Part shown: positions 1 through 64,000 of the stretch, one piece after another | Layout: each line of letters opens with the position of its first letter | Numbering within the stretch: the stretch's first letter is position 1 | Virus record (IMG/VR): IMGVR_UViG_3300023049_000005 | Span: 62,001 to 126,000 of that record | DNA length: 64,000 bases | Direction: 5' to 3' (one strand) | Translations under genes and position numbers: made by a program | The notes under the pieces: generated by a model | The model's database searches: none | What the model was told of the DNA's origin: nothing | What the model saw: the letters and a program-made list of their open reading frames with translations, nothing else

Positions 1-122
1 CCTAAAGAAAACATCATCATAATTAAATTTCTTTCCTATCATGTACTATATATAATTTTTTTGATCTTATCTAAACAATATTAGATCTCTTTAATATATA
101 TTGTTAAAACCTTTATAAACAA

Positions 123-590
123 TTGGAAAGAAAATGGGATAATATAGAATATGTTTTTCTTAAAAAGAAAAAAGCTAATGGTTTTCCTAATGGTCGAGAG
201 ATCGGGGAAAAGCTAAAGGTTCTTGGTGTGTCCTATAGTAAGAACTATACATGTTTAATAATTAAAGGCAATAAAAATAATAACGATAGTTTCAAAATTC
301 ATGAATCTTATGTAGATAATATAGCTGAGAAAAGAAATGATACTATTGTTTCCATCTTAACAGAAGGTCTAATATATTATTCTGATCATAAAAGACATCT
401 AATTTGTTATCCGTATAGTATAGAGAATCTACATCTAATGGCAGAAGATTTACAGATAAACAATTGTTGGTTTCACAAAGATCATTATGATATACCCAAA
501 AGAAGGATATCAGAGATAGCAAAAAAGACGGTGAATATTAGTAGTAAAGATATCGTAAGAATAATAAATGGAGAAAAATTATTTGTTTGA
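123..590 (+). CDS. hypothetical protein, C-terminal part DUF4031-like
   Basis: HLI..LH.MA..L.....WF..DHYDI pattern resembles DUF4031; start uncertain (TTG). Confidence 0.4.
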   Translation: MERKWDNIEYVFLKKKKANGFPNGREIGEKLKVLGVSYSKNYTCLIIKGNKNNNDSFKIHESYVDNIAEKRNDTIVSILTEGLIYYSDHKRHLICYPYSIENLHLMAEDLQINNCWFHKDHYDIPKRRISEIAKKTVNISSKDIVRIINGEKLFV

Positions 591-914
591 TTTCTTGATA
601 AGATCAATGAGTGAATAAACACAATCCCCCTCATATCTTTTCTTGTCCATCCTAGATATAGCCACGGCTATTTTATCTTCATAATATACATCAAAGACTT
701 CGCCTTCTACATTTATTCTAATATTTCCCATGGTCTATATATTACAGATTAACAACCACAAAGTCTAATTTTTTGTATAAGATTCCAAGTACAGTTAGCT
801 GTATATTCCTCACTTGTTTCGGGATCTTTTGCTGTGATACTATCAGAAGTTTCTTCTGATATTTCGTATATCTTATTATCTATGGTTATGCTAATTGTCA
901 TATCTTTATTGTTT

Positions 915-1196
915 TTAATCGGCATCTTCTATAGTAACAGAAAGACCCTGAGCTTGTAATTTTAATTTGATTTTCTTTAAATGGTCATCACTACCCTCAC
1001 ATACTCTAGTCTTTCCTTTATAGTGGACTTGTAACGTATGCTGCCATGCTGTTTCTTTATCCATCTTACAGATTTTGATAAGACAGCTATGTACGTGATC
1101 GAACGTATTGTAGTCATCGTTGTGTAGAATCACAACCTTTGGTCTACCCGTACTATCTTTAGTCTTTGACTTCTTTTTGGTAATTGTCTTTTCCAT
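915..1196 (-). CDS. clpS: Clp protease adaptor ClpS
   Basis: VILHNDDYNTFDHV...L....M....A....LQVHYKG ClpS signature. Confidence 0.9.
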   Translation of the reverse strand: MEKTITKKKSKTKDSTGRPKVVILHNDDYNTFDHVHSCLIKICKMDKETAWQHTLQVHYKGKTRVCEGSDDHLKKIKLKLQAQGLSVTIEDAD

Positions 1197-1230
1197 AACT
1201 TAATATATATTACAAAAGTAATTAAAAAAA

Positions 1231-1647
1231 ATGAAATTCATAAAAAAGATCAACGAATATTATAATAGTAGTGAACATTACTCACATAGTGATGAATATG
1301 GCTCAATAGAAGGCATAGTACATTATGATGAAGAAAAGGTGAGAAATAGATTTAGTAAAATGAGAGTTGATCCAAATGATTATATAGATGAGTTATTTTA
1401 CCCTGTTGCTTTTTTAAATAATATCAATATTAATGAAGAACATAGAAACAAAGGAGTTGGTGGTGCTATGTACTTTGATTTCGAATCTTTTTGTGAATTC
1501 AATGGGATAGAAAATATTGTATTAGAAGCCGATTTATTAGAAGCACAACAGGAAGGATTCGACCTGACTAAATGGTATAAGAAATTAGGTTTCGAAACAA
1601 TAGGGGAAACTAGCGACAATCCTATTATGGTCAAGTATTTAAGTTAA
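1231..1647 (+). CDS. GNAT-family acetyltransferase with capsid-targeting-like N-terminus
   Basis: RNKGVGG acetyl-CoA motif, WYKKLGF; N-terminus MKFIKKINEY. Confidence 0.8.
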   Translation: MKFIKKINEYYNSSEHYSHSDEYGSIEGIVHYDEEKVRNRFSKMRVDPNDYIDELFYPVAFLNNININEEHRNKGVGGAMYFDFESFCEFNGIENIVLEADLLEAQQEGFDLTKWYKKLGFETIGETSDNPIMVKYLS

Positions 1648-2098
1648 GGAACATCTTATTCAATTCTTTTTTATAATCAGAATATCGAATTACTATTGAA
1701 AACTTGAATGTCGCAGGATTTACATAATATATATCTCTTATAGAATATTTTGATAAATCTCTACGAAATATCATAAAATTCTCATAAGTTATCTTCTCTA
1801 AGCAGATAGAATTATATTTATACTGAAAATAATCAGTATGATCAAACTCAATATTATATATCTCTGAATAATTTTCTATACGGACAGTATACTTAAACTC
1901 AAATGTTATATCCTCAATATCCTCAAGATATTTCTCATCTAAATCGCTACTTTTTCTTGAGATAGTGCCATCTTTTTTATGTATAACTATGGTTTTCTTA
2001 GGTGCTTTGGTTTTAAATGCATCCTGATCCTTTATCCTTTTATCGATATCATCTTTAAAAGTAGACTGAAAACCTTAAACTATTTCTTTATTTAACAT
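1631..2098 (-). pseudogene. unannotated 155-codon frame with an in-frame TAA at codon 8
   Basis: MLNKEIV*GFQSTFKDD...NLNT*; TAA at 2075-2077; TATATTTG promoter 4 nt upstream of the ATG. Confidence 0.55.
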
Positions 2099-2102
2099 GG
2101 TG

Positions 2103-2130
2103 CAAATATAATAAAAGTTTCTTATATTTG
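2103..2130. promoter_or_regulatory. divergent Bacteroidota-type -7 promoters (TAnnTTTG)
   Basis: TATATTTG on + at 2123-2130 and on - at 2103-2110, each 4 nt from an ATG. Confidence 0.7.
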
Positions 2131-2134
2131 TCAA

Positions 2135-2440
2135 ATGGAATTAGATTTTGATAAACCTATATTTGTGTACTATACATCTGATATAAATGTTGGTATAGAT
2201 GCGTGTAAAAAAATGGCAGATGCAGGAATGCAAGTTATACTTGTTCAATTATCTAGTAATTCTTATACCGATGGGTTAGATTGTGTGTACGGTGGGAAGT
2301 ATCATAATAGAGAAAGGGATATACATAAAATAGAACAAGCCATTCTTTTGGGTAAAGATATGGATATTACTAAAAAACTAAAGGAATTGAAAAAGGTTTT
2401 AAATAGGAATATGTTGATCGAAAATATTTTAGAAGAATAA
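2135..2440 (+). CDS. hypothetical protein, C-terminal RxxxIxxIL motif family
   Basis: ends RNMLIENILEE. Confidence 0.7.
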   Translation: MELDFDKPIFVYYTSDINVGIDACKKMADAGMQVILVQLSSNSYTDGLDCVYGGKYHNRERDIHKIEQAILLGKDMDITKKLKELKKVLNRNMLIENILEE

Positions 2441-2442
2441 TT

Positions 2443-2973
2443 ATGGAATATTTACAATACATAGGAAATATTATACTTGGGATAACCATAGCTACGATTT
2501 ATGTTATGTGTATATATATAAGAAAACTCAAAGTAGATAAAAGGGAATTAAAAAAATCAGTGAACATAGATATGGATGAGTATGAGGGATTGATTATTAA
2601 GTATGAAAAGTTAAAAGAAGACTATTCTGATCTCATTAAAGAGAGAGATAAACTAAAAGTTTATATCGGAGTAGTGAACGAAAAAGAATTCGGAATATTA
2701 AGTCACACATTGGTTAGAACCCACGAAGACGAAACAGAAAAAAAGGTTCATTTCGATTTTGAATTTAAAGTAGTAAAACGAGGACAGGACAAAGTTAAAA
2801 TTGAAATTACTGATTATAAATCAAGCTCTGAGGATAAAAGGGGGTCTTTATTTAAAAGGTGTCAGAGTATAGTTAATGGTTGGTATGATATAAATGATCC
2901 TGAAATAACATGGATAGAACCCGATAAAACAACACAAAGAGATTTTAGAATTGATAATATTTTATCAGAATAA
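2443..2973 (+). CDS. membrane-anchored coiled-coil protein, C-terminal motif family
   Basis: N-terminal TM helix; ends RDFRIDNILSE. Confidence 0.7.
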   Translation: MEYLQYIGNIILGITIATIYVMCIYIRKLKVDKRELKKSVNIDMDEYEGLIIKYEKLKEDYSDLIKERDKLKVYIGVVNEKEFGILSHTLVRTHEDETEKKVHFDFEFKVVKRGQDKVKIEITDYKSSSEDKRGSLFKRCQSIVNGWYDINDPEITWIEPDKTTQRDFRIDNILSE

Positions 2974-2990
2974 ATTATTATATTTGTAGG

Positions 2991-3293
2991 ATGGTAACTA
3001 AAAAGAAAAAATTTTACTTAGGGGAAGTTAAATTACCTGTAACAAAGTGTAAGAAACCTTCGTTCAGTGATCATAGAGGTAGGACTTGGGATACAGGTTC
3101 TATTTTCATCGATGGTGAAAAAGTGGATGCGCATTTAGATACTACTTGGGGGGAATATATTTATTTCCAATATGATGAAAAAAATCTATGGCACAAAGTA
3201 AAAATGACATCTAATTATATAGATGACTTAAAGGGGAATAAATGGGATGTGAATCCTGTGGATACAATTAAATCACAGATTACTACCAAATAA
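2991..3293 (+). CDS. hypothetical protein
   Basis: ORF with TATATTTG 4 nt upstream. Confidence 0.6.
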   Translation: MVTKKKKFYLGEVKLPVTKCKKPSFSDHRGRTWDTGSIFIDGEKVDAHLDTTWGEYIYFQYDEKNLWHKVKMTSNYIDDLKGNKWDVNPVDTIKSQITTK

Positions 3294-3340
3294 AATAGTC
3301 TTTTTTAAAACAATACTATAAAGAAAATATATAACGTTGA

Positions 3341-4990
3341 ATGAAATTATTAGATAAAGACCTCCAAGATTATAAGCTTCGTGACCTCCAAGAAGAGTGT
3401 TTAGATTTTATGTTCGATACACTGAACCATGATGAAACAAAAAAATTCTTTCTGTTAGACCTACCTACGGGTACGGGTAAATCAATATTAGCATTAAAGT
3501 TTATCCAACAATATTTAAAAATGGATAGTGATTCTAGATTTGATTTATTAACAGAATCTAAGATATTACAAAACCAATACGCAGAGGAATTTAATTCTAT
3601 TTCCAATCTTTGGGGAAGGAATACCTACCAATGTTCACAATTCAATTGTTCTTGTGAAGAAGGGAAAGAATTTCAGGTGATTTCTAAAAGCAAATGCGAG
3701 AATTGTCCATATGATAATTCGAGAGAAGCTTTTATGAGTGGTAGGATATCATTGACTAATTTTCATATGTTTACATTGATGTCAATGAATAATCTTTTGG
3801 ATAGAAGAGAAAGTAATATTCTTATAGTAGATGAAGCACACCAACTCGAAACGGTTGTGTCAGACTTCATTTCAGTAACTATTTCACATAATATATTAAA
3901 CGGTGTTTTCGAAGATCCTGATAAGATCCTTAATAGTATGAAAGATTTAGTTACGATAGACGACTTTATAGAATATTGTAAAAATGTTCTATTGAGAAAG
4001 GTTCAGACTAAAATGGGGCAATTGGAATTAAGTCTTAAAAAATCAGACAAAAGAGTATTACAAAGAGAACTTAACATTAATGAGATACTAGGAGAAGACG
4101 GCAACCAAGAAGTCGAAACAAGTAAGACTATCAATAAACTCAGATCTATTGAATCTAAATTATCTAACCTTATAGAAGAATATAACGACAACGGAGATAA
4201 TTGGGTATTACAAACTGAATATGATGAAAAGAATAGAAGGAAGATAGTTATCCAACCTATATGGGCATATCCATTCTTCGATAAATATATTTGGAAGAAG
4301 TATGATAAGGTTATCTTAATGAGTGGTACTATACTTGATAAAAAAATGTTTTGTTATATAAATGGTATCAATGAAAATTTTGCAGCGTATTATAGGATCA
4401 ATTCGCCCTTTCTAGTAAAAAACAGACCTATATATTATATGCCAATTGGTAAAATGACATATAAAGAAAAACAAGATACTTTTAAGAAATATGTACCTGT
4501 CTTGAAAAAAATACTAAGTAAGTATAAAAACAAGAAGGGTATCATACATACAGTTACGTTCGAAATACAAAATTGGGTAGTTGATGCGCTGAAATCACCA
4601 AGGCTTCTACCACATGATTCTTCACAGAAATCTAAGAAATATGCTTTGAAGCAACACTATACATCTAACCAAGCAACAGTATTAGTAAGTCCAAGTATGT
4701 CAACGGGTATTGATTTAAAGGATTCGAGAGCTAGATTTCAAGTATGTATGAAAGTACCATACCCATCATTAGCAGACTTCAAGAATAAGAAGAGAAATGA
4801 AACAAATCCCAATTGGTATCAATGGCAAACCATATGTAAATTTATTCAAATGTATGGTAGAGCGGTTAGAAACGAAAATGATAAATCAGATTTTATCATA
4901 TTGGATCAGTCATTTTCTAATATATTATCTAGGGGATCACATTTTATCCCGCAATGGATACAAGATGCAATAAAAACAGTTAAACTATGA
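3341..4990 (+). CDS. DinG/XPD-family SF2 helicase
   Basis: PTGTGKS Walker A, DEAH, Cys cluster (Fe-S-like), SGT, GID, QMYGRAVR. Confidence 0.9.
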   Translation: MKLLDKDLQDYKLRDLQEECLDFMFDTLNHDETKKFFLLDLPTGTGKSILALKFIQQYLKMDSDSRFDLLTESKILQNQYAEEFNSISNLWGRNTYQCSQFNCSCEEGKEFQVISKSKCENCPYDNSREAFMSGRISLTNFHMFTLMSMNNLLDRRESNILIVDEAHQLETVVSDFISVTISHNILNGVFEDPDKILNSMKDLVTIDDFIEYCKNVLLRKVQTKMGQLELSLKKSDKRVLQRELNINEILGEDGNQEVETSKTINKLRSIESKLSNLIEEYNDNGDNWVLQTEYDEKNRRKIVIQPIWAYPFFDKYIWKKYDKVILMSGTILDKKMFCYINGINENFAAYYRINSPFLVKNRPIYYMPIGKMTYKEKQDTFKKYVPVLKKILSKYKNKKGIIHTVTFEIQNWVVDALKSPRLLPHDSSQKSKKYALKQHYTSNQATVLVSPSMSTGIDLKDSRARFQVCMKVPYPSLADFKNKKRNETNPNWYQWQTICKFIQMYGRAVRNENDKSDFIILDQSFSNILSRGSHFIPQWIQDAIKTVKL

Positions 4991-5258
4991 GCGAGAGCGA
5001 AGTAACAAACTTATTATCAAAATATAATCAAATACAGATGTTAGTATGGTGGGTGAACCGATATACTAAGAATAAAGCTGCATCTAATTTCGATGGTAGA
5101 TCAGGTGAATTTATAATAAAAGTTTACGAAGATGCTCAATCAACAAAAGCAAAAACAATATATAAGATAGAGAACATGTGGGTTAAAGCAGAAAGTATTG
5201 TATTAAAAGAGATGCGAGATATAACCCAACAGTTACTCATAATAAAAGAACAGAATTC

Positions 5259-5729
5259 ATGAACATTTTAAAGTTTTTCAGGTGGCAAGGATTTAAGAAA
5301 GTTCCTAAGAAATACTTTACACAAGAATCGTTCGCTTATAGTGTTGAACACAGGGAATGTTGGAGTGAATATAACGGACTTCGAGAAGATCTTAGTAAAA
5401 TTTGGTTCGAAATAAAAGAAGTTAGTAAACGTGAAGCAGAAGGATATAGGAGAACAGCAAGACTCTTGTTTGATCCTGTTAGGCACAATTGTCTTAGTTT
5501 ACAACTAAACGAAAAGGAAATAGTATATATATTCTGTAATAATCAAATGTCATATTCTATATTAATGATAAATAACGAAGATGGGATTTTCACAAGGGCG
5601 TATGAATTTATGTTAGAAGATCACGGAACAGAAAACTCATTTAACAAAAATTTAAAATCTGTAATTGGTACAACAAGATACAGAGATTATGTATTAACTC
5701 AAATTTTTAAAAAAGAAGAAAAGGTATGA
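5259..5729 (+). CDS. hypothetical protein, C-terminal motif family
   Basis: RDYVLTQIF near C-terminus. Confidence 0.6.
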   Translation: MNILKFFRWQGFKKVPKKYFTQESFAYSVEHRECWSEYNGLREDLSKIWFEIKEVSKREAEGYRRTARLLFDPVRHNCLSLQLNEKEIVYIFCNNQMSYSILMINNEDGIFTRAYEFMLEDHGTENSFNKNLKSVIGTTRYRDYVLTQIFKKEEKV

Positions 5730-6649
5730 ACACAAAGGTATTTAGTTTAAAGAATTCAAGAGAGATCGGAAAGAAGATCACAAACATCGATTTGATGACA
5801 ACAAAACAATTCTCTGATGGAGAAATAAAAGTCGAAATCGAAGAAAGCGTTAGAAGTAATAGGGTGTTTGTTATTGGGTCACTAACTACCTCTGATGATA
5901 TTATCGAATTAATGATGGTGGGTGATGCTTTAAGAAGGGCAAGCGCAAAAGAAATTATTGCAGTCGTTCCTTACTTAGCCTATATGCGTCAGGATAGAAA
6001 GGATAAACCTAGAACAGCAATCGGTTCTAAAGTGATGGCAAATATGATCGAGATCTATTATGATCAAATCATCACTATGGATTTACACTCAACACAAATC
6101 GAAGGATTCTTTAATATACCTGTTACGCATATTAATTGTGCTACAATATTTGAAATCTATATTAGAAAAAACTTTGACCTTAGTAACGTGATCATTGTTT
6201 CTCCTGATGTTGGGGGGGCAAAAAGAGCAAAGAAGTTGAGTTCAAAAATGGGGCTTCCATTGGCTATTATTAACAAAGAGAGAAAGATAGCTAATGAAAT
6301 ATCTTCTATGGAATTAATAGGTGATGTTAATAGTAAAGATGTGATCATATTAGATGATATGGTTGATACTGCAGGTTCTTTATGTAAAGCAAGCGATTTG
6401 TTAATTGAAAACGGTGCGAATAAGGTTTGGGGTTGTGCAACACATGGTGTTTTATCAGGGGAAGCACATAATAGAATATTAAATTCGAGTTTAGAGAAAT
6501 TAATTTGCACTGATACTATTAAGATAAAAGATAATGAAAAGATAGAGATACTAAGCTGTTCAGACCTAATTAAGAAAACTATTGAAACTATTGAGAGTGG
6601 AAATAGTATAAATAGTTTAGTAAATGATGAAACTTTTCTCGTTAATTAG
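5726..6649 (+). CDS. prs: ribose-phosphate pyrophosphokinase
   Basis: FSDGE, PYLAYMRQDR, DLHS.QI.GFF, VSPDVGG, DDMVDTAGS. Confidence 0.97.
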   Translation: MNTKVFSLKNSREIGKKITNIDLMTTKQFSDGEIKVEIEESVRSNRVFVIGSLTTSDDIIELMMVGDALRRASAKEIIAVVPYLAYMRQDRKDKPRTAIGSKVMANMIEIYYDQIITMDLHSTQIEGFFNIPVTHINCATIFEIYIRKNFDLSNVIIVSPDVGGAKRAKKLSSKMGLPLAIINKERKIANEISSMELIGDVNSKDVIILDDMVDTAGSLCKASDLLIENGANKVWGCATHGVLSGEAHNRILNSSLEKLICTDTIKIKDNEKIEILSCSDLIKKTIETIESGNSINSLVNDETFLVN

Positions 6650-6722
6650 TAAACTTTTTTAAAACTATATATATAATATATGATAATAGCAAATAATAGC
6701 ACAAAAAATAGCAAAAAACCGA

Positions 6723-7583
6723 ATGAATAAATCCAACGAAAGTTATCTATTTAACATAGAACAAAAAGCAAGAATGTTCAAAGAAAAGACAAAAAAGGAT
6801 TTTTCGGATTTCTACGAAAAATATTTCCCTAAATTAGTTTTCTACAACAACAACATTTTAAAAGACGAAGAAGCAGCAAAAGACATCGCAACAGATGTGA
6901 TGCTTAAATCTCTTTATAAAATCGATGATTATGATCCTAACAAAGCAAGGTTTTCTACATGGTTGTTTACCATCTCAAAAAACGAGTGTTTTCAATACAA
7001 AAAGAATCAAGCTGATAAATTAATATCAGTTGATAAATTTGTTGATGATGATGGAACTACTATTAAAGACTTCTTAAATGATTCATCTCTTGAAGACGAA
7101 GAAATATTCCAATCGAAAGAATTAGACGATAAGAAAGGGATGATTCTAAAGGAAAGAATAAAACAATTAAAAGAACCATATAGAGAAGTTATCTCTTTAA
7201 GAGAGATCGAACTTAGATCTTATAGAGATATTACTATTATCATGAGAGAAGAAAATGAAATCGAAATCGATGATTCTTATTTCATTACTGATCATATATT
7301 ACATATGGTAGACCCTGAGAAGAAAGAAGATAATGAGTTAATCAAATTTCATACTATCGATAGTGTATTGGATAAATACGGAGATCCTGTTGAATTCACT
7401 ATATTAGATATAGATAAAGATGGTCTTATATCTTGTATAAAATTACCTAAGGGGGAATATACTATCATAGGTGAAACTCCATATAACATTAGTACTATAA
7501 AATCTCAAATAAGAAACGGAAGGAAACTTTTACAGAACGCTGTAAAGGAAGAATTTGAAATCTTGGATAAAACATTTCAATAA
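6723..7583 (+). CDS. ECF-type sigma-70 factor with an insertion in region 4
   Basis: region 2 (AKDIATD..L; FSTWLFTISKN) and region 4 (SYRDI...STIKSQIRNGR). Confidence 0.85.
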   Translation: MNKSNESYLFNIEQKARMFKEKTKKDFSDFYEKYFPKLVFYNNNILKDEEAAKDIATDVMLKSLYKIDDYDPNKARFSTWLFTISKNECFQYKKNQADKLISVDKFVDDDGTTIKDFLNDSSLEDEEIFQSKELDDKKGMILKERIKQLKEPYREVISLREIELRSYRDITIIMREENEIEIDDSYFITDHILHMVDPEKKEDNELIKFHTIDSVLDKYGDPVEFTILDIDKDGLISCIKLPKGEYTIIGETPYNISTIKSQIRNGRKLLQNAVKEEFEILDKTFQ

Positions 7584-7618
7584 ATATTCTATAGTATTTT
7601 ATTCTATCCTATCCAAGT

Positions 7619-7651
7619 AAAAAGACCCTACATTTCGATGTGGGGTCTTTT
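7619..7651 (+). terminator. intrinsic terminator
   Basis: AAAAGACCCTACAT-TTCG-ATGTGGGGTCTTTT. Confidence 0.8.
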
Positions 7652-7663
7652 AATATATAAGCT

Positions 7664-9430
7664 ATGTCAGAATTATCAAATATATATGATCCAAATACGT
7701 TTATAAAAGAAGTTAGAGATAATCGTTATATACAGATCCAAGATGTGTATGGTGAGGTGGATTTTACTATTGATTACCTTTATTTTTCTTCTGCTATACC
7801 AAACGGTAGATTTTTAACAGTAATTAAAACAGATGAAACTTCTATAAAATTACAATTCACTTCAAGTTCAAAAACAATAACAGGGCTTAATAAACTATTA
7901 GACTTAATAGGAAAGCTCAAAAAGGGTACATATAATCCTACTCCTACGACATCTACAACCGAAACACAAGTTCTTGATTACTCTACTATGTACTCTAGTA
8001 GTAACTTCATAAAAGAGATAGCCCAAGTCAAGTATATCCAAATACAAGATAGATTAGCATCAGAAGTAGTACATTCTATTGATTTTAGTAATGTAACAAC
8101 TACTTTAACACAAGGCAGGTTTGTTTTTATATATCAGACTAATGTAGATCTGATAACATTACAGTTTATATCGAACTCAGAAGCAATCACAGCACATAAC
8201 ATATTAAGGGAAACAATAGATCAGCTAAAAGATGGCACTTATGATAAAGTAAGCTCAACTACTATACACGAACCCACACCATTAGACTACTCTACTATGT
8301 ATTCTAGTAGTAACTTCATAAAAGAAGTATTCCAAGATAGGTATATCCAAATACAAGATAGATTAGCATCAGAAGTAGTACATTCTATTGATTATAATAT
8401 TGTTACTAGTACTTTATTACAAGGTAGGTTTGTAATAGTACAACAAACGAATATGGATTCTATATCATTACAGTTTATATCAAATTCAGAAGCAATTGCT
8501 GCACAAAACTTATTAAGGGAAACAATAGATCAACTAAAGGATGATACATATAGTAAAACTATCAGTGGGGCTACAACCGATACCATATCATTAGACTACT
8601 CCTCTATGTATCATAGTAGTAACTTTATAAAAGAAGTATTCCAAAACCAATATATTCAAATACAAGATAGGTTAGCAGACCAAGTAGTACATTCTATCGA
8701 TTTTAATAATATAACAACCACTTTAACACAAGGTAGATTTGTGTTCATATATCAAACTAATGTAGATCTGATAACATTACAGTTTATATCTAATTCTGAA
8801 TCTATTACTGCTCATACTATATTAAGAGAAACAATAGATCAACTAAAGGACAATACGTATAATAAAACTTCTACTATAATTGGTGGTGTTTTATATGACC
8901 CTAATACTTTTATCAATCAAATAGAATTCGAAGACTATTCTGTACAGTTAAGTGATATAAAAGGTAACATAACAGATTCTATTGTAGCAAGACAAGTAAC
9001 TACTGTGTTTACTAGTGAGAATTTTGTTAAAGTTAAATTTGAAGCAAGTGATGAATTAAAGAGTTATCAATTTGAAACGAGTTCTAAAGCAATAGAAGGG
9101 GCTGAGAAACTTAGAATAGCTATTAAAACAATCACTGATAAATTATCATCAGAGGGTGATGGAAGTGGGGTACAAAGTTACAGCGAAGATTTCAATTCGA
9201 ATATATGGAAATTAGATCCTCCTGTAGATTTCTCTATGAGTTCTTTTAATTTAGATTATTATGAATTAGTATGTCCTGATGGATCTAATACTTGTGCCGA
9301 TGCAGATATTGTGAAACAAAGGTGTAGGGGCTTAGTAGAGATAATAGGGAACGAAGATACTGACGTATTATCTTATATTAATATTTACTTCAATCAAACA
9401 GTTAAAGGTAGAGCAATATTAATCGGATAA
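7664..9430 (+). CDS. late repeat-containing protein, possibly a virion protein
   Basis: about five 103-aa repeats; AATATATA motif 4 nt upstream. Confidence 0.7.
   Translation: MSELSNIYDPNTFIKEVRDNRYIQIQDVYGEVDFTIDYLYFSSAIPNGRFLTVIKTDETSIKLQFTSSSKTITGLNKLLDLIGKLKKGTYNPTPTTSTTETQVLDYSTMYSSSNFIKEIAQVKYIQIQDRLASEVVHSIDFSNVTTTLTQGRFVFIYQTNVDLITLQFISNSEAITAHNILRETIDQLKDGTYDKVSSTTIHEPTPLDYSTMYSSSNFIKEVFQDRYIQIQDRLASEVVHSIDYNIVTSTLLQGRFVIVQQTNMDSISLQFISNSEAIAAQNLLRETIDQLKDDTYSKTISGATTDTISLDYSSMYHSSNFIKEVFQNQYIQIQDRLADQVVHSIDFNNITTTLTQGRFVFIYQTNVDLITLQFISNSESITAHTILRETIDQLKDNTYNKTSTIIGGVLYDPNTFINQIEFEDYSVQLSDIKGNITDSIVARQVTTVFTSENFVKVKFEASDELKSYQFETSSKAIEGAEKLRIAIKTITDKLSSEGDGSGVQSYSEDFNSNIWKLDPPVDFSMSSFNLDYYELVCPDGSNTCADADIVKQRCRGLVEIIGNEDTDVLSYINIYFNQTVKGRAILIG
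7973..8899 (+). repeat. three tandem 309-bp intragenic repeats
   Basis: LDYS.MY.SSNFIKE units start at 7973, 8282 and 8591. Confidence 0.85.
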
Positions 9431-9754
9431 TAGTTCATCTATCAATGCATCCCTTTTAATCTTAACGGGTAAACTATTTACTTTTTTACAAAATCTATCA
9501 TATGTATCCATATCATAATACCCTGATTTATAATAGTTCATATCTCTTTTACTTAACCAACCATATTTATTTCTTATATCGTTGAATTCATCATGATGGA
9601 TAGAGTTAACAATAGTATATAAAAGCCTTAGCAAATCAATATGTTTATTGATCAATTCATCATTGGAAGTATTATATTTCTCGGCTTGTCTAATATAAGC
9701 CTTTATTGATCTTCTGTATTTATTCCAAAGTTTTCTTTTCTCTTGTCTGTTCAT
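9419..9754 (-). CDS. hypothetical protein, C-terminal motif family
   Basis: ends RDALIDELLSD; TATATTTG 5 nt upstream. Confidence 0.7.
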   Translation of the reverse strand: MNRQEKRKLWNKYRRSIKAYIRQAEKYNTSNDELINKHIDLLRLLYTIVNSIHHDEFNDIRNKYGWLSKRDMNYYKSGYYDMDTYDRFCKKVNSLPVKIKRDALIDELLSD

Positions 9755-9768
9755 AAAGACAAATATAA

Positions 9769-10503
9769 CTATTTTTTTGCTTTAATAATAGTATCGATAA
9801 ACGAATCTTTCATTTCCTCTCTTTTCTTTATGATCCTAAAGTCAAGGAATATATAAAACAGTAATAGTAATACTATCATAAAATAAGCAATTAAGTATGT
9901 TTTAAAATAAATATTCTGTGTTTGTATCTCCTCTTCTATTATAACAACTTGTTTATTGATATTGGATTCTATTTGGTTTAGTAATAAATCAATGTTTTCC
10001 ACAATAGTTATATTAACATACGGTGAACCTATAATATATTGATTAGTATATCCGTCATACTCTTTTAAGTGTAGTATATTAGTTAGGTGAATTTCCTTTC
10101 TTTTTAATAGATAATTAATGTTTTTAAGAATACTTCGATCTAAGCCCTTTGATATTTCAAAATCTTTTAGTAGGGATTTCCTGTACTTAGATACAACATA
10201 TCTATAATTTGAGACTAATAATCTTTTGTTATTATATAACCCACCATCTCCGTTAGTATCATTATATAATATAGTTTGTTCTTTGGTTAAAAATAAAATA
10301 GATCTACTTTTAATTTCACTCATTTCACTATTAAGCCTGATTATTTCTTTTTGTTGAGCCTCAATTTGATTAACACTTCTATCATATATCGTATTCAACA
10401 CTAAGGTTGACGTAGAAAATACTACTAATAATATAGCTATTTTAACACTTAAAAGGTTCTTTACCCTAAGGTAATTCCTTATCTTTTTTATCCATTTTAT
10501 CAT
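9769..10503 (-). CDS. two-TM membrane protein with a helical extracytoplasmic domain
   Basis: hydrophobic helices near both ends flanking a helical region. Confidence 0.6.
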   Translation of the reverse strand: MIKWIKKIRNYLRVKNLLSVKIAILLVVFSTSTLVLNTIYDRSVNQIEAQQKEIIRLNSEMSEIKSRSILFLTKEQTILYNDTNGDGGLYNNKRLLVSNYRYVVSKYRKSLLKDFEISKGLDRSILKNINYLLKRKEIHLTNILHLKEYDGYTNQYIIGSPYVNITIVENIDLLLNQIESNINKQVVIIEEEIQTQNIYFKTYLIAYFMIVLLLLFYIFLDFRIIKKREEMKDSFIDTIIKAKK

Positions 10504-10530
10504 ATATTATATATTAAATTTGAAAAAAAA

Positions 10531-10561
10531 TTTGGTAATTAAATAAACTTTATTATATTTG
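10531..10561 (+). promoter_or_regulatory. Bacteroidota housekeeping-sigma promoter for the tRNA operon
   Basis: TTTG (10531-34), 19-nt spacer, TATATTTG (10554-61); a late-type AATATATA also lies at 10587-94. Confidence 0.8.
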
Positions 10562-10599
10562 CACTCTATAAGGAAAAGAAAACTTTAATATATAAGAAA

Positions 10600-10656
10600 A
10601 TGGTATTAGTATTTAAACATAAATTTTTTCATAACCACTGCAAAAGTAGAGGGTGA
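10600..10656 (+). CDS. attenuator leader peptide 1 (His/Lys/Phe-rich) MVLVFKHKFFHNHCKSRG
   Basis: 18 codons with 3 His, 3 Lys, 3 Phe; 3' end carries AAGTAGAGG, complementary to the terminator 5' arm. Confidence 0.8.
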   Translation: MVLVFKHKFFHNHCKSRG

Positions 10657-10689
10657 GATTTTTATGTCTAAAAATTAAACCAAATGATT

Positions 10690-10723
10690 AAAACCTCTAC
10701 TTGAATAAAGTAGAGGTTTTTTT
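10690..10723 (+). terminator. attenuator terminator upstream of the tRNA-His pair
   Basis: AAAACCTCTACTT-GAATA-AAGTAGAGGTTTTTTT. Confidence 0.85.
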
Positions 10724-10730
10724 GTTATAT

Positions 10731-10803
10731 GGTGTTCGTAGCTCAGGGGAAGAGCGTCTGTTTGTGACACAGAAGGTCGGGATCTCGGAATTCCTCGAAC
10801 ACC
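10731..10803 (+). tRNA. tRNA-His(GTG) with atypical T-arm
   Basis: G-1:C73, stem TCTGT/ACAGA, GTG at 10764-66; T-loop CTCGGAA. Confidence 0.75.
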
Positions 10804-10813
10804 CAAAATATAT

Positions 10814-10906
10814 GGTGATTGTAGCTGAATGGTATGTAGTATCTGTAAGAGAACAAGCACTTGGTTGTGACCCAAGAGGATGTCGGTTCGAGTCCGATCT
10901 TTCACC
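10814..10906 (+). tRNA. tRNA-His(GTG) with ~20-nt D-loop insertion
   Basis: G-1:C73, stem CTTGG/CCAAG, GTG at 10867-69, canonical TTCGAGT T-loop. Confidence 0.75.
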
Positions 10907-10923
10907 CAAAATATAAATGAAAA

Positions 10924-11139
10924 ATGGAATATTGTTATATATGCTTTAATGGAACAGAAGAAGAAATGGTGTGTGATACATGTGAAGAACATTATTGCGA
11001 AGATTGTTCGTATATCTTTTCATTACACTACCAATTTCAAAGAAGTAGGTGCTATGAGTGTGCTGATCAGAGTAGAGAATATCCATTGGATAAAGCTGAA
11101 ATAAGAGAAAGAAAAATTAATATGTTATTAGAAGTATGA
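10924..11139 (+). CDS. small Cys-rich zinc-finger protein, C-terminal motif family
   Basis: four CxxC pairs; ends RERKINMLLEV; its stop overlaps the ATG of leader 2 (ATGA). Confidence 0.75.
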   Translation: MEYCYICFNGTEEEMVCDTCEEHYCEDCSYIFSLHYQFQRSRCYECADQSREYPLDKAEIRERKINMLLEV

Positions 11140-11213
11140 GAACAGTAAGTAAAAATATCAAAGGTTTTAAAAAGTTTTTTAAGAAGAACTTTATTAGGGA
11201 CAATACATCCTGA
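11136..11213 (+). CDS. attenuator leader peptide 2 (Lys/Phe-rich) MRTVSKNIKGFKKFFKKNFIRDNTS
   Basis: 25 codons with 6 Lys (3 AAA, 3 AAG) and 4 Phe; contains TATTAGGG, complementary to the terminator 5' arm. Confidence 0.8.
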   Translation: MRTVSKNIKGFKKFFKKNFIRDNTS

Positions 11214-11236
11214 TCGGAAATGATTAATAAATGTAT

Positions 11237-11270
11237 AAGCCCTAATAGAATATCTGTTAGGGCTTTTTTT
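11237..11270 (+). terminator. attenuator terminator upstream of the Lys/Phe tRNA array
   Basis: AAGCCCTAATAGA-ATA-TCTGTTAGGGCTTTTTTT. Confidence 0.85.
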
Positions 11271-11274
11271 ATAT

Positions 11275-11348
11275 CCCCTCTTAACTCAGTTGGCTAGAGT
11301 ACCGTGCTTTTAACACGGGAGTCGCAAGTTCGAGCCTTGTAGGGGGGA
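11275..11348 (+). tRNA. tRNA-Lys(TTT)
   Basis: cloverleaf; CCGTG-CTTTTAA-CACGG. Confidence 0.92.
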
Positions 11349-11356
11349 CAAAATAT

Positions 11357-11444
11357 GCAGGTGTATCCGTAGTTGGTCGAACGGTCCCGCCTTTTAAGCG
11401 GATGAGTGAAAGCTCCAACGTGGGTTCGAATCCCACCACCTGCA
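11357..11444 (+). tRNA. tRNA with Lys(TTT) anticodon and long class-II-type variable arm
   Basis: GCAGGTG/CACCTGC acceptor, CCGC-CTTTTAA-GCGG, extra arm GAGT-GAAA-GCTC, A73. Confidence 0.8.
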
Positions 11445-11449
11445 CAAAC

Positions 11450-11522
11450 GGTGATATAGCTCAGTTGGTAGAGCAGTGGATTGAAGATCCACGTGTCGGG
11501 GGTTCAAGTCCCTCTATCACCA
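11450..11522 (+). tRNA. tRNA-Phe(GAA)
   Basis: cloverleaf; GTGGA-TTGAAGA-TCCAC. Confidence 0.93.
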
Positions 11523-11530
11523 CAACATAT

Positions 11531-11604
11531 TCCCTCGTAGCTCAGTTGGTTAGAGCTACCGACTTTTAATCGGTAAGTCACAGGTTCGAGTCCTGTCGGG
11601 GGAA
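11531..11604 (+). tRNA. tRNA-Lys(TTT)
   Basis: cloverleaf; ACCGA-CTTTTAA-TCGGT. Confidence 0.93.
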
Positions 11605-11609
11605 CATAT

Positions 11610-11681
11610 GGAAACTTAGCTGAGACGGTTTAGCGGAAGGTTGAAGACCTTCAGAGGTGGGTTCGATCCCCACAGTTTCCA
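11610..11681 (+). tRNA. tRNA-Phe(GAA)
   Basis: cloverleaf; GAAGG-TTGAAGA-CCTTC. Confidence 0.9.
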
Positions 11682-11687
11682 CAATAT

Positions 11688-11761
11688 TCCTTCGTAGCTC
11701 AGTTGGCTAGAGTAACTGACTCTTAATCAGTGGGTCACAGGTTCGAGTCCTGTCGGGGGAA
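11688..11761 (+). tRNA. tRNA-Lys(CTT)
   Basis: cloverleaf; ACTGA-CTCTTAA-TCAGT. Confidence 0.93.
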
Positions 11762-11762
11762 C

Positions 11763-11799
11763 TAATCAGAGGTCGTGGGTTCGAATCCCACCGCCTGTA
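11763..11799 (+). pseudogene. 3' half of a tRNA gene
   Basis: TAATCAGA-GGTC-GTGGG-TTCGAAT-CCCAC-CGCCTGT with no 5' half. Confidence 0.7.
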
Positions 11800-11853
11800 T
11801 TTATATTAAAGGTTGAAATAAAAGATTATAACGTAGATGAAAATTAAATAAGA

Positions 11854-12978
11854 TCAAATAATTATTATACCGTCTCTATTAGGCGAAACGCTTAAGATTT
11901 TTATTCTCTGATGGAGATTATCTTGTATATAATTAATATATTGTCTAAAGTTAGGATCTTCTAAATCTGCTTTAACCCATGATTTGAAATCATAATATTT
12001 ACCACCACAATAAATTTTAAGTGGGGTTATATTTTCTAGTACATCAGATTTAGTCATAATTAAATCAGTTACTCCATTTAATTCTATACTCTCTTTTAAT
12101 TCATCTAAGTTTAACCAACCACATCTTCTTGGTCTGCCTGTTGTAGCACCAAACTCCCCACCTGCCTTCTGTATTCTTTCGCCAAGTTGATTTTTTAATT
12201 CAGTTTTCATATCACCATTACCAACTCGTGTTAAATATGATTTAAACACACCATATACTTTACCAACACTCTGAGGTGGCATTGCCAACCCTACACATGC
12301 ACCTGAACTTACTGTATTTGATGAAGTAACATATGGATAAGATCCATGATCAATATCTAACATAGTACCTTGTGCGCCCTCTGCTAGTATTTCACCTTCT
12401 TGGTTTCTTAACCAATTAGACTTAACGATATTTAATGTTTTAAGAAATTCCATACCTACTCTAAAATGTTCGAACTCAAGGAATTCATCTTGGTCTTTAC
12501 CCATTAAATCAACAGGTTCTATATTTAGATCGTTTCCAATAAAATCCACAACTCTATAACCTTCTCGGTATATTTTATCTCGATAACAAGGTCCGATCCC
12601 CTTTGGGGTACTACCTATGGTTGACACATTCTCTTTATCTTCCATAAAATGGAAAGGAGTCACTACGTGTGCGTTTTCTGAAATGAAAATTCTCTCTCTT
12701 GCGTTGGGTATATGTTCTTCAACTTCTTTTATTTCTTGCATCAATTGAAATGGGTCGATAACCATACCATTACCCAAAAAATTCTTTGTGTGTTCATGTA
12801 CTATACCACTTGGTATTAAGTGTAAAACTATTTTTATTCCATTATGATATATCGTATGTCCTGCGTTTGCACCGCCCTGATATCTAGCAACAATATCATA
12901 TTTTTTAGACAACATATCTGTTATCTTTCCTTTTCCTTCGTCTCCAAATTGAAGCCCTACTAATACGTCCATAAACAA
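11854..12978 (-). CDS. purA: adenylosuccinate synthetase
   Basis: GLQFGDEGKGK, GGANAGHT, EGAQG, GATTGRPRRCGW. Confidence 0.97.
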   Translation of the reverse strand: MFMDVLVGLQFGDEGKGKITDMLSKKYDIVARYQGGANAGHTIYHNGIKIVLHLIPSGIVHEHTKNFLGNGMVIDPFQLMQEIKEVEEHIPNARERIFISENAHVVTPFHFMEDKENVSTIGSTPKGIGPCYRDKIYREGYRVVDFIGNDLNIEPVDLMGKDQDEFLEFEHFRVGMEFLKTLNIVKSNWLRNQEGEILAEGAQGTMLDIDHGSYPYVTSSNTVSSGACVGLAMPPQSVGKVYGVFKSYLTRVGNGDMKTELKNQLGERIQKAGGEFGATTGRPRRCGWLNLDELKESIELNGVTDLIMTKSDVLENITPLKIYCGGKYYDFKSWVKADLEDPNFRQYINYIQDNLHQRIKILSVSPNRDGIIII

Positions 12979-13051
12979 TGATTATTTTATTATTCTATTA
13001 CTTTAGGGCATATATGTTTAAATAAAACTCTCTTATTTTAATATATAATAT

Positions 13052-13726
13052 ATGATTAAGAACTTTAAACAATTTATGATAGAAGCAACTTCATATCATA
13101 AATTAAATGATGATGATGAATATAATATTACGAAGACTATAAGAGATGATGGACATAATTATCAATATTGTGATGGTATATTATACGAACTTTCGGGGAA
13201 TGATACGAAGGTTAGTGTAGATGAAGTAGAACAAACAGAAGAAAATATGGTTTATTCAGATCAAATCAAAAGGTATATACAATATTTTAACGAAGGTGGT
13301 ATAACACAAACTTTCCCTGTTCAATCAAGTCCACTAGGCGACTGTACTAATTTAGAAGCTATGTTAGAGTATTTAGATGAACCTGATAATTTTGATATGG
13401 CTTGGGATCTTTTATCTAAATATCACAGGAAGTTATTTGATATGGATAAATTTGATATCGTAAGTGATCCTGATTCATTTGGGTTTAATGATGAAATGAA
13501 GCTATCACAAATAACTAATATAAAAGATTTAGACGATGCTTATAATGAAGATATAATGGAAGATGAAGACAGAGAAGGTGACTATGATGAAGAATTGTAC
13601 TTAGGGTTTAGTACTATATTAGAATATTGGAAAGAAAACAAAGAGTATACACTTACTGATTTTAATCATAGGTTCGCTGCTTTAGTAGAGATGGGTAGAA
13701 AATATATACTAGTAGAAGAGGTATAA
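13052..13726 (+). CDS. acidic protein with possible ParB/Srx-like motif and CTS-like N-terminus
   Basis: DFNHRFAAL resembles the ParB DGxHR box; MIKNFKQFMIE. Confidence 0.5.
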   Translation: MIKNFKQFMIEATSYHKLNDDDEYNITKTIRDDGHNYQYCDGILYELSGNDTKVSVDEVEQTEENMVYSDQIKRYIQYFNEGGITQTFPVQSSPLGDCTNLEAMLEYLDEPDNFDMAWDLLSKYHRKLFDMDKFDIVSDPDSFGFNDEMKLSQITNIKDLDDAYNEDIMEDEDREGDYDEELYLGFSTILEYWKENKEYTLTDFNHRFAALVEMGRKYILVEEV

Positions 13727-13758
13727 ATACCAAAAAAAGTAACAAAAAAAAACATTTA

Positions 13759-14946
13759 ATGGAAAGATCGATTAATGATATACTAAGGGAACAAAGAGAA
13801 AAGAGAGAAGAAGAACAAAAGTTATACGAAGATAAATATACTGAACACCAAAAGTATATAGAGCATATCAAACCTTTAAGACGAATGTATGAATCTATAG
13901 CAGCAGCTTCAACTTCTAACGCAGGTGCAGGTGGTAGTAGAAAAGAATTAGTTTTAGTTGAAGTAGACCAAGCCGCTACTGATACATTTAGGTATCAACA
14001 ACCAACAGAATATGATACGATAAACGATTTAATATACTTATCAACCTCTGACACAACTCACAATGATCCATTATATATTACAGAAAGCGATGGACAAGGT
14101 AAATTTATCAGCTTTTTAGATACTGGCTATATAGTTCCAATAGCATTCCAAACTTCTTATTATAAAGCAAGTACACATAATTTTTATTCTATGACCACAG
14201 AAGGTATTGTTGAGGTTAATATATCAGTTGATGGTTTTGCTAATTCTTCAACATCAGCTACGATAAGCTCATATTTTGAGGATCAGTTATATCCCGAAAC
14301 AGGCATATTTTCAATACTATATGTCGAGGGTGATTTATTATATTGTGTGAAATCTTTAGAAAAAGCAGATATCCCAAACGAGTGGTTAGTTATTGACAAA
14401 TCAACAGGAGATATTATAAGCAGAACAAATACTACATATGTTGGAAACCAAGAGTTTCAAGCACCACGTGGGTATTTTGATCCTAATACTAACAAGTATT
14501 ATTTTATACACTTTGCTAACGAGACATCATATTGGGATATAGGTGATGTGGAAGCTTTTTTCCCACCACCAATTAACCCAACAGGAGTTTTCACATATAG
14601 AGTATTTGATTTTAATACTATGACAGAAACTACATATTCTACATTAGATGTTGGAGTAGCTAAGGAATATTACTTAGGTCGTATAAGAAGAATTGTATCC
14701 GAAACTACTTGGGAATTATATGCAAATATCGGAACTACATTCGCTTTACTTACAATAGACATAACAACAGGTAAGGTAGTAAAAGAATTAGTTAGTGATA
14801 AAGAGTTTCCTACTAACACATCTAATTTTTCTGCTTATCTCACTACTAATCCAATTATATTCTTTAATGACGTTGGTAGAGGTTCTGAAATTAAAGTTAT
14901 TATGAATCAAACCGATTTCCGTGAATTAGCATTAGTATTAAAATAA
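13759..14946 (+). CDS. hypothetical beta-rich protein
   Basis: long ORF; Ser/Ala/Gly linker followed by beta-strand-rich region. Confidence 0.6.
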   Translation: MERSINDILREQREKREEEQKLYEDKYTEHQKYIEHIKPLRRMYESIAAASTSNAGAGGSRKELVLVEVDQAATDTFRYQQPTEYDTINDLIYLSTSDTTHNDPLYITESDGQGKFISFLDTGYIVPIAFQTSYYKASTHNFYSMTTEGIVEVNISVDGFANSSTSATISSYFEDQLYPETGIFSILYVEGDLLYCVKSLEKADIPNEWLVIDKSTGDIISRTNTTYVGNQEFQAPRGYFDPNTNKYYFIHFANETSYWDIGDVEAFFPPPINPTGVFTYRVFDFNTMTETTYSTLDVGVAKEYYLGRIRRIVSETTWELYANIGTTFALLTIDITTGKVVKELVSDKEFPTNTSNFSAYLTTNPIIFFNDVGRGSEIKVIMNQTDFRELALVLK

Positions 14947-14997
14947 TATTAACTAAGTTATGTTTTTAATATATAAGAAAAATAACCCCTTAGGATT

Positions 14998-15621
14998 ATG
15001 ACAATATATGATTTACTAAAAGAATACGGATATGATGCAAATGACTTAAAAGCGAGATTTAAGAATAAGCAAATTGAATTGAATGGCGAAGTAGTGGATA
15101 AAAATGAAAAGATTGGTTTTGTAAAAGAAGTTTTTAGTCAAGGATTTTTTATGGAAAAGCTATATGAATTACCATTTTATCCTGATTTCTCAGATCAATT
15201 AATTTTTATCGGTATTGAAAATTTAATACATGGAGAAAGTAATATCAAAAATGAGATGACTGAATTCTTAAAAGATTATAATATGTTAAAAGTATCTAAA
15301 ACTAAAGCTATTTTCTTTAGTACTTTTGATGAAAAACCTGAAGGTGATACAATAAAAATTCAATTCCATGTTGACACTAAAGGTAAGTATGAGCAAGAGT
15401 ATGAAATACCTGAGGAAAAGGATGAATCAGAAGTTATCGATAAGCTAAAAGCTGATATCGATAAAGTAGAAAAACAATTATCAAACCCAGGTTTTGTTAA
15501 CAACGCACCTAAGTTTAAAGTAGATGCTGCTAAGAACAGATTAGAAACTTTAAAGAAAAAGTTAGCTGATATGGGCGTAAATGAATCTAAAGGTATTAAG
15601 AGATTTAAAGACTTTAACTAA
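14998..15621 (+). CDS. S4-like domain fused to a ValRS C-terminal coiled-coil arm
   Basis: KQLSNPGFVNNAPKFKV matches the ValRS C-terminal arm; N-terminus resembles a TyrRS S4 domain. Confidence 0.65.
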   Translation: MTIYDLLKEYGYDANDLKARFKNKQIELNGEVVDKNEKIGFVKEVFSQGFFMEKLYELPFYPDFSDQLIFIGIENLIHGESNIKNEMTEFLKDYNMLKVSKTKAIFFSTFDEKPEGDTIKIQFHVDTKGKYEQEYEIPEEKDESEVIDKLKADIDKVEKQLSNPGFVNNAPKFKVDAAKNRLETLKKKLADMGVNESKGIKRFKDFN

Positions 15622-15917
15622 TATACTCAGGAGCATGTTTATTTAACATCTTTCAGCAAATTCTATATTTCCCCCTTCTTCGTTTTCTTTATTTAGATTC
15701 ATACTGATCCACGTATTTTCATCGGGTTCAGATATATCCTTAGTTGTCTGTAATCTATTGTCTGTAATTGTAGGAGCATTAGTCCACGCAAGTTGTCTTC
15801 TAGTCCCTGCTTTGAATGCCTCTCTACATTTAATTTCTAATTCTTCTGAGGTATATACCTTTTTGTTTTTCGAATCCATAAACACAAATGTAATAATATT
15901 TTATGTACTTTTGTACT

Positions 15918-16376
15918 ATGACAGAAAATCAATTAAAAAATATCTGTAATTTTTCATTCATTTTTTTATCCTTAAATATTTATAAAGAGAGTGATATTTA
16001 TATTTTAGGAAAGTGGAAAGCTATAATTGATGATGGGGATAGAATTATTGTTGATGATAAAAATAATCCTATTATATACGAAGAAGATATCGTTCCCCAT
16101 TATATGTTTGGATCAGTAGTTTTAGATTCGAAATTTATTTCTATTTTCTCTTTATTGTCTGATATAAAAGAGCTATATAGAGATGTCAAATTTACTAGAA
16201 GACCATTTACATTAGATAACTTATTAGAAATTTATAGAAAATATATTGATATAGAGCTTGTCAATAACCATTATACTGATTTTGTTATTCATGCGAATCT
16301 ATTACAGTCTAGAAATGAGTGGTTAGAATTTCCTATTAATAGTAGAACATATACCTTAGAATTGTTTACTGATTGA
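15918..16376 (+). CDS. hypothetical protein (start revised to 15918)
   Basis: TACTTTTG 4 nt before the ATG at 15918. Confidence 0.55.
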   Translation: MTENQLKNICNFSFIFLSLNIYKESDIYILGKWKAIIDDGDRIIVDDKNNPIIYEEDIVPHYMFGSVVLDSKFISIFSLLSDIKELYRDVKFTRRPFTLDNLLEIYRKYIDIELVNNHYTDFVIHANLLQSRNEWLEFPINSRTYTLELFTD

Positions 16377-16725
16377 GAACTTTATTTAAGTGAGATAACC
16401 CGTAATATATCTCGGTTACTCTTACTTTTATAACAGCTTGCCTACCTTGGTTATTGTAATTAGCGTTCTTTTTCTTGATAAGTGCAGTTAACCATATGTA
16501 ATCACCACGACTAATATCTTTAGGTACAGACATATCAAAAGTAACTGCGGACTCATCTATTTCACTTTCTTCTAGGTTTTCTTTCTCACTAGTAGATGGA
16601 TCTTCATCTAATACATCAATGATGTGATCGATTTCCCATTCACTAGGATCAAACTTTTCTCCATCTGACTCTTCTTCTGATAAAGAGAGGTCAAAGTCTT
16701 TGAATTTTTTAATATTATCTTTCAT
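16366..16725 (-). CDS. acidic protein with CTS-like N-terminus
   Basis: MKDNIKKFKDF; TATATATA 4 nt upstream. Confidence 0.6.
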   Translation of the reverse strand: MKDNIKKFKDFDLSLSEEESDGEKFDPSEWEIDHIIDVLDEDPSTSEKENLEESEIDESAVTFDMSVPKDISRGDYIWLTALIKKKNANYNNQGRQAVIKVRVTEIYYGLSHLNKVLNQ

Positions 16726-16753
16726 ATAGTATATATAAAAGATAGAAGGTCAA

Positions 16754-17143
16754 TTAATTATTTAATTCACCTACGTAATCTCTGATCTCTCTAATCAACT
16801 TAGATTCTTCTACGTTTGGATATTCTCCTTTAAGAGTTTCATATAGCTTGTTTTCTTCATCTCTTAGATTCTCTATTTTCTCATTAATGGGAATATAAAT
16901 ATGTTCAAGTTTCTTAGATTCTATCTCGAAGTCTTTTAGTTTATCCATGATATCTTCTCTGTATTGTTCATCAGAAGTATAATCATCAGTATTATCTTTG
17001 ATCTTAATAAGACCCTGTAATACTTCTTCGATGCCCGTTTTATTTTTTTCTAATTCTTCGGTTAAGTGTCCCATTTGGCTACTCAACTCTAAAAAATCTT
17101 TTTTAATCCTTTTGGCTTGTTCTAAATATTTCTTATTTATCAT
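16754..17143 (-). CDS. coiled-coil hypothetical protein
   Basis: heptad-rich ORF coupled to the upstream gene. Confidence 0.6.
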   Translation of the reverse strand: MINKKYLEQAKRIKKDFLELSSQMGHLTEELEKNKTGIEEVLQGLIKIKDNTDDYTSDEQYREDIMDKLKDFEIESKKLEHIYIPINEKIENLRDEENKLYETLKGEYPNVEESKLIREIRDYVGELNN

Positions 17144-18075
17144 GACTTACTATTTGATTTTCTGCTTTTAACATATTTTTCAATACTCTGCTTGATTTGA
17201 TCTTCTAATATTTTAGGATCTTCCATTAACTTATTAAAGATATATCTACTATAATATTCAACAGGAGATTCATCGAAATCAAAGTTATCTTCCAAGAACT
17301 TAAATACTGTCTTATCGGGTATCTTTTCGTCAATTTTAAGATCTACTTTAAGGCTATGTGTTTTCTTAGCATTATCATATACTTTATTGCCTTTCTGAAC
17401 TTCTTGTTGTTCCCTATCTAATCTTTGTTGTTCCCTATCTAATCTTTGTTGTTCAATTCTAGCATTTACATCTACTGCTTTAGGTTTTTCTTTTTTATCA
17501 TATGCTAGATCTTCCAATGTAGCATCCGCACTCAGTTTTTCTTTTCCTTTAGATGGGTTTGGTGTTTGTTTCCCATACTTATTAAGAAGCTCTTGTTCTT
17601 GCTCATCAGGTGTTAACTGTCTAGGTTGATGTTGTTCAACAACACTTGTGTTACCAACATTAGGTTGGCGTTTTTCTACAACATTACCACTCATCTTTAT
17701 ATGTGATTGTTGACCATGTAGACCTAAATTAACAGGTGATAAATTAACATCTCCATCATCCCCAATAGAAATAGATCTATCATTAGTACTAGGGTTTGGG
17801 TTAGCGTTATTATTAACACTATTGTTGATACCTTCTAGCATTTGCTCGTATCTATTCTTAGGTGGATTTGGATCAGGGTTATGTCTTTCGACTACTGATT
17901 GGCTTTCGTTTATACTTTGGTTGTTATTGGCTTCACTAATTTGTTTATAAAAACTAGAATCAGATAATCTCTCCACGGCTACTCGTTCACCGTTGTTTAA
18001 TGTAGCGATATTGCTCTCTACGTTTTCAACTTTGACTACCCTTCCTTTACTATCTTCAAATTTTAATCCCTTCAT
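17140..18075 (-). CDS. hypothetical protein with disordered Asn/Gln-rich centre
   Basis: long ORF; 21-bp tandem duplication encoding EQQRLDR x2. Confidence 0.65.
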   Translation of the reverse strand: MKGLKFEDSKGRVVKVENVESNIATLNNGERVAVERLSDSSFYKQISEANNNQSINESQSVVERHNPDPNPPKNRYEQMLEGINNSVNNNANPNPSTNDRSISIGDDGDVNLSPVNLGLHGQQSHIKMSGNVVEKRQPNVGNTSVVEQHQPRQLTPDEQEQELLNKYGKQTPNPSKGKEKLSADATLEDLAYDKKEKPKAVDVNARIEQQRLDREQQRLDREQQEVQKGNKVYDNAKKTHSLKVDLKIDEKIPDKTVFKFLEDNFDFDESPVEYYSRYIFNKLMEDPKILEDQIKQSIEKYVKSRKSNSKS

Positions 18076-18185
18076 AATTAAGGCTTTATTTTACTTATAT
18101 AGAAAAAAACCACACTTTTGTTTAAAAAAATAAGGGAGAAATATAAAAATATTTCTCCCTTATCAATTTTTGATGACTATTCTTA

Positions 18186-19289
18186 TTAAAAGTCTAGTTC
18201 ATCGAAGTCGTCGTCACCGACAGTTACTTCATCATCATCAAAACTTTCTAATTCATCTGAATCACCACCATCATCCACATCATCAAAAGAGAACTCTTCG
18301 GGTTTTGTAGAGTCGTTAGAACTTGAACTACTAAAAGTTTTAGAAGATGCTTTTCCTGTTAAGAAATCGATAGCTTCTGATACTTTCTTTTGCATTTCTT
18401 CGTTCCATGCTTTACCTGCGAAAGATTCTAAATCAATATCTCTTGAAAGTAACATGTTAACGATCTTTTCTTGGTGTTCTTTCTTGAACTTACCATCTTC
18501 CATAGGAACTCTGATGAATTTATATGATCCATCTTCTTCCTTAGCGATTGGAATAGTTGTTGTTTCATCATAGAATCTACTCTTAGTGTAATCAGGAGCA
18601 GTAACTTCTTTGCCGTCTTGATTAGTGAAAGTATTCTCTTTGGCTAAAAGAACAAAGTCTTTGCCTGTTTTTGGAGAAAATACATCACATGGTACACCTG
18701 TTGCTTCACCTTCTTTCTCACTTACGATAATGTCTTTGATTTGCTTTCCGTAAGAGAAAACCATGATTTTACCAACTAATTCAGGTTGTTGCTCATCTTC
18801 CAATATTAATACGTAAGAAAAATATTTCTTTTGGTATTTAATCTGATTAGCTTTCTCTTTCAAGATTGCGTTATCTGATTTACTTAATTGAAAGTAAGTT
18901 GTCGCCAAAGGACCGTACTTATCAGTAGAGTGTGGCTTCATTGTTTTAGGGTTGATGTTCGTTGGATCATCATAATACCCTCTTACATGAGACATTGCCT
19001 CGTTTTGGATATTTAGGTAGTGAGTCACTTTCTCAAAGTGAGCAGGACCTGATGCTACTTCCATATCCTCATTGTACTTATCACCCGCATATGCTTTCAT
19101 ATACTCGTGGTTGTTTGTGAAGTTAGGTAGGAAACGCAATTTGGCTCTATAGCCCCTTGCTTTGTTTTCTGAACTAACTTTTTCTAGGTCTACTCTATAT
19201 AGACCATCTTGTCCCCTTTCGGTACTTTTCTCCTCAAAGGACGTTTTTTTGCTTAATTTTTCGTCATCGAATAAATCTTCTGAATACAT
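18186..19289 (-). CDS. T4 gp32-like single-stranded DNA-binding protein
   Basis: LRFLPN, Y.LILED...PE.VGKI.VF.YG..I, G.DF.L, acidic tail ending in F. Confidence 0.88.
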   Translation of the reverse strand: MYSEDLFDDEKLSKKTSFEEKSTERGQDGLYRVDLEKVSSENKARGYRAKLRFLPNFTNNHEYMKAYAGDKYNEDMEVASGPAHFEKVTHYLNIQNEAMSHVRGYYDDPTNINPKTMKPHSTDKYGPLATTYFQLSKSDNAILKEKANQIKYQKKYFSYVLILEDEQQPELVGKIMVFSYGKQIKDIIVSEKEGEATGVPCDVFSPKTGKDFVLLAKENTFTNQDGKEVTAPDYTKSRFYDETTTIPIAKEEDGSYKFIRVPMEDGKFKKEHQEKIVNMLLSRDIDLESFAGKAWNEEMQKKVSEAIDFLTGKASSKTFSSSSSNDSTKPEEFSFDDVDDGGDSDELESFDDDEVTVGDDDFDELDF

Positions 19290-19456
19290 AATTTAATTAC
19301 TTTTTTTTTCTGCTAACTCTTGCTAGTTATGCTATTTATGTGCTACTATGTTATATAGATTCTTTGTTATAAAGTTTAAAACTAACTCGTTAATTTCCAA
19401 ATCCTTTAATATAACTTTTTAATATATAAGTAAATAGAAAAAAGTTTTAAAAAGAG

Positions 19457-20227
19457 TTGAAAATAATTAAAGAATTTTGGGAGTTTTCTAAAAACCTACA
19501 CAACCACAACGGTTACGTAAAGAGATCACATGAGATGTTAGTTGATGTAATTGACAAGTTTGTCCCCGAAGAAGGGAAGTGGTTCGAAGATAAAAACAAG
19601 AATGCTATCTTCATTAAAAAAGTAGAAGATGGTAAATATTATGGTCACAATAGAGATGGTCAGGATATTGAAGGAGACGTTCAAGATATCAGAAGTGAAT
19701 TAACTAATGAATTATACATAGGGAATAATTTTGTAGTAAGTAAAAAATTAGATAATAAAAAGCTACAATATGTGGGGGGTGGATCAGAAGCTATTGGAAT
19801 TTTTACCGATGGAGAATATGCTTATAAAATAATAAGACCTGATTTAGTTCCTGAAATAGATATTATTAAATCTAAATACGTGAATCTAGGTTGTCCATCC
19901 GTGATTAAAATACATGATGCGTGGTTAGAGGAAACAAGAGATGGTTGGGAAAATGTTATAATCAAAATGGAAGAACTAGAGCCTTTACCTTTAGAAAAAG
20001 TAAAAGATCAAGATGAATTAGAATGGGTAAGAAAAAGACTTTGGGAGTCACAAGACAACCAAGAACCCATTAAAGATTTAATACACGAAGTAAAAGATCC
20101 TGAAACCAAAAAGATGATACAAGCAATTATTGATGCCCAAAAATGTTTAGGACATTTGGATATTGGTTTACATAATTTAATGTATGATCCGAAAAATGAT
20201 CAATATAAGCAAATAGATATCTTTTAA
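19457..20227 (+). CDS. protein-kinase-like enzyme with CTS-like N-terminus
   Basis: YVGGGSEA loop, AYKII, HLDIGLHNLM, IDIF. Confidence 0.75.
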   Translation: MKIIKEFWEFSKNLHNHNGYVKRSHEMLVDVIDKFVPEEGKWFEDKNKNAIFIKKVEDGKYYGHNRDGQDIEGDVQDIRSELTNELYIGNNFVVSKKLDNKKLQYVGGGSEAIGIFTDGEYAYKIIRPDLVPEIDIIKSKYVNLGCPSVIKIHDAWLEETRDGWENVIIKMEELEPLPLEKVKDQDELEWVRKRLWESQDNQEPIKDLIHEVKDPETKKMIQAIIDAQKCLGHLDIGLHNLMYDPKNDQYKQIDIF

Positions 20228-20242
20228 TTTAATATATAGGTT

Positions 20243-22936
20243 ATGAAATTTATCAGAAGTAGAAACCAATTCAAAATATTAGAAAATGTACAACAAGCGA
20301 AGTCAGTCTTAAAGAAGTTTGATTTAGGTACATCACACCAAGACTATCAAAAGTTAAGAGAACTTATAGATGATGAGTTTGGTAATTTAAATTACTTGGG
20401 TCTTATGACTAAGTATAGATTCGAACAAGAGATTTCTATGGATGAATTAAAGGATATGTTACCTTGGTTAAAAGATAACGGTAATAGACTTCCAAAGAAT
20501 CCACTTAAATACTCAGAATTCGAGGAATTAAAGGATGATATTATCACAGTAGACAATAAACAAAGAGTAAAAGAAATTTATGATCTATACCCAAGAGCGC
20601 AAAAAGACGTAATGAATATAGAAGATGAAGAATTACAGAATAAGTTTTTAAAAATACATGAGATTAGTAAGATAGACCAATTCAAACAAAAACTATCTTC
20701 TTTAAAATCAGAGGAAGATATTAAAAGACATTTAAATGAGTTCATTTCTAAATATTCTAAAGACTTAACTGAGTTCGGTACTATACAAAAAATAAAGAAA
20801 ACGGATTCTAAAATCTTATATAAGAAAGGCGAAATTATAGTAGCTGAGGTATTTGATTATCCTGCTTCACAAAAACTAGGATCTTCTAATTGGTGTATAT
20901 CAACAGGAGAGGGTTCATTTAATTCTTATACTAGGGGAACTAAAAGACAATTCTTTATGTGGGATTTTTCTTTAGATCAAACTGATCCACTTTTCTTAGT
21001 GGGTTTCACTACTAACTCAAACGGAAGTATAACCAATATACATGATATGAGAGATAAGAGCTTAACAGGTAGTATTCCTGAAAAAGTAAGAACATCAATG
21101 TCTTCTATGGATATTTCTATAAAACCATTTGAATTCAAACAGCAGATATTTGATAAAGTAGAACGAGAAGATGATTTAGAATTAATCGAATTAGAAAACA
21201 CTGATTACGTATTACTACACCTAAAAAGTAGTTTATACCTAAATGATATAGTATTTAATAGTCTTACTTCATATGATAAGAAAGCAAATAACTATTACTT
21301 ATATGACTTCAGTAAAGATTTAAATTCTAATGATTTCTTTTGTCATATTAAAACAAATGAACTAAAAAGTGTTAAGAATATGACTGCTCATTATGGTACT
21401 GATACTAAACATTATGTATTAAATAACGGGAAAGTAACAACAAATGAATTCACAACAGAAGAGGACAAGTACATCTTATCTCTTTTCGAAAAAGAAATAA
21501 CGCCTAAAGACTTAACAAAATATTATGAAGATAAGAAAAAGACCTATTTAGACCAATTGGAAGATTTACCCGAAGAGATGGAAAGTCATTGGGGAACATC
21601 AAAACTTATTAAGGACACAGATAATCAGTTTTTATACCAAATAGGACATGGTAGAGATATAGAAAAGTTCAAATTTGATACCGATTATGGAATCAGGTAT
21701 GACAATAAAAGACAAGACGGCAGCTCTATACATAGTTCTAATCTATATGTTTTAGTTAATAAGAATTTAGAGCCAATGGATAAAGATTTTATACAAGTAA
21801 TATATGCTAAAGAAGGAGAATCAACAGTATATTTCCATTCTACTGATGAAGTAAAAAGAACTATTCCTAATGTAAGTTTACCTAAAGAAATAGGACAATT
21901 AATAGAGACGGGTGATATAGTACCTAAATCAGAAGCTGAGGTTAGAAAACAAATCAAAGAGAAACAAGACGAATTTTGGGCTGAGGTAGAGGAAAAATAT
22001 TCAGATCATAGAATAGATACATACGCACAAGCATTATATGACTATTTAGTAGAAATAGATGAAATAGATACAGAAGATTACCCTGATTATAAAAAAGTAA
22101 TCATACCTAATGATGCCCATTATGATTTATATCAGTTTTCTATTTATGATTATAGTTCAATGATATTAAATCAAAGATATAACGAAAGTAGTTATGCTAT
22201 TGGTACAGACGATGAAATGGATAAAGCCGCATATGAATACCAAAGCCAATTATTAGATGAGTTAGGATATGAAGGAATAAATGGTATTGAACAATTTATA
22301 AATGGTGAAGATGTTGCTGATAATTATTTATCAGGTGAACAAAGCTACTTAGAAGAAATGATTAGAGAAGACCCTGAGTATTATATAGAAAAGAAGAAAG
22401 TAGAAGGATATGATGAAAAATATGAAGCCTTAGAGAACCAAAAAGAGAAATTGGATGATCAAATATATGACCACGAACAAGATATTGAAGAATTCGGAAG
22501 AGATATTGAATCGGGTGAATATGATGAAGATTGGATAAGTAAAGCAAAAGAAGACATCAAAACATTAGAAACTGAAATAGAAGAATATAAAACCGAAATA
22601 GAAACCATTGATGAAACCATTGATGAAATGGATGATGAAGATAATGAAGAATATTGGGAATACAGAGAGGAAGATATCGAAGCTAAAGCTGAAGAGTTAT
22701 ATGATGAAAAATATGAAGAAGTAAAGAACGATCCCATAGAATATTTCAAAGAAATAGGATACGAAGAGTCTGCCTTAGCTAAAGAACTAGCACCTTATAT
22801 TGATAAAAAAGAAGTCATCGAATATATAATTGATAGTGACGGTAGGTCACACGGTTTAGCAGGATATGATGGACAAGAATATTATCATAATTTCGAAGAC
22901 GAAGATTATTATATCATAATAATTAACAAACACTAA
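20243..22936 (+). CDS. large acidic protein with WCI(S) motif and CTS-like N-terminus
   Basis: LGSSNWCIS motif (PcfJ-like), acidic coiled-coil C-terminus. Confidence 0.6.
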   Translation: MKFIRSRNQFKILENVQQAKSVLKKFDLGTSHQDYQKLRELIDDEFGNLNYLGLMTKYRFEQEISMDELKDMLPWLKDNGNRLPKNPLKYSEFEELKDDIITVDNKQRVKEIYDLYPRAQKDVMNIEDEELQNKFLKIHEISKIDQFKQKLSSLKSEEDIKRHLNEFISKYSKDLTEFGTIQKIKKTDSKILYKKGEIIVAEVFDYPASQKLGSSNWCISTGEGSFNSYTRGTKRQFFMWDFSLDQTDPLFLVGFTTNSNGSITNIHDMRDKSLTGSIPEKVRTSMSSMDISIKPFEFKQQIFDKVEREDDLELIELENTDYVLLHLKSSLYLNDIVFNSLTSYDKKANNYYLYDFSKDLNSNDFFCHIKTNELKSVKNMTAHYGTDTKHYVLNNGKVTTNEFTTEEDKYILSLFEKEITPKDLTKYYEDKKKTYLDQLEDLPEEMESHWGTSKLIKDTDNQFLYQIGHGRDIEKFKFDTDYGIRYDNKRQDGSSIHSSNLYVLVNKNLEPMDKDFIQVIYAKEGESTVYFHSTDEVKRTIPNVSLPKEIGQLIETGDIVPKSEAEVRKQIKEKQDEFWAEVEEKYSDHRIDTYAQALYDYLVEIDEIDTEDYPDYKKVIIPNDAHYDLYQFSIYDYSSMILNQRYNESSYAIGTDDEMDKAAYEYQSQLLDELGYEGINGIEQFINGEDVADNYLSGEQSYLEEMIREDPEYYIEKKKVEGYDEKYEALENQKEKLDDQIYDHEQDIEEFGRDIESGEYDEDWISKAKEDIKTLETEIEEYKTEIETIDETIDEMDDEDNEEYWEYREEDIEAKAEELYDEKYEEVKNDPIEYFKEIGYEESALAKELAPYIDKKEVIEYIIDSDGRSHGLAGYDGQEYYHNFEDEDYYIIIINKH

Positions 22937-22968
22937 ACTTTATTTTATTTATTAATATAAAAAGTAAA

Positions 22969-23382
22969 ATGAAAATAGATAAGAGCAATTATAGCCTAGT
23001 ATTAATGTTTAGTACTGAAGGCAATTACAATGGATCTTTCAACGTTGTATACAAAGACAGAATTTTTTCTAAAGAAACTGAAATATATGATGCTTCATAT
23101 ATAACAGAAGAAGAAAAGGGTTATCCTCTTTCTGATACATTGAAAAAGTCTTTGAAACAAATTGGAGGAATAATAGGAAAGGAATTTTCCAAAAAAGGAT
23201 ATGTTGTTTCTAATATTCATCTAGAATATTCACCCAATAAAGGAAACATTAAAATAATGTTTGCAACAGGAGATAATACAAACGAAGTTTCTTTTTCACT
23301 AATGGAGAATAAGCAAGTGTGTAAAAAGGCATTAAGTCTTTCTAGAAGTATATCAAATTATATGATGAAGAAATTAAAGTAA
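22969..23382 (+). CDS. hypothetical protein
   Basis: ORF followed by a bidirectional terminator. Confidence 0.6.
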   Translation: MKIDKSNYSLVLMFSTEGNYNGSFNVVYKDRIFSKETEIYDASYITEEEKGYPLSDTLKKSLKQIGGIIGKEFSKKGYVVSNIHLEYSPNKGNIKIMFATGDNTNEVSFSLMENKQVCKKALSLSRSISNYMMKKLK

Positions 23383-23401
23383 GATTTGGCAAGGTGGTAG
23401 T

Positions 23402-23439
23402 AACAAAAAAGGAGTAGATTTTTCTACTCCTTTTTTGTT
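23402..23439. terminator. bidirectional intrinsic terminator
   Basis: AACAAAAAAGGAGTAGA-TTTT-TCTACTCCTTTTTTGTT. Confidence 0.8.
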
Positions 23440-23480
23440 TTAAACTGTTGTTAATAATATCTATGGGATTGTGCGTCATA

Positions 23481-24515
23481 TTACTTATTGAACCTAATGA
23501 ATGCGTTTTGTGTCATATGAACATATTCTGCCTTTCCTATAAATTCAACGAGATTGCGTTTACCACAATAACTCATTGCGCTTTTTAAATAGTCTCTGAA
23601 ATTCTCAGTCCAACCACTAAGAGTATATTCTACTTTGCTATACTTAGTAATACCCTCACTAGTGGTTAGTTTTTTCTTTCCCCATTTCTTTTGAACTTCT
23701 TTAGTGGACATTCCTCTATAATATGAGAATATAATTTCTCCTTCTTTAAGAAGTTTTTCGGCTTTGTTGTTAGTTATCTCTATGTAGTTATCTTTTTCTA
23801 ATATGTATTTAGGTGTACATGATTCTAATGTTTTGTTTAGAATCCCACCTAACATAATATAATTTGCGCCAACCGCTAATGCTTTAATAATATCACTGAA
23901 GTTTCTAAACCCACCATCAGCTACTATCTTAGTATCATATCCTTTAGATCTCTTGATCTTAGCACACTCTTCTACCAATGATCCCATAGGATAATGTACT
24001 GATGTGTTTGCACTAGTCGTACAAGCAGACCCACCGCCTATACCACAACGCACATAGTCTACACCTATTTTACCATATTCTCTAAAGGTTTCAGGGTTAG
24101 CTATATTACCTATCATTAATTCTTTATCAGGGAACTTCTCTTTGTATTCCTTGGATAGATCCAATAATTTTTTCATATGACCATTAGCAACATCTACTAA
24201 TAATTTTTGTGGTGGGTTTTGGTTAATGCTAATAATATCTTCGAATTCTGATATACTGACAGAGATAAAATACTTATCTACGTCTTCGTTTTTCCATACA
24301 CTATTAGTATCTTCTGTTCTTGGTATACATACCTCAAATCCCCTTTCTAAGAATTTATCATAGTTTTCCATATCTACTACTGTATCCATGGGTGATACGA
24401 CTAAGGGTAATTTGCCCCCTTTATAGTAGATGTTTACTTCACTTCTAGATTCTATATCAGAGATTGCTGCAGGAACAATAGTAATATCATTCCAATCGAA
24501 CTTTAAATTATCCAT
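23481..24515 (-). CDS. GMP reductase / IMP dehydrogenase family enzyme
   Basis: SPMDTV, VDVANGH, GIGGGSACTT, IVADGG, YRGMST. Confidence 0.9.
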   Translation of the reverse strand: MDNLKFDWNDITIVPAAISDIESRSEVNIYYKGGKLPLVVSPMDTVVDMENYDKFLERGFEVCIPRTEDTNSVWKNEDVDKYFISVSISEFEDIISINQNPPQKLLVDVANGHMKKLLDLSKEYKEKFPDKELMIGNIANPETFREYGKIGVDYVRCGIGGGSACTTSANTSVHYPMGSLVEECAKIKRSKGYDTKIVADGGFRNFSDIIKALAVGANYIMLGGILNKTLESCTPKYILEKDNYIEITNNKAEKLLKEGEIIFSYYRGMSTKEVQKKWGKKKLTTSEGITKYSKVEYTLSGWTENFRDYLKSAMSYCGKRNLVEFIGKAEYVHMTQNAFIRFNK

Positions 24516-24694
24516 ATTTATATTTTAGATTTTTCGGTATAACACCAAATCTTATATAAATAGAAACAGAAAAAGTTTCGATATATCGAGTAAAATAATT
24601 TAATATATAGTTTAATAGACGAGACAATAGGAAATAAGAAAAAAGTGAGAAAAAAACAATAATATATATTATAGAAAAAATAAAAGAAATTAAT

Positions 24695-25984
24695 ATGATT
24701 AATTTAAAATTAGAGCTTTATAACTTCAAAAAAGGTCTAGACTTCGAAGAACAAGAGGATATTTCAAGAATAGTTGAAACACATTTCAACCATGTAGGAA
24801 ATTATTCTGAGAAACAAATAATAAGATCTCTTAATGAGAAATTATCAGTTCATACTTATGATAAGAGCGTGATATCTCTATTAGAGAACCTTAACACAGA
24901 CTTAAAAAGTAATGAGTTAATTTATGACTTAAAGGATTTATTTAAGATCATTGAATCAAAAAACCAAGGAATGATTTACAGACAAGCACTTAATGTGTTG
25001 TTAGAAATCATTAACACTGAGGATGAATCAGATGTAAAGAATAAGATATTGAACGAATTGGCACTCCATGACTGGGTTCCTGAGATCAAAGTATTTTTAC
25101 ATAACTTACACAGCAATCCTGAAAAGAAAAACAACTTACTTAACGGTGGTGAAGCAAGCAACTTATTTACAATTGTAGAACAAGTTGAAAACGGACACGT
25201 TGCTTTAATTGATAGCAATTGGTTTTTCTTAGGGGAAGACAAAGTAGAAAAAACATTATTAGAAAACCACATTAAGGAAGCTGATAAAGTTGCTACATTA
25301 CGTCAATTACAAACAGCATTAGAATATGCTACTATCTCAGAACATAGAATTGATTTCAAATTAGATGAAAACATTACAGTTGGTATTTCAGTAGATGAAA
25401 ACTCAACTTTCATTAATGAAGATAAATTAGAGAAGGAAACTTCAATTGAGAATTTATTTAACTCTCCAATTGTACCTATCGCTAAAAAGACTTTCTTCCC
25501 ATTAATTAAATCAATTTCTGAGAACAAAGATAAGATCGTTGATCTAGATGTTGTTAAACATGTTTCTAACGTAGGAAATCCATTTGTTGAATGTTTTGCT
25601 TTTAATCATGGAAATGAAGTTTATCTATACAGAAAAGATTCTAGACAAGGAACAAGTTTCTACAAATATGAATCAGCGACTGAATTAGTAAATGACGTGA
25701 AAAACGATTTACAATATGATCTAACTTATTTCTTTGAAAATAAATTAGACAAAGAGGTTATTAAACACAGAAAGTTAGAAGATAAGATCAGAGAGCTTGA
25801 AGTAAGCTTAGATGATATCGAAACTAATAAAGAAAGGGTTGACGCTAATATCAAAATGATAGGCGAAAGCGAAGTATTAGACAAAGCTTTACAACTCTTA
25901 GAAAAAAAGAAAGAAGAAGTTACTTCTGAGCTTAATGCTGCTAAAAGAGTAATGTCTGATTCTAGAGAGAAAAGTTTTTCATAA
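24695..25984 (+). CDS. late hypothetical protein, likely structural
   Basis: AATATATA motifs upstream, coiled-coil C-terminus, terminator at 26007-26034. Confidence 0.55.
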   Translation: MINLKLELYNFKKGLDFEEQEDISRIVETHFNHVGNYSEKQIIRSLNEKLSVHTYDKSVISLLENLNTDLKSNELIYDLKDLFKIIESKNQGMIYRQALNVLLEIINTEDESDVKNKILNELALHDWVPEIKVFLHNLHSNPEKKNNLLNGGEASNLFTIVEQVENGHVALIDSNWFFLGEDKVEKTLLENHIKEADKVATLRQLQTALEYATISEHRIDFKLDENITVGISVDENSTFINEDKLEKETSIENLFNSPIVPIAKKTFFPLIKSISENKDKIVDLDVVKHVSNVGNPFVECFAFNHGNEVYLYRKDSRQGTSFYKYESATELVNDVKNDLQYDLTYFFENKLDKEVIKHRKLEDKIRELEVSLDDIETNKERVDANIKMIGESEVLDKALQLLEKKKEEVTSELNAAKRVMSDSREKSFS

Positions 25985-26182
25985 ATCTTAATATTAATCA
26001 TCGAAGAAAGAGATAGTAACCTATCTCTTTTTTTGTGTCTAATAGTCTGATAATCAGATAGTTATAAACTTTTTTTAAAGTATTACTATAAGTAACAGCA
26101 TATAAATAGCACATAATAGCACATAATAGCCCAAACGATTAAAAACCCCTTGTAGAAAGGAAGAAAAAAATTAAAAAGGACT

Positions 26183-26551
26183 ATGTACTTATCATCAAAA
26201 AAATTATTCTGTGAGATCATCATTTCAAAAGCAAAAGGAGATCTTACTAGGAAAGCACAATCTATGCTAATATTATTAGCAGATAGAACAATAGAGAAAT
26301 TCACATACTATGACCCTGAAGATAAATTTGATTGTTATCAACAAGGGCTATACGATCTGTTTAAGAATTGGCATTTGTTTAATGAACAAAAATCAGAGAA
26401 TGCGTTTGCATACCTAACAGAAATATTTAAGCGTGGTGCTACACAAGGGCTGAATAAGATTCATAAAAGAAAGGGGTCTGATGGTACTAATATAAAAGTT
26501 TATAGTATAGACAGTATTAATGATGGGCAAGGAATGCATAATATCATTTAA
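26183..26551 (+). CDS. T4 gp55-like late sigma factor
   Basis: F(N)EQKSENAFAYLTEI matches the gp55 region 2 motif. Confidence 0.75.
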   Translation: MYLSSKKLFCEIIISKAKGDLTRKAQSMLILLADRTIEKFTYYDPEDKFDCYQQGLYDLFKNWHLFNEQKSENAFAYLTEIFKRGATQGLNKIHKRKGSDGTNIKVYSIDSINDGQGMHNII

Positions 26552-26562
26552 ATATATACTGT

Positions 26563-27039
26563 ATGAAAATAATTAAACCATTCAGTAAATTTTTAGAATC
26601 ACATGAATTTACATTAGACAAAGGAAGTAAATTTTTCGATAAAGTATACTTTCCTAATATAGCTATTCTCCCTAAAGAGAATGAGGTTTCCTTCTCATAC
26701 CAATCTCCACATAATTATGATCTAGAAATCGATATTAGATTTGATATCAGAACAGGAAACTTTACAAGAGGAACAATCGGTCATTTAGTAAAAGGATGGT
26801 CATTTGATATAGGTAAAGGTCATAAAGAAATTAGTGGGTTCGAAGATGATAGTGAACATTTCGAAACACTAATAAAGATATCACAACAAGCAGTAAGAGA
26901 AGAGTTAAAACAATTACAAGAAGTAGCATCAAAAGAACCTACTTTAAAAGCAGAAGGTGATCTATATTATGATACTGACTTCTTGTTTAATACTACTGTT
27001 GATATAATCAAAACAAGTGCCTATAAAGGTATGTTTTAA
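26563..27039 (+). CDS. hypothetical protein with CTS-like N-terminus
   Basis: MKIIKPFSKFLES; AATATATA 4 nt upstream. Confidence 0.6.
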   Translation: MKIIKPFSKFLESHEFTLDKGSKFFDKVYFPNIAILPKENEVSFSYQSPHNYDLEIDIRFDIRTGNFTRGTIGHLVKGWSFDIGKGHKEISGFEDDSEHFETLIKISQQAVREELKQLQEVASKEPTLKAEGDLYYDTDFLFNTTVDIIKTSAYKGMF

Positions 27040-27668
27040 GTGGTTTCTAATTCTTCTTCCTCTTTCGTTAAATTAGGTATATAAAGGTTAGTTGGTTCGT
27101 CTTTTTTGACCTCAATACCACTATAATCACCCCTAAATCCACTAATATTAAAGGGTCTTACTATTAGGTGAATACCACTATTAGACTTCACCTCAGTTAC
27201 ATATTTAGTAACATCGATAGGTTTATAATTTTCTAGATCTGCTTTTAATGTATCTAAGTTAAACATTGGGTCTTCTAAGTTCTCCTTATCGATATCTATG
27301 ATCCATTTAGTATCGGATTCAGCAGCATATCTTCCTGCACAAGAAGAAAACACCTTTGATAATCTATGGTAATTCTCGCTGTCTATTACATCCATGATGT
27401 CTTTAGTCATCTTAGTTGCTAACTTCTTATAACTCCTTTTATTTAATCGGATAGTAACTCTTGCGTTATACTTCTCAGCATATTCAATCATTCTTTCTTT
27501 TTTATTATCAAAGTACTCAAAACTATTTATATAATAATCTCTGATCACAGCCGTATCCTTGTCCATATCAGGGTTATCTTTTCTTCTCTTTAGTATCTGT
27601 ACGTAATAAAAATCTTCTTTAGAGTCAAATGACATTAGTTTTTTAATGTCGTCAAAATTGTCAATCAT
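27036..27668 (-). CDS. AEP (primase-polymerase)-fold protein
   Basis: WIIDID and SNSGIHLI catalytic-type motifs. Confidence 0.55.
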   Translation of the reverse strand: MIDNFDDIKKLMSFDSKEDFYYVQILKRRKDNPDMDKDTAVIRDYYINSFEYFDNKKERMIEYAEKYNARVTIRLNKRSYKKLATKMTKDIMDVIDSENYHRLSKVFSSCAGRYAAESDTKWIIDIDKENLEDPMFNLDTLKADLENYKPIDVTKYVTEVKSNSGIHLIVRPFNISGFRGDYSGIEVKKDEPTNLYIPNLTKEEEELETT

Positions 27669-27769
27669 ATGTAATAAATTATTTTATATTATATAACAAA
27701 GGTAGTTATTAGTTTTTGTTTTAGGGGAATAAAATTTATCAAATATATAGAAAAAATATAAACGAGTAT

Positions 27770-28291
27770 ATGAGCATATTTCCCGATAGAAAAGATCTAG
27801 GTAAAATACAAGAAGTAGGATACCAAAGCGACCTTGTAGAACAGCTACATGATGCTGTTAAGAACATAGATTATGATAATCTAAACGATGAACCTAATTT
27901 AAAAATAAACGAAGTTGAGAAATCTAAAACGTTCGTGTGGACAAGAGTTTATTTAAAGGAAGATAAAGAAAATATCAAAAAGGGGGATAAAGTATTCTTA
28001 AAATATATTCCAACAAATGAGGAAATCGAAATGATATTTGGCGCATATGAAAAATTAGGACTTAATAAAAACTTTGATGATGAAGTAACTAACTATATCT
28101 CTGATGACGATAAGAAAATACTTTGTTGTATGATCGACCAAAATAGACTTAATAATGATTCAGATGATATACCTAATTTAAGAACGTTTTTTAGGAATTC
28201 AAGATACTATGAAGAAAATCTATTCTTTAAAAGAGATCTAGAAGTTTGGGTAAATGGTGAGCAATTAGAATACGCTTCAATTAGTTTTTAA
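27770..28291 (+). CDS. hypothetical protein
   Basis: ORF with AATATATA upstream. Confidence 0.6.
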   Translation: MSIFPDRKDLGKIQEVGYQSDLVEQLHDAVKNIDYDNLNDEPNLKINEVEKSKTFVWTRVYLKEDKENIKKGDKVFLKYIPTNEEIEMIFGAYEKLGLNKNFDDEVTNYISDDDKKILCCMIDQNRLNNDSDDIPNLRTFFRNSRYYEENLFFKRDLEVWVNGEQLEYASISF

Positions 28292-28927
28292 TACACTATC
28301 GATAAAATCGTCTCTTTTTTTTGGATCTTTATTGTAAATACTTTTCAATATTTCCGATACTCCTTCTTCTATTTCTATTATAGAATTACCGATATCTTTA
28401 TATCTAGTTAATTTCTCATGACTTTTAGGATCTGTTATCTCGCTGTTTAAGTCATTTATGATATTAATTACCTGCGTACTAAGACTATTATACACAATTC
28501 TATCTTCTTTGTCTAAATATTTTGCACATTCATAAGTATATTCTTTTATCAAATCCATATATGCTTTAGTTATCCAAATGAAATAGCACAATTTAACAGT
28601 TTTCACGTACATCAGGATATCATAATGTATTTTACTAATAGGAGTTAATATGATTCTCAATAGTATATCTACCTTTTTGTCACGATGATATAAGTTATTT
28701 CCATAAACATCGTCTTTTATATCATAATAGATAGTAATTCCGTGTGAAATTAAAACGAAAAAAGCACCACATATAAGTAAAGTAATTCCTATTTTTGAAT
28801 GTACGGGGATTATAATAAACGAAAACAGAAATAAAAAAGTAACAAAGAACCTTATATAAAATAAACATCTGAGAGCAGAGGTAATAAATAATGAGATTCT
28901 ATTTGATGTTGTTATAGTTCTATACAT
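28277..28927 (-). CDS. membrane protein, C-terminal motif family
   Basis: two N-terminal TM helices; ends RDDFIDSVLKTN. Confidence 0.65.
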   Translation of the reverse strand: MYRTITTSNRISLFITSALRCLFYIRFFVTFLFLFSFIIIPVHSKIGITLLICGAFFVLISHGITIYYDIKDDVYGNNLYHRDKKVDILLRIILTPISKIHYDILMYVKTVKLCYFIWITKAYMDLIKEYTYECAKYLDKEDRIVYNSLSTQVINIINDLNSEITDPKSHEKLTRYKDIGNSIIEIEEGVSEILKSIYNKDPKKRDDFIDSVLKTN

Positions 28928-29369
28928 CCCTTTTTATCTTACGTAATACTTCTATTTGCGTATCATGTAATATTTCAAACGCTTCTTCTATTGATACCCA
29001 TTTAAAATCATCACATTCAGGAAATGGTTCTTTTAATTTTTTACCACCTAAATATACTACCATAGAGGTACATTTGAATGGATACTCATATAAAAAGCCA
29101 TCATATTTATATAAGTATGATTTAAGTTGCTTCTTCCCACTTTTATATACAACGATGTCATATTCTTTGATATAAGAACATTTTTCTAGCTTTCTGATGT
29201 CTAGATCGGTTTCCTCTCTAAACTCTCTTATAGCAGCATCTAAATACGCCTCGTTGGGATCTGCGTTACCTTTAGGTATACTCCAAAGATTAGGATCATG
29301 ATTAGTAGGGTGTTCTACTAATAGTTCTTTGTTTTTGTTAAATAGGAATATACCACATGTTGTTTTCAT
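28920..29369 (-). CDS. Nudix hydrolase
   Basis: PKGNADPNEAYLDAAIREFREET Nudix box. Confidence 0.9.
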   Translation of the reverse strand: MKTTCGIFLFNKNKELLVEHPTNHDPNLWSIPKGNADPNEAYLDAAIREFREETDLDIRKLEKCSYIKEYDIVVYKSGKKQLKSYLYKYDGFLYEYPFKCTSMVVYLGGKKLKEPFPECDDFKWVSIEEAFEILHDTQIEVLRKIKRDV

Positions 29370-29387
29370 GTCACAAAAATAACTATA

Positions 29388-29831
29388 TTATTTGAATAAA
29401 TAACGTATTAATTTCTTAAAATGTGGCTCAACTAAATCTAGTGCTTTTTTTCTTTTACAAAGTTTTACTTTACGTATCTCTTTTTTATCTCTTTTTCCCT
29501 TTTCTAAATCTTCATATTCTTCCTTGGTTACTTTGATAATAAAGACATGTAAGTTCTTCTTGATACCATTCTTCTTATACGTATACTTAAAAGAACTATC
29601 AACTTGTCTTAATCCTATATCAATACCCGTTTCTTCCCTCATCTCTAAATATGCATTATGAAATAAAGACTTATCTTCTTCGACATGACCTTTAGGTATC
29701 GAATACTTTTCGTCACCTTTGAACTTTTTGGGAAGGACTAAGCATATTTTTTTATTATCTACTATTAATGCTATCCCTGCTAGTTGATGTGATTCTTCTT
29801 TAAACGTGTTATATTCCTTAATTATGTACAT
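29388..29831 (-). CDS. Nudix hydrolase with CTS-like N-terminus
   Basis: PKGHVE......NAYLEMREETG. Confidence 0.85.
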   Translation of the reverse strand: MYIIKEYNTFKEESHQLAGIALIVDNKKICLVLPKKFKGDEKYSIPKGHVEEDKSLFHNAYLEMREETGIDIGLRQVDSSFKYTYKKNGIKKNLHVFIIKVTKEEYEDLEKGKRDKKEIRKVKLCKRKKALDLVEPHFKKLIRYLFK

Positions 29832-30232
29832 ATACTATATATTTGTTTTAAAGTATGAATAATACTTCCCTATTTGATCTAAACTTAAGGGTGGGTATCT
29901 CTATACCTGTTACATAATTAGTCATTAGTTTTATCATCTCTGTTACTTCGTTATGTGGTAAATCATATTGTTGTTGAATAATATATTTAGTTTCTATATT
30001 AAAATTATAGACTTTAAAATTATTATAGACCTCTAATATCCATTCACCCATATCAGAATAATAACAAGTATATCCTTCTTTTTCTTTTTTGTTTTTATAA
30101 ATGGATTTAAAATAATAGATCAATGTAACCGTACTATCCGAAAGGTCTTCTTTAATAACTTCTTGTAGCATAAGCTCCCTATTTAAATACCTTAGATTCA
30201 TGTTTTATATATTAAAATTAAATATATAGTAT

Positions 30233-30667
30233 ATGAAAAACTTAATCATAGTAAGCCTTTTACTATTAACATCATGTACTTTTAACAAAAAAGCTGACAC
30301 TATATACGAATCAGAATATTGTATAGAAATCGAAAATACCGATAAAATAATTTGTTTCGATATGCCTGTTGACACTAATTCGACTTACATATATGTGGAC
30401 GAATTTGGAGTAAAGAACATATACGATAATTTATTATTACACTACATGATGGTTGTGGAAATCAAAGGGGATGTTGTAACTCTTTCTAATGCGATAAACT
30501 CTATATCAATAAAATGGGTAGGTGAATTACCTAAGATACAAGATATGTTTTATATCATAAGTAGTGAAAAAGTACTTGAAGAAACTACATTAATAACATA
30601 CCCTGAATATATGATACCACAAGGTGAAGCAGTAGAAGGCGACGATGTTGATATAATTGAACCTTAA
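30233..30667 (+). CDS. predicted lipoprotein
   Basis: MKNLIIVSLLLLTSC lipobox. Confidence 0.65.
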   Translation: MKNLIIVSLLLLTSCTFNKKADTIYESEYCIEIENTDKIICFDMPVDTNSTYIYVDEFGVKNIYDNLLLHYMMVVEIKGDVVTLSNAINSISIKWVGELPKIQDMFYIISSEKVLEETTLITYPEYMIPQGEAVEGDDVDIIEP

Positions 30668-31200
30668 CCTCCGTTAATATAACTTCTGATCATTCTATCT
30701 ACTTGTTCTTTTACGAGTATTTTAAATTCAATACCTTTTGGTTTACAGTATGCTATTGTGTGTTCCCATTTTGCCATATTCCTATTATATTCATCTATTG
30801 CCCACTTATAATTTTTAAGTTGCTTCTGAGTTAACCTACTAGCATCTTTCATTTTCGGTGGTCTAGTCTGTTCTTTCGGTTTCACCTCTAATAATATTTC
30901 TCTAATGCTTCCGTCCTTCATCTTTAATTTATAATAAAAATCAGGATAATATCTATGTCTACTGATACTCACTATACCATGCTTATCAGGTTTCTTTAAT
31001 TGATATGGTATTTCAATACACTCCGCACCCCATAATATAACATTAGGTTCGTTGTCAAAGTATTTCATAGCAGTTAATTCCCAAGAGCTTCTGTAATATA
31101 ATCCACCTCTTTCGTTTAACTTATAAACCTTACTCGTATTAGTAGGTGTAAATAATCCCTGTCTGTAATTTCCTTTCCCGTTTGGAACGCTATTTAACAT
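30664..31200 (-). CDS. T4 gp4-like head completion nuclease (TnsA-like)
   Basis: YRSSWE, W..E.I.IPY, HRYYPDF, EVKP..QT..P, N.AKW. Confidence 0.88.
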   Translation of the reverse strand: MLNSVPNGKGNYRQGLFTPTNTSKVYKLNERGGLYYRSSWELTAMKYFDNEPNVILWGAECIEIPYQLKKPDKHGIVSISRHRYYPDFYYKLKMKDGSIREILLEVKPKEQTRPPKMKDASRLTQKQLKNYKWAIDEYNRNMAKWEHTIAYCKPKGIEFKILVKEQVDRMIRSYINGG

Positions 31201-31277
31201 AAACTTTTGTTGATTTTTAAGTATATAATAAAAAAGGGACTTTCCTATTTTAATAGATAAAAAAAATAAATTATAAT

Positions 31278-31973
31278 ATGTTAATTATTAAAGACTACAA
31301 TGCAGTAACCATTAAGAATTTAAAAGAAAATGGTATAGAATACGAAGTAAACAAAGAATCAAAAATATTCACTTATCTAAAAAAGACCATCAATAAAATT
31401 TCTTTTGGTTATTTCTACAAAGAAGATACTAATATCATTGATCCATATAAAATAAGTAATCGGTTAGTAGAAGCTGATCCAAACAAAGAGATATATAAGA
31501 ATTTACCATTAGATGCCTTTGAGAATATAAGCGAAAAAACACTAGAAAATTATCCCGATAAGTTTAATTGGAATACTATCTCAAAATTAAACTTATCAGA
31601 GCAATTCATACTCAATAATTTTTCTTTATTAAGCACAGAAATATTATCTAAAAAACCATTAGCCCCCGTTATTATAATAAATAAATATTTAGATCTAAAT
31701 ATAAGAACATTATTTGAAACCAACGATATGTGTAAAGTATATATCTATTTATATGATGTGATAGGAAAAAGAAAACTGACAGAAAAGGAATTAGAATTCT
31801 TAACATACCTTAATGTATTTAATATGATCAAAAAATATGATCAGAGATTAATCGAACAAAACCGAGAGGATATAGTAAATGAGTTTATAGTTTCTGCTGA
31901 TATGAAAAGAATTAAAGATATGAAAAGAATTAAAGATACATTTAATGAAAAAGTAACGGAAGATAATGAGTAA
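31278..31973 (+). CDS. hypothetical protein
   Basis: ORF; FNWNTISK.NLSEQFI repeat-like unit. Confidence 0.55.
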   Translation: MLIIKDYNAVTIKNLKENGIEYEVNKESKIFTYLKKTINKISFGYFYKEDTNIIDPYKISNRLVEADPNKEIYKNLPLDAFENISEKTLENYPDKFNWNTISKLNLSEQFILNNFSLLSTEILSKKPLAPVIIINKYLDLNIRTLFETNDMCKVYIYLYDVIGKRKLTEKELEFLTYLNVFNMIKKYDQRLIEQNREDIVNEFIVSADMKRIKDMKRIKDTFNEKVTEDNE

Positions 31974-32253
31974 TATCATTTTTGAACTAGTAGGTCTTAT
32001 TTGTTTATCTACATTATCAGTAAACGCAACTCCTGTGTTATGGATAAGACACAAATTAGGAATATATCAAATGGATGACGATAATAGCTTTTTAAAGAAT
32101 AAGTTAATTGAGTTATTGTCTTGTCCTATGTGCTTAGGGTTTTGGATAGGTTTTGGATTTCTGATCACGTCCTATTCCCTATTTGATACTATTTTATTAG
32201 CAAGTATAATTTCTATTTTTTCTGAATTATTAAATAAGTTACTAAGAATGTAA
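31966..32253 (+). CDS. DUF1360-like membrane protein
   Basis: ELLSCPMCLGFWIG followed by TM helices. Confidence 0.65.
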   Translation: MSNIIFELVGLICLSTLSVNATPVLWIRHKLGIYQMDDDNSFLKNKLIELLSCPMCLGFWIGFGFLITSYSLFDTILLASIISIFSELLNKLLRM

Positions 32254-32511
32254 TATATAAAGAAAAAGAAAATGTAACCATGGATGAAAAAGTAAAACAC
32301 ATTATCAAAGAAGTACACGCAAATAATGGTAAAGTGCCTGCTCATATTGTAGACCAAATGTTTGAAGTACATAACCAACTATTTCCTAAAACAATGGAAT
32401 TCAATAAAGGGTGTGGTACGTGTAGAAAAAGGACATTCGGAAGAATTCAAACATATTTTAATGATAACATAAATAACCTAGGTAATACTTCTTTTGGTTA
32501 ATATATAGTTT

Positions 32512-33219
32512 ATGTATGTACTAAAAGAGAAGATCAAAGAATTACTTAAAACGACATCTATCCCTAGTTTCTTTAAAGACAACTCGATGCGTTTCATGAA
32601 GTTATACCAAAGTCCCGATAACGATAATGTTAAAGCTGTTAATATGGCTAAGATACAAAAGGGTGGAATATACTTTATGTTGTATCAAGATGAATCTAAT
32701 TGGATGCAATACTCTCCTATACTATGTTGTGATTTCAGAGATAATAGATTAGTATTCGGTATAAACCTTAACTTCATTCCATTAGAAATAAGGTTAGAAC
32801 TTTTTGATAATATCATAAATGATCTCGAAGAAAATAATAATCAACCAAACGGAACTACACCATTTAATTACATCACTTTCGAAAAGGCATATAAAATGTT
32901 ATTAAGATATGGGTATGAATATGCTATTGTTGAATATGAGATTAGTAGAATAGCACAGGTCTATGATATAAAATACGAAGAACTCCCATATTGGATTTAC
33001 TCTCAATACCCCACACTTAAATATGATCCTATAAAACTATATCAAATATGGGAAAGTAAATTAGCTAAAAGACCCGAAAGACATAAAGAGATGATCGCTA
33101 AATTAGTTAAAGACTTCTATAACGTAACTGATGAATTGATCGAGAACAGCGATGCACTCAAAGGTCATCTACAAAGACTTAAAAGAAACTATGATAAGTT
33201 TGGAGATAAGTTTAGTTAA
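32512..33219 (+). CDS. T4 gp2-like DNA end protector
   Basis: G.IYF..Y, P......GINLNFIP...R; adjacent to the portal gene. Confidence 0.6.
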   Translation: MYVLKEKIKELLKTTSIPSFFKDNSMRFMKLYQSPDNDNVKAVNMAKIQKGGIYFMLYQDESNWMQYSPILCCDFRDNRLVFGINLNFIPLEIRLELFDNIINDLEENNNQPNGTTPFNYITFEKAYKMLLRYGYEYAIVEYEISRIAQVYDIKYEELPYWIYSQYPTLKYDPIKLYQIWESKLAKRPERHKEMIAKLVKDFYNVTDELIENSDALKGHLQRLKRNYDKFGDKFS

Positions 33220-33471
33220 TTTCCTTTAATAGTTCCTCTATCAATTTATCGATTTCCTCAGTAAACCCTAAGTTTTCTTCAAGCATAGACTTAAAAAATC
33301 TACTATAAATCTTATCAGTGAAAATGTTATTTTCATCTACTTTAGCGTACCCAAACTCTTTGATGTTATTGACTGCGTTTCGTATTAATCTCTCTTTCAT
33401 ATAGTAAATATAATAAATATTTTTTAGGGGATGGTTTTATTTATATATAAATAAAATATTTTAAAATATAA

Positions 33472-35169
33472 ATGGCGAGCTATAATCCGAATAACAGTCC
33501 AAGTTGGAGTAATAATAACACAGGAAATCAGGGATTTTTTTCGAGAGCGTTAAGAAACATCAGCAGTTGGGGCATGTACTACAATGACATGGTTTCTAAA
33601 AACAAAGTAACTATTGGTATAAATGAAGATCCTAATCAGATGTCAGGTAATGGTGGGATGTATGATTTCTTTTCACAGAGAGCCATTGCTTCTATATTAA
33701 GTCAAAAATCAGTTGCGTACTTAGATAAGAGCGTTAATGATAAAATAAGAATACTTAGAGAATATAGTATAAAAGACGAAATAAAAGATTTCGTAACTAC
33801 TATATGTGATGAGGCTATTATTTATGATGATGAAAGAAGATTCTGTGAGCCTAAAAAACTAAAAGACGATTATCCACAAGAGGTAAAAGATAGATATTAT
33901 GAGATATTCGAAGAGGTGTATAACAACTTTAATTTCTCAAATGGAAAAAGAGCTTGGGATATATTCAGAAGATTCTTAATTGATGGATATGCTGCATATG
34001 AAATTGTATGGGATGATAAAGCACAGAATATAATTGGATATGAAGAAGTAGAACCTGTTACTCTAATGCCTGGCTATGAACCTGAATCGGGTACACATAT
34101 TTGGATACAGTTTCCCGAAGACCCAACATTAAGAAGAGTGATATTAGATAGCCAAATCATATACCTTTCTTATAAATCTCATAACGAATATTCGGAGATG
34201 TCATACGTTGAGGGATTAATTAGACCATATAACCAACTTAAAATAATTGAACAAAGTAAGATCATATTTAATATGGCTAATGCTACAATTTATCAAAAGT
34301 ATGTAATACCTGTTAAAGACCTACCTAGACAAAGAGCAGAAGAAAGTGTTGGTAAGATGATTGCTAACTATTCAGAAGAAGTGAGTTGGGATGATACTAT
34401 GGGTGTTCCTGAGATTAACGGAAGTAAGCATATACCTTATAATAAACAATTATGGTTTCCTGAGGGAGAAAGTGGTACGCCACAATTTGAATTAATATCA
34501 CCTGATGGTCATAACTTAAATGAAAACGATATGTTGACATGGTTTTATAATGCTTTAAAAAGAGCTAGTAATATCCCATTCTCAAGATTTGATAAAGATA
34601 ATGGTGGTGGAGATATTTATGATAACAGTTCTGGAATGACTAACGATGAAGTAAAATTTGGAAACTTTGTAGGAAGATTAAGAACATCTTTTAAAGAAGT
34701 TGTTATTAAACCAATGAAACTTCAGATGCTTAGAGAATTTCCTGAGTATAAAGAAGACGCTAAACTATTAAATAGTATTGATGTAGAGTTTAATTCTAAC
34801 GATCTATTCGAAGAATGGAAGCGAATTAACAACCTAAACAAACGTGTTGAAACTGTACAGAAATTAGCAGATGCTATTGAAATAGATGGAAGACCTTATT
34901 TCCATCCTGAGTATATAGTTGATAAATACTTAAAACTTACTGAAGAAGAAAAACAAGAAAACGAAGCATATTGGAAGAAGAAACCAATTAAAGGAGACGC
35001 AGGCGATGGATCAGGAGGTGGTGACAGCTTTGGTGGTGATGATGACTTTGGTGGTGGAGACTTCGGTGGCGATGACGATTTCGGTGGCGGTGAAGATCTA
35101 GGTGGAGAAGACCTAGGCGGTGGCGCAGATGAAGGCGGTGGAGAAGACGTTGGTGATTTCGAATTCTAA
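33472..35169 (+). CDS. portal protein (T4 gp20-like)
   Basis: I.DEAI, FRRFLIDG, PYNQLK.IE, LP..RAE, IP.SRF, DEVKF..FV.RLR; Gly/Asp-rich tail. Confidence 0.92.
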   Translation: MASYNPNNSPSWSNNNTGNQGFFSRALRNISSWGMYYNDMVSKNKVTIGINEDPNQMSGNGGMYDFFSQRAIASILSQKSVAYLDKSVNDKIRILREYSIKDEIKDFVTTICDEAIIYDDERRFCEPKKLKDDYPQEVKDRYYEIFEEVYNNFNFSNGKRAWDIFRRFLIDGYAAYEIVWDDKAQNIIGYEEVEPVTLMPGYEPESGTHIWIQFPEDPTLRRVILDSQIIYLSYKSHNEYSEMSYVEGLIRPYNQLKIIEQSKIIFNMANATIYQKYVIPVKDLPRQRAEESVGKMIANYSEEVSWDDTMGVPEINGSKHIPYNKQLWFPEGESGTPQFELISPDGHNLNENDMLTWFYNALKRASNIPFSRFDKDNGGGDIYDNSSGMTNDEVKFGNFVGRLRTSFKEVVIKPMKLQMLREFPEYKEDAKLLNSIDVEFNSNDLFEEWKRINNLNKRVETVQKLADAIEIDGRPYFHPEYIVDKYLKLTEEEKQENEAYWKKKPIKGDAGDGSGGGDSFGGDDDFGGGDFGGDDDFGGGEDLGGEDLGGGADEGGGEDVGDFEF

Positions 35170-35170
35170 T

Positions 35171-35545
35171 CTAAGGTAAATATTCTTTAGCATATCCTAA
35201 ATCAATAAGTTCTTGGTTCAAATAAATTTGTTCTCCTGTTTCTTCATTGATATAATAAATCTTAGCAAGGTATCTACCATACTTACCTGTTCTATCTTTA
35301 ATAGATTGTATAATAACATTTTTTTCAAGGATTTTAGATCTGACATAATCTCTCGATATTCGACCCTGTTCTAATTCTTCACCACGCATTTCAGGTGTAT
35401 CTATTCCATATAACCTCAACGCTACTCCTTTTCCTTCAAGTCCGTTTTGTTTTATTCCGAACCCTAGGTCGAAATGACATCTAATAGTATCACCATCGTA
35501 GACTGATACTACATATCCTCTATATACATATTCTGTTGTTATCAT
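35171..35545 (-). CDS. thermonuclease (SNase family)
   Basis: VYDGDT, RLYGIDTPE, GKYGRYLA. Confidence 0.92.
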   Translation of the reverse strand: MITTEYVYRGYVVSVYDGDTIRCHFDLGFGIKQNGLEGKGVALRLYGIDTPEMRGEELEQGRISRDYVRSKILEKNVIIQSIKDRTGKYGRYLAKIYYINEETGEQIYLNQELIDLGYAKEYLP

Positions 35546-35690
35546 ATAGTATATATTTTTAATTAAATACTAATATGTGGTATATAGATATAATATATAA
35601 GATAATTAAAGATAATACAATTATTTGCTGATTTTAGAAAAAAGGCGTTTTCTAAGGTAAATATATAGTATAAGAAAAATAATATAACCT

Positions 35691-37937
35691 ATGAAAAACG
35701 TATTAATCATTGAACATAATCCTACTTCATTAAAACCCATTAATGAATCAGCAGGAAAAGGTCAAGAAGATAAGTATACATTAGGAGGCGTATTTACAGA
35801 ATTTGACAAAAAGAATAGAAACGATAGGGTCTATACTTGGAGTAAGTTCGAACCTGCATTAAACGAATTAAATGAAAGAATCAGCACAATGGGTGTATAC
35901 GGTGAGTATGATCATCCCGATACTTTTGATACTTCATTAAAGAATGCATCACACATGGTTGAAACGGCTTCTTATGACGAAAAAAACAATTGTGTTACAG
36001 GAAAAATCAGATTACTTAATACTCAGTGGGGTAAAGAAGCAAAAGCATTGGTTGAAGATAATTCACCTTTATTCGTTTCTTCGAGAGCTGCAGGTATTAC
36101 AGAAGGTAATGGTGAAGTAACACTTAAAAAATTATTCACATATGATATTGTGGCAGATCCAGGATTTTCCTCTGCTAGAATGCAATCATTGAATGAATCT
36201 ATGGGCTATTCATCAAATTCCAACTTTCAAATATATGAAATGGATGATGAAACAAAAATTAATCAATTATTTGAAATGAACAAAAATGATATGGTAACAA
36301 AACAGCAAATGGTAGATTACTCTGAGTATTTAGTAGAAAACATCAAAGAGGTGAAAGCTAAAATCAACGAATCTATCAAAACAGGTCAAATTCAACCTAA
36401 AAAATTAAATGAATTAACACAGTATTACGAAAGAATGCTTGAAGAACAAAATAAGATGACTAAGTACTTAGATTACTTAGCTGAAAATTTACAAGTTGTA
36501 GTAAAAGAAAACATAGAATTAAAAGAAAGTAATTCTAAGTTAGAAAAAACTACTAACAACCTTATTAAGCATAATGATTATTTAGCTGAAAACTTAGAGA
36601 AGTCTATTGAATTCTCTGATTATATTGCTGAGGAATTAGATAAGTCTGTAGAATACAGTGAGTATATCGCTGAGGAATTAGATAAGTCTATCCAATATGG
36701 TGAGTATATCGCTGAGGAATTAGATAAGTCTATCCAATATGGTGAATACATTGCTGAAAACTTAAACAAATCTATTGAATTCTCTGATTATTTAGCTGAG
36801 AATTTAGATAACTCAATCGTATATTCTGAATATTTAGCTGAAAACATTGATACTAATATCAAGTACTCTGAATACATTGCTGAGAATTTAGATAGCGGTT
36901 TAGCATACACTGATTATGTTGCTGAACAATTAGATAAGTCTATTGAATACAGCAAAATGATTACAGAAAAATTAAACGAATCATCTAGTAAATTATTTGA
37001 AAGCGTTGAGGGCGAAGAAATGGATGGATTTCCATCACCTGATATCGTAGGTCTTTCTGAACTAGAAATGGATATGGAAGAAGATGAAGATGAGGATGAA
37101 GATAATTTGGATATCAACGTTGATGTTGATGTTGAAATTGAAGGATCTGAGGATGACGTAAACTGCAGAGTAGTTTGTGATGATGACGAAGATGTAAATA
37201 TAGATGATACTCCCGAATTAGAAGAAGGTGAAACAGAAGAAATTATTTCTGATGAGCTTGATGAAGAAGAAGAGGAAATGGAAGAAAAGGAAGAATTAGA
37301 AGAAGCAATTTCTGAAGAAGTTTCACAAGAAGAAGCACACGACGAAGATAAAGACGAGTGTAAAGACTGTGAAGAAGAAAAAGAAGAAGAAGAAGAAGAA
37401 GATTTAATGATGGAAAATAATCTATCAAAATCTATCGACCAATTAATATTAGAAGCTAAAAAACGAGAAGCTTCTAAGACAAACGAACCTAATTTCTTGT
37501 CGTTTTTAAATAAAGATCAGTTAGATTCATTCTACGCTTTAGAGAACGATGATAGAGAATTAGTTATTGCCCATATAAACGAGAAGGGTAATTATTATTC
37601 TACAAGTGATGTACTAACTCTTATGAACGAAGCATTAGCTACGAAAGAGAAGAGTTTAGAGGAACGTTTAGTCGATGAAATGCCTGAGGAAGTTAAGGAC
37701 AAATGGGAAAAGATTACAGAATCTGCAAAGAACTCAATATTGAGTCAAGCTAGATTACATCCTACTACTAATTGGAATGAAGCGACTATGGAGCATTTTT
37801 GGTTAACTCGTAAGTTCCCTGCGATCAGAGAGTCAAACCGTGAATTGATCAACAAAGAAGATAGATTAATCCTAGAGGATAGTTTATCAGATGATGCGAT
37901 GAATTCAATTATGGAGAAATTTAATTCAATTAAATAA
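35691..37937 (+). CDS. prohead protease (gp21-like) fused to a scaffold/core domain
   Basis: NRNDRVY, GEYDHP, VSSRAAG, TYDIVADPGF; then 14-aa repeats and an acidic region. Confidence 0.88.
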   Translation: MKNVLIIEHNPTSLKPINESAGKGQEDKYTLGGVFTEFDKKNRNDRVYTWSKFEPALNELNERISTMGVYGEYDHPDTFDTSLKNASHMVETASYDEKNNCVTGKIRLLNTQWGKEAKALVEDNSPLFVSSRAAGITEGNGEVTLKKLFTYDIVADPGFSSARMQSLNESMGYSSNSNFQIYEMDDETKINQLFEMNKNDMVTKQQMVDYSEYLVENIKEVKAKINESIKTGQIQPKKLNELTQYYERMLEEQNKMTKYLDYLAENLQVVVKENIELKESNSKLEKTTNNLIKHNDYLAENLEKSIEFSDYIAEELDKSVEYSEYIAEELDKSIQYGEYIAEELDKSIQYGEYIAENLNKSIEFSDYLAENLDNSIVYSEYLAENIDTNIKYSEYIAENLDSGLAYTDYVAEQLDKSIEYSKMITEKLNESSSKLFESVEGEEMDGFPSPDIVGLSELEMDMEEDEDEDEDNLDINVDVDVEIEGSEDDVNCRVVCDDDEDVNIDDTPELEEGETEEIISDELDEEEEEMEEKEELEEAISEEVSQEEAHDEDKDECKDCEEEKEEEEEEDLMMENNLSKSIDQLILEAKKREASKTNEPNFLSFLNKDQLDSFYALENDDRELVIAHINEKGNYYSTSDVLTLMNEALATKEKSLEERLVDEMPEEVKDKWEKITESAKNSILSQARLHPTTNWNEATMEHFWLTRKFPAIRESNRELINKEDRLILEDSLSDDAMNSIMEKFNSIK
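36578..36952 (+). repeat. 42-bp (14-aa) tandem repeats EYIAEELDKSI.Y.
   Basis: about nine units, including a near-exact 42-bp duplication at ~36660-36745. Confidence 0.85.
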
Positions 37938-38032
37938 GATCCAAAAACTATCACTTAAAGTTGAAAAACGGAAAAAACACGCTTTTTAATGTGAATATAT
38001 ACTATAAGTGAAATAAAAAAAATAAAGTTAAA

Positions 38033-39745
38033 ATGATAAACTTAGACAAAACAGTAAAAAAATGGACTCCAATTCTAGAGAATATGGGAGTTGAGGGATC
38101 TGATCGTTTAGATTGGATGTCAGAGTACGCAGAGTATCATTCATTGAATGAAAATGCTTATGCAAACTTAGGTAATTTTAATGGCATGGGCGGTGTAGCT
38201 AACCCAACGGTAGCTGCTAACCCAGGTAATGCATTAGGAGTTACAGATTTCAGCAGAGGATACAATGCTGATGGAAATTCAGGCTCAGGTGACTACGGTC
38301 AGCAATTATTGCCTGTTGCGATGAAAATTGCTGCACAAACAATTGGTTTAGACCTAGTAAGCGTAAAGCCTACACCTGGTCCAAAAATTGATTTAATGTA
38401 CATCGATTTCGCATACGATGATAACACAAACGAAACAAATGAAAGACCTCAGGTTTTTGCTATTGATTTCGGAGCTAATGCAGGTGCATTGGAAACTTTC
38501 CTTAATGCAGCTTCAGCAGAAGCAGGTGCTATCCAAAGAGTAGGTGGTTTAACTGAGAGAGTATATCTTTCATTAAATGACGCTGCGGCTAACGCACAAA
38601 CAGGTTATGATCCAGGTGTTGCACCTGTTGGATCAAAACAATCATGGGTTGAATTCTTAGGATACTCTCGTATCGATAGAAAGCCTATGTTCAGAATTTT
38701 CCGTCAGGCTAACGTAGCAACAGCTACTACAGGTTCTGCATGGGGATTTGTACAAGCTGATAACACTTTTACAACTGATGAGGTATTAACTACTGTATTC
38801 GGTGGTGGATTTGGTGACACAGCAGGTGGCGCAACTTCTGCAACAGGTTCTAGCACAAGCTTAGAATTAGTGTCTGCATTAGAAGATCACTTACCTGCAT
38901 TTGCAGCAAACTTTGCTTCTGACAAATATCCTCAAACAAGAGAACAAGAAGAAACTAATTACCCAGGAATTATTGCTCCTAGAGTACAATCTAAGACAAT
39001 CCAAGCGGGGACATTAGAAATTTCTACTGCTCTTAAGAGAACTGAGATAGAAGATATCAAAGCAAACTTAGGTATCGATATCGTTCAAAAAATGGAGTCA
39101 ATCCTTGTGAACGAATTATCACAAACTATCTCTAAGCAAATAGTTGAAAAATTATTTGAAATGGGTGACTTAAACCGTCAGTCTGCACCTGGTTACACAA
39201 CTGCAACTGCTGCTACAACAGTATTTGATTTAGACGTTGATGCATACCTTGGATCATCTGCTTCGCCAGGTGGTGAAACTTCTCACGCTGTACAAAGAAG
39301 ATTAGTGACTAAAATCCTTAATTCTTCTAACTACTTAGCAACAGAAGGTCGTGTAGGTCCTGCTCAGTTCGTAGTTACTAACGGACGTTTAGCTGCTGCT
39401 TTAGCTGACATCGCAGGTTATACAATTAACCCTGTGAAATCTAAAGTAAATGGTTCAGGTCAACTGTATCCAATGGGTACAATCGGAGACGTTCAAATTT
39501 ACGTTGATCCTTACATGTTATATAATGATAACAGAATGTTAGTAGGACGTAAGAACAATCCTGACCAACCAGGTATCGTATTCGTACCATACTTAATGGC
39601 TCAGTCAATCAGCTTATTATCTGAAGCTACATTCGCACCAAGAATGTTGTTAAGATCTAGATATGCGATTGCAGAGTTAGGATTTTATCCACAAAAACAA
39701 TATATGACAGTTAAAGTTGTAGATACTAATAATATCTTAGCGTAA
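38033..39745 (+). CDS. major capsid protein (T4 gp23-like)
   Basis: KWTPILE, IAAQTIG.DLV.V.P, L.NE..Q.I, VYVDPY-like motif, PYLM, SRYA. Confidence 0.93.
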   Translation: MINLDKTVKKWTPILENMGVEGSDRLDWMSEYAEYHSLNENAYANLGNFNGMGGVANPTVAANPGNALGVTDFSRGYNADGNSGSGDYGQQLLPVAMKIAAQTIGLDLVSVKPTPGPKIDLMYIDFAYDDNTNETNERPQVFAIDFGANAGALETFLNAASAEAGAIQRVGGLTERVYLSLNDAAANAQTGYDPGVAPVGSKQSWVEFLGYSRIDRKPMFRIFRQANVATATTGSAWGFVQADNTFTTDEVLTTVFGGGFGDTAGGATSATGSSTSLELVSALEDHLPAFAANFASDKYPQTREQEETNYPGIIAPRVQSKTIQAGTLEISTALKRTEIEDIKANLGIDIVQKMESILVNELSQTISKQIVEKLFEMGDLNRQSAPGYTTATAATTVFDLDVDAYLGSSASPGGETSHAVQRRLVTKILNSSNYLATEGRVGPAQFVVTNGRLAAALADIAGYTINPVKSKVNGSGQLYPMGTIGDVQIYVDPYMLYNDNRMLVGRKNNPDQPGIVFVPYLMAQSISLLSEATFAPRMLLRSRYAIAELGFYPQKQYMTVKVVDTNNILA

Positions 39746-39767
39746 TAACTACATAAATATATTACAG

Positions 39768-39802
39768 AAAAAACTCTTTGGTTCGCCAAAGAGTTTTTTT
39801 TT
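39768..39802 (+). terminator. terminator after the capsid gene
   Basis: AAAAACTCTTTGG-TTCG-CCAAAGAGTTTTTTTTT. Confidence 0.85.
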
Positions 39803-39830
39803 GTTTATATTTGTCTAATATATAAGGTAC

Positions 39831-41453
39831 ATGGAACAAAAGTTACTTGAAATATTTGAAAGTCCTCATAGGATGAGGGAAACGTATGTTAAAAAACATC
39901 ACCCAAGTCTATATGATAGTATTATATCATATGTGGATTTTGACATTTCTTTCAAAGAAAAGCTTTGGTATTACTATAATAAACTAGAAGAAAAAATTAC
40001 ATGTAAGTGTGGTAAGGAAACTACGTTCAATAAGAATTTTAAAGACGGTTATAAAAAATATTGCTCTGCTAAATGCGCACAGACAGCCGAATCTACTAAA
40101 GAAAAAAGAAAGAAAACTACTTTACATAAATATGGTGTTGATAATGTAGCTAAAAGTCAGAAAATTAAAGACAAGACCGAAGAAACCAATATCGAAAGGT
40201 ATGGTCATAGATCTACGTTTCAAAATAAAGAAGTTCAGAGCAAATGGAAGGAAAATATTAAAAACAAATATGGCGTTGATCATATCTTCCAATCAGAGGA
40301 AGTAAAAGGAAAGATACAAGATACTATGAAGGAAAGGTATGGTGGACATTATACCAAAACCGATCATTATACAGATAAGCTTGGTGAAATTGGATTCAAG
40401 GAACTAATAAGGAAAAAGAAGTTAGATAAACACAAAGATTTTTTTAAAACACATGGTTATGAGTTTATAGAAATTAAAGATTATAGGAAATTCACCATAA
40501 AAAAGGATGATGATATATTCGAAATATATTGGGAAACTTTTATAAATAGGCTAGAAAACGGATATGAAATATCTACTAATATAAACCCATTATATTATAC
40601 AGGTCAAAGTGAAAAGGAAAAGGAACTCATATCATGGATTAGGACATTGGGTGTAGAAATCGATGAATCTAATAGAAAAATACTAAATGGTAAAGAAATA
40701 GATATATTTCTACCTGAATATAAATTAGGAATAGAATTCAATGGTTTATATTGGCATAGTGAAATGAATAAAGAAAAGAAACATCATATAAACAAAACAA
40801 AACAGTTAAATGAATTAGGAATTAGTTTGGTACACGTATGGGAGGATGATTGGGATCATAAAAAAAATATAATACAATCTATTATTCTTAATAAGTTAAA
40901 TAAAATATCTAATAAGATATATGCTAGAAAGTGTATTATAAAAGAAGTAAATAGTAAGGAAACTAATTCCTTTTTAGATAAAAACCATATACAAGGTAAG
41001 TCAAAGGCTAATATTAAATTAGGTCTATATTATAGAGATGAATTAGTTAGCCTAATGACGTTTGGTTATCGTAATATAAACGGAACTAAGCAATATGAAC
41101 TGATTAGGTTTTGTAATAAAATAAATAATATTGTCGTTGGGTCAGCTTCTAAATTATTTAAATATTTTATTAATAATTATAATTATGATAACATCTTATC
41201 ATACTCTGATATAAGTATGTTTGATGGCAAATTATATGAAATGTTAGGATTCGAAAACATGGGGGAAACTTCTCTAAACTATTGGTGGGTTGTTGATAAA
41301 AAGAGGTATCATCGGTTTACATATAATAAGAAAAAGTTGATCAAAGAAGGACATGACCCAAACTTGACAGAAAAGGAAATTATGTATTCTCTAGGTAATT
41401 ATAGAATTTGGGGATGTGGTCAAATTAGGTGGGTATATAAAAAACGATATTAA
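39831..41453 (+). mobile_element. free-standing Hef-like homing endonuclease gene
   Basis: Zn-ribbon, KYGV repeats, EIDIFLP...IEFNGLYWH..HVWEDDW nuclease, C-terminal GNAT-like fold. Confidence 0.75.
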
Positions 41454-41496
41454 TTTTTAATATATACTTTAACAAAAAAATAACTTACTGATACTG

Positions 41497-41742
41497 ATGG
41501 AAAAAATAATTAAATCCTTTGCTACCTTCGCAAAATCTATTAAAGAAAATGTAGAAGAAGAGATGTTATCAACATGGACACTTACTGTATATGATGAAGA
41601 TGATAACATTAGACATCAAGAAGATATTGATTCTGATGACGAACTCAAAGCTGAAACAACTGCTAGAAAAATGGTAGATAATATGGATGACTACTGTGAC
41701 GGATGGGATTGGACTTTAATGCCTAAAGAATTCTTTGCTTAG
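41497..41742 (+). CDS. small acidic protein with CTS-like N-terminus
   Basis: MEKIIKSFATFAKSIKEN. Confidence 0.6.
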   Translation: MEKIIKSFATFAKSIKENVEEEMLSTWTLTVYDEDDNIRHQEDIDSDDELKAETTARKMVDNMDDYCDGWDWTLMPKEFFA

Positions 41743-42044
41743 ATATAAGACTTAAATACATATATCCAAATAGATATAACACCCACTAATATCAGTAGTG
41801 ATATAACATATTCTTTTTTAGTAGCTTCATATTTCCTCCCGAATCCCACTGTGTTATCCATAGATAAAAATATTGCTGTACTCATAACTAAAGATAAAAG
41901 TGATGAATTCAAATTACTCATTCCCGTGTACCCAAATGATATACCTATAATTAACCAAAGACATATTAAAAATACAACACTCGAACTTAATCTCATAGTA
42001 GATTCCGTGTCCGTTGGCTTAAATGTTCTTAAATAATTTCTCAT
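41739..42044 (-). CDS. three-TM membrane protein
   Basis: three hydrophobic segments. Confidence 0.6.
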   Translation of the reverse strand: MRNYLRTFKPTDTESTMRLSSSVVFLICLWLIIGISFGYTGMSNLNSSLLSLVMSTAIFLSMDNTVGFGRKYEATKKEYVISLLILVGVISIWIYVFKSYI

Positions 42045-42556
42045 AATTTTTCTCTTGTTTTCATTAATACTTTTCCTAATCTATTTTCACCTGTCCAATT
42101 TTCTTCAAATAATATCTGATCATCCGAGGCTGATATACCCACCCCCCATTTATTATCATATGGAGAAGCTTCGACAAGTGTTCTATCACCACTATCAACT
42201 AATGTTTTGTGGGCTTCTTTATTAAAAGTATATTTATGTAGACATACGTTATACATTACACCAAAGCTAATTTTATCCCATTTCTCAGCATCAAAGTTGG
42301 GTATAGATCTACCTATATTTTTAACTTTCTTAGGATCGATTTCATTAATACATTTCTCGGCTAGTTCTAATTGATTAAAGAACATACACTTCTCAAACAT
42401 ATAAGCTTGCTCTGAATTATTAAAAAGGTACTCTTGTGTAATTTCCCCTGTTAATATATCATTCACTTTCTTTCTATATAAGAAAGGAGCAGGGTAGAAG
42501 TTTGAAAAAACATCTGCTACCGAAAAGAAATATATGTGTGTATCTGTTATTCTCAT
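42041..42556 (-). CDS. NADAR (YbiA-like) protein
   Basis: FSNFY, SEQAYM..K, LVEASPYD..WG.G, GEN.LG..LM..R. Confidence 0.92.
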   Translation of the reverse strand: MRITDTHIYFFSVADVFSNFYPAPFLYRKKVNDILTGEITQEYLFNNSEQAYMFEKCMFFNQLELAEKCINEIDPKKVKNIGRSIPNFDAEKWDKISFGVMYNVCLHKYTFNKEAHKTLVDSGDRTLVEASPYDNKWGVGISASDDQILFEENWTGENRLGKVLMKTREKL

Positions 42557-42625
42557 TGCTTTTATATAAAAAAAAAGGAGATTAGTTTATAATCTCCTTT
42601 TTGTATATCTATTTTTATGTGTGTT

Positions 42626-43456
42626 TTATTTTAATCCTTTCACAACAGTAGTGCCTGCCCCGTATACATTATCAGTACCGTAAGGAGAACCTTTACCTTC
42701 TCTGAATCCTTGCCACTTTACGTATTCGTTATACTGTGGTGATCTAGCAAGTTGTTTTTGGATAAGTTGAATGTATTGAGATTCACCTTCTGCTTCTAAT
42801 ATAGTAGCTTGTTTAGTACCTTCTGCTTTCTTAATAGTAGCATTAGCTATGTATTCTTGTTCTAATTCTAGTTCTTTAGCTCTTTGGTTTTTCTGCTTTT
42901 GTTCCTCTTTGCCCGTAATTGCTTTTCTTACATTATCAGGTAAGGTAACATCTGCGATCTCACAGAAATGATAGTCAATATAATTAGATCTAAATTCTCT
43001 GTCCATAAGCTCATCAAGTTCTAATTCTAAGGCTTCTCTTTTAGTAGAATAAATTTCTTCATATGTATATCTACCAATGACATTCTTAATAGCTCCCTTT
43101 ACAATAGGATCAATATAACTAGTTTCATATCCTACACCATGTTTTAAATGGAGTTTAGGTGTCTTATATTTAGCAGGGCTATAGTTAACTGTGATATCTA
43201 CTGTGATATCCATTCCATTCTTTTCCATCACCGAGGATGAATAGTTTCTACTTTGTTGTAGAACATTATACCTAATAAGGTCATTCCAAGGTGCGATAAG
43301 CTGTGCGCCTTCTTTATAAACTGTTGATGTGTCTACACCATCATTATCCCATGGTCTAAACATAAATGCTTCCTGACCAGGATCTACAACGTTAACACAT
43401 GATGTCATTGATATTACTGCGATAGACATCGCAAAGATTTGAATTACTTTTTTCAT
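42626..43456 (-). CDS. SPFH/band 7 (prohibitin-like) protein with lipoprotein-type signal
   Basis: MTSC lipobox, V.PG, PWN, EEIYSTKR, LP..V..AI..K. Confidence 0.88.
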   Translation of the reverse strand: MKKVIQIFAMSIAVISMTSCVNVVDPGQEAFMFRPWDNDGVDTSTVYKEGAQLIAPWNDLIRYNVLQQSRNYSSSVMEKNGMDITVDITVNYSPAKYKTPKLHLKHGVGYETSYIDPIVKGAIKNVIGRYTYEEIYSTKREALELELDELMDREFRSNYIDYHFCEIADVTLPDNVRKAITGKEEQKQKNQRAKELELEQEYIANATIKKAEGTKQATILEAEGESQYIQLIQKQLARSPQYNEYVKWQGFREGKGSPYGTDNVYGAGTTVVKGLK

Positions 43457-43498
43457 ATTATTTTTATTTAATTTATATTAGACTATAAATATATGAAT

Positions 43499-43533
43499 AA
43501 AAAAAGACCCAAACAAGGTTTAGGTCTTTTTTT
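43499..43533 (-). terminator. terminator downstream of tmRNA
   Basis: AAAAAAAGACCCAAAC-AAG-GTTTAGGTCTTTTTTT hairpin. Confidence 0.7.
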
Positions 43534-43540
43534 AATGGAG

Positions 43541-43913
43541 TGGAGATGGAGGGAGTCGAACCCTCGTCACAGACACTTTAGTATAATACTTTCTACAAGT
43601 TTAGTTTACATAGTTAGGGTAAACACCTTAGTTAAACTTATTTTTTTAAACTGTTCTAATCAAACCAAAATTCAGTCCTTCTTATAATAACTGCTAAGAA
43701 GTTTGCAGCTTGGAGTTTTGTCGGTTGCTTAGACAGCTAATACAAGTTCTCCGTCTTGTACAGATTCCGTAGAATCTAATGCGTCTAAAACGTCAATCTT
43801 TTCAGATACTACGTTTAATTGTTTATCTACTAATTTATTAATCGGACACTTTAATAGACAATCCGATACTTGCTTACACTATCTGAAAATGACGCTCTAA
43901 TCCAGTCACCCCC
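43541..43913 (-). ncRNA. ssrA: tmRNA
   Basis: 5' GGGGGTGACTGGATT; 3' GACGAGGGTTCGACTCCCTCCATCTCCA; G3.U70 pair; internal tag frame 43812-43729. Confidence 0.9.
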
Positions 43914-43978
43914 ATTTAAGTTTCATTATTTTATATATAAAAATATTAGAATAAGTTTTAGCAAAATTAAATAAAAGA

Positions 43979-44533
43979 ATGGATAATAACAAATTAATAG
44001 TATTAGATATAGACGAAACTCTATTTCATTGTGAATATGAATTAGAGGATTTTGACTATGTGTTCGAAGAAGATAATATTATGTACTATACTAAGAAAAG
44101 ACCTTATCTAGAAGAGTTTCTGAATTATATTAAAGGAAATTTCAAGTATGGTATCTATACTACAGCAGGTGAAGATTATACTAAAATACACATGAAAAAG
44201 CTGAATTTAGACCCATTATTCCTCCTATCTTATAAAAATTGTACCCAAAAAAGGAAATTTAGTATGGGTGAGCAGAATGGATATACTTCTGAATGGTACT
44301 CATTAAAGAAACTTGATAAAGTAAAAAGGTATAGTGATAAATCTAATATGATTGCTATCGATGATAAATGGGAAAGTTTTGCTAATGATTACGGAAACTT
44401 AATTAAAGTGAATCCTTTTACGGGTGATATAAATGATACTACCTTAAAGAAACTTATGAAATATTTAGAAGATCTTAAAGGTGTGAAAAATATTAGAAAG
44501 GTTGAGAAACGGGGTTGGATGAGTAAATATTAA
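43979..44533 (+). CDS. HAD-family FCP1/NIF-like phosphatase
   Basis: VLDIDETL, KRPYLEEFL, IYTTA, AIDD. Confidence 0.88.
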   Translation: MDNNKLIVLDIDETLFHCEYELEDFDYVFEEDNIMYYTKKRPYLEEFLNYIKGNFKYGIYTTAGEDYTKIHMKKLNLDPLFLLSYKNCTQKRKFSMGEQNGYTSEWYSLKKLDKVKRYSDKSNMIAIDDKWESFANDYGNLIKVNPFTGDINDTTLKKLMKYLEDLKGVKNIRKVEKRGWMSKY

Positions 44534-45171
44534 TCATCCTCTTCATCGATGCGTTCTACACTATCAGAAAACCCATTTTGTTTTTTCCACACATCCCATT
44601 TTAATATCTCTTTACCTCCCTCTTCGTGTTCAACGTCTTTAGGACTTAAACTATTAGTGTAATCTTTTACCGTAATCTTATCAAACTCTTTAATATGATC
44701 CCCAGCTAAAGCTGTTATTTTATCAAAGTTATCTAGATCGATTTTTTCTTTATTTATAATAGTTGCCAATGATTCTAAGAAAGGGATAAACAAAGGATGT
44801 GAGAACATAGAAAAAATATCATAACTTATATTACTCTTTAAACTTTGGTTGAAATAGTTTATTAAGAACTCTGTGAATTCTGTTAATGGTTCTAATAAAC
44901 CATATACATTTCTCATCCTTAATTCTGAAAAAAGCTTTCTGTAAATAGCTTTGTCTTTACCAAAAGAGATTGCCAATGAACACATAGTAAGATAAACAAC
45001 AGTCTCCTTATCTTCTTCTGCTTCTATATCACTATTATTAATAAAAGCTTCTACAACTTGATAAAAAGATAAAATAGGATCTAAGTATGTATTCATAAAC
45101 TGAAAATCAAAATCTGATTTCAATTTACCTTCGTTTTCTTTTTTTAGAACTTTGATTGTAATATCTTTCAT
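44530..45171 (-). CDS. late hypothetical protein
   Basis: AATATATA 4 nt upstream. Confidence 0.6.
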   Translation of the reverse strand: MKDITIKVLKKENEGKLKSDFDFQFMNTYLDPILSFYQVVEAFINNSDIEAEEDKETVVYLTMCSLAISFGKDKAIYRKLFSELRMRNVYGLLEPLTEFTEFLINYFNQSLKSNISYDIFSMFSHPLFIPFLESLATIINKEKIDLDNFDKITALAGDHIKEFDKITVKDYTNSLSPKDVEHEEGGKEILKWDVWKKQNGFSDSVERIDEEDD

Positions 45172-45222
45172 ATCTTATATATTAAAAGTCATTATACAAA
45201 TATATGATTTAATATATAAACC

Positions 45223-45806
45223 ATGGTATTGAATTATAAACTTTTTGAGACTAAACAAGAAGCCGAATCTTTTTTAAATAATAAAGACATCGATTTAAAG
45301 GATGAAAAGTATATCGAACTAAAAAAGATATGCGAAAAAACACCCGCCCTTTTGGGAGTATGTACTAAGCTACTATTCTCAAAGAAAATGGCTATCGATG
45401 AAATCAAAGATATTTTACAGAAACTAACTAAAATGAGTAACCAACTGAAAAGAGATAATTTATCTATTCAGAATATACTTGTTGATGCCCTTAAAACAAA
45501 AGGAAATAGTTCTGAGTATATAGAGGATATTATTAATACGGTTAAAACCAAAACCGATGTATATAAGTTTATCAATTCTTTACAACACAAAGAAGTTAGA
45601 AACGAATTAAAGAACACCGAAGAATATTATAACGATGTAGAAGCAGGTATAATTTCACTAAACCATATCATGATATCATAGAACTTGAATCAGGAATCAG
45701 AAGTAGATCTAAAATAAAAGAGATTTTAAACAATTATGTAGACACCCAAATACTGAGTTTAGATAATATGATAAGAAAAGTGAAAATTTTTTCTAACCTT
45801 AAGTAA
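45223..45806 (+). pseudogene. frameshifted, truncated paralog of the 20243..22936 protein
   Basis: N-terminal similarity (E..Q.A.S.L...D....Y..L..I; LG..TK..F....DE.KD.L..L); continues in another frame from ~45648 to TAA at 45806. Confidence 0.55.
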
Positions 45807-45898
45807 CTCACTTTCAATTAGTTACAATAATGTCCTAAAAATAGATGTAAACTTTATTAAAACTCTTAGATATACATCGAAAAGTAACACTAAAATAT

Positions 45899-46426
45899 AT
45901 GGAATTTATACCTGATTACCATTTAGAAGAATGGGATGAAATAGAAGAGAATGTTTTCGAAAAAGAGAATTTGAGAATAGCCGTAATAGAGGATCGAAAT
46001 GTGCTTTATATAAAAGACAAAGGAAACACCTTTAGGGAAATAAAAGATATCACGAATTATTGGGAATATAGAAGTTTGGATATGTTTTTAAATACTGAAA
46101 CAAATGGCGATCAAGATAATTACGAATATCAACATGATTTCTTTATGTATATCAGAGATAATTTCCAACACTATGATTACTTAGTATTTGATAAATCTAA
46201 TAACCAAGTATACGGGCATAATGGTTTATTTGATGTTGATAATAAATGGGCAGACCAAGAAATGAAACAGAAATATAAAGATGGTAAAGTATTTATAGTT
46301 GATGTTTCTTATGATATATTGCCTTTATGTTATGATGAAGGATGGAAAGACATTGATATTATGTCATATAAAGAAGCTGTAGTGGAACATAGAGATAAGA
46401 AGATATCAGAAGTGCTTAATATATAA
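45899..46426 (+). CDS. hypothetical protein, C-terminal motif family
   Basis: ends RDKKISEVLNI. Confidence 0.7.
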   Translation: MEFIPDYHLEEWDEIEENVFEKENLRIAVIEDRNVLYIKDKGNTFREIKDITNYWEYRSLDMFLNTETNGDQDNYEYQHDFFMYIRDNFQHYDYLVFDKSNNQVYGHNGLFDVDNKWADQEMKQKYKDGKVFIVDVSYDILPLCYDEGWKDIDIMSYKEAVVEHRDKKISEVLNI

Positions 46427-46429
46427 CAC

Positions 46430-46771
46430 ATGTTAATAGACAAAGGAGCAAAATTTAAATATTTCTACCGAATCTTGAAAGAGGTTTATAAGATCATTGA
46501 GATCAATTGGGAAATGAAAGAGGAAGATATAGATAAATTAATCAATATCATAAATTCACATTTAACAGTCTATAACGAAAAATATGCTCATGTTAGAATG
46601 AGTGGATTATATGACGAAGATAAAAAATCACTTACTATATTTTTAAGTGATTATGTACCAACCCGTGGAATGAAAAAACTTTTCAAAGACACGATTTATA
46701 TTAAATCAATTCATAGAGACAAATTCATCGACGACTTATTAGGAGAAGATGAAAGTAATTATTCAATTTAA
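46430..46771 (+). CDS. hypothetical protein, C-terminal motif family
   Basis: RDKFIDDLLGED near C-terminus. Confidence 0.7.
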   Translation: MLIDKGAKFKYFYRILKEVYKIIEINWEMKEEDIDKLINIINSHLTVYNEKYAHVRMSGLYDEDKKSLTIFLSDYVPTRGMKKLFKDTIYIKSIHRDKFIDDLLGEDESNYSI

Positions 46772-46777
46772 AACATT

Positions 46778-47149
46778 ATGGAATTAATAACAACTCATGT
46801 ATGTATGAGAAAAGACCTAGGAGTGCATGGTAATCTCTTTGGTGGAATTTTAATGTCGTGGTTAGATGAAGCTGCAGCAGCATATGCTTGTATAAAAGCA
46901 GATAGTAATAGAATGGTAACTCTTAAATTAAGTGAGTTAATGTTCAAAAAGCCTATTAGAGAAGGCGACTTAATTAAAATTTACGGTGAGGTATTAAGAC
47001 TAGGTAGTAGTTCAATCACTTTAAAATTACTTGTTAAAAATCACAATCCTAAAAATGGAGTAGAAGAAGTTACGACTTCAACTGAAATAGTATTCGTTAA
47101 AATTGACGAAAATGGTAAACCCACTAAAATTAAAAAAGATGAAAATTAA
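46778..47149 (+). CDS. hotdog-fold acyl-CoA thioesterase (YciA-like)
   Basis: HGNLFGG.LMSWLDEAA, FKKP, FVKID..GKP. Confidence 0.9.
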   Translation: MELITTHVCMRKDLGVHGNLFGGILMSWLDEAAAAYACIKADSNRMVTLKLSELMFKKPIREGDLIKIYGEVLRLGSSSITLKLLVKNHNPKNGVEEVTTSTEIVFVKIDENGKPTKIKKDEN

Positions 47150-47422
47150 ATTAGATTATGATAATACAGAAGTATTAGAACATATGATCGATAGAGTTTA
47201 TATTTCTAATAACGGAAAGAAAGGTAATGATGATAAGATCATTATTGAAAAAGGTGATATTTATTATACCCTTCTATCTAAAATACCTCACGATCAAGTT
47301 AAGTTAAGTAATAATATAATAGATGGTTATTTGATATGTAATAAAAAGGAATTAGAAGATAGGATCGAACTATATCCAAACGCTTCTTACTGTATTACAA
47401 TAGAAGATAAATATTCGTTTTA

Positions 47423-48724
47423 TTAAACAATGTCTAACATTGAGATAGAAAGGGGTTTACCATTTTTTAAATCTCTTTCTATTTTAGACATATTAGCTTC
47501 CCATTTATTGAACATAATATCTAAGTTAGATAACTTACGTAGACGGTTTTCGATATCTATGATCTCCTTTTCTTTCTCGCTGAGTTCCTTCTGATTCTCA
47601 GTAAGGTCGCTTTCGCTTTTAAGTGCGTCTAATACTTCTTGTTTCTGTTCTAAGGACTTTTCTAATATTAGCTTTTCTCTTAATTTAGTTAGTAATGTGA
47701 TATATTGTTTTAGAAAGATATTTTCTTCAACAGTTCTATATACTGAAACACTATCTATTTCTTCCTCAACGTCTTCAAATGTATCTTTTAAGATATTCTT
47801 CTTCTGATCATAATCTTTAATTTGATCACGATACATCTTTATTAATTGATCCTCTTTATCTAAGAAGTTTTTATCATTTAACATAATGTCTTTATAATCC
47901 ATATATTCATTCATCTTTAAGATGTATTTAGTAGTATTAGGTAAAAGTATTTTCTGCATAGTTTTTATAATTCTTTGATCAAACACATTAGAATAATCAA
48001 CATCAAACCCTTTATAGACTTCCATAGAAGTAGCGAATCCATTCTTATCATACCAAAGTTTTATTCTAATAGTATTTAGTTCACCGTTCAAAGGAGTAAA
48101 ACAATTAACCTTAATAACGAAAGATCCATATTCTGTATTGATCTCATAAAAGAATAATTTAGTATTTCTATCTTCAAAGATATTCTCAGGGTCAGTTACA
48201 ATGTTTAAATTATAATTAATATTATTCTTATTTAATTCCGCTTCTATAAAGTTCTTCACATAAAGAATGAATTCAGTATTACTTTTCTTTTCTTCTTCTG
48301 TGAATTCTTCATTTAGTTTAATAAAAAGTTCGTTTTGTTTACTTTGGGTATAAGATATAATAAATTCATTAATATCATTTTTGATAGTTTCGTCTGTATC
48401 GGCTATGTTATAAGAATCTATATGGAATGACCCATAATGCTGTGGTTTATCTTCTATACCTTTTAGATCATCTGATTCAACACTTATCATATAATCAAAA
48501 CTAGTAGAATCAAAACTAGATCTTTTATATAATTGCATTTTAAATTTGTACATGTTACCAAATTCCATAGTTAATACGGGCTTTAAATGGCTAATATCTT
48601 CTAGATCTTCTTCTATGTCAATATCACCCAAAGTAAAATTCAAAGATGTTATACCACCAATGATAATCCCTTTAATTATTTCTATATTCTCAATAGTTTC
48701 AGATAGAATTTTTTTTGATCTCAT
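47423..48724 (-). CDS. hypothetical protein with coiled-coil C-terminus
   Basis: long ORF; C-terminal part resembles the neighbouring 48699..49202 protein (ENIFL/ENPFL). Confidence 0.6.
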   Translation of the reverse strand: MRSKKILSETIENIEIIKGIIIGGITSLNFTLGDIDIEEDLEDISHLKPVLTMEFGNMYKFKMQLYKRSSFDSTSFDYMISVESDDLKGIEDKPQHYGSFHIDSYNIADTDETIKNDINEFIISYTQSKQNELFIKLNEEFTEEEKKSNTEFILYVKNFIEAELNKNNINYNLNIVTDPENIFEDRNTKLFFYEINTEYGSFVIKVNCFTPLNGELNTIRIKLWYDKNGFATSMEVYKGFDVDYSNVFDQRIIKTMQKILLPNTTKYILKMNEYMDYKDIMLNDKNFLDKEDQLIKMYRDQIKDYDQKKNILKDTFEDVEEEIDSVSVYRTVEENIFLKQYITLLTKLREKLILEKSLEQKQEVLDALKSESDLTENQKELSEKEKEIIDIENRLRKLSNLDIMFNKWEANMSKIERDLKNGKPLSISMLDIV

Positions 48725-49202
48725 TTAGTTCTCTTTTTTTCTCTCTTATGAACTCTTCTAATTGCTCCTGTTCATCTTTATATTGTTCTTCTAAGTCTTT
48801 GATATCTTGCTCAAACTCTTTAGTCTTTTCTTCTTTCTCTGACATTTGTTCTTTAAGCCTCTGTGTTTGACTTTCTCTGTCCTCTTGGTCAGAAAGACTA
48901 CTAACACTATTTAAATCACTTCTAAGCTTACTTATAGTATCTCTCATGTCTGTTATAGCTAATTCCTTTTTCTTCATCCTAGCCTCCAAATTTAAGATCT
49001 GACCCATTCTAGATAAGAAAGGATTCTCTTCTACTATATCTTGATACGCTTTTGTGATATCTTTATCAGTATCAATATTATCTATAATAAGATTTTTTAG
49101 ATTGCCCTTTTTAGATTCGAATTCTCTTAGTTGAAATTCTAATTGTTCACCAGGACTTTGGGTGTTTTCTTCCTTAAATAATTTATAACTTTTAACTCTC
49201 AT
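48699..49202 (-). CDS. coiled-coil protein with CTS-like N-terminus
   Basis: MRVKSYKLFKEEN; AATATATA 4 nt upstream. Confidence 0.6.
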   Translation of the reverse strand: MRVKSYKLFKEENTQSPGEQLEFQLREFESKKGNLKNLIIDNIDTDKDITKAYQDIVEENPFLSRMGQILNLEARMKKKELAITDMRDTISKLRSDLNSVSSLSDQEDRESQTQRLKEQMSEKEEKTKEFEQDIKDLEEQYKDEQEQLEEFIREKKRELNEIKKNSI

Positions 49203-49271
49203 ATCTTATATATTAAATCACAAAATGATCAAAAAGGTGCAACATTATAATATAATAGAATTTATTAAGTA

Positions 49272-49574
49272 TTATTTATCTCTATTTAACTTATAATCGT
49301 TAAATAATACATCCCCTTCTTGATACTTATCGAATACATCTTGATCATATCTATAACCTTCATAATCTTTTGTGCCATTATTAGTTACCCCTCCTGATAC
49401 ATCATTTGAAAAAGATCTACATTTTTTACATTGACCATAAGTATTAGGATTATCGTTATATTTATCTTCAAATACCTCGAATCTAGCTTTACACCAAAAA
49501 TTAGTACAAGTTAACGTAAGGGACTTAGGTTTTTCTTTATTTAATATTTTTTGTAGTTTTTTATGGAAGCTCAT
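49272..49574 (-). CDS. zinc-ribbon protein
   Basis: CTNFWC...CKKC. Confidence 0.6.
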   Translation of the reverse strand: MSFHKKLQKILNKEKPKSLTLTCTNFWCKARFEVFEDKYNDNPNTYGQCKKCRSFSNDVSGGVTNNGTKDYEGYRYDQDVFDKYQEGDVLFNDYKLNRDK

Positions 49575-50302
49575 CTTGTTCTTTCTTTAATTTATATATT
49601 AGATCTTTTATCTCAGGTTTATCATATACTACCTTGGAATGATTTTTATATGAATATATAACTTCTTCTTCATAATCAATATAAAAGGTTCTACCTAATA
49701 TATTGAATGTTCTCTTATAAACATCGGAGATATGTTTTACTCTTTTAATAATTTGACTAGTGATATAATCACAGGTTAGGGTTTGATCTCTTATAATAAA
49801 ACAAAAGAAATCTTTTATACTCATTGTAATAAGTTATTTTCTAAGCTAAATTCGTATATAACAGGTAAGGATAACTCTCTCATAAACTTATCTCTACATT
49901 CTTTAATGTTCTTAGAACCTTTATTTATATTTAAAACCACTTCTTTGAAATGATTAACAAATATATCAGCGTATTCATCCCATGATTTTTTATAAATATT
50001 ACTATTTTTCCAAGTATTATCACCACCCGATAACCAATATAAAATATTATAAACATTAATGTTGTAACGCATATCGTCTGTTATTCTAATATCCCAAATT
50101 TTATCCATTGAGTAGGCTTGTCTTAGTTTCATGAGAGCTGCAGTTGCTTCCATATAATCGAAGGTAGAGAAATTATATAATTTTGGATTACTTGATTGAA
50201 AAAAATACATATTAGATTCTTGGTAAATATAAACTTGGCTTTTAAATTCTATTAAGTTTTTTTCTATCAACATCACTTTTTTCTCTTTTTTCATAATAAT
50301 TT

Positions 50303-50620
50303 TTATTTTTTATTTCGGTTATCTATACCTGAGATCCAATTTCCTTTGAAATCCCCATCCTCAAAAATGCCGTTTAGCCACTTTCCATAGAACGTACCCA
50401 TTAACCAAATACCATACTTCCAACTACCGTGTAAATAATTACCCGATTTCCAAATTATAGTATCCCTAATAAGTTCTATTTCTGCGTCTTCAAACTCAGA
50501 ATCTACTAACCAAAAAAATTTATGATCCTTTAAAATAGAATTGATATCATTATCATTCTCTATTTGTTCTCCATTAAATTCAAAACTTTTATATCTCATT
50601 GAATTAATTAATTTATACAA
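50303..50620 (-). CDS. WxxG-repeat protein
   Basis: WKSG..WKYG.W..G.F.G.W.NG.F..G.F.G.W.SG. Confidence 0.6.
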   Translation of the reverse strand: MYKLINSMRYKSFEFNGEQIENDNDINSILKDHKFFWLVDSEFEDAEIELIRDTIIWKSGNYLHGSWKYGIWLMGTFYGKWLNGIFEDGDFKGNWISGIDNRNKK

Positions 50621-50727
50621 TATATATAAATTTAGGAAAACTGATTTATTCGAAATTGGGAAAATAATTGAAAAAAAAAAGCAACGACTGTAATAGCCAC
50701 TGCTTTAATTATTGAGGTAGTAATATT

Positions 50728-51027
50728 TTAATTAAGTTGTTCTACACACAAATCATAAGCTTTCTGTATGTCTTGATTAAGTACAGCTTCTTTTAATTCG
50801 TCTGAAAGATCCATCTCTTTTAGTACAGGCATCAACCAATCCCACGATTTATCGTATTTCATAGTTCAAGTGGCGTGATATCTACTATGGTCGGGCCATC
50901 TTTTTTTATTAGACAGACCATAATCCATCAAATAATGATCTAACTCTTTGTTTTCATTTAAATATGTAGTCAATAGGCTTCCACCCATAAACATACATAG
51001 CTTCTTATTTTTATCTTCTCTATTCAT
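50728..51027 (-). pseudogene. unannotated 99-codon frame with an in-frame TGA
   Basis: MNREDKNKKLCMFMG...YHAT*TMKYDKSWDWLMPV...; TGA at 50866-68. Confidence 0.55.
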
Positions 51028-51254
51028 TGTTTTTAGTTTTATTTACCAATGTATTTTACTATAAAAGTAGGGTAATACTTCTACCATATTATAATCCATA
51101 AATCCGAATAATACCACGTATATAATCGTGTAAATAAGTACTATTATCATACCTACTATACCCCCGATTTCTTCTTTGCACTCAGCAGGGAGTGAACAAA
51201 TTATTATTATTATTCCTACTATATACATTATCAGATCTAATACGTGCATGTTTT

Positions 51255-51719
51255 TTAGTTTTGGGGTTGTAGATATTTAAATACTTCTTTCATACCTTTT
51301 TCAATAGCTTTTTCTCTTTTTTTAATTGGGTTATCAGAAGTTTCTTTCTCATATACACACCAAACATATTCAACTCCTCCGTTATATCCATTTCTAAGAG
51401 GGGCAACATAAAAGTGTATATTATATTTCTCTATTAACCAATCTTGAACATCATGTATTCTAGGCGCAGAACACATATACCAATGTTCACTAGAATTATC
51501 TAGTGTTTTATCATTATTAATGAAAGATTGTGATTCTCTTGATAGTTCATTCATTTCCCAACCAAAAGATCCTTCTTTTTTACCCGTTTCAGGATCTACA
51601 CTTTCAGTTAAAGAAATCACATAATGATGACTAGATAATCTATTATATCCCACTTCTTTTAATTTCTTTGAAATATCAAAAGGGAGAATATCATTATTTA
51701 TTTTATCGAATATATTCAT
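51255..51719 (-). CDS. hypothetical phage protein
   Basis: SKKLKEVGY...SAP....VQDWL.EKYNI pattern. Confidence 0.6.
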   Translation of the reverse strand: MNIFDKINNDILPFDISKKLKEVGYNRLSSHHYVISLTESVDPETGKKEGSFGWEMNELSRESQSFINNDKTLDNSSEHWYMCSAPRIHDVQDWLIEKYNIHFYVAPLRNGYNGGVEYVWCVYEKETSDNPIKKREKAIEKGMKEVFKYLQPQN

Positions 51720-51946
51720 TATTTTTCGAATTTAATAGTCACAGATTTAATATATTTATTATCTTCGAATGTTTTAACTACTTCTTTTGTAGCTTCTTTC
51801 ATTTCGAAAATATTTTTTTCTATTAAATCCTCAAAATTATCATTAGTGAAATTATTAGTACTCCATCGTTTCTGTTTTTAATATATTCCATCTTTAGTTG
51901 TCTTTAATATTACAACAAATATACGAATTATTTTAATATATAAGAT

Positions 51947-52615
51947 ATGTTATTTAAATATCAACAATTTTTAAAAGAGAATAATAGTCTTAATATTTGG
52001 TATCATGGTACACCCGATGGTAGAGGGATAGTCAAAGATGGATTCTCACAAAATACTAAAAGTGTGGAATATTTAAAAGATATTGAAGGTTATAAAGATA
52101 TTATGAACCAATTAGAACAAGCTAGAATAGATGGTAAAGATAAATACTTTGAGATATTAGATAAGATATCTGATTTCAAAGACAATTTCACTTTTAATAA
52201 ACCTATATTTTTAAGTAATAATTATAGAGTTGCTTCTACGTATGCTACTGAGAAAAGAGCATTTGATTACCAAGAATCTATACCGAAAGTATTTAAAATG
52301 GGTATAAAAAACGAAGGTAAGGTATTAACTATATATGCTCACAATAAACGATTTAGATTTATTGATTCTGATTTTATAAAAAAGGGGTTAATGGACGGTG
52401 GTATAAGTTCAGAAAAAGCTGAAGAAACTATAAGTAAATTCAATTTCTTTTCAAGAAAAGATGGGATATCGATAGATACTATTGGAGCTATTGCTACTTA
52501 TTTAGGATTTGATACAGTAGATGTAGTTGGTGTATTAGATAGTTACCACGGTGGTACTGTAAAATCTACGGTAAGAATGGTATTTGATTCGAAGAATATA
52601 GAGATATTAAACTAA
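51947..52615 (+). CDS. ADP-ribosyltransferase-like protein with CTS-like N-terminus
   Basis: WYHGT...IFLS....VA.TYA...GFD.V...VF pattern; MLFKYQQFLKEN. Confidence 0.6.
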   Translation: MLFKYQQFLKENNSLNIWYHGTPDGRGIVKDGFSQNTKSVEYLKDIEGYKDIMNQLEQARIDGKDKYFEILDKISDFKDNFTFNKPIFLSNNYRVASTYATEKRAFDYQESIPKVFKMGIKNEGKVLTIYAHNKRFRFIDSDFIKKGLMDGGISSEKAEETISKFNFFSRKDGISIDTIGAIATYLGFDTVDVVGVLDSYHGGTVKSTVRMVFDSKNIEILN

Positions 52616-53034
52616 TCTCCTAATATTTTATCTATCATATAATCTCTCATAAGATAACTAAAATTTTTATCATTAGATAATGTTTCTAAGGTATCATTAT
52701 ATGATTTCTCTGTAACAGTTAAATTATATTCTTTTACATAGTCTAATCTACGTAATAAAAATCGACGCATTAAATCCTTATCTCTGAAATAAAAAGTAGA
52801 TTGATTTGATGCGTGATCAGAAGGATCTGTTTCTATTCTCGATAATTTATCAACACTTAATTGACTTCCATAATAACAATTTTCTAATTTCAAATTATTA
52901 TTTAACGGAAAATTCAATTCGTATATTTGACCTTGTGCGAATGGGTTGATGATAACAGTAGTATAGCGATATTCTTCTAGTTTCTTAGCTATACTTTTAG
53001 ATTGTTTACTAGTTAGACTAAGACCATTAACCAT
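52612..53034 (-). CDS. hypothetical protein, C-terminal motif family; probably starts at 53164 across an A9 frameshift
   Basis: ends RDYMIDKILGD; removing one A from the run at 53075-83 joins it to the ATG at 53164. Confidence 0.6.
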   Translation of the reverse strand: MVNGLSLTSKQSKSIAKKLEEYRYTTVIINPFAQGQIYELNFPLNNNLKLENCYYGSQLSVDKLSRIETDPSDHASNQSTFYFRDKDLMRRFLLRRLDYVKEYNLTVTEKSYNDTLETLSNDKNFSYLMRDYMIDKILGD

Positions 53035-53280
53035 TTCATTAACTGTCTTAAAGGGTAATAATTCTAACTTATTGTTTTTTTTTATTATAATAAGTCTTTA
53101 TATCATTAGCTAAAAATCCGTTATTCTCTTTAATGTAGATGAAATTATTTCTATTATTTCCCATAATTTGTCTATTTATTACAGCAAATATAACCAATTT
53201 TAATTAAATATAGGCTAAAAGACCTATAAGTACTTAATATAGTCTTATATGGCTATAATTAAGTTTTTTATATATAATTC

Positions 53281-53718
53281 ATGAAAAAATTCTTAATTAA
53301 ATTAATCTATAAATGTATAGAGCTTATAGAAAGGATAGAATATAGAAACCATATATTAGACGAAGATGATAATGATTATAAAATATTATCTGAACATGAT
53401 GTTTATGGGTATAAAGTTAAATCTGATTCGGGTTATATTGATATTAGTAAAATGATGATCACACAACCATATACTCATTATTATTTAGAGTTAGAAAATG
53501 GGATGAATTTGACTTGTGCTGATAATCATAGAATATTTGATCAATATTTAAGTGAAATGTTTGTGAAACACTTAAAGGTAGGTGATAAAATATCTACTGA
53601 ATCAGGTATATCTAAAGTTAAGATAATAAAGAAATTGAAAAGAAAGACTTCTATGGTTGATATTACAGTTGATCATGAAGACCATAGGTATTATACAAAT
53701 GGTATATTAAGTCATAAC
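53281..53718 (+). mobile_element. intein C-fragment (IntC)
   Basis: ends His-Asn with Thr at +1; no recognisable block A or N-extein in the ORF. Confidence 0.8.
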
Positions 53719-55518
53719 ACAGTATGTGCGGCTATTTATATATTACATTATATGATGTTTAATAATAATAAAAACGTACTTATTGCTGCGAATAAATTAG
53801 AAACATCACAAGAAGTACTTGATAAAATTAAGACACTTTATAGTTACATTCCATTGTTTTTAAAACAAGGTATTGATACATGGAATGTAAATAGGATAAA
53901 ATTTGAGAACGGATGTAGAGCTAAAGCATTCGCAATGACGAAAAATGCTTCTATTGGTAATGCGGGTGACTTAGTATATGTTGATGAGTTTGCCCATATT
54001 AATAATAATATAGCAGATAAATTCTATAAATCTATTTTCCCTACTTTAGCATCTATCGAAAATTCTAAAATGATTATTACATCGACACCTGATGGATATA
54101 ACCTATTTCATAAACTATTAACAGATGCTGAGAGAGAAATATCAGATCCATTGAAGAATGAGTTTACACCATTGAGGGTTTATTGGCATCAAGTACCTGG
54201 TCGTAATGTAACTTATTTCAAGATAAACCAACATTTATTATTACAACAGAATTTAGATTTAGATTCGGTCTTTGAACAATTGAAAGAAATATATAACCCT
54301 AACGATGATGTCAATTCTAATAATATTCCTCTTGTAACAAAGAAAACACAAAGTATTAATAGGAAAACATGGATACATGTACAGAACACAGAAAGATTAA
54401 AATATGATGATCTTAAAAATACTTCTGTGGTCAATAGAGATGGTGAAAAAATATTTTGTTCTACATTCTGTGATGGTATTTCTACTTGGAAATTAGATGC
54501 AATTAAGAATATTGGTGGTGAGGATAACTTTAATCAAGAATATGATCTTCGTTTCGCATCAGGGTCTAGAAGTGTATTAAAAGAAGAAACCATTGAAAGA
54601 ATTACTAATAGTAAACAAAAGTATAGACATATTAATGGATTAGAAGAATTCGATAAATTAAAATGGGATTATAGCTCATTAAAATTCGCTAAAGATTGGG
54701 ATGAAGATATGAGAAAGAATATGTATGGTATGATCTCCGTCGATGTATCTGAGGGATTAGGTCAAGATTATAGTGTAATTAATATGTTCAGATTAGGATA
54801 TAAATCACAAGAAATAATAGAAGAACAAAAGGAACACTATTCAGTAAGAGAAGACTTTTTTCAATTAACTCAATTTGGATTATTTAGATCTAATATAATT
54901 AGTGTAGAGCAACTTGCTGAGATACTTTATGTATTGATATTCGAATTTTTTGATCCTGATAAAATGAAAGTAGTTGTTGAATATAACAATGACGGAAAGA
55001 CATTATTGAATGCTATTAAGAACGTATTCAACAGAGAGAATGATTATAGTACTTATGTTATGTTAAAATTTAAACATCGATTAGATGCTGTTGATCGAAA
55101 GGTAGGTCTGAAAGTAGGACTTAATAAAAATAAGTTTGTTAAAGATTATCAGTTAATGTTAGAAGATCAGACTATTTTAGTTAGTGAAGAGAATACTATC
55201 AAAGAGATATCTACCTTTATTTCACATGAAACAGCAGCAGGGAATGTGATTTATAGAGGGGATGGTTCTAATGATGACTTAGCTATGACTATTGTGAATC
55301 TAACACAAGGTTGGAGAAACAGATCATTTAAAGATACTGTATTAGATTTCATGGATAATGAACCGAATAATATTATAAATAAATTAATAGCTGAGGTATT
55401 AGAAAAGGAGAAGTCTATTGGAACAGATTATGGATCTTTTTTTAAGGGTAAGAAAAATTACACAAATTATAATACTAGAAATTTTAGAGGGGGTATAGAC
55501 CCTAAATCACTTATTTAA
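53281..55518 (+). CDS. terL: terminase large subunit C-terminal half preceded by a split-intein C-fragment
   Basis: aa 1-146 intein (CADNH block B; YYTNGILSHN), then T of Walker A, VDEFAH Walker B, ITSTP.G, DVSEG.GQDYS, NDDLAM. Confidence 0.9.
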   Translation: MKKFLIKLIYKCIELIERIEYRNHILDEDDNDYKILSEHDVYGYKVKSDSGYIDISKMMITQPYTHYYLELENGMNLTCADNHRIFDQYLSEMFVKHLKVGDKISTESGISKVKIIKKLKRKTSMVDITVDHEDHRYYTNGILSHNTVCAAIYILHYMMFNNNKNVLIAANKLETSQEVLDKIKTLYSYIPLFLKQGIDTWNVNRIKFENGCRAKAFAMTKNASIGNAGDLVYVDEFAHINNNIADKFYKSIFPTLASIENSKMIITSTPDGYNLFHKLLTDAEREISDPLKNEFTPLRVYWHQVPGRNVTYFKINQHLLLQQNLDLDSVFEQLKEIYNPNDDVNSNNIPLVTKKTQSINRKTWIHVQNTERLKYDDLKNTSVVNRDGEKIFCSTFCDGISTWKLDAIKNIGGEDNFNQEYDLRFASGSRSVLKEETIERITNSKQKYRHINGLEEFDKLKWDYSSLKFAKDWDEDMRKNMYGMISVDVSEGLGQDYSVINMFRLGYKSQEIIEEQKEHYSVREDFFQLTQFGLFRSNIISVEQLAEILYVLIFEFFDPDKMKVVVEYNNDGKTLLNAIKNVFNRENDYSTYVMLKFKHRLDAVDRKVGLKVGLNKNKFVKDYQLMLEDQTILVSEENTIKEISTFISHETAAGNVIYRGDGSNDDLAMTIVNLTQGWRNRSFKDTVLDFMDNEPNNIINKLIAEVLEKEKSIGTDYGSFFKGKKNYTNYNTRNFRGGIDPKSLI

Positions 55519-55863
55519 GCTTTCATCTATCATTTTTTTCCATTCGGCAGCACCTTCGTAATCTTCAACTTTAACACAATTTTCCATTTCGGTTTCCATT
55601 TCCTTGATTGCGTCTTTTTTAATTATATTAAGGTTCTTCTCAACATTAGCTTCTAGTCCTACTAATATTTGATTGTTTTTTTGATGTAATCTAACAGTTC
55701 TTTCGGTTCTTAATTCATTTAGACCATTATTAAAATCATTTAATTCACCTATTGTGTTAGATTCGAATATTTCCTCAGTGAGTTTTACTATCTCAATAAA
55801 TACATCGTTTTTATTGGTATGTAATTCCAAGTACCCTACTATTCTATCTTTCATTTTATCCAT
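55507..55863 (-). CDS. UVR (UvrB/C-type coiled-coil) domain protein
   Basis: EMENCVKVEDYEGAAEWKKMI. Confidence 0.7.
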   Translation of the reverse strand: MDKMKDRIVGYLELHTNKNDVFIEIVKLTEEIFESNTIGELNDFNNGLNELRTERTVRLHQKNNQILVGLEANVEKNLNIIKKDAIKEMETEMENCVKVEDYEGAAEWKKMIDESLNK

Positions 55864-56006
55864 AATCTTATTATTTTATAATCTACCCATACCACAAAGT
55901 TAAGGATTTTATTTAAATATATACATTATATAGGTATATAGTATAAACTGTAAAATACCACTTTTAGAAGTTAATATATATATTAGAAAAAAAATATTTA
56001 AACAAT

Positions 56007-59000
56007 ATGCCAACAGTAGATATAGGTAAATACCAAAGACCAGGAATTTTCATAGAAGAATTTAATAACTCAGCAATAGAAACACCTATTGTTACAGGTA
56101 TTCAGTCATTAGTTATTGGTTCTAGTAAGAAAGGACCTCTCAATACACCTGTTGTAATTAACTCACAAATCCAATTAGAAAGAATTTTTGGAACAATTGA
56201 TAGATCTTTAGAATCAAAGGGTTCTTTTTTTCACAGAACTATATCAAGAGTTTTACAAAACACACCCGTAGTTGCTATGAACATAGTAGACTTAGACGAC
56301 GATTTAGATCAAATCGAGTATAAATCATTATCAACAGCAACAGGTTATGTAAATGATGCAATAAGAGAAGCACCATATAGTAGATTTTTCAATACTTCTG
56401 CTTTTTGGGAAAAAGATAGAGAAGCATTTTTATCTGTAACAGACGATAACGCAGGTGACGAAAATAGAGTATTACACTTCACTAACTTAAATAATAGACA
56501 AGTTACTATCTTTATAGTAAAGTCACAAAACTCATATGGATTTGATAAAACATTATTAGAATGGTATGGATCAGTTGATAAAGTACCTTTATATTTGGAT
56601 AAAAATGATTTCGCATCAGACTACTTAGTAGATGTTGTAATGTTATCAGGAGATTGGACTAATTACACTGAATTATCAGTAGATCCAATTTGGAGTCAAT
56701 ACTTCAATAACCAAGGATTAGTTAAAGATCAATTATTCAATTTAGTGAATAATCAAAGTATTAATACGTTAGGGGTATTCAGAAACTTATCATTAATCCC
56801 TTACTTCACAGATGCTAGTAACACTAACATCTTTATTGAAGATAGAATTAATTTAAGAACTGATGAAACAGGTATTTATATGGCATATAATATCGACGCA
56901 GTAGAAACTACATATAGAAATGGTTTATTAGATTTAGTAGGTAATAATATTATTGCTGATAACACTATTGAAAGAATTGAAATGTTATCATATAATGATG
57001 ATGTTACAGAAAAAAACGAATATGTTGAAAAACAATTAGATTCATTAGGTAATACACACCAATTAACATTTGGTTCTTATTATCAAGAAGCGGGTCAAGA
57101 AAGAAAGGCAGCATACGCAGAGGATTTTGTGATCGGTCTTATCGGACCTTCTGCATCTGAGATTGATGGTACATACCCATCGGATGTAGGATATGGTACA
57201 TATAGCGTAGATTTTGGTACAACTTCTGTAACAATTGGAGCAGAACAACCATATGCTATCATTGGTGGACAAGCTTTATTAATAGCTGCTACTGATTTTG
57301 ATTTTGTTCCTGATGATTTTACGACAAATAGTACAAGTCCTGGAACAACACAAAGTTTCCAAAAAGTATTCTTTATTGATACTGACGGTGGTATTAAAAC
57401 TAACCCTAATAACAATGACCTCACAAATGGTATAGTATTAGGTTACGTTGATATTATAGTAGCATTAGATGCAGATAGAGTTAAATATTTCCAATCTGTT
57501 GACTATACACCTGTATCAGTAGGTGAAAGTGGATTTATCTACTTTGATAATTCAACTGATGTAACAGTAACAGTTAACGCTAATCAAAATCAAATTACAT
57601 ATGAATTCTTAAACACAACAGGAGTTCCTGATGTAACTGATTATGTTGGATATAGAAGATGGAAGACATTTAATAATATGTCAGGTATCTTAAGTAGTTC
57701 AACAGGAAATAGAGCAACAATATTAGTAGATGAAGGAAGTGGTTCTAATGGAAATCCATGGAAAAGAGCTATTGCTGATCTAGACGTTACATTAGTAACT
57801 AGCACTACATTAAATAAAACAATAACAATTAGTGGATTTGATACAGGATTTTTAAATTCTTCTATCTTAGAAACTAACGGACTTGTATTACATATAATTG
57901 ATAATGAATTTGTATTATCATCAGAAGGTGCTATTACAACAAATAATTGGATTGGAGCAACATATGGTATAGTAGCTGAATACAGTGATTTATATCAAGA
58001 TTATATAGATGGTAATATAAACACAGGAGATTATTTCTACGAAAACTTAATTGATGGATTAGATAATACAGCCGAAGCATCTGAGTTAAACTATGTTAGA
58101 TTATTAGATATCAATGGTGATGATTACTTAATAAGTGATAAAGAATTAAATTTCCAAACGAATGATACTATTATCTTACCTGAATCTACAAGTAACACAG
58201 GAGAATTGATCGTTTCAGATCCAACTCCAATTGCTACGGGATTAACGGGAGCGACAGGTGCGTATTTTGGATATTTATTATCATCTAATATTACTGATGA
58301 AGTAATAGTTAATCCAACTAAGATTTGGTTAACAAGCGGAACAGGACAAAAATTCCTAAGATTTTACTTAGTGAATGATATATTGACAATTGATTTTACT
58401 GATGCTAGTCTAAACCCTGGTGCGAGTACATTCAATAAAACGATTGATATTATTTCACAATCATCTAATTTTAGACAAACAGTAGAAATAGAAGAACCTG
58501 TAGGATACACTCCTATAACTAATAAAATATTAGTAGATGCTACTAGATATGCTGAAATTAGAATAGGTGATTTCTTACAAGCAGTAGCACCTGAGGCAAC
58601 TGAATTAGGAGAAGTTCCAAGACAAGTAACAAGAGTTATCAGAAAAAGAACATATTCTGAGGATGTATCATTAGTAGAAATTACATGTGATTCAGCTATT
58701 AGATTATATGACTTCAATGGTGATAAACAAACATACAGATTTACACAGATCGATGATTATGTATCAACATATAAAGGTATTAATTTATTTGGTTTCAGAT
58801 TAAGAACAGCTTCTTTACCTGATAATACTGATAGTAGATTAACAGATATATTAAATGTAGTAGGTAAAGGAACATCTTTATATAACGCATTAACAGATAA
58901 AAATATCATTGATTTTAGATACTTGATCGATTCTTATGGATTAGGTCTTATAAGTAATTCTAAGCAACAATTAGCTGATATTTGTGGTAAGCGTTTAGAT

Positions 59001-59816
59001 TGCTTCGGTATATTAAACATGCCAAGTATGAAACAATTTAGAAATGCTGCAGCACCGAGTTTCACTGATAGTAGAGGTGCTATTAGATTTGATTATATCA
59101 GATTAGGAGGTAACCCTGAAGCAGTTGCGGGATTTAACTTCTCATTAGCAGAAGGCGATGGTCAAACATGTGTGGCTTACTTTACTCCTTATGTAACAAT
59201 AGGAGATAACGGTAGACCAATTTCATTACCACCATCATCATTTGTGGCTAACACTTTCCTTAGAAAGCATAATAACGCTCTAACAAGTGTGACACCATGG
59301 ACTATTGCTGCGGGTATTACTGATGGACAAATTACAGGTATATCAGGATTAGAATATAATTTAACAAATGAAGATATCATCGAGTTAAACCAAATGTCAG
59401 TTAACCCAATTGTTTCTAAGAGAAACAGAGGTAATGTAATTGAAACTGAGAATACAGCAGAATCACTAGTAAATAGTGCATTAAGCTTTATCCATTCAAG
59501 AGAAGTATTAATTGAATTAGAAAGAGATCTTTCTGATATGTTACTACAATTCCAATGGAAATATAACACACCTGAGATTAGATCAGAGATCAAATTAAGA
59601 GCAGATACTATCTGTCAAGACTATGTAAATAGAAACGGACTATTTAACTTCTTTAATAAGATTGATAGTGAAAACAACACACAGGAGATTATCGATAATC
59701 AAATAGGTGTATTAGACACATATGTTGAGATTATTAAAGGTATGGGTGTAATTGTTAATAACATCACGATACTTAATACGGGTGCAATTGATTCATCAGG
59801 TTTTCAAACTAGTTAA
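56007..59816 (+). CDS. contractile tail sheath protein (gp18-like), enlarged
   Basis: RPGIFIEE, G.SKKGP.NTPV, PPS..VA, PW...AG...G, VNPI, D..NNT...ID. Confidence 0.92.
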   Translation: MPTVDIGKYQRPGIFIEEFNNSAIETPIVTGIQSLVIGSSKKGPLNTPVVINSQIQLERIFGTIDRSLESKGSFFHRTISRVLQNTPVVAMNIVDLDDDLDQIEYKSLSTATGYVNDAIREAPYSRFFNTSAFWEKDREAFLSVTDDNAGDENRVLHFTNLNNRQVTIFIVKSQNSYGFDKTLLEWYGSVDKVPLYLDKNDFASDYLVDVVMLSGDWTNYTELSVDPIWSQYFNNQGLVKDQLFNLVNNQSINTLGVFRNLSLIPYFTDASNTNIFIEDRINLRTDETGIYMAYNIDAVETTYRNGLLDLVGNNIIADNTIERIEMLSYNDDVTEKNEYVEKQLDSLGNTHQLTFGSYYQEAGQERKAAYAEDFVIGLIGPSASEIDGTYPSDVGYGTYSVDFGTTSVTIGAEQPYAIIGGQALLIAATDFDFVPDDFTTNSTSPGTTQSFQKVFFIDTDGGIKTNPNNNDLTNGIVLGYVDIIVALDADRVKYFQSVDYTPVSVGESGFIYFDNSTDVTVTVNANQNQITYEFLNTTGVPDVTDYVGYRRWKTFNNMSGILSSSTGNRATILVDEGSGSNGNPWKRAIADLDVTLVTSTTLNKTITISGFDTGFLNSSILETNGLVLHIIDNEFVLSSEGAITTNNWIGATYGIVAEYSDLYQDYIDGNINTGDYFYENLIDGLDNTAEASELNYVRLLDINGDDYLISDKELNFQTNDTIILPESTSNTGELIVSDPTPIATGLTGATGAYFGYLLSSNITDEVIVNPTKIWLTSGTGQKFLRFYLVNDILTIDFTDASLNPGASTFNKTIDIISQSSNFRQTVEIEEPVGYTPITNKILVDATRYAEIRIGDFLQAVAPEATELGEVPRQVTRVIRKRTYSEDVSLVEITCDSAIRLYDFNGDKQTYRFTQIDDYVSTYKGINLFGFRLRTASLPDNTDSRLTDILNVVGKGTSLYNALTDKNIIDFRYLIDSYGLGLISNSKQQLADICGKRLDCFGILNMPSMKQFRNAAAPSFTDSRGAIRFDYIRLGGNPEAVAGFNFSLAEGDGQTCVAYFTPYVTIGDNGRPISLPPSSFVANTFLRKHNNALTSVTPWTIAAGITDGQITGISGLEYNLTNEDIIELNQMSVNPIVSKRNRGNVIETENTAESLVNSALSFIHSREVLIELERDLSDMLLQFQWKYNTPEIRSEIKLRADTICQDYVNRNGLFNFFNKIDSENNTQEIIDNQIGVLDTYVEIIKGMGVIVNNITILNTGAIDSSGFQTS

Positions 59817-59831
59817 TTTTAATAGATAAGA

Positions 59832-59865
59832 ATAAAAAAAGGAGAAATATATTCTCCTTTTTTTA
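59832..59865 (+). terminator. terminator after the sheath gene
   Basis: AAAAAAAGGAGAA-ATATA-TTCTCCTTTTTTT. Confidence 0.8.
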
Positions 59866-59922
59866 TTGTTTAAACTTTTTTCCTATATTTGATACATATA
59901 TAAAACACCAATATATAGTAAT

Positions 59923-61647
59923 ATGCTATCAAAGGAATTCATAAAAGAGTTCAATTTCAATAATAAGTCAGGTAAGATGTCTAGTTCTAAATATGTATCA
60001 AAGAACTATGCTGCGGATTATGATATTATTATAGGTAATATTAAAGAAGATATCTCATTTAAAGAGAAAGTATATCTAACTGTTAATGATATTAACCATT
60101 CTCCTAATTGTAAGAATCCTAATTGTAATGACAAGGTAAAATTCAGAAATACTACTTTAGGGTATAGAGAGTATTGTTCTAATAAATGTATTGGTTCAGA
60201 TCCTAATATGATCAAAAGAAAAGAACAAAAGTCTTTAGAAAAGTTTGGCACAAAAACACCTGCCGAATCAGAAGTAATCAAACAAAAAATGATCAATACT
60301 AATAATAAATTATATGGTGGTAATTCTCCTATGTCAAATAAAGAAATTCAAGAGAAATCTAAGAAAACTTTAATGGGTAATTGGGGTGTAGAAAACCCTA
60401 ACAGACATAAAGATTTAACAGAAAAAAGAATTAAGAGTTTTAAAAAAAATATAGATCAGTTTAAGGCTTCTTTCAAAGAAACTAGCTTAAAGAAATATGG
60501 TGTGGAACACCATTGGATGGTTAAAGAAATACACGATAAAGGAATTAAAACTACTAATAAGAAAAAACTTCAAAAGGAAGAAACTAAAATTAAAAAGAGG
60601 ATACCAAGTGATTATAAATTACTTGGAATATTCAAAGAAAGTGAATTACATAACAGAACAAGTAGTAGGATGTTATGTAATAAGGGTCATGAATTTGTCA
60701 TAAATAATGATCTTTTATATCATAGGACAGTTAAAAACGATACAGTGATATGTACTGAATGTCATCCTCAAAATAATAGAAGTGTAAGTGGATTAGAATT
60801 ACAACTACTTAATTTCATCGAAGAAAGTTATGAAGGTGAAATCATAACTAATAATAGAACTATTATACCGCCACACGAAGTAGATATTTATCTACCTGAA
60901 ATCAAATTAGCTATTGAATTTAATGGTCTTTTTTGGCATAGTGAGATCAATAAGGACAAGTATTATCACTTCAATAAAACTAATGAAGCTGAGAAAGAAG
61001 GCATACAGATGTTACATATTTGGGAAGACGATTGGCTATTGAAGGATGATATAGTTAAATCTATGTTAAAGAATAAATTCAATAATACTCCTAATAAAGT
61101 ATTTGGTAGAAAATGTAAAATTAAAAAAGTTGGCTCTAAGGAATACAGAGAATTCTTAGATAATAATCATATACAAGGTTATTCTAATTCTACTTACTCG
61201 TATGGTTTGTATTATAACGAAAAATTAGTTAGTCTAATGACCTTTTCTAAACCAAGGAATATGATGGGACATAAAAGTAGAGATAATGTTTATGAGTTAG
61301 CTAGGTTTTGTAATAAGACTAATTACAATATAGTAGGTGGTGCTTCTAAATTATTTAAACACTTTATAAAAGAACATTCTCCTAAAGAAATATATTCTTT
61401 TAGTGATAGGTCATATTCTAATGGTAATCTTTATAAGATATTAGGGTTTGAATATAGTCACAGAAGTAAAATAAATTACCATTGGGTATTAAACAAAGAG
61501 AGAAAGCATAGATATAATTTTGCTAAACATAAACTAGTAGAAAAGGGATACGATCCCAATTTATCAGAAAGGGAAATTATGTATGAACAAGTGGGTGCTT
61601 ATAGAATATGGAATAGTGGTCAAGATAAGTGGGTTTATCACATATAG
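59923..61647 (+). mobile_element. free-standing Hef-like homing endonuclease gene (paralog of 39831..41453)
   Basis: same architecture: YCS.KC, KYGV repeats, EVDIYLP..IEFNGLFWH..HIWEDDW, GNAT-like C-terminus. Confidence 0.75.
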
Positions 61648-61990
61648 TAACCCCTATTCCTAATATCTATGTTAAGTTTAGAAAGAAGTTCTTAGTTCCT
61701 CTTACTAATACTCTTAATATGAACACAAATAGTTCTACTGCGATTACACCATAACAAAATAACCAAATATATTTCCCATAATCAGGATTCATCCCATGAT
61801 CACTGATCAATAGACCGATTACGATTTTAGTTACATAAAGCTCTAATGCGACAAATATTGAAAATGTAGCAATAGCAACAGTTCCGTTGATTATTAATTT
61901 ACATAATGTGAATAAAGTTTTCATAGTTTTTTAGTTTGTTAATACAAATATACTAAAAAATATGATAATACCAAAGAATTTATGACTTTT

Positions 61991-62371
61991 CTATATCAAG
62001 TTATTTATTATTTGATCTCTTTTTATAATCTTCTCTATATCTATTGTAGTATAGAATCCATATCGAGCATTCGATTTATATTTTTGGTAAAAGTCAATAC
62101 TCCACAGTTCACCTAATTCTGAATAAGAATTAAATATACTATATCTATTTATACCACTTAAGGCTGTTTTATCTGACCCTGTGGTTATCTTATAAACACC
62201 ACCTTTAGTTTCTCTTTCTCCAAAATCACCATAATAATACACACCATTATCAACTTCAATAGTAAATTCTAATTTATAATCTCGTGCTAAAGCACTTTTC
62301 GTTATATACTTATCTATATTATTGAAAATGGTAATAATATCCTCTGTTAGTGGTTTTCGTTTAATCTTCAT
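61991..62371 (-). CDS. hypothetical protein, paralog of 62749..63174, C-terminal motif family
   Basis: YGDFG, GINRY, YQKYK shared; ends RDQIINNLI. Confidence 0.7.
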   Translation of the reverse strand: MKIKRKPLTEDIITIFNNIDKYITKSALARDYKLEFTIEVDNGVYYYGDFGERETKGGVYKITTGSDKTALSGINRYSIFNSYSELGELWSIDFYQKYKSNARYGFYTTIDIEKIIKRDQIINNLI

Positions 62372-62759
62372 CTAAAATATTATTAATACTTAATTCTCTA
62401 TTCCTTTGTTTGATCCAACTACCATCACGTGTTACAAAGTAGTGATTGTCTTTATCCTTACCTTTTTCGAAAAAACTTATTATATGTATATCTTCCCATT
62501 CTAATTGATGGAAAATATTATAATGTTTTATATCAGATATATGAGATTGAGAAAATCCAATTCTATCTATATAATGTAAAGTGATATCGTCTACCTGATT
62601 AGTTTGGAAATTCAGAGAAAAACAATCATTAAATCCTTTCATATATCTGAAATTAGAAACATTCCAAAGATTACCTTCTGTGTATATACACATATAATTA
62701 ATCCTATCTGATATAGTGTTCAATATATCTTCGTTTATATTTTCTGTTCTAATGTTCAT
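62361..62759 (-). CDS. hypothetical protein, C-terminal motif family
   Basis: ends RELSINNILDED. Confidence 0.7.
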   Translation of the reverse strand: MNIRTENINEDILNTISDRINYMCIYTEGNLWNVSNFRYMKGFNDCFSLNFQTNQVDDITLHYIDRIGFSQSHISDIKHYNIFHQLEWEDIHIISFFEKGKDKDNHYFVTRDGSWIKQRNRELSINNILDED

Positions 62760-63174
62760 CTAAGATATTATTTATGATATTATCTCTATTTAAAATAGTA
62801 AATATGTTAGTCTGCGTATAAAATTTTATTTTAGGTCTTGTTTTATATTTTTGATACAGCATTATAACTGTATAAGTCTCATCATTAAGTGCGTGACGTA
62901 CTGACAACGTATATCTATTTAAACCCTTAATTGTTTTGGGGTTTATGTTAATGCTTTCGGGTATAGTAGTTACCATAAAAAGGTCACCTTTATTTTCTGA
63001 TAACTTACCATAATCACCATATACATAATCTTTGGTATCCTTTGTATAACCAATATTAATTTTATCTTTAAGTTTAAAGTCACATATACTATAATTGAGG
63101 TAATGATCTCTTACTTTATTATAAAGGTCAATATTTGTAATAATATCTAAGAAGTCTGTTGTTATCTTTTTCAT
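62749..63174 (-). CDS. hypothetical protein, C-terminal motif family
   Basis: ends RDNIINNILDEH. Confidence 0.7.
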   Translation of the reverse strand: MKKITTDFLDIITNIDLYNKVRDHYLNYSICDFKLKDKINIGYTKDTKDYVYGDYGKLSENKGDLFMVTTIPESININPKTIKGLNRYTLSVRHALNDETYTVIMLYQKYKTRPKIKFYTQTNIFTILNRDNIINNILDEH

Positions 63175-63491
63175 GATAGTAAAGAATTTAAAATGAGATC
63201 TCTTTTGATTATTTTTTCTATATCGATATTAAAATCCATATCCCCCATGAGTTTATCGTTAATATCATAAAATTCAATGTGTTTTTGGTCTAATATAATA
63301 CTAATAATGTTATGTATCTTTGTCTCATGGTAAGGGTGTTCATTCATTTTGATTGTTATTTGACAGAACATCCCTTTTTTTGACCAACTAAGCCTAGCAG
63401 AATTTTTTGTGTTTACATTATACCAAAAATATTGAAAATTAGAATCAATCATTTTTATTATAGGTATAGTCAGCTTAATCTTTTCTTTCAT
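63171..63491 (-). CDS. hypothetical protein, C-terminal motif family
   Basis: ends RDLILNSLLS. Confidence 0.7.
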   Translation of the reverse strand: MKEKIKLTIPIIKMIDSNFQYFWYNVNTKNSARLSWSKKGMFCQITIKMNEHPYHETKIHNIISIILDQKHIEFYDINDKLMGDMDFNIDIEKIIKRDLILNSLLS

Positions 63492-63645
63492 CTAAATGTT
63501 GTTTCATCCATTTATTATATTCGTCAAAGTTAAAGATTTTTTTCTCATTATCAAACCCGCACTTATGACATAAATAAGGATGATCATCATCGGACTTTAT
63601 TTCCCATGACCAACTACATTTACTACATATTACTTTACTTTCCAT
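63475..63645 (-). CDS. unannotated 56-aa zinc-ribbon protein
   Basis: MESKVICSKCSWSW...PYLCHKCG... Confidence 0.6.
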   Translation of the reverse strand: MESKVICSKCSWSWEIKSDDDHPYLCHKCGFDNEKKIFNFDEYNKWMKQHLDERKD

Positions 63646-63690
63646 GTAGTATATAGTAAAAAAACACTTTTATAAAATAATATATATTTT

Positions 63691-63972
63691 ATGAGAAAAT
63701 TAACCAATGAAAAATCTATATCTAAGGTGGATAGTGTACACAAAGGTTTATATAAATATGATAAAACTAATTATGATATGTGTATAGAATATGATGGTAT
63801 CCAACATTATAAACCTGTAGATTTTTTTGGAGGAATAAAAACACTTAAGGATATTAAAAAAAGAGACAATATAAAAACAAAATATTGTCAAGAAAACAAT
63901 ATAAAATTAATAAGAATCCCTTATAATAAAGAGGTTATAGAGTTAATGGAAAGTATTAATTTTAATATATAG
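63691..63972 (+). pseudogene. internally deleted homing endonuclease remnant
   Basis: N-terminal VH...YKY repeat joined directly to CIEYDGIQHY...RD.IK..YC...NI.LIRIPY, lacking the upstream catalytic Asp segment. Confidence 0.55.
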
Positions 63973-64000
63973 AGTATAGAAAATAAAAAAAAATTAAGAT

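Follow-up and report, generated by a model that had tools for sequence, protein, structure and literature searches.

The locus lies in a window, i.e. the whole stretch of DNA that was analysed, of 64,000 nucleotides from the genome of a giant phage (IMG/VR record IMGVR_UViG_3300023049_000005, positions 62,001 to 126,000), and contains two successive sets of tRNA genes, each preceded by a small ORF and an intrinsic terminator (Table 1; coordinates are those of the window). The first unit, here called gate 1, precedes two atypical tRNA-His-like genes and is followed by a gene for a Cys-rich protein, and the second, gate 2, precedes an array of tRNA genes that are only for Lys and Phe.

Organization of the two leader–tRNA units

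Table 1. Features of the leader–tRNA region and their coordinates in the window
Coordinates	Strand	Feature	Details
6723-7583		Sigma factor	Encoded by the phage
10531-10561	+	Promoter-like element	Bacteroidota type (TTTG, 19 nt, TAnnTTTG); contains the clade-conserved AAACTTTnnTATnTTTG motif
10600-10656	+	Leader ORF 1	18 codons; His codons at positions 7, 11 and 13 interleaved with Lys and Phe codons
10643-10653	+	5′ strand of antiterminator 1	Copy of the terminator-1 3′ arm, at the end of leader ORF 1; duplex with the terminator 5′ arm -13.7 kcal/mol, z -3.9 against shuffles; hairpin 10641-10704 at -14.6, z -3.3
10690-10726	+	Intrinsic terminator 1	13-bp stem plus T run, ending about 5 nt before the first tRNA; -17.1 kcal/mol, z -6.2
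10732-10906	+	Two atypical tRNA-His(GTG)-like genes	10732-10803 and 10815-10906; Rfam tRNA model 44.9 and 51.6 bits (gathering score 29)
10924-11139	+	Zn-finger-like protein gene	71 aa; eight Cys in CxxC pairs; TGA stop overlaps the start of leader 2 (ATGA)
11136-11213	+	Leader ORF 2	25 codons; 3 AAA, 3 AAG and 4 TTT codons
11160-11192	+	Sensor run of leader 2	KGFKKFFKKNF, 5 Lys and 4 Phe codons in 11; 5′ part also pairs with 11184-11201 as a possible 1:2 protector helix
11190-11208	+	5′ strand of antiterminator 2	TTTATTAGGG (11190-99) plus ATACAT, just 3′ of the sensor run and inside the ORF; duplex -12.0 kcal/mol, z -3.1, p 0.007
11231-11249	+	3′ strand of antiterminator 2	ATGTAT plus CCCTAATAGA (11240-49); overlaps the terminator 5′ arm
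11237-11272	+	Intrinsic terminator 2	13-bp stem (11237-11265), 3-nt loop and T run, ending 4 nt before the first tRNA; -18.3 kcal/mol, z -5.6
11275-11762	+	Six tRNA genes	Lys(ttt), 89-nt long-variable-arm Lys(ttt), Phe(gaa), Lys(ttt), Phe(gaa), Lys(ctt)
11763-11800	+	3′ half of a tRNA-Lys-like gene	Fused to the end of the array; probably a deletion scar

The six genes of the Lys/Phe array were called by both ARAGORN and Rfam, and there are no others in it, whereas the two tRNA-His-like genes score well above the gathering threshold of the Rfam tRNA model but are not called by ARAGORN. Relatives carry a short LysRS-like gene at the position where the array ends in a truncated tRNA-Lys-like gene. 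The promoter-like element appears to drive the whole operon, and thereby both gates, as it is the only such motif on the + strand between positions 9000 and 13000 that lies near the tRNAs. No promoter motif of this type lies between gate 1 and the array, although other promoter types cannot be excluded.

The initial annotation proposed that the Lys/Phe-rich small ORF, translationally coupled to the Zn-finger gene, gates the Lys/Phe array through mutually exclusive terminator and antiterminator structures, and its description of the sequence is confirmed. Among 334 small ATG ORFs in the window, leader ORF 2 is the only one with 8 or more Lys plus Phe in 11 residues, having 9 whereas the next best has 7. 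Under a second-order Markov null, the probability of such a run is about 3e-5 per small ORF. By contrast, the mixed use of AAA and AAG, which had also been pointed out, is not significant, since AAG makes up 28% of the Lys codons in long ORFs (p = 0.22).

Coupling of leader 2 to the Zn-finger gene is plausible, given that the leader start overlaps or abuts the upstream stop in the window (ATGA) as well as in two contigs of related phages, L009 (ATGATTAA) and L084 (TAAgATG). It is not a general requirement, however, because most leaders have their own promoter and A-rich 5′ UTR, and Zn-finger homologues elsewhere (55-60% identity) are not next to tRNAs. In two contigs, L003 and L004, the homologue follows a methyltransferase-like gene and no tRNAs are nearby. 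The Zn-finger gene is therefore not an obligatory partner, and its product has no Pfam, PHROG or PDB match.

Predicted folding of the leader

The proposed antiterminator, in which 11190-99 pairs with 11240-49 and encloses the nested ATACAT/ATGTAT helix, is the MFE structure of 11188-11251 at -19.6 kcal/mol (z -5.35), and none of 200 shuffled sequences folds as well. It is also the MFE structure of the nascent transcript before the 3′ arm of the terminator exists. Since both the antiterminator and the terminator use 11237-11249, the two are mutually exclusive. At equilibrium, the full-length RNA always folds into the terminator, also when ribosome constraints are imposed, so the switch has to be kinetic, and folding was instead modelled at the nascent-transcript stage. 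With a ribosome footprint on the leader, the terminator 5′ arm is sequestered with a probability of 0.64-0.76 while the A site is on codons 1-15 (about 0.76 on codons 10-14), which falls to 0.00-0.01 at codons 18-19 and is 0.11 at the stop codon. In all 17 leaders tested, the fall comes within a few codons of the end of the sensor run. In this footprint model, the last four K/F codons of leader 2 (16, 17, 19, plus N18) lie too close to the antiterminator to act as productive stall sites. Lys (AAA/AAG) and Phe (TTT) codons are moreover mutually complementary, and part of the K/F run may be shaped by the RNA helix it forms.

No Rfam leader family reaches its threshold here. The best Rfam match, to His_leader (RF00514) at 11155-11272, reaches 34.1 bits against a gathering score of 49, and this and the matches to trpB and PyrR are sub-threshold and reflect a shared hairpin-plus-T-run architecture. 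Nothing but tRNA and tmRNA passes the gathering score in the window, and no T-box match was found in 10400-12000 even at E <= 1.

Leaders and tRNA arrays in related phages

About 23 distinct leaders with the same layout, covering 10 amino-acid sets, were found in related jumbo and mega-phage contigs. A DNA search of the phage collection with 10500-11900 returned only generic tRNA similarity and no syntenic relative, an exact pattern derived from the long-arm tRNA-Lys found only the same genome, and a promoter/UTR pattern with a narrow gap found two loci. A wider promoter/UTR pattern hit 61 places in metagenome contigs, of which about 24 have a leader plus tRNAs, whereas none of its 23 hits in 596 Gb of prokaryotic genomes do. 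Roughly 35 of the 61 metagenome hits, 4 of the 7 viral hits and all 23 genome hits lack a small ORF plus tRNAs and were set aside, and one contig (L020) belongs to a different phage with ordinary tRNA clusters and no leader. A scan of viral contigs with a single LysRS sequence found nothing, whereas an alignment-based scan was successful. No cultured relative was found through LysRS (best 43% identity). The promoter motif and an A-rich UTR also precede the leaders in the related contigs L012, L013, L014, L015, L019, L085, L088 and L089.

The codon run of the leader matches the downstream tRNAs across these relatives. Runs of the type YYEE, YYYEEE or YYYEYEY precede Glu/Tyr arrays, QPQPW-type runs precede Gln/Pro/Trp, PQIQDQDQP precedes Gln/Pro/Asp, G/D runs precede Met/Asp/Gly, and SRSRSSRS precedes Ser/Arg. 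A run of K, H, F, (W, S) precedes His/Lys/Phe/Trp(/Ser), KKKKKRK precedes five Lys tRNAs, and K-rich leaders are found directly before LysRS. In the same genome as the window, an N/L/I/T/C/V/M run precedes exactly those tRNAs. In a 17 x 8 enrichment matrix, every leader's best class is that of its own array, and for the two arrays cut by a contig end (in L025 and L027) the best class contains the tRNAs seen. Sensor codons vary synonymously (CCA/CCC/CCT/CCG, CAA/CAG, AAG/AAA) while the amino acid is kept, indicating that selection acts on the decoded amino acid.

The helices covary as well. Terminator stems differ between leaders, and each has its own complement just 3′ of the sensor run. Own duplexes average about -11.9 kcal/mol against about -6.9 for foreign pairs, and the own arm ranks first in 9 of 19 and in the top three in 16 of 19, with a mean z against shuffles of -2.2, although antiterminator duplexes are weak in a few leaders (L012, L013b and L015).

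For the K/F leader itself the comparison is narrower, because only one relative, the nearly identical L009, covers the leader, and one other, L083, is cut at the leader. In L009 the K/F run is kept, the frame and start are conserved despite four substituted N-terminal codons, one Lys codon shows a synonymous AAG to AAA change, and the terminator is conserved with a loop substitution. In L083 one terminator stem pair shows a compensatory change and one pair is added. Leader ORF 1 is 100% identical in L009 and is homologous to the leaders of L079/L080, L085, L088 and L089, which precede His or His/Lys/Phe/Trp arrays. Since leader ORF 1 also holds Lys and Phe codons in the effective zone, gate 1 is not a pure His gate but would sense Lys, His and Phe.

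A candidate ribosome-mediated attenuator of phage tRNA genes

On the basis of this computational evidence, we consider it likely that the region 11136-11272 is a ribosome-mediated (leader-peptide) transcription attenuator controlling read-through into the phage's own Lys and Phe tRNA genes, as the initial annotation had suggested. AT bias does not account for the K/F run, and conservation is not lacking. In the proposed mechanism, transcription would start at the promoter-like element and pass gate 1, the two His-like tRNAs and the Zn-finger gene, and ribosomes would enter the leader, probably by re-initiation at the ATGA overlap. If Lys-tRNA or Phe-tRNA is scarce, the ribosome would stall in the K/F run (codons 9-15), leaving the 5′ strand of antiterminator 2 free to pair with its 3′ strand as it emerges, so that the terminator cannot form and RNA polymerase runs into the tRNA array. 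If decoding is fast, the ribosome would move over the 5′ strand to the stop codon, the antiterminator would be blocked, and transcription would stop before the first tRNA. Translation of the leader, stalling, the direction of the switch and the physiological trigger are inferred. The net effect would be a negative feedback in which Lys and Phe tRNAs are made when ribosomes are short of them, and in relatives the same transcript also carries a LysRS-like gene. Gate 1 would work in the same way, such that a His shortage would open only gate 1 whereas a Lys or Phe shortage would open both. A specific link to tRNA-Lys cleavage, which was also raised initially, remains speculation.

Among the alternatives, all of which seem unlikely, the one that survives best is that the small ORF is translated but the hairpins act as a general check on translation competence, or as a timing or polarity device, for example with read-through requiring completed translation. 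Consistent with this, the nascent gate-2 RNA is predicted to form the antiterminator without any ribosome (P 0.66), so that the behaviour without translation is unclear, and in five leaders the antiterminator partner is re-exposed when the ribosome reaches the stop codon. However, this would explain neither why the codon run matches the downstream tRNAs nor why the antiterminator strand always lies just 3′ of the run. It is also improbable that the hairpin simply terminates the Zn-finger transcript, with the small ORF being a fortuitous or independent micro-gene and the array having its own promoter or being made from processed read-through. Terminators after small genes are common in phages, and since the phage encodes its own sigma factor, unrecognised promoter types could exist. 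However, the terminators of both gates end within a few nucleotides of the first tRNA with no recognised promoter motif in between, the antiterminator is as stable as the terminator, and the layout recurs with matched codons in about 23 leaders. Direct reading of the codon run by tRNA anticodons in the manner of a T-box, or binding by a protein, is more doubtful still. The run does present many cognate codons in a single-stranded or weakly paired region, and T-box elements show that RNA can sense tRNA directly, but in addition to the lack of a T-box match, the runs are always in frame with an ATG, inside ORFs of 18-35 codons that end near the antiterminator, synonymous variation keeps the amino acid rather than the nucleotide sequence, and one leader can carry codons for up to seven amino acids, which is hard to reconcile with a single specifier. 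That the peptide itself is the functional product, for example as a nascent-chain arrest peptide or a small basic peptide, might be suggested by an N-terminal motif (M-K-N-L/V-N-L/V-N-I) shared by leaders across different arrays and by the hydrophobic N-terminal half of the L084 leader, yet it is the sensor segment that changes in step with the tRNAs, and the C-terminal parts are unrelated and dictated by the local terminator sequence. Chance in a genome of 29% GC, where AAA and TTT are common, is refuted by the run statistics, the structure z-scores and the covariation across loci.

The closest parallel is presumably the leader-peptide attenuator of the E. coli pheST operon (pheM leader), along with the pheA (pheL), his and trp leaders, which likewise have a short ORF with a run of regulatory codons, an intrinsic terminator just before the regulated genes, and an antiterminator that shares a strand with the terminator and lies just 3′ of the regulatory codons. 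As in pheST, the regulated unit in L009, L083-L085 and L088-L089 includes an aminoacyl-tRNA synthetase. In contrast to these operons, the regulated products here are tRNA genes, so that decoding speed would be fed back directly onto tRNA supply rather than amino-acid supply, the system is encoded by a phage, one leader can sense two to seven amino acids, the leaders form a modular family with interchangeable sensor segments, and two attenuators are stacked in one operon. T-box riboswitches of Firmicutes also couple the state of a specific tRNA to a terminator/antiterminator choice upstream of translation-related genes, but they sense uncharged tRNA through one specifier codon and a conserved T-box sequence, without an ORF. 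Predicted attenuators of Bacteroidota amino-acid operons, such as the Rfam Bacteroid-trp motif, would indicate that the likely host phylum uses ribosome-mediated attenuation without Shine-Dalgarno-driven initiation, although those regulate biosynthetic enzymes in cellular genomes. Phage tRNA clusters that offset host tRNA loss, such as the T4 and T5 tRNA regions and phage tRNAs that counter anticodon nucleases, sustain translation when host tRNAs are insufficient or cleaved, but to our knowledge are not described as gated by codon-matched leader peptides. No description of leader-peptide attenuation of tRNA genes or of phage tRNA arrays was found in full-text literature searches, which did not cover most subscription journals.

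A broader reading, which we regard as somewhat more probable than not, is that a clade of marine and aquatic jumbo and mega-phages, with contigs of 150-650 kb and probably infecting Bacteroidota, organises essentially its whole tRNA complement, several aminoacyl-tRNA synthetase genes included, into arrays sorted by amino-acid set, each behind a reprogrammable leader peptide whose codons spell out the content of the array. The phage would thus run a codon-by-codon homeostat of decoding capacity, in which ribosome stalling, from codon-usage mismatch, host shut-off or host tRNA-cleaving defences, switches on exactly the missing tRNAs, and the window would show a two-tier version of it.

Leader-peptide attenuation is a textbook mechanism, known for amino-acid biosynthesis operons and a few synthetase operons, where the signal reports amino-acid supply. 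Here the same device appears to control tRNA genes themselves, inside a virus, with sensor segments that have been rewritten many times to match different tRNA sets. If confirmed, it would show how large phages regulate their big tRNA repertoires, which are usually treated as constitutive codon-usage patches, and would be a natural, direct feedback loop from ribosome speed at given codons to the supply of the matching tRNA. It would also make testable the idea that phage tRNAs are deployed in response to tRNA depletion, including that caused by host anticodon nucleases, and would offer a family of compact, modular parts reporting the decoding capacity for chosen codons. The covariation between leader and array gives in addition a new way to annotate odd phage tRNAs, since the leader says which amino acids the array is meant to serve.

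The window and its proposed Lys/Phe attenuator

The window, which has about 29% GC, is part of a 270,756-bp viral contig, IMGVR_UViG_3300023049_000005 = Ga0136601_1000001. It encodes a sigma factor, PRPP synthetase, a PurA-type adenylosuccinate synthetase and a tmRNA. The adenylosuccinate synthetase homologue keeps the PurA-type GDEGKGK motif, although its best PHROG is annotated as the 2-aminoadenine-pathway enzyme, and about 27 phage-like homologues at 55-76% identity exist in metagenomes. A Bacteroidota host is inferred from two observations, namely that the promoter-like motifs are of the TTTG...TAnnTTTG type and that the nearest cellular PurA homologues are from Bacteroidia. A further protein of 588 aa is built of about four internal repeats of roughly 100 residues, each ending in a '...QFxSxSxxIxA...LxxxIDQLKD' type segment, and has no family match.

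All elements named in the initial annotation, which had described a Lys/Phe-rich leader ORF coupled to a Zn-finger gene and followed by a terminator and a Lys/Phe-only tRNA array, with a candidate antiterminator competing with the terminator, are present at the positions assigned to them. The leader ORF of 25 codons contains the run KGFKKFFKKNF, with 3 AAA, 3 AAG and 4 TTT codons, and its ATG overlaps the TGA of the preceding ORF, which encodes a 71-aa protein with eight Cys. A 13-bp hairpin plus a T run follows, and four nucleotides later come six tRNA genes, only Lys (ttt, ttt, ttt, ctt) and Phe (gaa, gaa). The K/F run is not explained by AT bias: it is the only one of 334 small ORFs in the window with 8 or more K+F in 11 residues, and under a second-order Markov null such a run occurs in about 3e-5 of small ORFs. 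The mixed use of AAA and AAG, which had also been pointed out in the initial annotation, is on the other hand not remarkable (p 0.22).

Coordinates of the features (window positions unless a contig handle is given)
Feature	Position	Strand	Remark
588-aa repeat protein	7664-9430	+	No family match
Promoter-like element	10531-10561		Only one near the tRNAs on this strand
Leader ORF 1	10600-10656		18 codons, three His codons interleaved with Lys and Phe codons
Copy of the 3' arm of terminator 1	10643-10653
Terminator 1	10690-10720
Two atypical tRNA-His(GTG)-like genes	10732-10906		At 10732-10803 and 10815-10906
Zn-finger gene	10924-11139
Leader ORF 2	11136-11213
Segment able to pair with the 5' half of the K/F run	11184-11201		Possible protector helix
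Proposed antiterminator	11190-11208 with 11231-11249		Encloses a small hairpin; MFE of 11188-11251
Terminator 2 hairpin	11237-11265		Shares 11237-11249 with the antiterminator
Long-variable-arm tRNA-Lys	11357-11445
3' half of a tRNA-Lys-like gene	11763-11800		Fused directly to the end of tRNA-Lys(ctt)
Adenylosuccinate synthetase homologue	11854-12978	-
Short protein corresponding to a piece of an aminoacyl-tRNA synthetase	14998-15621	+
tmRNA	43538-43913	-	Promoter-like motif near 43993
Short proteins corresponding to pieces of aminoacyl-tRNA synthetases	L009 3530-4159; L012 2712-3308
GOLLD RNA	L013 12916-13322	-
tRNA-like gene with a non-canonical T arm	L019 about 706-780
ORFs inserted at or near arrays	L015 2493-3146; L088 about 1750-2475; L089 about 1460-2070
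Lys-rich mini-ORFs with hairpins	L089 about 2070-2310

The proposed antiterminator folds at -19.6 kcal/mol (z -5.35) and the terminator at -18.3 kcal/mol (z -5.6), and since they share one strand only one of them can exist at a time. When only the RNA up to the terminator loop is folded, the antiterminator is the predicted structure, whereas with the full RNA at equilibrium the terminator wins; the choice must therefore be kinetic, as in classical attenuators. We then added a ribosome footprint, extending from 15 nt before to 12 nt after the first base of the A-site codon. In this model, which is approximate, the probability that the 5' arm of the terminator is held by upstream sequence is 0.64-0.76 with the A site at codons 1-15, 0.44 at codon 16, 0.00-0.01 at codons 18-19 and 0.11 at the stop codon. 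The 5' half of the K/F run can also pair with a segment further downstream, giving a possible protector helix, which is possible because Lys and Phe codons are complementary.

A second gate of the same design lies upstream. The promoter-like element is followed by an A-rich UTR and by leader ORF 1, and the copy of the 3' arm of the next terminator forms a duplex of -13.7 kcal/mol (z -3.9), the hairpins folding at -14.6 and -17.1. The two atypical tRNA-His(GTG)-like genes that follow are scored at 44.9 and 51.6 bits by Rfam but are missed by ARAGORN. These genes, as well as a gene of L019 (a locus elsewhere in this same genome), have a non-canonical T arm (GGGATCTCGGAATTCC in place of GGTTCGAATCC), and one has a 21-nt insertion in the D loop; in both arrays of this genome the odd-T-arm gene is the first one after the terminator. 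The inferred unit is promoter, leader 1, attenuator 1, two His tRNAs, Zn-finger gene, leader 2, attenuator 2 and Lys/Phe array.

Related loci and the match between leaders and arrays

The same locus is carried by L009, a contig whose PurA homologue is 76% identical to that of the window, and which is the only informative relative for the K/F leader itself. Leader 1 and terminator 1 are identical in sequence. Leader 2 has four substituted N-terminal codons but keeps its frame, its overlap with the Zn-finger stop (ATGATTAA) and the K/F run, in which one Lys codon shows a synonymous AAG to AAA change. The array is again only Lys and Phe, in a different order, and is followed on the same strand by a short LysRS-like gene (NCBIfam lysine-tRNA ligase, 1e-118). 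Relatives have such a gene, of about 395-408 aa, at the position where the window has only the 3' half of a tRNA-Lys-like gene, so that the latter looks like a deletion scar. Other short proteins in the window, L009 and L012 (a related contig) correspond to pieces of aminoacyl-tRNA synthetases, namely the ValRS C-terminal arm, the N-terminal part of HisRS and the middle part of GluRS, and may be split or degenerate synthetases or tRNA-binding accessory proteins. No cultured relative was found.

More distant contigs were recovered through PurA homologues, a promoter/UTR pattern and LysRS homologues, and carry tRNA arrays for other amino-acid sets. Each array is preceded by a small ORF and a terminator, and most also by a promoter and UTR, and in every case the codon run names the array.

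Codon runs of leaders and the genes downstream of them (L numbers are our handles for contigs and loci)
Codon run in leader	Downstream genes	Loci
YYEE(S)(E)	Glu and Tyr tRNAs	L012/L075, L031
YYYEEE and YYYEYEY	Tyr and Glu tRNAs	L013, two leaders
QPQPWQPQPQ and variants	Gln, Pro, Trp tRNAs	L014, L045, L057, L027/L030/L076
PQIQDQDQP	Gln, Pro, Asp tRNAs	L015/L016/L073, L059
G/D-rich runs	Met, Asp, Gly tRNAs	L074, L025
Run of N, L, I, T, C, V, M	Asn, Leu, Ile, Thr, Val, Met, Cys tRNAs	L019/L072, elsewhere in this same genome; also L069
SRSRSSRS	Ser and Arg tRNAs	L089
R-rich run	Arg tRNA	L055
Runs of K, H, F with W and S	His, Lys, Phe, Trp (and Ser) tRNAs	L085, L088, L089
KKKKKRK	Five Lys tRNAs and no Phe	L084
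K-rich leaders	LysRS-like gene directly	L086, L087 (L087 is from the 656-kb record OU342829.1)

In a 17 x 8 enrichment matrix, every leader scores best against the class of its own array, and for the two arrays cut by a contig end (L025, L027) the best class contains the tRNAs seen. Sensor codons vary synonymously between homologous leaders while the amino acid is kept, which points to selection on what is decoded rather than on RNA sequence. Covariation was also apparent at the level of whole helices. Terminator stems differ completely between leaders, and each has its own complement inside the ORF, just 3' of the sensor run. Own duplexes average about -11.9 kcal/mol against about -6.9 for foreign combinations, although several antiterminator duplexes in other leaders are weak, and the own arm ranks first in 9 of 19 cases and in the top three in 16 of 19, where the chance expectation for first rank is one in 19. 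The ribosome-footprint profile shows the same step, sequestered at the sensor codons and released a few codons later, in all 17 leaders analysed. As controls, the promoter/UTR pattern hit 23 sites in 596 Gb of prokaryotic genomes, none of which has a leader ORF with tRNAs, and an unrelated phage with tRNA clusters (L020) has no such leader.

In the window and in L009, L014, L015, L019, L031, L045, L074 and L083-L085, many amino acids have both a normal tRNA (73-77 nt) and a class-II-like one with a long variable arm (83-97 nt), examples being Lys 89, Asn 88, Thr 86, Val 85, Cys 87, Met 87, Gly 89, Glu 86, Pro 90-96, Trp 86-91, Gln 85 and His 89. The long Lys tRNA shows a compensatory change in its anticodon stem between the window and L009, so it is under selection. 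ORFs are inserted between an attenuator and its array, within an array, or between array and LysRS; those of L015 and L088 look like HNH endonucleases, and the regulatory module seems to tolerate mobile insertions. In L089, two mini-ORFs of 10-12 codons, rich in Lys codons, each sit with a hairpin immediately before a single tRNA-Lys gene and may be miniature gates for individual tRNAs, although the hairpins lack an obvious T run. Finally, a GOLLD RNA (Rfam RF02032, 255 bits) lies in L013, a related 259-kb contig, in a gene-free gap a few kb from PurA.

Proposed mechanism and relation to known attenuators

On the computational evidence presented here, the best-supported reading is classical ribosome-mediated attenuation with a new target. 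It is inferred that stalling on Lys or Phe codons keeps the 5' strand of the antiterminator free to trap the 5' arm of the terminator, and polymerase reads into the tRNA genes, whereas smooth translation carries the ribosome over that segment and the terminator forms. In function this would work like the pheST, pheA, his and trp attenuators and it conforms to their structural criteria, except that the protector helix is uncertain. It belongs to no curated RNA family: Rfam has no family for these elements, the best match being a sub-threshold His_leader hit, and there is no T-box match. Full-text searches of an incomplete body of literature found no report of attenuation of tRNA genes or of codon-matched leaders before phage tRNA arrays. 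Entry of ribosomes into leader 2 by re-initiation at the ATGA overlap is plausible, and the same tight junction is seen in L009 and L084.

Leader 1 carries Lys, Phe and His codons in its effective zone (P 0.66 for codons 3-11) and is homologous to the K/H/F/W leaders of L085, L088 and L089. We therefore propose a two-tier control, in which any of the three shortages opens gate 1 and only a Lys or Phe shortage opens gate 2. A phage-encoded tmRNA (Rfam 59.3 bits), preceded by a TTTG...TAnnTTTG promoter-like motif, is also present, and a relative (L010) encodes SmpB; a ribosome-rescue system sits in a phage that appears to use programmed ribosome stalling. More tRNA helps only if tRNA or charging capacity is limiting, not the amino acid itself, and the likely trigger is therefore inferred to be tRNA shortage during infection, of which codon-usage mismatch of an AT-rich phage, host shut-off or host tRNA cleavage are possible causes. 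The co-transcribed LysRS-like gene in relatives fits a complete decoding module.

Follow-up and report, generated by a model that had tools for sequence, protein, structure and literature searches.

Here, we show that a jumbo phage from lake water carries a tRNA gene with a lysine UUU anticodon and an A73 discriminator on the long-armed class II body normally reserved for serine, tyrosine and leucine tRNAs, and that it belongs to a widespread and apparently undescribed family of such re-bodied tRNAs in phages, which are probably kept as structurally different spares. The gene was found in a 64,000-nt stretch of DNA (hereafter the window; bases 62001-126000 of the 270,756-bp virus record IMGVR_UViG_3300023049_000005), at positions 11357-11444 on the plus strand. 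The original prediction, made from the sequence alone, described an 88-nt tRNA with a long paired variable arm, A73, a body typical of Leu/Ser/Tyr tRNAs and an anticodon stem centred on CTTTTAA, and every one of these observations was confirmed. Its interpretation, that either LysRS charges a scaffold which tRNA-Lys nucleases may not recognise or LeuRS charges it and inserts Leu at AAA as an emergency bypass, was only partly supported, as lysine identity is favoured on indirect grounds, nuclease evasion is an inference, and the LeuRS reading is disfavoured.

ARAGORN called window positions 11357-11445 as tRNA-Lys(ttt), 89 nt including one base past the discriminator, and the Rfam tRNA model RF00005 matched 11357-11444 end to end at 51.9 bits against a gathering score of 29, in the same anticodon register and with 14 nt treated as an insertion in the variable region. 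A different anticodon register had been named beforehand as an outcome that would overturn the prediction, but neither program offered one. The tRNA contains a 7-bp acceptor stem (11357-11363/11437-11443), three linker bases (UAU, 11364-11366) rather than two, a D-arm (11367-11384) with a 4-bp stem and a canonical loop (AGUUGGUCGA; A14, G15, G18G19 and A21), and an anticodon stem CCCGC/GCGGA (11386-11390/11398-11402) in which four Watson-Crick pairs (CCGC/GCGG, as originally predicted) follow a C27.A43 mismatch. The anticodon loop CUUUUAA (11391-11397) presents UUU at 11393-11395, and a single U precedes the variable arm GAGU-GAAA-GCUC (11404-11415), a 4-bp stem with a GAAA loop that is followed by the 3′ linker CAAC (11416-11419), a canonical T-arm (11420-11436) and A73 at 11444, with no encoded CCA. 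An unconstrained minimum free energy fold kept the acceptor, variable and T helices (z = -2.9).

The long tRNA lies in a tight cluster of six tRNAs at 11275-11762, all on the plus strand, just downstream of a terminator-like hairpin (11237-11265). An ordinary class I tRNA-Lys(UUU) (11275-11348) ends 8 nt upstream of the long tRNA, and the cluster continues with the first of two divergent tRNA-Phe(GAA) copies (11450-11522), a second class I tRNA-Lys(UUU) with a different anticodon stem (11531-11604), the second tRNA-Phe (11610-11681) and a class I tRNA-Lys(CUU) (11688-11761). Positions 11762-11800 hold the remnant 3′ half of a class I tRNA, comprising the 3′ strand of the anticodon stem, a 5-nt variable loop, a T-arm, the 3′ strand of the acceptor stem and A73, whose T-arm and acceptor match the long tRNA-Lys at 23 of 24 bases in a short-query blastn comparison with the phage's tRNAs. 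This remnant is also present in a near-identical contig, L003.

The virus record has 29.8% G+C and is estimated to be 89% complete, and the DNA sequencing runs containing it are lake-water metagenomes. A near-identity search of the phage collection found no match. The window encodes a portal, prohead protease, major capsid protein, large terminase and tail sheath, and the capsid protein is 48-58% identical to those of the 634-735-kb uncultured huge phages LR745206 and LR756501-4 and more distantly related to those of Lak and Tenacibaculum phages. Given that Bacteroidetes hosts were predicted for the genomes above 634 kb (PMC7162821), a Bacteroidota host is likely here, although this is an inference.

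Across the whole record, ARAGORN found 19 tRNAs and a tmRNA, to which Rfam added two tRNA-His-like genes in the window and one more tRNA in the second cluster. Five tRNAs are 85-89 nt long but carry class I anticodons, namely Lys(UUU) with A73, Asn(GUU) with G73, Thr(UGU) with U73, Val(UAC) with A73 and Cys(GCA) with U73, and all five pass the Rfam threshold. Each carries the canonical N73 for its anticodon, and for Lys, Asn, Thr and Val this is also the N73 of an ordinary 75-nt class I tRNA of the same anticodon in the genome, whereas Cys has no such counterpart. The long Lys and long Asn share one body, with the same D-arm, the same arm architecture and the same CA-N-C linker, and differ at N34, N73 and the acceptor stem. 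By contrast, the three genuine Leu tRNAs of the phage have a 3-bp D-stem (GUG/CAC) with A15 and U48, whereas the long tRNA-Lys has a 4-bp D-stem with G15 and C48, and so lacks the Leu-type core despite its A73.

To determine how widespread this body is, we searched for the 18-nt D-arm of the long Lys, which occurs in 9 IMG/VR contigs, each time within an 87-89-nt tRNA that is either Asn(GUU) or Lys(UUU). Running ARAGORN over all loci, including those from a slightly relaxed pattern, gave at least 42 tRNAs on this body, at least 32 of them distinct, from viral and metagenome contigs. Without exception among the 32, GUU goes with G73 and the linker UUG, UUU/CUU with A73, and UGU/CGU with U73. 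In the alignment of the 32, the cloverleaf with the extra arm has 98% of cells paired and a covariation score of 0.622 against 0.156 in shuffles, a value reached by none of 500 shuffles, and all four variable-arm pairs show changes on both sides with 97.5% of cells paired, as compared with 29-46% in slid controls, indicating that the arm is not a chance hairpin and that the structure is under selection. As the set was collected by the exact D-arm motif, D-arm invariance is by construction and the isotype counts are biased, and because related sequences share ancestry, the coupling between N73 and anticodon does not represent 32 independent events. RefSeq annotates one homologue, in Cellulophaga phage phi4:1, as 'tRNA-OTHER / tRNA-Pseudo', and a truncated tRNA remnant lies in the cluster studied here, but compensatory changes in all variable helices across distant phages and environments, together with the Rfam score well above threshold, contradict the reading of a decaying duplicate, which we consider very improbable.

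A covariance model built from this alignment scored the long tRNA-Lys of the window at 102 bits and members not used to build it at 80-102 bits, while the long Cys and Thr forms of the phage scored 61-66 bits, true Leu/Ser/Tyr tRNAs of phages 31-47 bits (47 or less for the Leu tRNAs of this phage) and class I tRNAs at most 49 bits. All four published huge phages searched hold strong matches, and their long tRNAs include Asn, Thr, Val, Glu, Gln and Arg as well as Lys, with three different long Lys scaffolds in tandem. Three cultured phages also carry members: Cellulophaga phage phi4:1 has a long Asn, the only Asn tRNA in the tRNA stretch retrieved; Rhizobium phage RHph_I1_18 has a long Lys(UUU), annotated as tRNA-Lys; and Xanthomonas phage X1 has a long Lys(CUU) and a long Asn, each beside a class I twin. 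Other long-armed tRNAs on different scaffolds, for His, Trp, Cys, Met, Glu, Asp, Ile and further Lys, appeared as bystanders in the retrieved loci.

The family is essentially phage-only. In one genome for each of 185,579 species, the D-arm 18-mer lies in a tRNA only once, in a 2.9-kb contig of an Ignavibacteriaceae MAG where a long Lys(CUU) sits between two class I Lys tRNAs, and the other 11 hits are not tRNAs and are regarded as chance matches, about 17 of which are expected for an 18-mer in that much sequence. In 151 genomes of that phylum, no match apart from that contig reached family level, and the best matches, at 54-64 bits, were the hosts' own tRNAs; the nine examined, all among the highest-scoring, were tRNA-Tyr(GUA), with scores of 58-64 bits. 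Against the full tRNA set of one such genome, the body of the long Lys and Asn most resembled Ser and Tyr (66-73% identity) rather than class I Lys or Asn, the D-arm was almost the host Ser/Tyr D-arm, and the arm geometry was Tyr-like, with a short stem, one unpaired base on the 5′ side and three or four on the 3′ side. The original assignment to a Leu/Ser/Tyr-type body was thus right and can be narrowed to Ser/Tyr. Mimicry of a host tRNA-Lys was rejected, as the host-phylum Lys tRNAs are class I.

We next asked which amino acid the tRNA is likely to carry. The E. coli tRNA-Lys identity elements, U35 and U36 with U or C at position 34 and A73, are all present. If the chassis dictated identity, N73 would be constant, as in nematode nev-tRNAs, in which A73 is invariant in all 115 genes whatever the anticodon and which are leucylated (PMC3333845). 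By contrast, across all long tRNAs seen, N73 largely equals that of class I tRNAs of the same isotype: A in 19/19 Lys, G in 16/17 Asn, U in 4/4 Cys, C in 4/4 His, U in 4/4 Thr and G in 3/4 Trp. Many Asn members keep the U1-A72 pair typical of bacterial tRNA-Asn, and an Asn member (locus L126) and two Lys members (L118) share an identical 17-nt variable region, indicating that isotype switches have happened on the same chassis and that switching between these two class IIb identities needed only N34, N73 and the acceptor stem. In several phage contigs, the long Asn is the only Asn tRNA found in the stretch examined, among 8-17 tRNAs there. In the huge phage LR756504, a 378-aa LysRS-type gene lies 19 nt from a Lys(CUU)/long Lys(UUU)/Lys(UUU) triplet and is followed by another Lys(CUU), its product matching the lysine-tRNA ligase model NF001756 at 359 bits (E = 3.8e-107) and PF00152 at 240 bits. 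In addition, AAA makes up 6.0% of the codons of the phage, so systematic misreading would be costly. These points argue for lysine charging and, together with the differences from the phage's Leu tRNAs in D-stem, positions 15 and 48 and family-model score, make a LeuRS-charged bypass adaptor very unlikely, although the long arm and A73 are compatible with it and nev-tRNAs show that such tRNAs exist.

Because the body is nearer to Ser/Tyr than to Leu, the relevant mischarging risk, if there is one, comes from TyrRS or SerRS. The tRNA retains A73 and U35, two bacterial TyrRS elements, with a Tyr-like arm and D-arm but without G34 and A36, and an ochre-suppressor tRNA-Tyr (UUA) stays tyrosine-accepting, so that some Tyr or Ser charging at Lys codons cannot be excluded from sequence. 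However, N73 follows the amino acid of the anticodon rather than one chassis identity, the G73 of Asn members differs from the A73 of every tRNA-Tyr seen here, and the family arm, with its 3-6-bp stem and four unpaired 3′ bases (CA-N-C), is unlike the arms of the host-phylum Ser tRNAs examined, all of which have G73 and longer arm stems, features not shared by this tRNA with its A73 and 4-bp arm. An extra base between positions 9 and 10 and a C27.A43 mismatch that recurs in Lys members could act as anti-determinants, which is an inference. Taking these observations together, we regard dual or wrong identity as unlikely.

A further possibility is that the arm marks the tRNA for a phage-encoded LysRS, forming a private tRNA/synthetase pair, as suggested by the LysRS-type gene within the Lys cluster of LR756504, by class IIb synthetase genes near long Lys/Asn tRNAs in LR745206 and LR756502, and by the proposal that phage synthetases charge phage tRNA variants (PMC7162821). 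However, searches of the 270 kb of this phage found no class IIb or IIa synthetase (no LysRS/AsnRS or ThrRS-type enzyme), RNA ligase or Thg1, although one could be missing from a record estimated to be 89% complete, and neither the loop nor the stem sequence of the variable arm is conserved, a poor fit for a sequence-specific handle. This reading is likewise considered improbable. The genome does encode a CCA-adding-type nucleotidyltransferase, which fits its CCA-less tRNA genes, and a fold search of a 207-aa neighbour protein gave only weak matches. RNA sequencing runs sharing words with the cluster shared only 4% of them, and four such runs yielded generic tRNA fragments from other organisms with zero depth over 11355-11405, which is evidence neither for nor against expression.

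Why phages graft Lys, Asn or Thr identity onto this body is a matter of hypothesis, with escape from tRNA-targeting defence nucleases the leading guess. The tRNA set of the phage does not follow codon demand, as the two commonest codons, GAT and GAA, have no phage tRNA while Cys (0.7% of codons) and His (1.4%) do, and isoacceptors come in structurally divergent duplicates, with three UUU Lys tRNAs of different anticodon stems and bodies, two Phe, two His and two Met. Lysine tRNA is a well-known target of defence nucleases. The PARIS nuclease AriB cleaves E. coli tRNA-Lys(UUU), Thr(UGU) and Asn(GUU), the anticodons of three of the five long tRNAs here, depends on positions 39-41 and on D-loop U16/U17, and is defeated by the variant tRNAs of phage T5 (bioRxiv 10.1101/2025.02.04.636281); the long Lys has G39-C40-G41 where the E. 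coli target has U39-C40-A41. A whole-body swap would change every surface outside the anticodon loop while keeping what LysRS, EF-Tu and the ribosome need. On the other hand, the anticodon loop is fully canonical, so that a loop-reading nuclease of the PrrC kind would not obviously be evaded, the AriB parallel comes from E. coli with no defence system known from the host of this phage, and long arms also occur on isotypes with no known nuclease. A private pairing with phage synthetases and better folding with fewer modifications are other possible reasons for the class II body. A non-translating decoy or sponge that occupies a host tRNA-targeting enzyme would fit the unusual body and the redundancy with three ordinary Lys tRNAs, but is unlikely, given that the tRNA keeps every feature needed for translation (a 7/5 acceptor/T stack, a canonical T-loop, G18G19, U33, A37 and an isotype-matched N73) and that in other phage stretches the long Asn is the only Asn tRNA found.

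We therefore propose, with moderate confidence, that this is a functional phage tRNA-Lys(UUU) that reads AAA (and AAG) as lysine and is built on a class II chassis of the bacterial Ser/Tyr type, within a phage-borne family in which the identity elements of a class I amino acid (the anticodon, N73 and acceptor-stem pairs) have been grafted onto one conserved long-armed body, with sister tRNAs for Asn and Thr and looser versions for Cys, Val, Ile, His, Trp and others. In this view, the host LysRS would charge it through U35/U36 and A73, the phage's own CCA-adding-type enzyme could mature its 3′ end, and the several structurally unlike lysine adaptors would serve as insurance, as a host or rival-element enzyme that disables tRNA-Lys by recognising the class I body would miss the long-armed copy. 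The gene, its fold, its conservation, the family and the coupling of N73 to the anticodon are established by our analysis, whereas expression, processing and charging by LysRS are inferred and the protective role is a hypothesis. More speculatively, and doubtful on present evidence, phages of many lineages may systematically rebuild class I isoacceptors (Lys, Asn, Thr, Cys, Val, Ile, His, Trp and others) on this chassis while keeping cognate identity, as a general, previously unrecognised counter-defence that makes phage translation immune to enzymes recognising the class I body, assisted in some phages by compact phage synthetases or the small ValRS-arm-domain protein encoded 3.5 kb away.

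Textbook tRNA biology restricts the long variable arm to Leu, Ser, bacterial Tyr and Sec, whereas here it appears, under clear selection, on tRNAs with anticodons for lysine, asparagine, threonine and at least eight further amino acids beyond Leu, Ser and Tyr. If these tRNAs are charged cognately, many synthetases of both classes tolerate a class II body, which bears on tRNA identity rules and offers natural chassis for engineered or orthogonal tRNAs. If their purpose is escape from tRNA-targeting immunity, they represent a new, whole-body strategy in the phage-host arms race, which is directly testable because cultured phage-host pairs carry family members. Annotation pipelines currently mislabel some of these genes as pseudo-tRNAs. 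Full-text literature searches, which did not cover subscription journals, and targeted reading of the huge-phage paper, the allo-tRNA paper and a 2020 review of non-canonical tRNAs found no description of phage class II-shaped Lys/Asn tRNAs.

Among known systems, nematode nev-tRNAs and eukaryotic nov-tRNAs (PMC3333845) likewise combine a class II shape with anticodons of class I amino acids such as Gly and Ile, but nev-tRNAs keep the Leu discriminator A73 and are leucylated, whereas here N73 and acceptor features switch with the anticodon, pointing to cognate charging, the carriers are phages rather than animals, and the chassis is Ser/Tyr-like rather than Leu-like. The allo-tRNAs and selC*-type tRNAs (Mukai et al. 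2016, PMC5389517) are also metagenome-discovered tRNAs with long variable arms and non-Ser anticodons, some of them phage-borne, but allo-tRNAs are defined by 8/4 or 9/3 acceptor/T stacking and Ser identity (G73/U73), which excludes the present tRNA with its canonical 7/5 stack and isotype-matched N73. The tRNA-Lys/Thr/Asn variants of phage T5 that defeat PARIS AriB (PMC11464382; bioRxiv 10.1101/2025.02.04.636281) and phage tRNAs with anticodon-loop changes (PMC10264068) are spare tRNAs for the same three anticodons (UUU, UGU and GUU) that differ from the host version at sites a defence nuclease reads; however, the T5 variants are ordinary class I tRNAs with point differences (positions 16, 39 and 41), whereas here the whole body is exchanged, and escape from any nuclease is by analogy only. 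Bacterial tRNA-Tyr(GUA) and tRNA-Ser share a near-identical D-arm, a similar T-arm and, for Tyr, the arm geometry, but differ in the anticodon, the acceptor stem and, in Asn/Thr members, N73, and lack the extra base between positions 9 and 10 and the conserved CA-N-C 3′ linker. Finally, in Streptomyces coelicolor, type I and type II tRNA-Leu are served by one LeuRS (PMC6614811), so that one isotype exists in both short-loop and long-arm forms, but there a class II isotype has gained class I members, whereas here class I isotypes have gained class II members, and on a mobile phage genome.

Two tRNA-His(GUG)-like genes at window 10732-10803 (+) and 10815-10906 (+) were found by Rfam but not by ARAGORN, and both contained an encoded G-1 and C73. 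The second carried a 21-nt insertion in the D-loop and two U.U mismatches in the acceptor stem, while the first had an unusual T-loop (CUCGGAA), representing another case of paired canonical and aberrant isoacceptors. In addition, a truncated 3′ half of a class-I tRNA lay directly after tRNA-Lys(CUU) at window 11762-11800 (+), with a T-arm and acceptor 3′ strand 23/24 identical to those of the long tRNA-Lys, suggesting recombination among the clustered tRNAs, and possibly also that the 3′ part of the long form shares ancestry with a class-I gene. The tRNA cluster was flanked by auxiliary metabolic and transcription genes at window 5726-6649 (+), 6723-7583 (+) and 11854-12978 (−), namely those for PRPP synthetase, a sigma-70 region-2 protein and adenylosuccinate synthetase, and elsewhere the genome encoded a CCA-adding-type nucleotidyltransferase (genome 251048-251434 (+)).

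The second tRNA cluster of this genome (genome 162434-163551, within locus L001) held the long Asn, Thr, Val and Cys tRNAs, located at L001 7435-7521, 7785-7869, 8141-8224 and 8466-8551 and interleaved with class-I twins and three Leu tRNAs. The phage also encoded a tmRNA at window 43538-43913 (−), which scored 59.3 bits in Rfam against a gathering score of 47, and for which ARAGORN predicted an atypical 27-residue tag ending in LAV. Two large paralogous HNH/homing-endonuclease-like ORFs (phrog_3339) were located at window 39831-41453 (+) and 59923-61647 (+), one just after the major capsid gene and the other just after the tail sheath gene.

In Cellulophaga phage phi4:1, the long tRNA-Asn (NC_021788.1 90397-90484; 2491-2578 of the retrieved locus L179) is labelled by RefSeq as 'tRNA-OTHER / tRNA-Pseudo'. 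It scored 102 bits on the family model and was the only Asn tRNA found in the 5-kb stretch of the phage's tRNA block that we examined. The label is probably an annotation error that also affects other phages.

In the published huge phage LR756504, a compact 378-aa LysRS-type synthetase was encoded at 398748-399884 (269-1405 (−) of the retrieved locus L149), embedded among four Lys tRNAs, one of which was long-armed, with an HNH endonuclease-like ORF next to the cluster. This LysRS-type synthetase matched the bacterial model in two stretches and lacked about 58 of its N-terminal residues.

A 207-aa protein was encoded at window 14998-15621 (+), 3.5 kb from the tRNA cluster, and its C-terminus matched the ValRS C-terminal tRNA-binding coiled-coil arm (PF10458, 33.5 bits against a cutoff of 25.9), including the LSNPGF..NAP motif, as did all 15 homologues found. 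In two relatives it sits among genes for RNA ligase, Thg1, a truncated class-I synthetase and a class-IIb synthetase-like gene. We predicted its structure with AF2 (pLDDT 86.8), and a Foldseek comparison revealed only weak hits. These were to ValRS (1gax) for the C-terminus and to the S4-like motif of ribosomal eS4 for the N-terminus, and the protein may be a free-standing tRNA-binding factor.

What the first reader, a model, noticed from the sequence alone, without database searches (positions are those of the whole stretch)
14998..15621. Stand-alone fusion of two aminoacyl-tRNA-synthetase tRNA-binding modules
The C-terminal ~55 aa match the ValRS coiled-coil arm (LSNPGFVNNAP). The N-terminus resembles the TyrRS S4-like domain (DLLKEYGY...QIELNGEVV...MLKVSKTK). 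There is no catalytic domain, and it ends in the CTS-like peptide. It lies 3 kb from the tRNA operon and could be a tRNA chaperone or shield, or a synthetase modulator (T4 vs modifies ValRS).
Basis: partly seen in the sequence, partly recalled or inferred. Interest (0 to 1): 0.6.

Follow-up and report, generated by a model that had tools for sequence, protein, structure and literature searches.

The report
Phage S4-like plus ValRS-arm protein
A lake-water jumbo phage encodes a small enzyme-less protein built from two modules that tRNA synthetases use to hold tRNA, and it belongs to a rare, uncharacterised family found only in tRNA-rich giant phages; it most likely grips tRNA-shaped RNAs, but this is untested.

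Summary
ORF 14998-15621 (+) encodes a 207-aa protein.

- **C-terminal module.** Residues 144-191 are a genuine ValRS tRNA-binding arm. Pfam PF10458 scores 33.5 bits against a cut-off of 25.9. The best fold match of 48,161 chains is the arm of T. thermophilus ValRS.
- **N-terminal module.** Residues 1-110 have an S4 fold interrupted by a conserved ~45-aa helical insert. No S4 HMM is significant, but three structure libraries return almost only S4 domains (TyrRS C-domain, RqcP, YlmH, Hsp15, pseudouridine synthases).
- **No catalytic domain is present.**
- **Tail.** The disordered C-terminal tail carries I-K-R-F-K-D-F, a peptide also found at the N-termini of other proteins of this phage. It resembles the T4 capsid-targeting sequence.

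The family has about 25 full-length members and about 35 stand-alone N-domain proteins. It is confined to metagenomic huge phages with many tRNAs. Family genes sit next to tmRNA genes, mini-synthetase genes or tRNA-repair genes.

My best reading is a non-catalytic binder of L-shaped RNAs (tRNA or tmRNA). Three things argue for caution: the N-domain is acidic, RNA binding is untested, and the partner RNA is unknown. There is no similarity to T4 Vs.

I class it as a new domain combination of a known kind, of moderate interest.

The parts
14967..14975 (+). TAATATATA promoter-like element, 22 nt before the ATG
   Evidence: [AT]ATATATA lies within 60 nt upstream of 114 of 320 ORFs (AATATATA is 17-fold enriched). 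The same motif with a 20-32 nt leader precedes the protease, major head and sheath genes. It also lies ~9 nt before the 5' end of the tmRNA in L008 and L048. No sigma-70 consensus promoter or intrinsic terminator was found here. Its role as a promoter is inferred.
14998..15621 (+). CDS of the 207-aa protein P0001 (stop codon included)
   Evidence: 15 full-length relatives at 43-88% identity.
14998..15138 (+). S4-like core, first part (residues 1-47: two helices, then strands; signature LLKEYG...DLKARFKNKQIELNGE)
   Evidence: AF2 models. S4-only hit lists. Local matches of 46 residues at rmsd 2.8-3.0 A to eS4 and TyrRS 1h3e.
15139..15273 (+). Helical insert in the S4 fold (residues 48-92), holding the family's most conserved motif G-x-E-N-L-x-x-G-E-S-N-I-x-N-x-x-T-x-F-L-K
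   Evidence: DSSP helices 48-56, 61-71, 73-79 and 86-91. Invariant residues G72, S81, N82, N85, T88 and L91, also conserved in the stand-alone N-domain proteins. That it is an insert is inferred from about 64 aligned S4 residues spread over model residues 1-110.
15274..15327 (+). Strands that complete the S4-like sheet (residues 93-110); the stand-alone N-domain proteins end here
15328..15417 (+). Acidic beta-hairpin linker (residues 111-140), present only in the fused form
   Evidence: Strands 118-125 and 129-136. Net charge -6. Absent from the ~105-aa stand-alone proteins.
15427..15570 (+). ValRS-type antiparallel coiled-coil arm (residues 144-191) with tip motif LSNPGFVNNAP
   Evidence: PF10458 at 33.5 bits, above 25.9. 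1gax_A arm is the top fold match. Invariant K159, Q160, L161, N163, G165, F166, A170, P171, F173 and K174. The arm is mildly basic, pI 9.0.
15574..15618 (+). Disordered basic tail (residues 193-207) ending in I-K-R-F-K-D-F-N
   Evidence: pLDDT below 50 for 195-207. [IV]-x-[RKN]-[FY]-x-[DN]-F is conserved in most relatives. The same peptide sits at the N-terminus of ORF 16366-16725(-) and similar peptides at the N-termini of other ORFs.
10732..11762 (+). Context: array of 8 tRNA genes (His x2, Lys x4, Phe x2), two of them with extra hairpins; candidate ligands (inferred)
43538..43913 (-). Context: phage tmRNA gene; candidate ligand (inferred from the adjacency seen in relatives)
   Evidence: Rfam RF00023 at 59.3 bits, above 47. 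A tmRNA lies directly downstream of family genes in L008 and L048, and 1.6 kb downstream in L009.

Best explanation
P0001 is a non-catalytic adaptor that binds L-shaped RNAs, meaning tRNAs and/or the tRNA-like domain of tmRNA.

Proposed mechanism, all inferred:
- The ValRS-derived coiled-coil arm contacts the outer corner (D-loop/T-loop elbow) of the RNA, as it does in ValRS.
- The S4-like domain gives a second contact on the same RNA (anticodon-stem or variable-arm side, as in TyrRS or RqcP), or on a protein partner through its conserved acidic insert.
- The conserved aromatic C-terminal peptide docks the complex to a phage partner shared with about 15 other phage proteins.

Shown here: the two folds, their homology or fold class, the absence of an enzyme domain, conservation of the whole architecture, and restriction of the family to tRNA-rich huge phages with tRNA, tmRNA or synthetase neighbours.

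Inferred: RNA binding itself, which RNA is bound, and the consequence (escort, stabilisation or shielding of phage tRNAs or tmRNA during takeover of translation).
For: Arm. It belongs to PF10458 above the curated cut-off, and the best fold match is the tRNA-bound ValRS arm. Its tip motif is invariant across the family.

N-domain. Three structure libraries return essentially only S4 RNA-binding domains. The S4-type basic stretch K18-R20-K22-K24 with the N-G turn is kept, and R20, N29 and G30 are invariant.

Modularity. The N-domain exists alone in ~105-aa phage proteins. The arm exists in a different 130-aa protein of a 391-kb phage, directly upstream of a T4 Rnl1-type tRNA-repair ligase.

Context of family members:
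- a tmRNA gene 9 nt downstream in L008, adjacent in L048 and 1.6 kb downstream in L009, although the L008 and L009 proteins are only 45% identical;
- mini-LeuRS, Thg1 and a class II synthetase fragment within 4 kb in L002;
- split class II synthetase genes within 2 kb in L049;
- a CCA-adding enzyme and a phosphoesterase beside stand-alone N-domain genes;
- a tRNA array 3.2 kb away in the window.

tRNA content. All sufficiently large phage records with the family are tRNA-rich: 21, 49, 56 and 13 tRNA genes. The own genome also encodes tmRNA, SmpB, Rnl1, a CCA-adding enzyme and a mini-LeuRS.
Against: - RNA binding is untested.
- The protein is acidic overall (pI 5.2). The S4-like domain has net charge -4 and its insert -5, unlike canonical basic S4 domains.
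- Gene neighbourhoods are not conserved across the family. The tmRNA linkage is seen in one syntenic clade only, so it counts as about one independent observation.
- In the window itself the tmRNA is 28 kb away.
- All carriers are huge phages, which tend to have many tRNAs anyway, and no matched negative controls were run.
Confidence: 0.5

Rival explanations
1. Ribosome-rescue or trans-translation helper. The protein would work with the phage tmRNA and SmpB, or on split 50S subunits. Its S4-like domain would hold the P-site or peptidyl-tRNA (or the tmRNA tRNA-like domain), as RqcP, Hsp15, YlmH and MTRES1 do, and the arm would hold the elbow. This is a specific sub-case of RNA binding.
For: The tmRNA gene is immediately downstream of family genes in L008 and L048 and 1.6 kb downstream in L009. 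The four phage records with stand-alone ValRS-arm proteins that were searched for it all carry tmRNA. The own genome encodes SmpB. The best fold matches include the rescue factors YlmH, MTRES1, RqcP and Hsp15, and the top Atlas cluster is 'RQC P-site tRNA stabilizing factor'.
Against: Rescue-type S4 proteins are strongly basic, whereas this domain is acidic. TyrRS and pseudouridine-synthase S4 domains score equally well. The tmRNA linkage is confined to one clade and absent within +-5-8 kb in L002, L003, L049 and L050. It is 28 kb away in the window.
Confidence: 0.18
2. Trans-acting subunit or modulator of a synthetase. It would supply the tRNA-binding appendages missing from the phage's truncated synthetases (for example the 434-aa LeuRS-like core), or bind and modify host ValRS in the manner proposed for T4 Vs.
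For: The own genome encodes a 434-aa LeuRS-like core that lacks the editing and C-terminal tRNA-binding domains. Its 61%-identical orthologue lies 4 kb from the family gene in L002. Synthetase fragments lie next to the family gene in L049.
Against: The mini-LeuRS family is far larger than the P0001 family: thousands of proteins, with the best 120 all 410-616 aa and 59-95% identical, against about 40-60 members. It therefore does not generally need this protein. In the own genome the two genes are 82 kb apart. There is no similarity to T4 Vs or to any cultured-phage protein. No ValRS body is encoded: the only tRNA-synt_1 (class I synthetase) hit in the genome is the LeuRS-like gene.
Confidence: 0.12
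3. Virion-packaged (ejected) protein. The C-terminal F-x-x-F peptide would act like a T4 capsid-targeting sequence, so the protein would be loaded into proheads and delivered with the DNA. This is compatible with any of the RNA-binding roles.
For: - The T4 CTS is MKTYQEFIAE, with targeting residues 4 and 7 and processing residues 8 and 10 (PMC8442874; PMC9026906).
- The phage has a T4-type S77 prohead protease fused to a scaffold-like region with about 11 tandem Y-S-E-Y-I-A-E repeats.
- K-x-[FY]-x-x-[FY] peptides occur at 17 of 320 N-termini against 3.5 expected. 13 of the 17 have the TAATATATA-type upstream motif (Fisher p=0.001).
- The tail of P0001 is the same I-K-[KR]-F-K-D-F as the N-terminus of ORF 16366-16725(-).
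- P0001 shares its promoter motif and leader spacing with the protease, head and sheath genes.
Against: The T4 CTS is N-terminal and is cleaved, whereas here the motif is C-terminal with no [ILV]-x-E site. Several family members lack the tail (P0013, P0016, P0021). The upstream motif precedes 36% of ORFs, including a helicase, so it is not proof of late expression. N-terminal K/F richness is partly compositional in a 30% GC genome.
Confidence: 0.12
4. Not an RNA binder. The S4-like fold and the coiled-coil would have been re-used as a protein-protein scaffold or mimic, for example an acidic decoy that occupies a tRNA- or arm-binding site on a host protein.
For: The protein has overall pI 5.2, and the insert and linker are acidic. 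The most conserved part is the polar, acidic insert rather than the classical S4 RNA face. The conserved terminal peptide suggests protein docking.
Against: The arm tip motif, which contacts tRNA in ValRS, is invariant. The arm and tail are basic. The genomic context is consistently tRNA-related.
Confidence: 0.1

Closest known systems
C-terminal coiled-coil arm of valyl-tRNA synthetase (Pfam PF10458; T. thermophilus ValRS-tRNAVal, PDB 1GAX)
   Same: Sequence-level homology above the Pfam cut-off, the same helix-turn-helix hairpin, and the same L-x-N-x-x-F-x-x-x-A-P tip. In ValRS the arm touches the tRNA elbow (own knowledge of the 1GAX structure).
   Different: Here it is not attached to any synthetase body. 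It follows an S4-like domain and a beta-hairpin, and is followed by a conserved aromatic tail.
S4-fold RNA-binding domains: TyrRS C-terminal domain, RqcP/Hsp15/YlmH/MTRES1, RsuA/RluF N-domains, uS4/eS4
   Different: No S4 HMM is significant. There is a ~45-aa conserved helical insert in the middle of the fold. The domain is acidic rather than basic. The data do not say which S4 subfamily it derives from.
Free-standing tRNA-binding paralogues of synthetase appendages (Trbp111, Arc1p, EMAP II-type, CsaA)
   Same: The logic is the same: a synthetase-derived tRNA-binding module that lives as a separate non-catalytic protein and acts in trans (own knowledge).
   Different: Those use an OB fold (tRNA_bind), and no such domain is present here. 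This one combines an S4-like domain and a ValRS arm and is phage-encoded.
T4 Vs (valyl-tRNA synthetase modifier)
   Same: It is a small phage protein connected by name to ValRS.
   Different: There is no detectable sequence similarity: tblastn against 50,697 phage records found nothing at E<=0.01, and PHROGs gave nothing significant. There is no evidence that P0001 touches ValRS.
T4 capsid-targeting sequence (MKTYQEFIAE) of internal proteins
   Same: Aromatic residues three apart after basic residues. The phage has the T4-type prohead protease and scaffold repeats with Y-x-x-Y-I-A-E.
   Different: In P0001 the peptide is at the C-terminus and has no cleavage site. Packaging is untested.
130-aa ValRS-arm protein of a 391-kb phage (L010:9956-10348), found here
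   Same: It has a stand-alone PF10458 arm (31.1 bits) in a huge phage that also has tmRNA and tRNAs with extra variable-arm hairpins.
   Different: The arm is N-terminal and fused to an unrelated C-domain. The gene lies directly upstream of a T4 Rnl1-type RNA ligase. It has no S4-like domain.

Membership tests
Val_tRNA-synt_C domain (PF10458) | HMM score above the curated gathering cut-off | tested here: met
   33.5 bits against 25.9, E 5.2e-8, residues 147-190. 12 of 15 relatives carry the precomputed PF10458 hit.
Val_tRNA-synt_C domain (PF10458) | Antiparallel two-helix coiled-coil hairpin | tested here: met
Val_tRNA-synt_C domain (PF10458) | Binds the tRNA elbow | not testable with these tools
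   Needs binding assays or a protein-RNA structure.
Valyl-tRNA synthetase (enzyme) | Class I catalytic core (HIGH/KMSKS), editing and anticodon-binding domains | tested here: not met
   No tRNA-synt_1 or Anticodon_1 hit in P0001. The only tRNA-synt_1 (class I synthetase) hit in the genome is a LeuRS-like 434-aa gene 82 kb away.
S4 RNA-binding domain (PF01479 and clan) | HMM score above the cut-off | tested here: not met
   No S4 hit for P0001 at E<=10 or in the genome. Only sub-threshold S4_2 (3 members, best E 0.019), SYY_C-terminal (2 members) and S4 (1 member) hits among 33 family members.
S4 RNA-binding domain (PF01479 and clan) | Alpha-L fold: two helices packed on a small antiparallel sheet | tested here: met
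S4 RNA-binding domain (PF01479 and clan) | Basic RNA-binding surface | tested here: inconclusive
   The domain has net charge -4 and pI 5.0, but keeps K8, K18, R20, K22 and K24 on helices 1-2.
TyrRS C-terminal domain (PF22421) specifically | Closer to TyrRS C-domains than to other S4 domains | tested here: inconclusive
T4 Vs-type ValRS modifier | Sequence similarity to T4 Vs | tested here: not met
   No tblastn hit in 50,697 phage records and no significant PHROG.
T4-type capsid-targeting sequence | N-terminal about 10 residues, aromatic at positions 4 and 7, [IL]-x-E cleavage site | tested here: not met
   The aromatic i/i+3 pair is present, but the peptide is C-terminal and is followed by N and the stop codon. 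The N-terminal versions on other ORFs do fit.
OB-fold trans-acting tRNA-binding proteins (Trbp111/Arc1p) | tRNA_bind OB-fold domain | tested here: not met
   No such Pfam hit. The similarity is one of function only.

The most novel reading that the evidence does not exclude
The protein would be a dedicated reader or escort for the phage's own 'decorated' translation RNAs.

This phage and every other large record carrying the N-domain family encode class-I-anticodon tRNAs (Lys, Asn, Thr, Val, Cys, Glu, Asp, Met, Gln) that carry an extra GNRA- or UUCG-capped variable-arm hairpin. The own genome (G000) and the fused-family records G002 and G003 also carry a tmRNA; G005, G007 and G008 were not searched for one.

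An S4-like domain of the kind that TyrRS uses to grip a long variable arm, joined to an elbow-binding ValRS arm, could tell phage tRNAs from host tRNAs. It could then shield, deliver or sort them. It might even be carried in the capsid through its CTS-like tail, so that it acts before phage genes are expressed.
Probability: 0.15. Interest if true: 0.85.

Novelty: new variant of a known kind. Interest (0 to 1): 0.55.

Why it matters
Huge phages carry large sets of tRNAs, tmRNAs and synthetase fragments, and how these are used is largely unknown. Almost nothing is known about non-enzymatic proteins that might organise them.

A conserved, enzyme-less protein made only of tRNA-holding modules is a concrete and easily testable candidate for such an organiser. 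If it binds tRNA or tmRNA, it would extend the list of free-standing synthetase-derived tRNA binders to phages. It would also give a handle on how phage-encoded tRNAs are protected from, or told apart from, host tRNAs at a time when tRNA-targeting defence systems are being found widely.

If it does not bind RNA, it is an example of S4 and ValRS-arm folds re-used for protein docking.

Tried and rejected
- **Cultured-phage relatives.** megablast of 4.2 kb and tblastn of the protein against INPHARED found nothing. PHROGs gave nothing significant.
- **Profile against PDB sequences.** The full-length family profile returned only keratin coiled-coil noise. The N-domain profile gave eS4 at E 0.13.
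- **Mini-LeuRS as obligate partner.** I rejected this as a general explanation because that family is orders of magnitude larger than the P0001 family. The fragmentary related contigs gave no information. A single-sequence scan of the viral contigs for it found nothing.
- **Complex prediction.** The scaffold repeat region (P0206 200-450) with P0001 141-207 gave no verdict (score 0.00, controls not run). This is not evidence either way.
- **PurA-like neighbour as PurZ (Z-genome).** Not supported. The PurA models score 392 bits, and PurZ scores 146 bits against a cut-off of 300.
- **RNA evidence for expression.** Only lake-water DNA metagenomes hold the sequence and no RNA runs do.
- **Promoter and terminator scans.** The sigma-70 consensus promoter and intrinsic terminator scans around the gene gave nothing above chance.
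- **N-domain alignment scan.** The whole N-domain alignment was too divergent for the viral-contig scan. A subset alignment worked.

Full report
**Setting.** The window is bases 62001-126000 of a 270,756-bp IMG/VR virus record (CheckV 89% complete, 29.8% GC). The same DNA occurs in several lake-water metagenomes. The window carries a T4-like head and tail module: portal, S77-type prohead protease, major head protein, large terminase and sheath. It also carries a gp32-like protein, an ECF sigma factor of Bacteroidetes type and purine-metabolism genes. No cultured phage resembles the region or the protein.

**The observation.** ORF 14998-15621 (+) encodes 207 aa.

- **Supporting evidence for the S4 fold.** Foldseek local matches (46 residues, rmsd 2.8-3.0 A, eS4 and TyrRS 1h3e) agree. 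So do the ESM-Atlas shape search (RqcP, TyrRS, Hsp15 and SYY_C clusters), the language-model search, sub-threshold S4-clan hits in family members and an eS4 profile hit (E 0.13).

I conclude that residues 1-110 are an S4 fold interrupted by a ~45-residue helical insert (48-92). This is an inference from the secondary structure and the about 64 aligned residues. No catalytic domain is present. The refinement is that TyrRS is not distinguishable from other S4 subfamilies.

**The family.**
- Fifteen full-length relatives (186-232 aa, 43-88% identical) conserve both modules and, mostly, the tail. More distant full-length members (about 40%) appear in the exhaustive search.
- The N-domain also exists alone in ~100-120-aa proteins: 37 proteins at 90% clustering in 5.8 billion.
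- The most conserved element is the insert motif G-x-E-N-L-x-x-G-E-S-N-I-x-N-x-x-T-x-F-L-K.
- The arm tip K-Q-L-x-N-x-G-F-x-x-x-A-P-x-F-K is invariant.
- A different 130-aa protein in a 391-kb phage carries the arm alone (31.1 bits), directly upstream of a T4 Rnl1-type RNA ligase.

Both modules therefore behave as mobile units in huge phages.

**Charge.** The protein is acidic overall (pI 5.2). The S4-like domain has net charge -4, the insert -5 and the linker -6. The arm (pI 9.0) and the tail are basic. A local basic cluster (K8, K18, R20, K22, K24) survives on the classical S4 face. This is the main reason not to take RNA binding by the N-domain for granted.

**Context.**
- *In the window.* The gene lies 3.2 kb from an array of eight tRNA genes and 28 kb from a bona fide tmRNA (RF00023, 59.3 bits).
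- *Elsewhere in the genome.* There are 13 further tRNAs, SmpB, a T4 Rnl1-type ligase, a CCA-adding enzyme and a 434-aa LeuRS-like core without editing or C-terminal domains.
- *tmRNA linkage in relatives.* A tmRNA gene starts 9 nt after the family gene in L008, is adjacent in L048 and lies 1.6 kb downstream in L009. The L008 and L009 proteins are only 45% identical, but these loci are syntenic, so this is about one independent event.
- *Synthetase genes in relatives.* L002 has the mini-LeuRS orthologue (61% identical), Thg1 and a class II synthetase fragment within 4 kb. L049 has split class II synthetase genes within 2 kb.
- *Stand-alone N-domain genes.* They sit beside a phosphoesterase, a CCA-adding enzyme and a PurA-like gene.
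- *tRNA counts.* Phage records with the N-domain family carry 49, 56 and 13 tRNA genes. No matched controls were run.

**Regulation and the tail.** A motif [AT]ATATATA precedes 114 of 320 ORFs (AATATATA is 17-fold enriched). P0001 has it 22 nt before the ATG, the same arrangement as the protease, head and sheath genes. The motif also sits ~9 nt before the mature 5' end of the tmRNAs in L008 and L048, which supports a promoter role.

The tail I-K-R-F-K-D-F-N matches the N-terminal peptide of ORF 16366-16725(-). K-x-[FY]-x-x-[FY] peptides occur at 17 of 320 N-termini against 3.5 expected, and 13 of the 17 have the upstream motif. The T4 capsid-targeting sequence is MKTYQEFIAE, with targeting residues 4 and 7. 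The 748-aa protease-scaffold protein has about 11 tandem Y-S-E-Y-I-A-E-E-L-D-K-S-I-x repeats.

The tail may therefore be a docking peptide for the prohead core. However, it is C-terminal, lacks a cleavage site and is missing from some relatives. A complex prediction gave no verdict.

**Interpretation.** The common denominator of fold, homology and context is the L-shaped tRNA-like RNA.
- I commit to a non-catalytic tRNA/tmRNA binder (0.5).
- A ribosome-rescue or trans-translation role (0.18), a synthetase cofactor or modulator role (0.12) and capsid packaging (0.12) are more specific readings; packaging does not exclude an RNA-binding role.
- A pure protein-docking role (0.1) is the sceptical alternative.
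- The mini-LeuRS family is far too abundant relative to this family for an obligate partnership.
- There is no similarity to T4 Vs.

**Novelty.** Free-standing synthetase-derived tRNA binders are known (Trbp111, Arc1p and others; own knowledge). This S4-like-with-insert plus ValRS-arm architecture, and the N-domain family itself, carry no Pfam or PHROG annotation beyond the arm and appear undescribed. A text search for Val_tRNA-synt_C with phage found nothing relevant. It is a new variant of a known kind.

The most novel reading still open links the protein to the extra-hairpin tRNAs described under Noticed in passing.

Noticed in passing
window 11357-11445 (tRNA-Lys UUU, 89 nt); outside the window G000:C1:162434-162521 (Asn), 162784-162869 (Thr), 163140-163224 (Val), 163465-163551 (Cys): Five tRNAs with class-I anticodons carry an extra variable-arm hairpin (3-6 bp stem, mostly a GAAA/GUAA/UUCG-type loop). 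Most sit in the same array as a normal ~75-nt isoacceptor; no normal tRNA-Cys was called. Discriminator bases fit the anticodon identity (Asn G73, Cys U73). Similar decorated Lys, Gln, Glu, Thr, Cys, Met, Asp and Asn tRNAs occur in six other huge-phage records (G003, G004, G005, G007, G008, L003), and their stems covary. No paper on this was found in two text searches.
   Followed up: partly
window 10732-10803 and 10815-10906: Two tRNA-His(GUG) genes were missed by ARAGORN but found by Rfam. The second is 92 nt, with a 21-nt insertion in the D-loop. The ORF 10675-10992(-) that overlaps them is therefore probably spurious.
   Followed up: partly
window 43538-43913 (-); SmpB at G000:C1:248299-248718 (-): The phage encodes a tmRNA (RF00023, 59.3 bits, E 1e-20) and its own SmpB (172.5 bits). 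Related phages G002, G003 and G004 also carry a tmRNA.
   Followed up: partly
genome-wide; e.g. window 14967-14975, and upstream of 13052, 16725(-), 20243, 35691, 38033, 53281, 56007: The upstream motif [AT]ATATATA precedes 114 of 320 ORFs. In 49 of them it ends exactly 4 nt before the ATG, which would give leaderless or nearly leaderless mRNAs if it is a -10 element. A phage ECF-type sigma factor (window 6723-7583, best match a Bacteroidetes sigma-70 subfamily) could be its reader.
   Followed up: partly
window 35691-37937 (+): The prohead protease (S77, phrog_207) is fused to a scaffold-like region with about 11 tandem 14-residue repeats Y-S-E-Y-I-A-E-E-L-D-K-S-I-x, followed by a long poly-acidic stretch. 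The repeat mirrors the T4 CTS and cleavage motif Y-Q-E-F-I-A-E.
   Followed up: partly
window 13052-13726 (+), 16366-16725 (-), 26563-27039 (+), 51947-52615 (+), and others outside the window: About 17 ORFs begin with a T4-CTS-like peptide (for example MIKNFKQFMIE-A, MKDNIKKFKDF, MLFKYQQFLKE-N). They are candidate capsid-internal or ejected proteins.
   Followed up: partly
G000:C1:158971-160275 (outside the window; L004:1480-2784), just downstream of tRNA-Leu(UAA) at 157959-158044: A 434-aa LeuRS-like class I synthetase core has HIGH-like and KMSKS motifs but no CP1 editing domain or C-terminal tRNA-binding domain (leuS_bact 363 bits, below the 548 cut-off). The family is very abundant in metagenomes: 6,538 proteins at E<=1e-20, and the best 120 are all 410-616 aa and 59-95% identical.
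   Followed up: partly
L010:9214-11475 (391-kb phage G004): A three-gene run: an R2K ATP-grasp protein, a 130-aa protein with an N-terminal ValRS arm (31.1 bits), and a T4 Rnl1-type RNA ligase. This is a second, independent recruitment of the ValRS arm, next to a tRNA-repair enzyme.
   Followed up: partly
window 39831-41453 (+) and 59923-61647 (+): Two large paralogous HNH/homing-endonuclease-like ORFs (phrog_3339, E 1e-126 and 1e-118) sit directly downstream of the major head gene and the sheath gene.
   Followed up: no
window 5726-6649 (+), 11854-12978 (-), 23481-24515 (-): Purine and nucleotide auxiliary genes: PRPP synthetase, an adenylosuccinate synthase of PurA type (not PurZ: 146 bits against a 300 cut-off), and a GMP-reductase/IMPDH-like protein. 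A PurA-like gene also lies about 2 kb from stand-alone N-domain genes in L044 and L045.
   Followed up: partly

Follow-up and report, generated by a model that had tools for sequence, protein, structure and literature searches.

The sole large terminase (TerL) of this lake jumbo phage, an enzyme of the T4 gp17 type, is very probably encoded as two same-strand genes that lie 69.6 kb apart, whose products are joined by trans-splicing of a split intein and whose separation began as a fractured gene. One of the two genes lies in the window (the whole 64-kb stretch of DNA that was analysed) and the other lies elsewhere in the 270,756-bp record to which the window belongs. This reading rests on the anatomy of the genes, an exact extein junction, conservation of the catalytic residues, the lack of any other terL in the record and homology to characterised split inteins. 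To these observations we add, as what we infer, protein splicing, pairing of two helices and co-regulation of the two genes.

The gene in the window, hereafter the C gene, is an ORF of 745 aa on the plus strand (53281–55518) that starts with the ATG at 53281. An in-frame TAA at 53275–53277, directly upstream of this ATG, means that the ORF has no upstream extension. As the original prediction had claimed, the ORF begins inside an intein. Its first 146 codons (53281–53718, plus strand) encode IntC, the C-terminal part of a class-1 intein whose split site is atypical, with block B (LTCADNH, aa 77–83, ending in His83) at 53509–53529 and blocks F and G (VDITV...YYTNGILSHN, aa 126–146, including Asp127 and the final His145-Asn146) at 53656–53718. 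Three residues before the block B His83, where Thr or Ser is usual, the sequence has Ala and not Thr (C-A-D-N-H). The extra helix expected at the N-terminus of IntC is present as an amphipathic head helix in the AF2 model (aa 2–20, 53284–53340), and is absent from the short IntC of the AceL/GOS-TerL (Cat) class and of Salicola phage SCTP-2; an acidic LDEDD linker lies between this helix and blocks B, F and G. Directly after IntC, the codon at 53719–53721 encodes Thr+1 (Thr147, then VCAAIY, as predicted), the C-extein nucleophile and at the same time the Thr of Walker A (G-K-T). It opens the C-extein (53719–55518, 599 aa plus stop), which covers the nuclease domain and what remains of the TerL ATPase domain and contains the Walker B motif VYVDEF (LVYVDEF), TSTPDG (ITSTPDG) and SVDVSEGLGQDYSV. 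Pfam Terminase_6N (PF03237) matches the C gene from aa 147 (E 6.9e-13; 49.2 bits, cut-off 22), and matches to PHROG terminase families begin at aa ~125 (phrog_2, E 2.6e-26). Judged by these matches, the sequence beyond the intein part belongs to a large terminase of the T4 gp17 type.

The missing N-terminal part of TerL was located outside the window. A search for [RK]QxGK[CSTA] gave no match in the 64 kb in any of the six frames, in agreement with the predicted absence of an RQxGK-bearing region, and exactly one in the whole 270,756-bp record, at 185,204. The N-fragment ending in GK-C and followed by an IntN, which had been anticipated elsewhere in the genome, is encoded at record positions 184,877–185,374 (L003:1396–1893), on the same strand as the C gene, by a 165-aa ORF with a TAG after IntN. 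This N gene, which was also found as the second genomic match of phrog_36964 and phrog_2, lies 69.6 kb downstream of the C gene; the two halves are separated as proposed, at a distance well beyond the proposed minimum of 8 kb. Its product reads ...LMASRQIGK followed by CVDPLTEVKIID and ends in ...YKLS. The N-extein of 114 aa, ending in the Walker A sequence ...ASRQIGK, aligns with T4 gp17 residues 89–167, up to SRQLGK (E 1.6e-11), and matches the gp17 structures 3EZK, 3CPE and 2O0H. IntN then starts at Cys115 (...ASRQIGK/C115 VDPLTEVKIID; the slash marks the intein boundary here and below), this Cys1 representing block A. Although IntN had been expected to be very short, it is 51 aa long, with a core of ~33 aa and then a helix of ~18 aa. 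Its parts are, in order, Cys1/block A, a short helix and the amphipathic tail helix (149–164), which is conserved. The ORFs beside the C gene (140 aa, upstream) and beside the N gene (243 aa and 61 aa) gave no informative family match.

Both genes are preceded by the same short element. At the C gene a TATATATA box was read at 53269–53276 (plus strand), 4 nt upstream of the ATG, where a motif had been noted before; the N gene has the same box at the same N4 spacing. In four sets of related loci examined, both halves carry a box of this type 3–4 nt before the ATG, and TATATA-N4-ATG is found at 49 of the 319 long ORFs of the genome. Its position and conservation suggest that the TATATATA box may be a gene-start signal common to both halves, in which case the N and C genes may be co-regulated.

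Database comparisons place the split domain among the inteins. The best match of IntC to PDB sequences is 6DSL_B (CatC, the AceL/GOS-TerL consensus; E 5.5e-6, 29.8 bits, IntC 27–146), and gp41-1 and VidaL come next after Cat. When the AF2 model of IntC (mean pLDDT 80.9) was submitted to Foldseek, all top PDB matches were inteins (VidaL, TvoVMA, Cat and gp41-1; probability 1.00, E to 1.9e-6), with TM-scores against solved inteins of a modest 0.3–0.45 because IntC is a half modelled alone. The split falls between blocks A and B, giving two genes and leaving blocks B, F and G all in IntC. Across 56 N-fragment and 67 C-fragment homologues, Cys1, His83, Asp127, His145, Asn146 and Thr+1 are invariant; the residues of IntC without variation are E17, K34, D49, G51, T61-Q62-P63, A80-D81, H83, D127, H135-R136 and S144-H145-N146. 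All but one of 60 N-fragment matches end ASRQxGK/C (the Cys is present in 56/56 N-fragments), while of the best 120 C-fragment matches 110 have their first residue within the intein, each of these ending [S]HN/T. Hundreds of homologues share the break and the gene boundaries, and the split form is very common in metagenomes. Conservation of intein features to this degree is far beyond chance. Blocks A, B, F and G, the HINT-fold matches and the restoration of the host protein described below identify the domain as a probable class-1 intein, which would be expected to splice. Its sequence is related to that of AceL/GOS-TerL, the characterised inteins with an atypical split, but as a relative and not the same allele, since its IntN of 51 aa, its IntC of 146 aa and its Cys1/Thr+1 pair differ from the AceL/GOS values. 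A genome scan with Pfam Intein_splicing (PF14890) gave no match, this intein included; the model is insensitive to this intein lineage, and so the scan is uninformative on other inteins.

The distinctive feature of this intein is a conserved amphipathic helix on either side of the break, the two being predicted to pair. In the AF2 models the head helix of IntC spans 2–20 (pLDDT ~85) and the tail helix of IntN spans 149–164 (pLDDT >90). The predicted IntN–IntC complex reached an ipSAE of 0.72, compared with 0.00 for the best control; 58 of 80 solved complexes attained this value, as did 2 of 110 mismatched pairs, counts that are only rough because the alignments were user-supplied, and the high score may reflect solved inteins that the predictor has already learned. 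The predicted interface comprises IntC 2–20 and IntN 136–165, with a periodicity of 3–4 residues (IntC 2, 5–6, 9–10, 12–13, 16–17 and 19–20), together with the HINT core. Three runs shared only 53–62% of contacts and gave a partner pLDDT of ~59, and the pairing of helix with helix is our reading of the interface, since the predictor gives no residue-pair list. The most conserved residues coincide with those of the interface: K154 (54/56) and Y158 (55/56) in IntN, E17 (67/67) and I13 (64/67) in IntC, where I13, I16, E17 and E20 of the head helix are invariant or nearly so. In the contiguous relatives P0194, P0198, P0204 and P0226 a short loop joins the two helices, and in SCTP-2 both are absent together. 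No description of a conserved helix pair at a split-intein break was found in the literature searched.

We put at about even the chance that this lineage has evolved its own antiparallel two-helix clamp, whose affinity would let the halves meet from genes anywhere in a jumbo-phage genome, and whose closure into a hairpin in contiguous relatives would make the split and cis forms interconvertible. If so, the pair would be a natural counterpart of the engineered coiled-coil fusions made to weak split inteins, and the lineage a source of atypical split inteins with Cys1/Thr+1 chemistry, maybe orthogonal to existing ones. It is unlikely, though worth weighing, that the helices are instead evolutionary leftovers, either the remnant of a hairpin insert in a contiguous ancestor or sequence left by an endonuclease-gene break, and that the halves associate through the HINT core alone, as in AceL/GOS-TerL. 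The contiguous inteins with both helices suggest that the hairpin may predate the split, helix-less short split inteins occupy the same site (that of the viable phage SCTP-2 among them), and the IntN of GOS-TerL is active after shortening from 37 to 27 aa (PMC11766414). A leftover, however, is difficult to reconcile with conservation that is strong, position-specific and confined to one face of each helix in 56 and 67 homologues that are 45–60% identical overall, with a predicted interface that uses exactly the conserved helix residues, or with the co-occurrence of the two helices, which are present together or absent together.

The position of the intein within the host protein bears on whether the halves splice. 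The contiguous, intein-free TerL P0072 aligns through residues 3–113 with the N-extein and from residue 114 onward with the C-extein, with neither gap nor overlap. P0072 reads ...ASRQVGK113-T114VCAG..., so the break maps exactly at the Walker A GK/T, and T4 gp17 has SRQLGK-T at the same place. Removal of the intein therefore restores an uninterrupted host protein, K113/T114 of P0072 being exactly where the N-extein stops and the C-extein begins. Given this site, it is very unlikely that the intein halves serve only as a dimerisation module and that TerL is a non-covalent heterodimer: an unspliced intein of ~200 aa would separate the Walker A Lys and Thr, inside the ATP site, and GKT is uninterrupted in intein-free relatives. 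In the relative LR756500, IntC ends SSQ/T and not SHN/T, which shows that drift of the catalytic dyad is possible in at least one lineage, but Cys1, His83, Asp127, His145-Asn146 and Thr+1 are all retained here and in 110/110 close homologues.

The possibility that the C gene is what is left of a terL in decay, or else an artefact of assembly, with a working terminase elsewhere, has very little to recommend it. Two circumstances could be cited in its favour, namely that the record is only 89% complete by estimate and that the IMG/VR contig L006 stops 104 nt upstream of the C-gene ATG. The end of L006, however, coincides with a strain-level indel of 1,269 bp and not with a break, and the checks named in the original prediction came out against both ideas. 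Upstream of 53281, a misassembly is contradicted by independent contigs that bridge the junction, including one from run X2 that spans 52611–53626 with 5 SNPs; another IMG/VR contig carries an identical C-fragment gene. A search for an intact terL found no other terL and no second TerL ATPase domain in the 270.7-kb record; the result applies to the 270.7 kb present, the missing part of the genome being the one place where a second terL might lie. A matching N-fragment with the complementary intein half is present, the C-extein is full length, without stops and 63% identical to the intact P0072 over 581 aa, and identical gene boundaries recur in hundreds of homologues. We therefore reject both misassembly and pseudogene on the strength of the bridging contigs, the lack of another terL in the record and the recurrence of the same break. 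Joining of the pieces at the RNA level, by a group I or II intron or by trans-splicing, has a precedent in the terL genes split by group I introns in gut jumbo (Jug) phages (PMC12880540) but is rejected here as having next to no probability, because Rfam searches of both loci gave no family match at E ≤ 0.1, introns included, the two genes lie 69.6 kb from one another (on opposite strands in one relative), and the pieces bear complementary intein halves in which every catalytic residue is present.

The kind of system described here is already known, and the helix pair at the break is the new element relative to the literature searched. Cyanobacterial DnaE is the canonical natural split intein, an essential enzyme encoded by two distant genes and assembled by protein trans-splicing. 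The terminase shares with it the two distant genes of an essential enzyme, putatively ligated in the same manner, and charge complementarity, with K-x-K of IntN as the basic patch and LDEDD of IntC as the acidic one; DnaE differs in having no flanking helix pair. Closer likenesses are found in AceL-TerL, GOS-TerL and Cat (6DSL; Dassa 2009; Thiel 2014, Bachmann & Mootz 2015 and Stevens 2018, reviewed in PMC11766414), which are likewise natural split inteins of a phage gp17-type large terminase, and in AceL/GOS-TerL the atypical break also falls after block A, with blocks B, F and G in IntC. IntN and IntC measure 25 and 104 aa in AceL-TerL and 37 and 115 aa in GOS-TerL (PMC11766414), compared with 51 and 146 aa here, the surplus being the conserved helices that flank the break. 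The nucleophiles are Cys1/Cys+1 in AceL and Ser1/Cys+1 in GOS (PMC11766414), compared with Cys1/Thr+1 here, and the description of the GOS locus is of a fractured gene whose halves are adjacent (PMC2677866), whereas the present halves are 69.6 kb apart.

The predicted insertion at the P-loop with Thr+1 proved correct, but its rarity had been overestimated, since the split form is very common in metagenomes, and the same site with Thr+1 occurs in a contiguous Kuttervirus intein and in a remotely split one of SCTP-2. In Kuttervirus (Ackermannviridae; Salmonella phage Maynard) the TerL intein occupies the same site (...ARQSGK/C ... YYTNGFLSHN/T), and its splicing domains are homologous to those described here (36% identity by tblastn, IntC 14–160). 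Its block B has the same Ala (A-D-E-H), a position at which gp41-1 and the Cat consensus have Ser. It differs in being a contiguous, cis-splicing mini-intein of 159 aa, annotated 'intein from Cys110-Asn268', with neither helix pair nor break. Salicola phage SCTP-2 (MF360958), a cultured and viable jumbo phage, has an intein split at the same GK/C...HN/T site, with Thr+1 and with distant halves (at 429 kb and 256 kb, 173 kb apart). The SCTP-2 intein is of the short form, with 43 aa in IntN, 116 aa in IntC and no helix pair, and its C piece is interrupted again at Walker B by the start of a second split intein (LLY/CLDGETT). The GenBank annotation of SCTP-2 gives only 'terminase large subunit' and 'hypothetical protein', and no mention of its TerL was found in the literature searched; a literature search for split TerL inteins in jumbo phages gave only the intron-split terL of gut Jug phages.

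The distance between the two halves varies widely, from ~1 kb through 12.5 kb, 22 kb and 69.6 kb to 173 kb; the 22-kb spacing, with the halves on opposite strands, belongs to a 57%-identical phage. In LR756500 a 366-aa ORF lies between adjacent halves and gives Vsr/DUF559-type matches that are below the Pfam cut-offs, so that its assignment as an endonuclease is sub-threshold. On Ga0611985_0000244, where the halves are also adjacent, the space between them holds a decayed homologue of this ORF (44% identity, E 7e-41). Retention of an endonuclease-like ORF between adjacent halves in these relatives points to a fractured-gene origin, a fractured gene being one with adjacent halves and a free-standing homing-endonuclease gene between them (Dassa et al. 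2009, PMC2677866). This layout is seen in LR756500 and Ga0611985_0000244 and not in the present phage, in whose genome a search found no homologue of the intervening ORF. The intein gene would thus have been broken by a free-standing endonuclease gene, and a later rearrangement in this phage would have separated the halves, with loss of the endonuclease.

Taken together, the trans-splicing model would operate as follows. The same TATATA-N4-ATG signal would switch on the N and C genes together. IntN, through its tail helix, and IntC, through its head helix, would zip into an antiparallel two-helix clamp beside the break, after which the HINT fold of IntC would be completed by the β-strands of IntN. 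Splicing by the class-1 route would then proceed through an N–S acyl shift at Cys1, attack by Thr+1, cyclisation of Asn146 and an O–N shift, and would yield a TerL of 713 aa in which the G-K-T P-loop is intact.

As tools for labelling, atypically split inteins that have short N-pieces are valued, and a natural split intein with a predicted built-in helical clamp and Thr+1 is of interest for protein engineering. Hundreds of public phage contigs, from huge phages of 460–735 kb as well as this 270-kb lake phage, contain a terL whose start lies 'inside' an intein and, in addition, an ORF of ~165 aa that lacks annotation. Annotation pipelines call the C piece 'terminase' and the N piece 'hypothetical', which results in a truncated marker in TerL-based phylogenies and completeness checks. 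For the phage itself, an essential late enzyme would rely on bimolecular protein ligation across its ATP-binding loop. Such ligation would make competence for packaging depend on two products accumulating together, while free relocation of both genes would be tolerated.

The record of which the window covers positions 62,001–126,000, 270,756 bp of linear DNA with 29.8% G+C and a CheckV completeness estimate of 89%, was found in lake-water metagenomes. Its plus-strand ORF at 53281–55518 encodes 745 aa, an intein C-terminal half (IntC) followed by a terminase C-extein, and an in-frame TAA two codons before the ATG rules out an upstream extension. As the original prediction held, the ORF begins inside an intein: residues 1–146 contain block B (LTCADNH, His83), block F (Asp127) and block G (YYTNGILSH145-N146), and residue 147 is the +1 Thr, from which a T4-type large terminase runs onward. 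The end coordinate given in that prediction, 53721, falls on the third position of the Thr+1 codon. Terminase_6N (Pfam) matches this C-fragment from aa 147 (E 6.9e-13); terminase families of PHROG also match the protein (at best E 1.2e-31). The terL stop is overlapped by 12 nt by a 118-aa minus-strand ORF (55507–55863) with a UvrB/UvrC motif (Pfam UVR, E 9e-8). The gene after it (56007–59816, plus strand) encodes a 1,269-aa tail sheath (phrog_34521, E 9e-91), and the T4/Kuttervirus gene order, terL then sheath, is kept in the window.

The N-terminal terminase region with RQxGK had been called unrecognisable in the window, and we found the motif [RK]QxGK[CSTA] absent there in any frame. A terminase profile search of the genome gave a second matching place, outside the window. 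This is an N-fragment of the kind predicted, ending in GK-C plus an intein N-terminal half (IntN): a 165-aa plus-strand ORF at record positions 184,877–185,374 (L003:1396–1893), which reads MANEKK...LMASRQIGK, then CVDPLTEVKIIDKTDNNYIMPFFRLLYKSKVSKTIYDHIKYVLYSLLYKLS up to the stop codon, and is the sole occurrence of the motif in all frames of the whole record. Its start lies 69,596 bp downstream of that of the C-fragment gene, on the same strand. T4 gp17 structures align with its first 114 residues, to the Walker A lysine (SRQLGK; E 1.6e-11), after which come a Cys and the block-A strand. An intein-free contiguous TerL relative, P0072 (706 aa), aligns with the N-extein over residues 3–113 (59% identity) and with the C-extein from residue 114 (TVCAG...; 63% identity over 581 aa), with neither gap nor overlap at K113/T114. 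The spliced product would be a TerL of 713 aa whose P-loop reads ASRQIGK-T. Downstream of the N-fragment locus, also outside the window, three direct intergenic copies of GGAAAAATAGGTA, the third being TGAAAAGTAGGTA, lie at L003:2124–2186 (record ~185.6 kb) with 20 and 30 nt spacing and could serve as an operator or promoter array.

We considered whether the C-fragment gene could be a pseudogene accompanying an intact terL, or an assembly artefact arising just upstream of 53281. Both explanations were rejected, since the record (270,756 bp, 89% complete) holds no other TerL ATPase domain and no intact terL elsewhere, and the assembly upstream of 53281 is sound: a contig from an independent lake sample (run X2) bridges 52611–53626 with 5 SNPs and one 1-nt deletion. 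Strains in lake runs X3 and X4 are without 51908–53176, a 1,269-bp indel with 7 nt common to both sides of the joint, and rejoin 104 nt upstream of the terL-C ATG. The two small ORFs inside it (51947–52615, plus strand, 222 aa; 52612–53034, minus strand, 140 aa) gave no family match above threshold. A second IMG/VR contig with an identical C-fragment gene stops exactly at this rejoin point, and in none of the variants seen (record, X2, X3, X4, second contig) does an N-extein lie upstream of terL-C. The split-intein terminase is real, and it is almost certainly functional.

The late-type motif predicted exactly 4 nt upstream of the ORF is present (TATATATA, 53269–53276), and the same box lies 4 nt before the ATG of the N-fragment gene. 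A box of this type stands 3–4 nt from the ATG of N- and C-fragment genes in all related loci examined. Genome-wide, TATATA-N4-ATG precedes 49 of 319 long ORFs with a sharp positional peak; a second, broader TATATA-box peak lies 20–24 nt upstream of starts. The T4 late promoter has TATAAATA at about −10. By analogy with it, transcripts of both genes probably begin at or beside the AUG, and the constant distance of 4 nt points to late mRNAs with little or no leader. On the same reading, the two halves would fall into a single temporal class.

Structure searches with the AF2 model of IntC retrieve inteins only. Among solved structures its closest match by sequence is 6DSL chain B, which represents the consensus ('Cat') derived from two atypically split inteins, AceL-TerL and GOS-TerL (E 5.5e-6, aligned to IntC 27–146); gp41-1 and VidaL come next. 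The present intein is 51/146 aa with Cys1/Thr+1, compared with 25/104 aa and Cys1/Cys+1 for AceL-TerL and 37/115 aa and Ser1/Cys+1 for GOS-TerL, as tabulated in a review (PMC11766414). In Salmonella phage Maynard (Kuttervirus) the same site is occupied by an annotated, contiguous intein of 159 aa (...ARQSGK/C...YYTNGFLSHN/T). In the cultured Salicola phage SCTP-2 (MF360958) the TerL intein is split at the same site as here, with a 130-aa N piece (IntN 43 aa) at 429.4 kb and a C piece (IntC 116 aa, T+1) on the opposite strand at 256.4 kb. The insertion site is thus not new, being shared with Maynard and SCTP-2, and the kind is already known: atypically split natural TerL inteins, a P-loop TerL intein site, and remote halves as in DnaE. 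The SCTP-2 piece starting with IntC, gene 267 (L010:2962–3855), ends ...SLLY/CLDGETTVKLRD..., where a second split intein begins at Walker B. This TerL therefore comes in three or more pieces, the third of which was matched at 217.6 kb.

The present halves differ from these relatives at the break. IntC is ~40 residues longer at its N-terminus than in Cat, SCTP-2 and Maynard, in line with the extension originally noted, and IntN is ~20 residues longer at its C-terminus. AF2 predicts helices at IntC 2–20 (pLDDT ~85) and IntN 149–164 (pLDDT 91–97), both amphipathic with 3–4 residue spacing. The conserved face comprises I153, K154 (54/56), L157 and Y158 (55/56) in IntN, and I13 (64/67), I16, E17 (67/67) and E20 (61/67) in IntC. 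When IntC plus 54 extein residues was modelled with N-fragment residues 60–165, the median ipSAE of three runs was 0.72, while the highest-scoring of three controls gave 0.00. Of 80 solved complexes, 58 attain this 0.72 level, as do 2 of 110 mismatched pairs; because the alignments were our own, these figures apply only approximately. The confident interface comprises IntC 2, 5–6, 9–10, 12–13, 16–17 and 19–20 plus the HINT core, and IntN 112–127 and 136–165. The predictor gives no residue pairs, and we infer that the two helices pair with each other. Independent support comes from two sides: they occur together in this family and are both absent in SCTP-2, the AceL and GOS halves both being short, and the contiguous relatives P0194, P0198, P0204 and P0226 join the same two helices by a few-residue loop, as expected of a helical hairpin. 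A basic patch (YKSKVSK) lies just before the IntN helix, and a conserved acidic patch (LDEDD) just after the IntC helix. The literature examined does not describe the conserved helix pair, the cis-hairpin relatives, or how abundant the long form is among lake, marine and huge-phage sequences.

Among N-fragment-related proteins, 59 of 60 end ASRQxGK/C followed by 45–60 aa. The best 120 C-fragment relatives include 110 that begin inside the intein (IntC 138–153 aa, ending SHN/T) and 10 that are contiguous and intein-free; in one relative the site is occupied by a different intein. IntC alone matches 840 clusters (50% identity) at E <= 1e-3, the best 150 of which include 62 short split IntC (<= 135 aa), 43 long split IntC (>= 140 aa) and contiguous inteins of >= 185 aa (10), <= 175 aa (nine) and 179 aa (one). 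In a quick C-extein tree of top hits only (FastTree, midpoint root), split alleles lie on either side of the root, intein-free alleles are interspersed within the clade of the window's gene, and at least four state changes are needed to account for the well-supported branches. Homologous short IntC precede non-TerL C-exteins (T-LLAKKLAEE-type and others) in P0225, P0244, P0278, P0288, P0307 and P0329, so this atypically split lineage also occurs in other proteins; judged from the C-extein alone, these may be GK/T P-loops. In the split C-fragments P0062, P0098, P0134 and P0158 (1,068–1,146 aa), TerL is interrupted again further downstream by a second intein, this one full-length and with LAGLIDADG/Hint domains.

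The halves lie 22 kb apart on opposite strands in a 57%-identical phage and 12.5 kb apart in huge phage LR756501, and a contig with an 81%-identical N-fragment has no C-fragment within 10 kb. They are adjacent on contig Ga0611985_0000244 (~1.07 kb apart, two small ORFs between) and in huge phage LR756500, where one 366-aa ORF intervenes. Dassa et al. (2009; PMC2677866) described such a layout as a 'fractured gene' and had already noted one GOS terminase intein as 'fractured at an unusual point'. At its C-terminus the 366-aa ORF resembles Vsr/DUF559-type endonuclease families below Pfam thresholds (PF18741, E 2.5e-5; PF04480, E 2.6e-3), and a 190-aa ORF on Ga0611985_0000244 is its truncated homologue (44% identity, E 7e-41). 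The outer flanking genes of Ga0611985_0000244 are those of the present phage: upstream of N is a ~240-aa ORF, and downstream of C are a UVR-motif ORF and a ~1,270-aa protein; therefore the breakpoint separating the present halves lies between them, probably where the endonuclease gene used to be. In LR756500 the C-fragment (L011:1237–3123, minus strand) has an IntC ending ...NGILSSQ/T, not SHN/T, and downstream of it a 270-aa TerL-like ORF reads SSRQMGIS, without the Walker A Lys; this copy may be degenerating or mechanistically different.

We propose that the two fragments are joined by trans-splicing. The N and C precursors would be produced together, the helix pair and charge patches would capture partner halves, and the IntN strands would complete the HINT fold. 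Cys115 would then form a thioester that Thr147 attacks; cyclisation of Asn146 and rearrangement of the ester to a peptide bond would give a G-K-T P-loop. Because ~200 aa of intein lie inside Walker A, the packaging ATPase can have no activity before splicing.
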